Positions 1 through 5,121 of a DNA stretch of 5,121 bases are shown one piece after another. Under the pieces are notes generated by a model. It worked only from the letters and a program-made list of their open reading frames with translations. It had not been told where the DNA came from and made no database searches. The stretch is from IMG/VR virus record IMGVR_UViG_2698536505_000007, positions 1 through 5,121 of that record. One strand, 5' to 3'. The DNA is from a virus. Its lineage: Duplodnaviria > Heunggongvirae > Uroviricota > Caudoviricetes. The first letter of the stretch is position 1; the number at the start of each line of letters is the position of its first letter. Position numbers and translations under genes: made by a program.

Positions 1-2225
1 GGAGCACCACTGGAACCACCTGAAACAAATGTCATCGAATGGGTATGTGCACCGGCTGAAGCAGCCGTACCGCTAACACTATGGGTATGCGCCCCGGTGT
101 TATTCGTGGATTTAGTGCCGTAATCAAACGACGATGTGTTTTTCGTCCCCAAATCCGTACTGGATGCGCTGGCGCTGTGGGTGTGCGATTTAATGCCGTC
201 CTGTTCCTGAGATAATACGGCTCGACCACTGGCAGGTTTGCCCTTAATCGTCCAGCCACGCATATCAGGGATCACGCCTGACGGATAAGCGGCTGCAAGT
301 TTTGGGTAGGCAGATTTGTCAAAAGTCTGCCCCTGCATCAGGGCATAACCAGACGGAACGGTATCTGATGGCCACGGGATTGGTGCACCGACTGGATAAA
401 ACTCTGCAGGAGGATGAGCCGAGGTGTAAAGCTGCGCCCAACCACTTTCAAAACCATAACCGTCTCTTGAAGAACGGTAGAACAGACCACCATTTCTGTA
501 ATGCGCCTTCATCTGCAAGGTCCGGCAACTTCCGACTCCGGTATAGAAGTTAACCAGAATATAGCTGTCGCCAGAGCGGGTGACATTATAAGCGCCTGAT
601 TCGGCATTCCATGGAACGCCCCCATCCGCATCGGCATACGCATCCGTTGCTCTTCTGGCAAAAGCAGCCACATGCGCGGCGGTTAAAGTGATATCAGTAG
701 AACCATCAAATGGAACACCGGATATTTTTCTTGCAGTCTGAAGTTTTGTAGCAGTTGCAGCATTACCAGTGGTGTTCTGATTACCCGTAGTGTTTACACC
801 TGGAAGGTTAATATTTGCAGAACCGTCGAAAACAACTCCACCGATAGATCTTGCCGTCTGCAATTTCGTGGCTGTACTTGCATTACCATTCAATGAACCA
901 GTTAATCCACCTGTAACAGACAACGGACCTGAAACTGTTCCTCCGGTTGTTGGCAGTGCTCCAATATCTAACGGCGTCGGTTTCTGATGTGTGCTATACA
1001 TCGTATAAACAACACCATCGGTAACGCTGGAAGGCTTACTCGCTGAATATGTTGGCGATGTATAAATAGAAACTGTCGCATTTGCAGTACAATCCCAATG
1101 GATATTTACACGAGTCGCATAATTGCCAATCTCAACGTAAATATCATATGTATCGCCGGATGTGTTGATCCAGGCGAAATTCGTTAATCCGACGGCTGTA
1201 CGCTTCCACAAAGCCCCGGTAATTCCTTTGGGGTTTCCATTGCCTGCTCGTAGAACCAGTTCTGAAATGCCTGCCTGATGTGGGGAACCGACGTTGTAAC
1301 CAGCGCCACCAATCAATGCGATGTAAACGATGGAACTCGCTTGTGGCATGGTAACCGTAGCCAGTTTGAACCACCCAGCCCCGCCAGAGAAAGACATCGT
1401 TACTGAATTTAAAGTACCAATATCTTTCGGCGTTAATGTTATATCCGCAGTCAGTGCTTTTCCGTTAACTTTTCGGTTAGATGGCACCCTGCTATTCGCA
1501 TTGTCATTGGCTGCTTTAACTGCTTTTGGCGTTGCGGCCAGCGATTCACTGGTGCTATCAACAGCACTGCTAAGTTTCACAACACCTTTAGTTGTAAGGC
1601 TTGCGTCTTCCATCGCAACTGCACCGGCAATCTCTTCAGCACGATCAGCAGCAGCTTCCGCACGGGTCGCAGCGGATTCAGCAGCAGTTTTGCTCTGAGA
1701 TGCTGCCGTCGCACTGCCTGCCGCCTCTGTTGCTTTCGTGGATGCCGTCGTGGCGCTGCCCTTCGCTGCTGACGCCTGTCTGGTCGCCTCATCTTTTGAA
1801 GCAGACGCAGATGATGCCGATGACGCTGCCGAACTGGCGGACGATGCGGCTGCCGTGTTCTGTGCCACTGCGGACGCGTTACGCGCCACCTCTTCCACCA
1901 TCAGTTCAAAACGGCGCAGTGCCTCTGGCCGGACATCATCCTCCGTCATTGCACCGAGGAAATCATTCAGTGTGCCCGGCTTTGAGTCCTCATATACGGT
2001 GATAATCCCGGCGTGTGACGGCGGGAATCCCTCCACCAACAGACTGACGCTGTACTGACCATACTCGACGTCCATTGTGTAACGCCCGGCTTCATCCGGG
2101 TTTTCTGAGGCCACTGTGTTCACCACCACCGTGGTGCTGTTGCGCCTGGCCTTTAGCTGAATGGTGCAGTTTTGTATCGGCTTACCTGCGCCATCTTTCA
2201 GTACACCTGAAATCCGTACTGCCAT
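1..2225 (-). CDS. stf: Side tail fibre protein Stf (lambda stf / orf-401 + orf-314 homolog); N-terminal 741 codons, 3' end beyond the window edge
   Basis: Hand translation of the minus strand from ATG at 2225..2223 is open with no stop for 741 codons down to position 3 ([118 protein letters not shown]...). The first ~105 residues closely match my recollection of the lambda Stf N-terminus, and the distal part (...[65 protein letters not shown]...GAHTHS...) matches the lambda orf-314 portion. A G-rich Shine-Dalgarno (GGGGGG, plus-strand 2229..2234) lies just upstream of the ATG. Absent from the ORF track only because it lacks a stop inside the window. Confidence 0.9.
690..887 (-). repeat. Two tandem ~40-codon phage tail-fibre repeat units inside stf
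   Basis: Translated units [30 protein letters not shown] and [30 protein letters not shown] lie about 120 bp apart in the same frame and share the motif [15 protein letters not shown]. The underlying DNA is diverged, so this is an old duplication. Confidence 0.6.
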
Positions 2226-2234
2226 ATTCCCCCC

Positions 2235-2263
2235 ACAAAAAAGCCCGCCTGAACCGGCGGGCT
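2235..2263 (-). terminator. Rho-independent terminator downstream of lom
   Basis: Minus strand reads AGCCCGCC-GGTTCA-GGCGGGCT (a 7-8 bp GC stem with a 6-nt loop, plus-strand 2242..2263) followed immediately by TTTTTT (plus-strand A-run 2237..2242). It lies 27 bp after the lom stop and about 10 bp before the stf start codon. Confidence 0.55.
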
Positions 2264-2289
2264 GTCATAACACTGTGTTACCTGGCTAA

Positions 2290-2889
2290 TCAGAATTTAT
2301 AACCGACACCCACGATGAAACTGTTGGTACGCCAGTCACCGCTGCCGGAGCCTTCATAAGCGACGTCAACGGCCACGGATTCGGTCGGGTTAAACTGCAC
2401 GCCAGCTCCCCACGCCAGAGACGTGTTGCTGTGGCGACCGTCATCACTTCCGGTCAGCACATCGTGCGTTTTCCCCTTGTTGTCAGTTACGCGGATATAA
2501 TCCCCGGAGAAAGTCGACACACGGCTGTAAGCCATACCCGCCATCGCATACGCGCTGAACCATTCATTCACGCGCACAGACGGCCCCGCCATCACGCTGA
2601 ACCAGCGATTACGCACGGAATCCTCATGCCAGCGGGTATCGCTGTAATGCGTTTTTTGCTCATCTTCAGCGTTGGCATAACTGAATGACGTAATCAGCCC
2701 CAGCGTGTCCGTAAACTCATAACGGTATTTCACGTTAATCCCGTTCAGATTTTCGCTGCCGGGAGCGTTCGTACGGGCATGAAGATACCCTGCGCTCAGT
2801 GTGGCCTGCTGCTCAGACGCCCATGCAGGCGCACCGGATACGGCCAGACAGATGGCTGCGGACAAAATGGCTGCACAAACTTTACGCAT
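2290..2889 (-). CDS. lom: Lom outer membrane protein (Ail/Lom/PagC family beta-barrel), 199 aa
   Basis: Complete ORF in the track. The protein begins MRKVCAAILSAAICLAVSGAPAWA (signal peptide with an AWA-S cleavage site) and ends GVGYKF (C-terminal Phe typical of outer membrane barrels). Near identical over most of its length to my recollection of phage lambda Lom. Shine-Dalgarno GAGAGG lies 5 nt upstream of the ATG. Confidence 0.95.
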   Translation of the reverse strand: MRKVCAAILSAAICLAVSGAPAWASEQQATLSAGYLHARTNAPGSENLNGINVKYRYEFTDTLGLITSFSYANAEDEQKTHYSDTRWHEDSVRNRWFSVMAGPSVRVNEWFSAYAMAGMAYSRVSTFSGDYIRVTDNKGKTHDVLTGSDDGRHSNTSLAWGAGVQFNPTESVAVDVAYEGSGSGDWRTNSFIVGVGYKF

Positions 2890-2894
2890 AATTA

Positions 2895-2900
2895 CCTCTC
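2895..2900 (-). promoter_or_regulatory. Shine-Dalgarno sequence for lom
   Basis: Minus strand reads GAGAGG-TAATT-ATG; the spacing and sequence are canonical. Confidence 0.6.
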
Positions 2901-2910
2901 GCTTTTCTGC

Positions 2911-2937
2911 AATAAAAAAGGCGCCATTTCTGGCGCC
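2911..2937 (-). terminator. Rho-independent terminator immediately after J (tJ-like)
   Basis: Minus strand reads GGCGCC-AGAAAT-GGCGCC (6 bp GC stem, plus-strand 2920..2937) followed by TTTTTTATT (2919..2911). It starts 20 bp after the J stop codon (2957..2959) and ends about 20 bp before the lom ATG. Confidence 0.55.
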
Positions 2938-2956
2938 CGTATATGGGTTATAAAAT

Positions 2957-5019
2957 TCAGCTGATACTGATGCCTGCGGTGGCTTTCTTCATCACCACAA
3001 CCAGCAAATCGCTGATACTTGCTGTGGGATACCAGTCATTTACCAGCCATGCTGACACCGAAAACTCCAGCGTCATGTGGCCGTGACCAGCTGGCATATC
3101 AATAACACCACTGTAAATCAGCGTATTATCCAGCGCGGTACGGTTATAAATTTCAGCACCATTTTTCTTCACTATCAGGCGGCATGAGGAGTAAATATCA
3201 GTATGCTCTCTCTCATGTTTAGCACCGCTGAATGCCACCGCCGGAATAACAATCTGCCGGTCAAACGGCTGATCGTCATAAATCCTGACGGTAATGGTCC
3301 CTGATGGCCACCGCTCCGGTGCCCGGGAGTCCCGCGGGAAAGCCTTACCCACTGTTTTGACAATATCGCCTTCAATCTGGTTGGCTGACAGTTTCCCTTT
3401 AATCTGACAGTTCTCATTTATCGTAACGTTGTTGAGCGTCCCGGCGTTCGCATTCACACTGCCACTGATATCTGCATTTTTAGCGGTCAGCTTTCCGTCC
3501 GGTGTCATGGAAAATGCAGGAGGATTACCGCCGCTGGTAATGGTCGGAGCCGTCAGGCGTTTCAGGAACACGTCGTTCATGAATATCTGATCGCCCTGAC
3601 CAACAAACATCGGCTTTGTGTTGCCATTCGCAGGATTAATCATCGCAATCCGATCAGCAGCCAGAAGCACCTGACTCTGCATACCTGCTGGCGTATTCTC
3701 AATACCGGCTCCGATACCCGCAATATAAAGGCGTCCGTCCTTCATCTGCTGCAGTTTCACGGCCCACATGCTGTTCAGGTTATTATTTGTATCAACCTGA
3801 ACTTTCTGTATCTGCTGGATTGCCGCGCTCTGATTTTCCAGTTTTTTATTGACGGTCTGCGTGATTTCATTGCTGACATTCGTAATGGACGTCCTGATTT
3901 CAGCCAGGTCAGGCGCAAGCTGACCGTTATCAATCTGCGTCCACAGCTCCTGGGCCAGATGTGTTTTCCCGATTTCTCCTTTGAAAAAATCCAGGTAACC
4001 TTCCGCATCATCGCTCGCCCGACCGACAGCCTCCACGAATGCCGATTTGCCGACTGTGTTCACACTGCGAACGTAAAAATAATAATCATGGCCCGGCTTA
4101 ATATTGATACTGGCGGCTATCCAGTACAGCGCCGTACCAAGATAGCGGGCTGTGGTTTCAACCTGCCTGATATCCGCAATCCGCGTTTCCGAGAACCAGA
4201 ACTCAAACTGTACCGTCGGATCATAAACCGCAAGATGCGGCGTGGCAGTTATCTGAAAATAGCCCGGCGTCAGCTCAATCCGCGACGGCGCTGCCGGGGC
4301 GGCAATCCGGAACGATACCGACGTCGGATCGCCCTGCTGTCCCCACGCATTTACCGCCCGGACCGTCAGCATGTAACGCCCCAGCGCCAGCTGCCTGAAG
4401 CGGTATGTGGTTTCCGTCGTCCGGGCCGTGCTGACCAGCCGCTCACTGCCGTCATCCGCTGTTACGGTCAGACGGAGCAGGAAGCTCACACCCTTCACCA
4501 CCTTCGGCGTGTCCCAGCGCGCCAGCACCTGATATTCCCCGCTGTCTGCGGTGACTTCGGCGGTCAGGTGCTGCACCGCTGGCGGCGTGACACCATTCAC
4601 CGTGCCGCTCTGGTCACCGTCAAAGTGCGCCCCGTTATCCACGATGGCTTCTTTTTCCGGTACATGCTGCACGGCGGTGATGGCATACGTGCCGTCGTCG
4701 TTCTCACGGATACTCACGCAGCGGAACAGGCGCTGGCGCAGCGTCGGCAGCTTCAGCCCCCACACGCTGTATTCAGCAACACCGTCAGGAACACGGCTCA
4801 CTTTCACCTTCACGCCGTCGGTGACGGACTGAACCTCCACGCTGACCGGATTGCCACTTCCGTCAACCAGGCTTATCAGCGTGGTACCGGAGGATGGCAG
4901 CGTGATTTCACGGTCGAGCGTCAGCGTCCGGGTCTGGCTGTTTACCGCCAGCACGCGCCCGCCGATGCTGATACCCGCATAGTCATCATCACAGATTTCA
5001 ATGACATCGCCCGGCACAT
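2957..5019 (-). pseudogene. J: Host specificity protein J (tail tip / central tail fibre), C-terminal ~687 codons; 5' side interrupted by IS3
   Basis: The track ORF 2957..5032 (691 aa) matches the C-terminal ~60 percent of lambda J over long stretches ([17 protein letters not shown]..., ...[11 protein letters not shown]..., ...[24 protein letters not shown]...[20 protein letters not shown]...). The upstream 13 nt of that ORF (5020..5032), including its GTG start, lie inside the IS3 terminal inverted repeat, and an in-frame stop sits at 5069..5071 within IS3. Genuine J sequence therefore begins at 5019 with no native start codon in the window. Lambda J is about 1130 aa, so roughly 450 N-terminal codons are missing or displaced beyond the IS element. 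Confidence 0.8.
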
Positions 5020-5058
5020 TGATCCTACCCACGTAATATGGACACAGGCCTAAGCGAG
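5020..5058. repeat. IS3 terminal inverted repeat (IRR, ~39 bp, imperfect)
   Basis: TGATCCTACCCACGTAATATGGACACAGGCCTAAGCGAG read inward from the element tip, matching the recalled IS3 right inverted repeat. The left copy would lie about 1.2 kb beyond the window. Confidence 0.75.
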
Positions 5059-5121
5059 GTTCTTGTTTTCAAATTGTTCCGGACTGAGGCCGCCACACCA
5101 ACTGTGCCGCCGCCACCGATT
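5050..5121 (-). CDS. insF: IS3 transposase OrfB (InsF), last 23 codons plus stop; partial, N-terminus beyond the window
   Basis: Minus-strand translation from the window edge gives [23 protein letters not shown] followed by TAG (plus-strand 5050..5052). This is the recalled C-terminus of the IS3 OrfB transposase, and the stop lies inside the terminal inverted repeat, as is typical for IS3. Confidence 0.8.

Follow-up and report, generated by a model that had tools for sequence, protein, structure and literature searches.

An open, putatively relic stfR-type side tail fiber gene with a rare shaft deletion in a Rac-like prophage remnant of Escherichia coli

Gene content of the window

The window, by which we mean the whole 5,121-nucleotide stretch of caudoviral DNA analyzed here, carries the beginning of a side tail fiber gene (stf), an intact lom gene, and the 3' part of the tail-tip gene J, the last of which is cut by the right end of an IS3 element (Table 1); the order J-lom-stf is that of lambda. 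On the minus strand, translation from 2225 to 3 yields 741 codons without a stop, which begin with an ATG at 2225-2223 and run out of the window at its left edge. A random frame of this length would stay open with a probability of about (61/64)^741, or ~3e-16, and the open frame is therefore not due to chance. In the mechanical ORF list, the longest entry overlapping positions 1-2225 has 133 aa; the 741-codon frame is missing from this list because the lister skips ORFs that run past an end. Retranslation bears out the preliminary description of this DNA on two points, namely, that a large gene with no stop inside the window had been missed by the ORF track, and that it is open in one frame, unlike orf-401/orf-314 of lambda PaPa.

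Table 1. Features of the window and their positions in the 5,121-nucleotide stretch
Feature	Positions	Strand	Basis
stf, stfR-type side tail fiber gene, 5' 741 codons	1..2225	-	translation, Pfam, identity to WP_151326852.1
First part of T4-gp37-like collar and needle (predicted receptor-binding tip), aa 609-741	1..401	-	2XGF
Distal StfR-like module, aa 487-608	402..767	-	K-12 StfR, 8ju3, phi458
Middle module, aa 252-486	768..1472	-	pairwise comparisons
Phage_fiber_2 motif (..LAATPKAVK..), aa 209-249, end of proximal shaft	1479..1601	-	Pfam, 5yvq
Shortened Ala/Ser-rich heptad coiled-coil shaft, aa ~102-205	1611..1922	-	periodicity, composition
Deletion junction, single remaining copy of 11-bp direct repeat ACGGCAGCCGC	1845..1855	-	alignment with ET665
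StfN collar (tail-attachment) domain, aa 1-94	1944..2225	-	PDB 9e7m/9mgh, PF08400
Terminator-like hairpin and T-run between lom stop and stf ATG	2242..2263	-	sequence; same position in lambda
lom, Ail/Lom outer-membrane beta-barrel protein, 199 aa, intact	2290..2889	-	Pfam Ail_Lom, E 5.7e-125, full length; WP_001233121.1
J', 3' 686 codons of tail-tip gene J	2957..5019	-	lambda J, Pfam
IS3 right end (TGATCCTACCCACG... on the + strand) and last transposase codons; truncates J	5020..5121	-	alignment

Pfam searches with the stf product recover phage_tail_N (PF08400) over aa 1-132 (E 2.5e-70, with 235 bits where the cut-off is 26.6), Phage_fiber_2 at aa 209-249 (E 1.7e-18), and Collar at aa 613-660, along with Phage_fiber repeats. 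Three of the characters that mark the lambda Stf/StfR family are found: an N-terminal PF08400 collar domain, seen both in Pfam and in the solved StfN chains; a position 3' of J and lom and 5' of tfa, for which J' and lom are in the window and tfaR is in the matching genome described below; and a C-terminal gp37-like collar and needle with HxH motifs, seen by comparison with 2XGF in the complete 822-aa protein. Where the family has a long Ala-rich heptad shaft of unbroken register, this protein has a heptad shaft that is reduced in length and slips by one residue (see below). By homology and position, the 741-codon frame is a side tail fiber gene of the lambda Stf/StfR type, lying 3' of J and lom. 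The similarity to Stf-type tail fibers that the preliminary description proposed to seek was found with PF08400, the lambda StfN chains, and lambda orf-401.

The J' fragment corresponds to residues 474-1132 of lambda J (73% identity over 474-1131) and retains the Ig_J, Ig_J_second, Phage_Tail_Tip, and Ig_GpJ_C domains, with the N-terminal ~473 codons gone. Two alignments, one to an intact J and the other to an independent copy of IS3, place the J/IS3 boundary at 5019|5020. Matches of other IS3 copies reach 5005, but this extension reflects similarity of the flank alone (CATCGCCC.GC) and was rejected in favor of the above boundary. The listed 691-aa ORF at 2957-5032, with a GTG start, was likewise set aside as an artifact, its first codons lying in the IS3 end and homology to J beginning from 5019/5017. 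The + strand ORFs at 1330-1698, 1601-2002, 1738-2058, and 3959-5053 (364 aa) were regarded as by-products of the coding strand, lying opposite the well-supported stf and J; the lambda orf206b is a comparable antisense call.

The strong terminator-like hairpin between lom and stf is followed, before the stf ATG, by a G-rich Shine-Dalgarno-like stretch, GGGGGGAATATG, and lambda carries the same intergenic hairpin at the same place. Expression of stf appears doubtful from these signals; we infer that the gene would be reached by antiterminated late transcription only, no source of which is evident in the remnant.

Modular anatomy of the fiber protein

The protein can be followed as a series of modules from the tail-attachment end to the receptor-binding tip. 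Residues 1-94 match the lambda Stf N-terminal chains in the solved structures 9e7m/9mgh (E 3.2e-49), and aa 1-127 are 87% identical to lambda orf-401 (110/127), in agreement with the earlier statement that the N-terminal ~105 residues lie close to lambda. The shaft that follows holds 38 Ala and 18 Ser in 104 residues and ends at a region (aa 201-252) similar to the Mu tail fiber S in the solved structure 5yvq (E 1.8e-08); over aa 164-246, identity to lambda orf-401 is 67%. In pairwise comparison, the middle module (aa 252-486) has no counterpart in lambda Stf or K-12 StfR; it is 100% identical in the fiber of phage phi458, and internal stretches of T-even gp37 show 34-50% identity to it. The distal module begins at a repeated GNA(A/S)TATKLQTAR motif, which is the point of C-terminal module exchange in phi458, and similarity to K-12 StfR resumes at the same motif where phi458 diverges. 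Within this module, aa 520-607 match the Mu tail fiber S/S' in the solved structure 8ju3 (E 2.1e-28).

The C-terminal part, aa 609-822 of the complete protein, aligns end to end with the distal tip of T4 gp37 (domains D10-D11, the receptor-binding tip in the solved structure 2XGF; E 2.5e-87), with 133 of these 214 residues in the window, and aa 610-822 are 67% identical to lambda orf-314. The 822-aa protein has seven HxH motifs, at 681, 713, 727, 762, 776, 785, and 794 (three of the seven inside the window), which match the seven iron sites of the T4 gp37 needle, where seven iron atoms are held by histidines and the receptor contacts lie at residues 933-953 (PMC6957217). Unlike T4 gp37, which belongs to the long tail fiber of a myophage, the present protein belongs to a siphophage side fiber. 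The stretch aligned to the T4 receptor-contact residues (~aa 727-765) differs from T4, lambda, and K-12 StfR, and the receptor can therefore not be inferred from it. The window ends inside this divergent stretch, and the last 81 residues, half of the gp37-like tip included, lie beyond it. As its left edge falls at residue 741, partway through the receptor-binding tip, the window alone does not permit a judgment on whether the gene is intact.

Taken together, these comparisons show that the side tail fiber protein is a mosaic, and its relatives differ from it in distinct modules. Ur-lambda Stf (orf-401 and orf-314 joined, 774 aa; structures 9e7m/9mgh) likewise lies after J and lom with a tfa gene downstream, and it shares with the window allele the heptad Ala-rich shaft, the LAATPKAVK motif, and the gp37-like C-terminus. 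Compared with it, the window allele has an unrelated middle module and a shaft that is 148 residues shorter and does not keep the same heptad phase, and the element is a prophage remnant rather than a viable phage. K-12 StfR (b1372, NP_415890.2, 1120 aa), from the cryptic prophage Rac, is 92% identical to the present protein at aa 1-124, 77% at aa 144-251, and 86% at aa 487-822 (StfR 781-1120); against it, the window allele is without 253 shaft residues and has another middle module and other tip loops (aa ~727-765). The Stf of phi458 (OP434518.1, deposited as a complete phage genome with E. coli MC1061 as host) is an open frame of 953 aa, although its deposited annotation breaks this frame into pieces. 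The N-terminus is common to it and the window allele, and the flanks of the shaft and the middle module are identical or nearly identical in the two, before the phi458 C-terminus switches after the GNA(A/S)TATKLQTAR-type motif; the J-lom-stf region shows 93.8% DNA identity to the window. The shaft of phi458, in contrast to that of the window allele, is full-length (+253 aa), and the receptor-binding module at the C-terminus of the phi458 fiber is a different one.

The locus in a matching genome and its relation to Rac

The whole window matches E. coli B19374 (NZ_CP142915.1) with 2 mismatches in 5121 bp, the one within stf (window position 588) being synonymous. The sole further difference is a 2.7-kb ISCro1 between lom and J, flanked in B19374 by an 8-bp target duplication, TTTTCTGC, whose empty site lies at 2903-2910 of the window. 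As ISCro1 is present in B19374 only, the window and B19374 are different assemblies. In B19374, the stf frame runs 81 codons (244 bp) past the left edge of the window to a stop, giving a product of 822 aa. The 741 residues encoded in the window are identical to the start of the 822-aa WP_151326852.1, which RefSeq labels “prophage tail fiber N-terminal domain-containing protein.” Directly 3' of stf in B19374 are tfaR (Caudo_TAP, E 2.2e-42) and pinR, and then ydfK, ynaM, uspF, ompN, and nifJ; both the stop and the downstream tfa gene that the preliminary description expected on extension are therefore in place.

The order nifJ-ompN-uspF-ydfK-pinR-tfaR-stf-lom-J'...trkG in B19374 is that of the Rac prophage of K-12, in which stfR-tfaR-pinR-ynaE-ynaM...uspF-ompN lie on one side and trkG on the other. 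The position that marks the orthologue of Rac stfR, beside ompN-uspF and with pinR-tfaR and trkG as flanks, is occupied by stf in B19374; this context is read in B19374, the window itself holding stf-lom-J'-IS3 only. Since stf in B19374 occupies the site at which K-12 carries Rac, the gene is an allele of stfR from a decayed Rac-like lambdoid prophage of E. coli. Its closest relative is the Rac-prophage stfR and not lambda stf, with which the preliminary description had compared it. The side tail fiber gene, its family, and its locus were already known, and the exact protein is already in RefSeq.

Like K-12 Rac, with which it shares locus and gene order, the element is a defective prophage. 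It differs from K-12 Rac in that lom is intact in the window, whereas in K-12 it is disrupted by IS5, and in that J' is kept and cut by IS3. Beyond IS3, B19374 has a TAGT-family gene in truncated form, a fragment of ynaK, trkG, and lysis genes, and from the lysis genes to J' no terminase, head, or tail genes were found upstream of J'. This absence is read in B19374, while the IS3/J junction is seen directly in the window's own sequence. J' is labeled a pseudogene in B19374, and the J::IS3 junction occurs in B19374 alone among 5426 complete E. coli genomes. At the same site in strain ET665, an intact 1159-aa J is preceded by homologues of I, K, L, M, and H and accompanied by a 1075-aa stf allele.

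The adjacency of pinR and tfaR suggested an invertible tail-fiber segment. No convincing inverted crossover sites of the Pin/Gin/Cin-type switch were found in the stf-tfaR-pinR region of B19374, where the best candidates are 16-23 nt long and 74-88% complementary, and no alternative cassette (a second tfa or fiber C-terminus) was found in the region searched around these genes. An invertible segment was rejected on both counts.

An in-frame deletion in the coiled-coil shaft

The closest alleles, those of ET665 and many other strains, encode 1075 aa, with 253 extra residues between AQNTAAA and SSASSAASS. Compared with them, the window allele has an in-frame deletion of 759 bp (253 aa) in the Ala/Ser-rich coiled-coil shaft, which falls from ~357 to ~104 residues. 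The junction retains a single copy of ACGGCAGCCGC, two copies of which stand 759 bp apart in ET665. Among 5426 complete E. coli genomes, at least 1743 have the long form, with the additional 759 bp. It is also the form of K-12 StfR and phi458 and is therefore ancestral; the contiguous short junction is found among the 5426 genomes only in B19374. The exact 822-aa protein stands alone in its 90% cluster. It occurs under four NCBI accessions and on 9 contigs, one of them a complete 5.06-Mb chromosome, and the allele is thus real but confined to a small lineage. Of the earlier view of a mosaic fiber with a diverged middle, the mosaicism stands, whereas much of the apparent divergence of the middle is this deletion.

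Heptad periodicity is strong in the shaft: the spectrum peaks at 3.5 and 7.0 residues, and residue identity is autocorrelated at lags of 7, 14, 21, and beyond. A hendecad periodicity, which might be suspected from 253 = 11 x 23, was rejected in view of the clear heptad signal and the lack of a notable hendecad peak. As 253 = 36 x 7 + 1, the deletion does not remove a whole number of heptads, and the best a/d register shifts by one position at the junction. The distance from VARNAS to LAATPKAVK, used as anchors on either side, is 116 in the window allele, that is, 4 mod 7. Elsewhere, at the protein level, it is 152 (504211), 257 (WP7-S17), 264 (lambda), 299 (UCPROB-002), or 369 (ET665, phi458); these six other alleles, in five length classes, are all 5 mod 7, as are two more length classes, 250 and 271, from the DNA table. 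Hence, one heptad phase is common to seven other length classes, including that of lambda, and the window allele alone departs from it.

It appears from this that the length of the Stf shaft among E. coli prophages varies in whole heptads, which is a new, if minor, point. Three caveats apply to it: variants that keep the register could arise without selection, by unequal exchange between repeats of 21-bp periodicity; among the in-phase alleles, two (504211 and WP7-S17) are in genes themselves cut by insertion sequences; and the Ser/Ala stretch 3' of the junction is of low complexity and weak register, so that it might absorb a slip of one residue. Moving the register by -1 amounts to inserting six residues, which is one of the two insertion sizes reported to place the greatest strain on a trimeric coiled coil, the helices giving way locally to a beta-layer (PMC4786415).

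Discussion

The structure of Ur-lambda offers a frame for how a fiber of this type would be built. There, the collar at the gpV/gpM junction is made up of twelve StfN domains (residues 1-91), each followed by a linker, a proximal coiled coil (102-393), a hinge, and a gp37-like distal domain, and the Stf fibers bind OmpC and speed adsorption (PMC12617516). On this model, residues 1-94 of the present protein would be the collar domain, with twelve Stf chains (four trimers) docked around gpV/gpM. The Ala/Ser heptad coiled coil would then form the proximal shaft, followed by the T-even-gp37-like middle and the StfR-like distal module, and at the C-terminus a gp37-type collar and needle, the tip loops of which would make contact with a receptor in the outer membrane. 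The folding chaperone would be TfaR, whose gene lies just downstream. In the window allele, a deletion at the 11-bp microhomology has removed 253 shaft residues and moved the heptad register by one.

We consider it probable that the gene, an stfR-type gene of a Rac-like prophage remnant, is a frame-intact relic rather than a working fiber gene. The prophage cannot build a tail: IS3 has interrupted J, and B19374 retains neither head nor tail genes upstream. We infer that stf is neither expressed nor functional and that its sole plausible remaining role would be as recombination material for incoming lambdoid phages. On the other side, the 822 codons are open, the seven HxH motifs and the tfaR partner are kept, and the sequence proves no loss of function. 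K-12, too, has an open stfR in its defective Rac; such retention is common and could reflect selection.

The preliminary description had seen in the gene an intact, functional fiber of the Ur-lambda type. The open frame and the lambda-like N-terminus of that description hold, but a functional type is not supported, in view of the cut in J and the lack of morphogenesis genes in B19374. That stf belongs to an active lambdoid prophage, is expressed late, and serves on the prophage's own tails would accord with the open frame and conserved StfN, with the complete gp37-like tip and the tfaR gene in B19374, and with the related long alleles of ET665 and of phi458, a viable phage, each of which adjoins a complete tail module. 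It is nonetheless very unlikely: the J::IS3 junction inside the window contradicts it, B19374 is without head and tail genes between the lysis genes and J', and the shaft deletion is both unique and out of phase. Even less credible is the notion that the short allele is an artifact of assembly, in which the Ala/Ser repeats collapsed and the real gene encodes 1075 aa. Repeat collapse is a frequent assembly error, and the region is indeed repetitive, with a 21-bp-periodic tandem repeat and heptad repeats; however, the same 822-aa protein recurs under four NCBI accessions on 9 contigs, including the complete 5.06-Mb chromosome, a clean 11-bp direct repeat marks the junction, both flanks of which match ET665, and the window and B19374, which alone has ISCro1, are separate assemblies.

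A selected role outside a functional prophage deserves somewhat more weight, although we judge it unlikely. The stf-tfaR pair could be kept because it is useful, either as a reservoir of host range on which superinfecting lambdoid phages draw by homologous recombination or as a fiber supplied in trans to the virions of such phages via StfN. Recombination across stf-tfa takes place between lambda and both Rac and Qin (PMC3945230). The StfN domain is 87-92% identical to those of lambda and K-12 StfR, which makes both recombination and docking at the collar plausible; the module boundaries coincide with shared motifs; and open stfR genes persist in the defective Rac elements of many genomes. Yet a terminator stands directly upstream of stf, whose expression is putative, the restriction of the deletion allele to one small lineage speaks against a selected state, and the availability of a reservoir needs no selection on the host. 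Similarly doubtful, in our view, is the idea that the 822-aa allele is a natural short-shaft fiber that still trimerizes and works, the -1 (= +6) discontinuity having been absorbed; in such a working fiber, a beta-layer or the Ser/Ala stretch might be the absorber. The reading of the gene as a relic remains the one that we prefer.

The biological weight of these observations is small, given that the gene, its family, its locus, and the exact protein were known already. On the technical side, they offer the lesson that ORF tracks that drop edge-crossing ORFs can hide the largest gene of a window. If followed up, they could inform the design of chimeric lambda Stf for delivery vectors, in which fusion points and shaft length are chosen empirically. 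For the biology of the family, the small new point is that a rare deletion breaks the whole-heptad rule in an otherwise decaying Rac element; should the short-shaft fiber prove to work, Stf shafts would represent a natural series on the effects of fiber length and register on adsorption.

Gene content and annotation of the J-lom-stf region

Relative to the J protein of lambda, the product of the truncated J gene in the window shows greater than 90% identity across most of its length, apart from 28 residues inserted around fragment positions 361-388 (window about 3850-3940). In contrast, its last ~150 residues, which constitute the receptor-binding domain at the J C-terminus (window 2957-3400), are far more divergent. 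The sequence of this terminal domain thus suggests a receptor specificity unlike the LamB binding of lambda. The adjacent lom gene is flanked on both sides by terminator-like hairpins (see table) and thus has the layout of a "moron," a gene that forms a unit of its own. Of the two hairpins, the one preceding stf is conserved in lambda, with loop and stem changes relative to the window. The antisense ORFs opposite stf and J are probably by-products of the codon composition of the coding strand; the annotated lambda orf206b is an antisense call of the same kind. The side tail fibre of the Escherichia phage phi458 (OP434518.1; region 2498-5365 of the locus examined), as read from the DNA, is a single open frame of 953 aa starting with MAVKISG. 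In the deposited annotation it is fragmented, with one piece of 496 aa labelled "tail protein" and several short ORFs labelled "hypothetical."

Features of the window and of related loci
Feature	Location	Strand	Remarks
Terminator-like hairpin with T-run	window 2242-2263	minus	before stf
Terminator-like hairpin with T-run	window 2919-2938	minus	after J
Three antisense ORFs (122, 133, and 106 aa)	window 1330-2058	plus	opposite the Ala/Ser-coding shaft of stf and its flanks
Antisense ORF (364 aa)	window 3959-5053	plus	opposite J
TET-associated glycosyltransferase family gene	L001 (locus of E. coli B19374) 14966-15772		beyond the window; PF20691, E 8.9e-35
stf allele with another shaft length, cut by IS100	L005 (strain 504211) 3212-4084
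stf allele with another shaft length, cut by an IS66-family element	L007 (strain WP7-S17-ESBL-04) 2615-4399

Insertion sequences

Gene J is truncated at window 5019|5020 by the right end of an IS3 (5020-5121). The flank at window 4980-5019 resembles that of a separate IS3 copy in tssI of strain EF7-18-51 (CATCGCCCTGCCATA versus CATCGCCCGGCACAT), a likeness that could be due to chance or to target preference. In B19374, the glycosyltransferase family gene that borders IS3 on its far side appears, from its coordinates, to have been truncated by the element, because its annotated end runs ~19 bases into IS3, an overlap that depends on our placement of this 1258-bp element. The same strain carries the IS66-family element ISCro1 between lom and J, and window 2903-2910 is the corresponding unoccupied target site, TTTTCTGC. 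Since this site is empty, the window represents the state before the insertion of ISCro1 and derives from the lineage of B19374, but from another strain or assembly. The stf alleles of strains 504211 and WP7-S17-ESBL-04 are likewise both cut by insertion sequences; therefore, among the few alleles examined, insertion-sequence damage to the J-lom-stf region is recurrent.

Follow-up and report, generated by a model that had tools for sequence, protein, structure and literature searches.

The window, a stretch of 5,121 bp analysed as a whole, corresponds base for base to the reverse complement of a complete draft contig (CYAI01000085.1; assembly GCA_001277655.1) and carries, on its minus strand, the right-hand end of an IS3 element joined to a 5'-truncated J gene, followed by lom and stf. 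At each end of the window the assembly stops in a repeat, within the repetitive part of stf at one and within IS3 at the other, where the contig breaks (5020..5121) because IS3 is repeated in the genome. The features, all on the minus strand, are listed below with the evidence on which each was assigned.

1..2225, minus strand: stf (stfR-like side tail fibre), the 5' 741 codons, cut by the contig end; open, no stops
2290..2889, minus strand: lom (Ail/Lom outer-membrane beta-barrel), intact, 199 aa; Pfam PF06316
2919..2938, minus strand: terminator-like hairpin and T-run directly past the J stop codon; consensus scan only
2957..5019, minus strand: remnant of J (tail tip attachment protein), 5'-truncated; gpJ alignments, Pfam and PGAP
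2957..5017, minus strand: 686-aa ORF reported by gene callers, with start GTG 5017; public gene calls
5017..5019, minus strand: ATG triplet at the start of the J flank, the expected place of any target-site duplication; flank comparison in B19374
5020..5121, minus strand: right-hand 102 nt of IS3; 3' end of K-12 IS3A and end of the B19374 IS3
5020..5058, minus strand: right terminal inverted repeat of IS3, ~39 bp, ...CTCGCTTAGGCCTGTGTCCATATTACGTGGGTAGGATCA; comparison of the left and right repeats (IRL/IRR) in the B19374 copy and direct reading
5050..5121, minus strand: transposase (InsF/orfB) C-terminus, the last 23 codons and TAG stop; translation identical to InsF1
5071..5101, minus strand: putative outward-facing promoter boxes near the IS3 right end, TTGGTG (5101..5096) and CAATTT (5076..5071); PMC12095673, PMC8860574 and direct reading

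The IS3 end, the J remnant and the right arm

The sequence read from 5121 to 5020 (...AATCGGTGGCGGCGGCACAGTTGGTGTGGCGGCCTCAGTCCGGAACAATTTGAAAACAAGAACCTCGCTTAGGCCTGTGTCCATATTACGTGGGTAGGATCA) is identical at 102 of 102 positions to the last 102 nt of the element annotated 'insertion sequence:IS3A' in MG1655 (pairwise blastn, E = 2e-51), an alignment to reference IS3 that an earlier note on this DNA had named beforehand as a test of its reading, and it is also identical to the end of the 1,258-bp IS3 of strain B19374. The last letters of the element, at 5020, are ...GGGTAGGATCA. Translation of 5121..5053 yields 23 aa identical to the C-terminus of K-12 InsF1, followed by the TAG stop at 5052..5050, confirming that an IS3 terminal repeat and transposase C-terminus lie on the same strand as J. 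The right inverted repeat (5058..5020) ends ...GGATCA and holds a GTG at 5032 and an AGGA at 5026..5023. Assignment to IS3 also agrees with the ~39-bp terminal inverted repeats ending 5'-TG...CA-3', the left one reading TGATCTTACCC... in B19374, and with near-identity to the 1,258-bp reference, observed over 102/102 nt in the window and 1,254 of 1,255 aligned bases in the B19374 copy. An orfA/orfB overlap with programmed -1 frameshift and a DDE (rve) transposase were likewise found, as judged on the B19374 copy and a fragment on contig L014, the window itself carrying the last 23 codons only; the L014 fragment, 87 aa from the end of the transposase, matches rve_2/rve_3.

From 5019 downward (ATGTGCCGGGCGATGTC...) the sequence aligns with complete gpJ genes from numerous E. 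coli prophages at 99-100% identity, 99.95-100% across 2957..5019, and the gpJ alignments all end exactly at 5019, in agreement with the previous reading of a J frame recognisable from this position and truncated on its 5' side. Intact J has 1,159 codons and is interrupted here within codon 473, up to which it reads ...GGGCTTCGCCATG; residues 474-1159, ~60% of J, remain. The 691-aa ORF spanning 2957..5032 contains four J-specific Pfam domains, Ig_J, Ig_J_second, Phage_Tail_Tip and Ig_GpJ_C, with E-values of 1e-30 to 1e-42. FNIII-A_GpJ and most of Phage-tail_3 are missing, whereas an intact relative has all J domains; since the full domain set is incomplete, the sequence is a J remnant and not a J gene. 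Consistent with this, the PGAP/RefSeq entry for the B19374 copy is a pseudogene, 'incomplete; missing N-terminus'. The position is that of a lambda-type J, with J'-lom-stf-tfaR-pinR order downstream, as J is followed in lambda by lom, stf and then tfa, and the upstream partners of J, the homologues of lambda tail genes I, K, L and M, are deleted. Lacking the N-terminal domains, the J fragment cannot serve as a tail-tip hub and tails cannot be made, which upholds the proposal that the prophage is defective.

Downstream, lom is intact, as had been claimed, the Ail_Lom match (PF06316) covering positions 1-199 of 199 with E = 6e-125. The gene is of equal length in B19374 and in strain 2018-06-4CC and is annotated WP_001233121.1. 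The presence of stf downstream was also borne out, the frame being open across all 741 codons in the window, and on longer contigs it is an 822-aa gene followed by tfa and pinR, an order also observed in B19374. At 822 aa it is 253 codons shorter than in the relative, an in-frame difference in the repeat region. The locus is the right arm of a Rac-type prophage, J'-lom-stf-tfaR-pinR-ynaE/ydfK-ynaM-uspF-ompN, situated between trkG/ynaK and pinR-ynaE-uspF-ompN. Contig L008 extends this order as J'-lom-stf-tfa-pin-YnaE-YnaM-Usp-porin-nifJ, with the same context in B19374.

Recurrence of the joint and the far side of IS3

The same IS3/J joint is present in six independent NCBI draft assemblies, one metagenome contig and one closed genome, the draft and metagenome contigs holding 77-296 nt of IS3 each (296 nt in the metagenome contig, not enough to reach beyond the element). 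As the joint recurs across assemblies, it is real and comes from a repeatedly sampled lineage. Only one of 5,426 closed E. coli genomes carries it, that of strain B19374 (NZ_CP142915.1), and the junction pattern was not found in GTDB species-representative genomes or in IMG/VR viral contigs. The joint is located close to the extremity of a short draft contig, which could suggest an assembly artefact, in which a chimeric contig end unites IS3 reads and J reads; the identical junction in the six draft assemblies, in the metagenome contig with its 296 nt of IS3 and in the closed chromosome refutes this, and the chance of an artefact is negligible. In RefSeq, the B19374 joint is already described as an IS3 next to a pseudogene, and every component is a known entity.

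In B19374, the sequence corresponding to the 5,121-bp window is identical except for two SNPs and an ISCro1 element (IS66 family), located between lom and J' and flanked by an 8-bp duplication (TTTTCTGC), which the lineage of the window lacks. The B19374 IS3 is complete, with a length of 1,258 bp and 99.92% identity to K-12 IS3A, is annotated 'IS3-like element IS3 family transposase, programmed frameshift', and begins with the left end that the earlier note had predicted (TGATCTTACCCAGC...). Two further expectations of that note were not borne out. The element is flanked by ...CATCAGGT on the left and ATGTGCC... on the right, and no 3- or 4-bp target-site duplication is present around it (GGT vs ATG), the 3-bp duplication anticipated from an insertion being absent; two IS3 copies in strain MB22, handled alike as positive controls, show duplications of GCC and GTTC. 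In addition, the ~450 N-terminal codons of J (actually 472) expected beyond IS3 are not there. The left neighbour is instead a 3'-truncated TAGT/GREB1-related glycosyltransferase-like gene (PF20691), followed by ynaK' and trkG, so that IS3 in B19374 does not separate the two halves of one gene. The TAGT-family frame enters the IS3 left end and encodes 268 aa with the C-terminal letters ...HHQVDLTQQ.

Comparison of B19374 with a relative carrying an intact J, 2018-06-4CC (NZ_AP021893.1), indicated the extent of the change: 18,094 bp are missing and IS3 is in their place. The flanks are 99.95% identical on both sides and in 2018-06-4CC form two colinear same-strand blocks 18,094 bp apart, the segment between them occupying 2533202-2551295 of NZ_AP021893.1. 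The missing block contains the following.

3' part of the TAGT-like gene, plus a small ORF
small and large terminase genes
portal (DUF4055), minor head protein, a DUF6651-domain gene (possibly scaffold) and P22-type capsid
head-tail connectors, tail terminator, tail tube and ydaY
tape measure, together with the counterparts of the lambda tail genes M, L, K and I
J codons 1-472 (codon 473 of 1,159 is the one interrupted)

In the relative itself the prophage contains pseudogenes (Rz/Rz1, ynaK and a frameshifted head-tail gene) as well as IS remnants. Since these pseudogenes occur alongside an intact J, the Rac-type prophage was probably already defective prior to the IS3 event.

A probable IS3-associated deletion and its possible routes

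As IS3 replaces 18,094 bp with respect to the intact relative, the structure in B19374 is an IS3-associated deletion and not a simple insertion. The earlier description of an IS3 insertion cutting J is therefore correct with respect to the presence of IS3 and of a truncated J but not with respect to a simple insertion, in place of which B19374 shows the 18,094-bp deletion. Replacement of a colinear block by a single IS3 with non-matching flanks is characteristic of an IS-associated deletion. Landing of IS3 in an older deletion joint was also considered and rejected, since an insertion into a pre-existing joint would leave a target-site duplication and none is present.

We consider it very probable that in the genome of the window, as in B19374, an IS3-associated ~18.1-kb deletion in a Rac-type cryptic prophage has its right boundary at this joint. 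For the window's genome, whose draft contig breaks inside IS3, the same far side is suggested by the junction, which is base-identical in B19374, and by flanks that are near-identical. The TAGT'::IS3 product of 268 aa is present on 30 public contigs in an exact-sequence cluster look-up, and one accession of this product, CTT24226.1, is only 4,410 numbers away from CTT28636.1, a J' accession, a distance which fits, but does not prove, a single assembly of ~4,800 genes. According to the proposed mechanism, IS3 would first have landed either in J or in the TAGT-like gene, which precedes the terminase genes, and the ~18.1 kb between the J and TAGT-like sites would then have been lost, either through transposase-mediated adjacent deletion from one IS3 end or through homologous recombination between two direct IS3 copies. 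One IS3 would stay, with unrelated sequences on its two sides, and the remnant would be unable to build heads or tails while lom, stf, tfa and pin would be kept.

The window stops 102 nt into IS3, before the far side, and its lineage is not identical to B19374, from which it differs by ISCro1 and two SNPs; some divergence has thus occurred, and the deletion could in principle post-date the split. These observations leave room for a simple insertion in the window's genome, with IS3 inside an otherwise complete J, a 3-bp ATG duplication, J codons 1-473 and all tail and head genes beyond IS3, and loss of the 18 kb in B19374 at a later time. Such an initial insertion at one of the two sites must indeed have existed once. 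However, the only genome with a readable far side, B19374, has the deletion, the complementary junction between the J N-terminal part and the IS3 left end occurs in no closed genome, and the TAGT'::IS3 protein accession is numerically near that of the window's J' protein. The 485-aa fusion of the J N-terminus with IS3 that a simple insertion predicts is also absent, by exact match, from a collection of 15 billion proteins, a negative result that is weak because an exact match is needed and one amino-acid difference would hide the product. Combined, these results make a simple insertion in the window's genome unlikely.

With respect to the route of the deletion, IS-IS recombination is a well-documented source of deletions in E. 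coli, and IS150-mediated rbs deletions reportedly arose in the long-term evolution experiment. If IS3 had inserted twice, independently and in direct orientation, at a GGT target in the TAGT-like gene and at an ATG target in J, excision of the 18 kb by RecA-dependent recombination between the copies would fit the structure observed, one IS3 with left and right flanks from different sites and no duplication. Strain MB22 in addition shows that IS3 lands in this part of Rac-like prophages. This route would nevertheless require two insertions within the same 18 kb, its end structure is indistinguishable from that of adjacent deletion, and among the closed genomes no intermediate, either a simple IS3 insertion at one site or two IS3 copies, was found; we regard it as a realistic possibility, at somewhat less than even chance. 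Transposase-mediated adjacent deletion has been reported for IS3 in plasmid assays (PMC8860574), and we lean slightly towards it over two-copy recombination because one insertion is needed, not two. If the insertion in the TAGT-like gene came first, the expected junction would be the IS3 right end followed by GGT and CACCTGGAAC.

The apparent reading frame at the joint

The 691-aa ORF at 2957..5032 begins at a GTG within the IS3 inverted repeat and is not a native gene, in accordance with its original interpretation as a product of the junction. GTG 5032 is not, as was then stated, the only in-frame start. GTG 5017, which is J codon 474, is in frame too, lies 5 nt past the AGGA of the IS3 terminus (...GGTAGGATCAAT) and is the start used by gene callers. 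The public products starting there (CTT28636.1/CTZ83274.1) are 686 aa in length, correspond to J residues 474-1159 and carry the deposited name 'fibronectin type III'. For the 691-aa ORF no exact match was on record, whether V or M was taken as the first residue, the 686-aa version being the one recorded. The leftover J residues thus form an ORF only because the IS3 terminus supplies the AGGA and in-frame GTG codons. A transposase-J fusion protein was rejected since the transposase and J frames differ by one base, the transposase frame stopping at 5052..5050.

Transcription into this frame would have to be considered in light of what is published for the element. Outward-directed boxes TTGGTG and CAATTT have been named for the IS3 right end (PMC12095673), an outward promoter, P3R, has been described for IS3 (PMC8860574), and the predicted boxes at 5101..5071 face J'-lom-stf. 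In a reporter assay, however, outward transcription was held down by the terminal 50 bp of this end, and expression rose ~1.9-fold on their removal (PMC12095673). A simple consensus scan called no sigma-70-like promoter at the IS3/J joint, and an outward promoter here therefore rests on the literature only. Expression of J' is possible but unsupported.

The most far-reaching reading of the joint is that of a new gene, in which outward promoter and ribosome-binding site both come from the IS3 right end and the 686-aa C-terminal J fragment is expressed and useful, as a receptor decoy, an exclusion factor or a host-range cassette for recombination with other lambdoid phages. The AGGA located 5 nt ahead of the in-frame GTG 5017, the published outward promoter boxes and the intact state of the 686-aa ORF in at least seven contigs are compatible with this proposal. 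Intactness carries little weight, as a single base in 2,118 separates the remnant from intact J and the open frame is therefore uninformative on selection. The repression exerted by the last 50 bp of IS3, the negative promoter scan, the absence of the N-terminal domains needed for joining the tail tip and the RefSeq annotation as a pseudogene also argue against it, and we consider a useful gene at this position very improbable. The same low expectation applies to the IS3 right end acting as a portable expression cassette that makes J residues 474-1159, the central fibre and receptor-binding domain, into a stand-alone functional protein; if this were true, the expressed fragment may mask the receptor against lambdoid superinfection or supply a host-range module.

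Implications and comparison with known systems

The joint has little importance beyond annotation, representing ordinary IS-driven decay of a cryptic prophage. It does provide a clean example of a Rac-family prophage losing its whole morphogenesis module in what would be one IS-bounded event, by a path independent of that in K-12. Two pitfalls are also illustrated. A draft contig that ends inside an IS cannot separate an insertion from a deletion joint, and IS3 termini can create plausible start sites (AGGA-N5-GTG), with the consequence that gene callers turn remnants into apparent genes, as occurred for the 686-aa J fragment named 'fibronectin type III'.

With respect to its components, the IS3 of the window is 100% identical to K-12 IS3A (insE1/insF1; IS3 family, IS3 group) over the right-end 102 nt, and the B19374 copy resembles IS3A in its ~39-bp imperfect inverted repeats, two-ORF transposase and programmed frameshift. 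The B19374 copy differs in the absence of a flanking target-site duplication, because it bounds a deletion. The J remnant keeps the C-terminal architecture of lambda gpJ, Ig_J, Ig_J_second, Phage_Tail_Tip and the Ig_GpJ_C receptor-binding domain, and differs from it in the absence of the N-terminal 473 residues, including FNIII-A_GpJ and most of Phage-tail_3. The proposed event shares with the IS150 rbs deletions and with the deletions observed in IS3 plasmid assays (PMC8860574) a single IS at the joint, the absence of a duplication and the loss of a contiguous neighbouring block, and differs in being a natural chromosomal case of 18 kb.

A further counterpart is the Rac prophage of K-12, in which the reference order is trkG-ynaK-ydaY-ynaA-lomR::IS5-stfR-tfaR-pinR-ynaE-uspF-ompN. 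The right arm of stf, tfaR, pinR, ynaE/ydfK, ynaM, uspF and ompN is common to both, as are trkG and ynaK on the left, and K-12 Rac is also defective, has lost morphogenesis genes and carries an IS. In K-12, however, ynaK is joined to ydaY and a fragment of the tape-measure gene (ynaA) to lomR, J is absent altogether and lomR contains an IS5, whereas here lom is intact, 60% of J is kept and the deletion is bounded by IS3. K-12 Rac and the prophage of the window represent independent decay paths of the same prophage family.

Assembly limits and the start site at the IS3 joint

The window (1..5121) is identical to a complete draft contig, CYAI01000085.1 (assembly GCA_001277655.1), in reverse complement. 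The assembly breaks at repeats, which form both window ends, position 5121 lying in IS3 and position 1 in the stf repeat region. AGGA is located 3 nt from the outer end of the IS3 right terminus (...GGTAGGATCA), so that a Shine-Dalgarno-like site arises wherever the flanking sequence has a start codon within its first bases (about 2-6 nt from the IS3 end). The 686-aa protein call for the J remnant (J') results from this IS3-supplied site together with a start codon, at the IS3/J' joint:

Window 5023..5026, AGGA
Window 5015..5017, start codon

Sequence features around lom and within stf

A consensus scan alone predicted two terminator-like elements:

Window 2938..2919, minus strand, GC-rich hairpin and T-run directly 3' of the J stop
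Window 2263..2242, minus strand, GC-rich hairpin and T-run directly 3' of the lom stop

These predicted hairpins would fit lom as a moron with its own transcription unit. stf encodes 822 aa in the window's lineage and 1,075 aa in 2018-06-4CC, a relative with intact J. The joint of this 759-bp in-frame length difference is an 11-nt overlap (window about 1846..1856), suggesting that sequence within the tail fibre shaft was lost or expanded through repeats.

Insertion sequences in related prophages

In B19374, a closed genome with the J'-IS3 joint, an ISCro1 copy (IS66 family) separates lom from J' and is flanked by a duplicated 8-bp sequence, TTTTCTGC. ISCro1 is absent from the window and the other six contigs with the joint; it therefore inserted later, in B19374 only. 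In B19374 the left end of IS3 truncates a gene of the PF20691 family (TAGT, TET-associated glycosyltransferase), annotated 'GREB1-related protein'. Homologues are found in Salmonella, Klebsiella, Enterobacter, Pantoea and Yersinia (75-85% identity), and in Rac-like prophages the small terminase gene is directly downstream.

B19374 locus (L001) 15505..18202, ISCro1, corresponding window site about 2903..2910
L001 21579..22366, minus strand, TAGT-family gene cut by IS3
2018-06-4CC locus (L004) 21152..22084, minus strand, TAGT-family counterpart
MB22 locus (L003) 16036..17293 and 21110..22367, two IS3 copies

The MB22 copies are independent simple insertions in a Rac-like prophage near ybhC, in the part of the chromosome that contains the lambda attachment site. 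One is inside Rz with a 4-bp duplication (GTTC). The other, with a 3-bp duplication (GCC), has a small ORF on one side and the small terminase gene on the other; the left breakpoint of B19374 is only about 280 bp away.

Mixed gene content at the Rac locus

The Rac-locus prophage of B19374 and 2018-06-4CC carries an ISEsa1 remnant and a mixed gene stretch:

L001 24942..37358, B19374
L004 24601..33338, 2018-06-4CC

Rac-type genes (trkG, ynaK, pinR, tfaR) occur here together with hokD, relBE, ydfV, flxA and ydfW, suggesting, from gene content, a mosaic or rearrangement of Rac with Qin, the prophage to which the latter genes belong in K-12.
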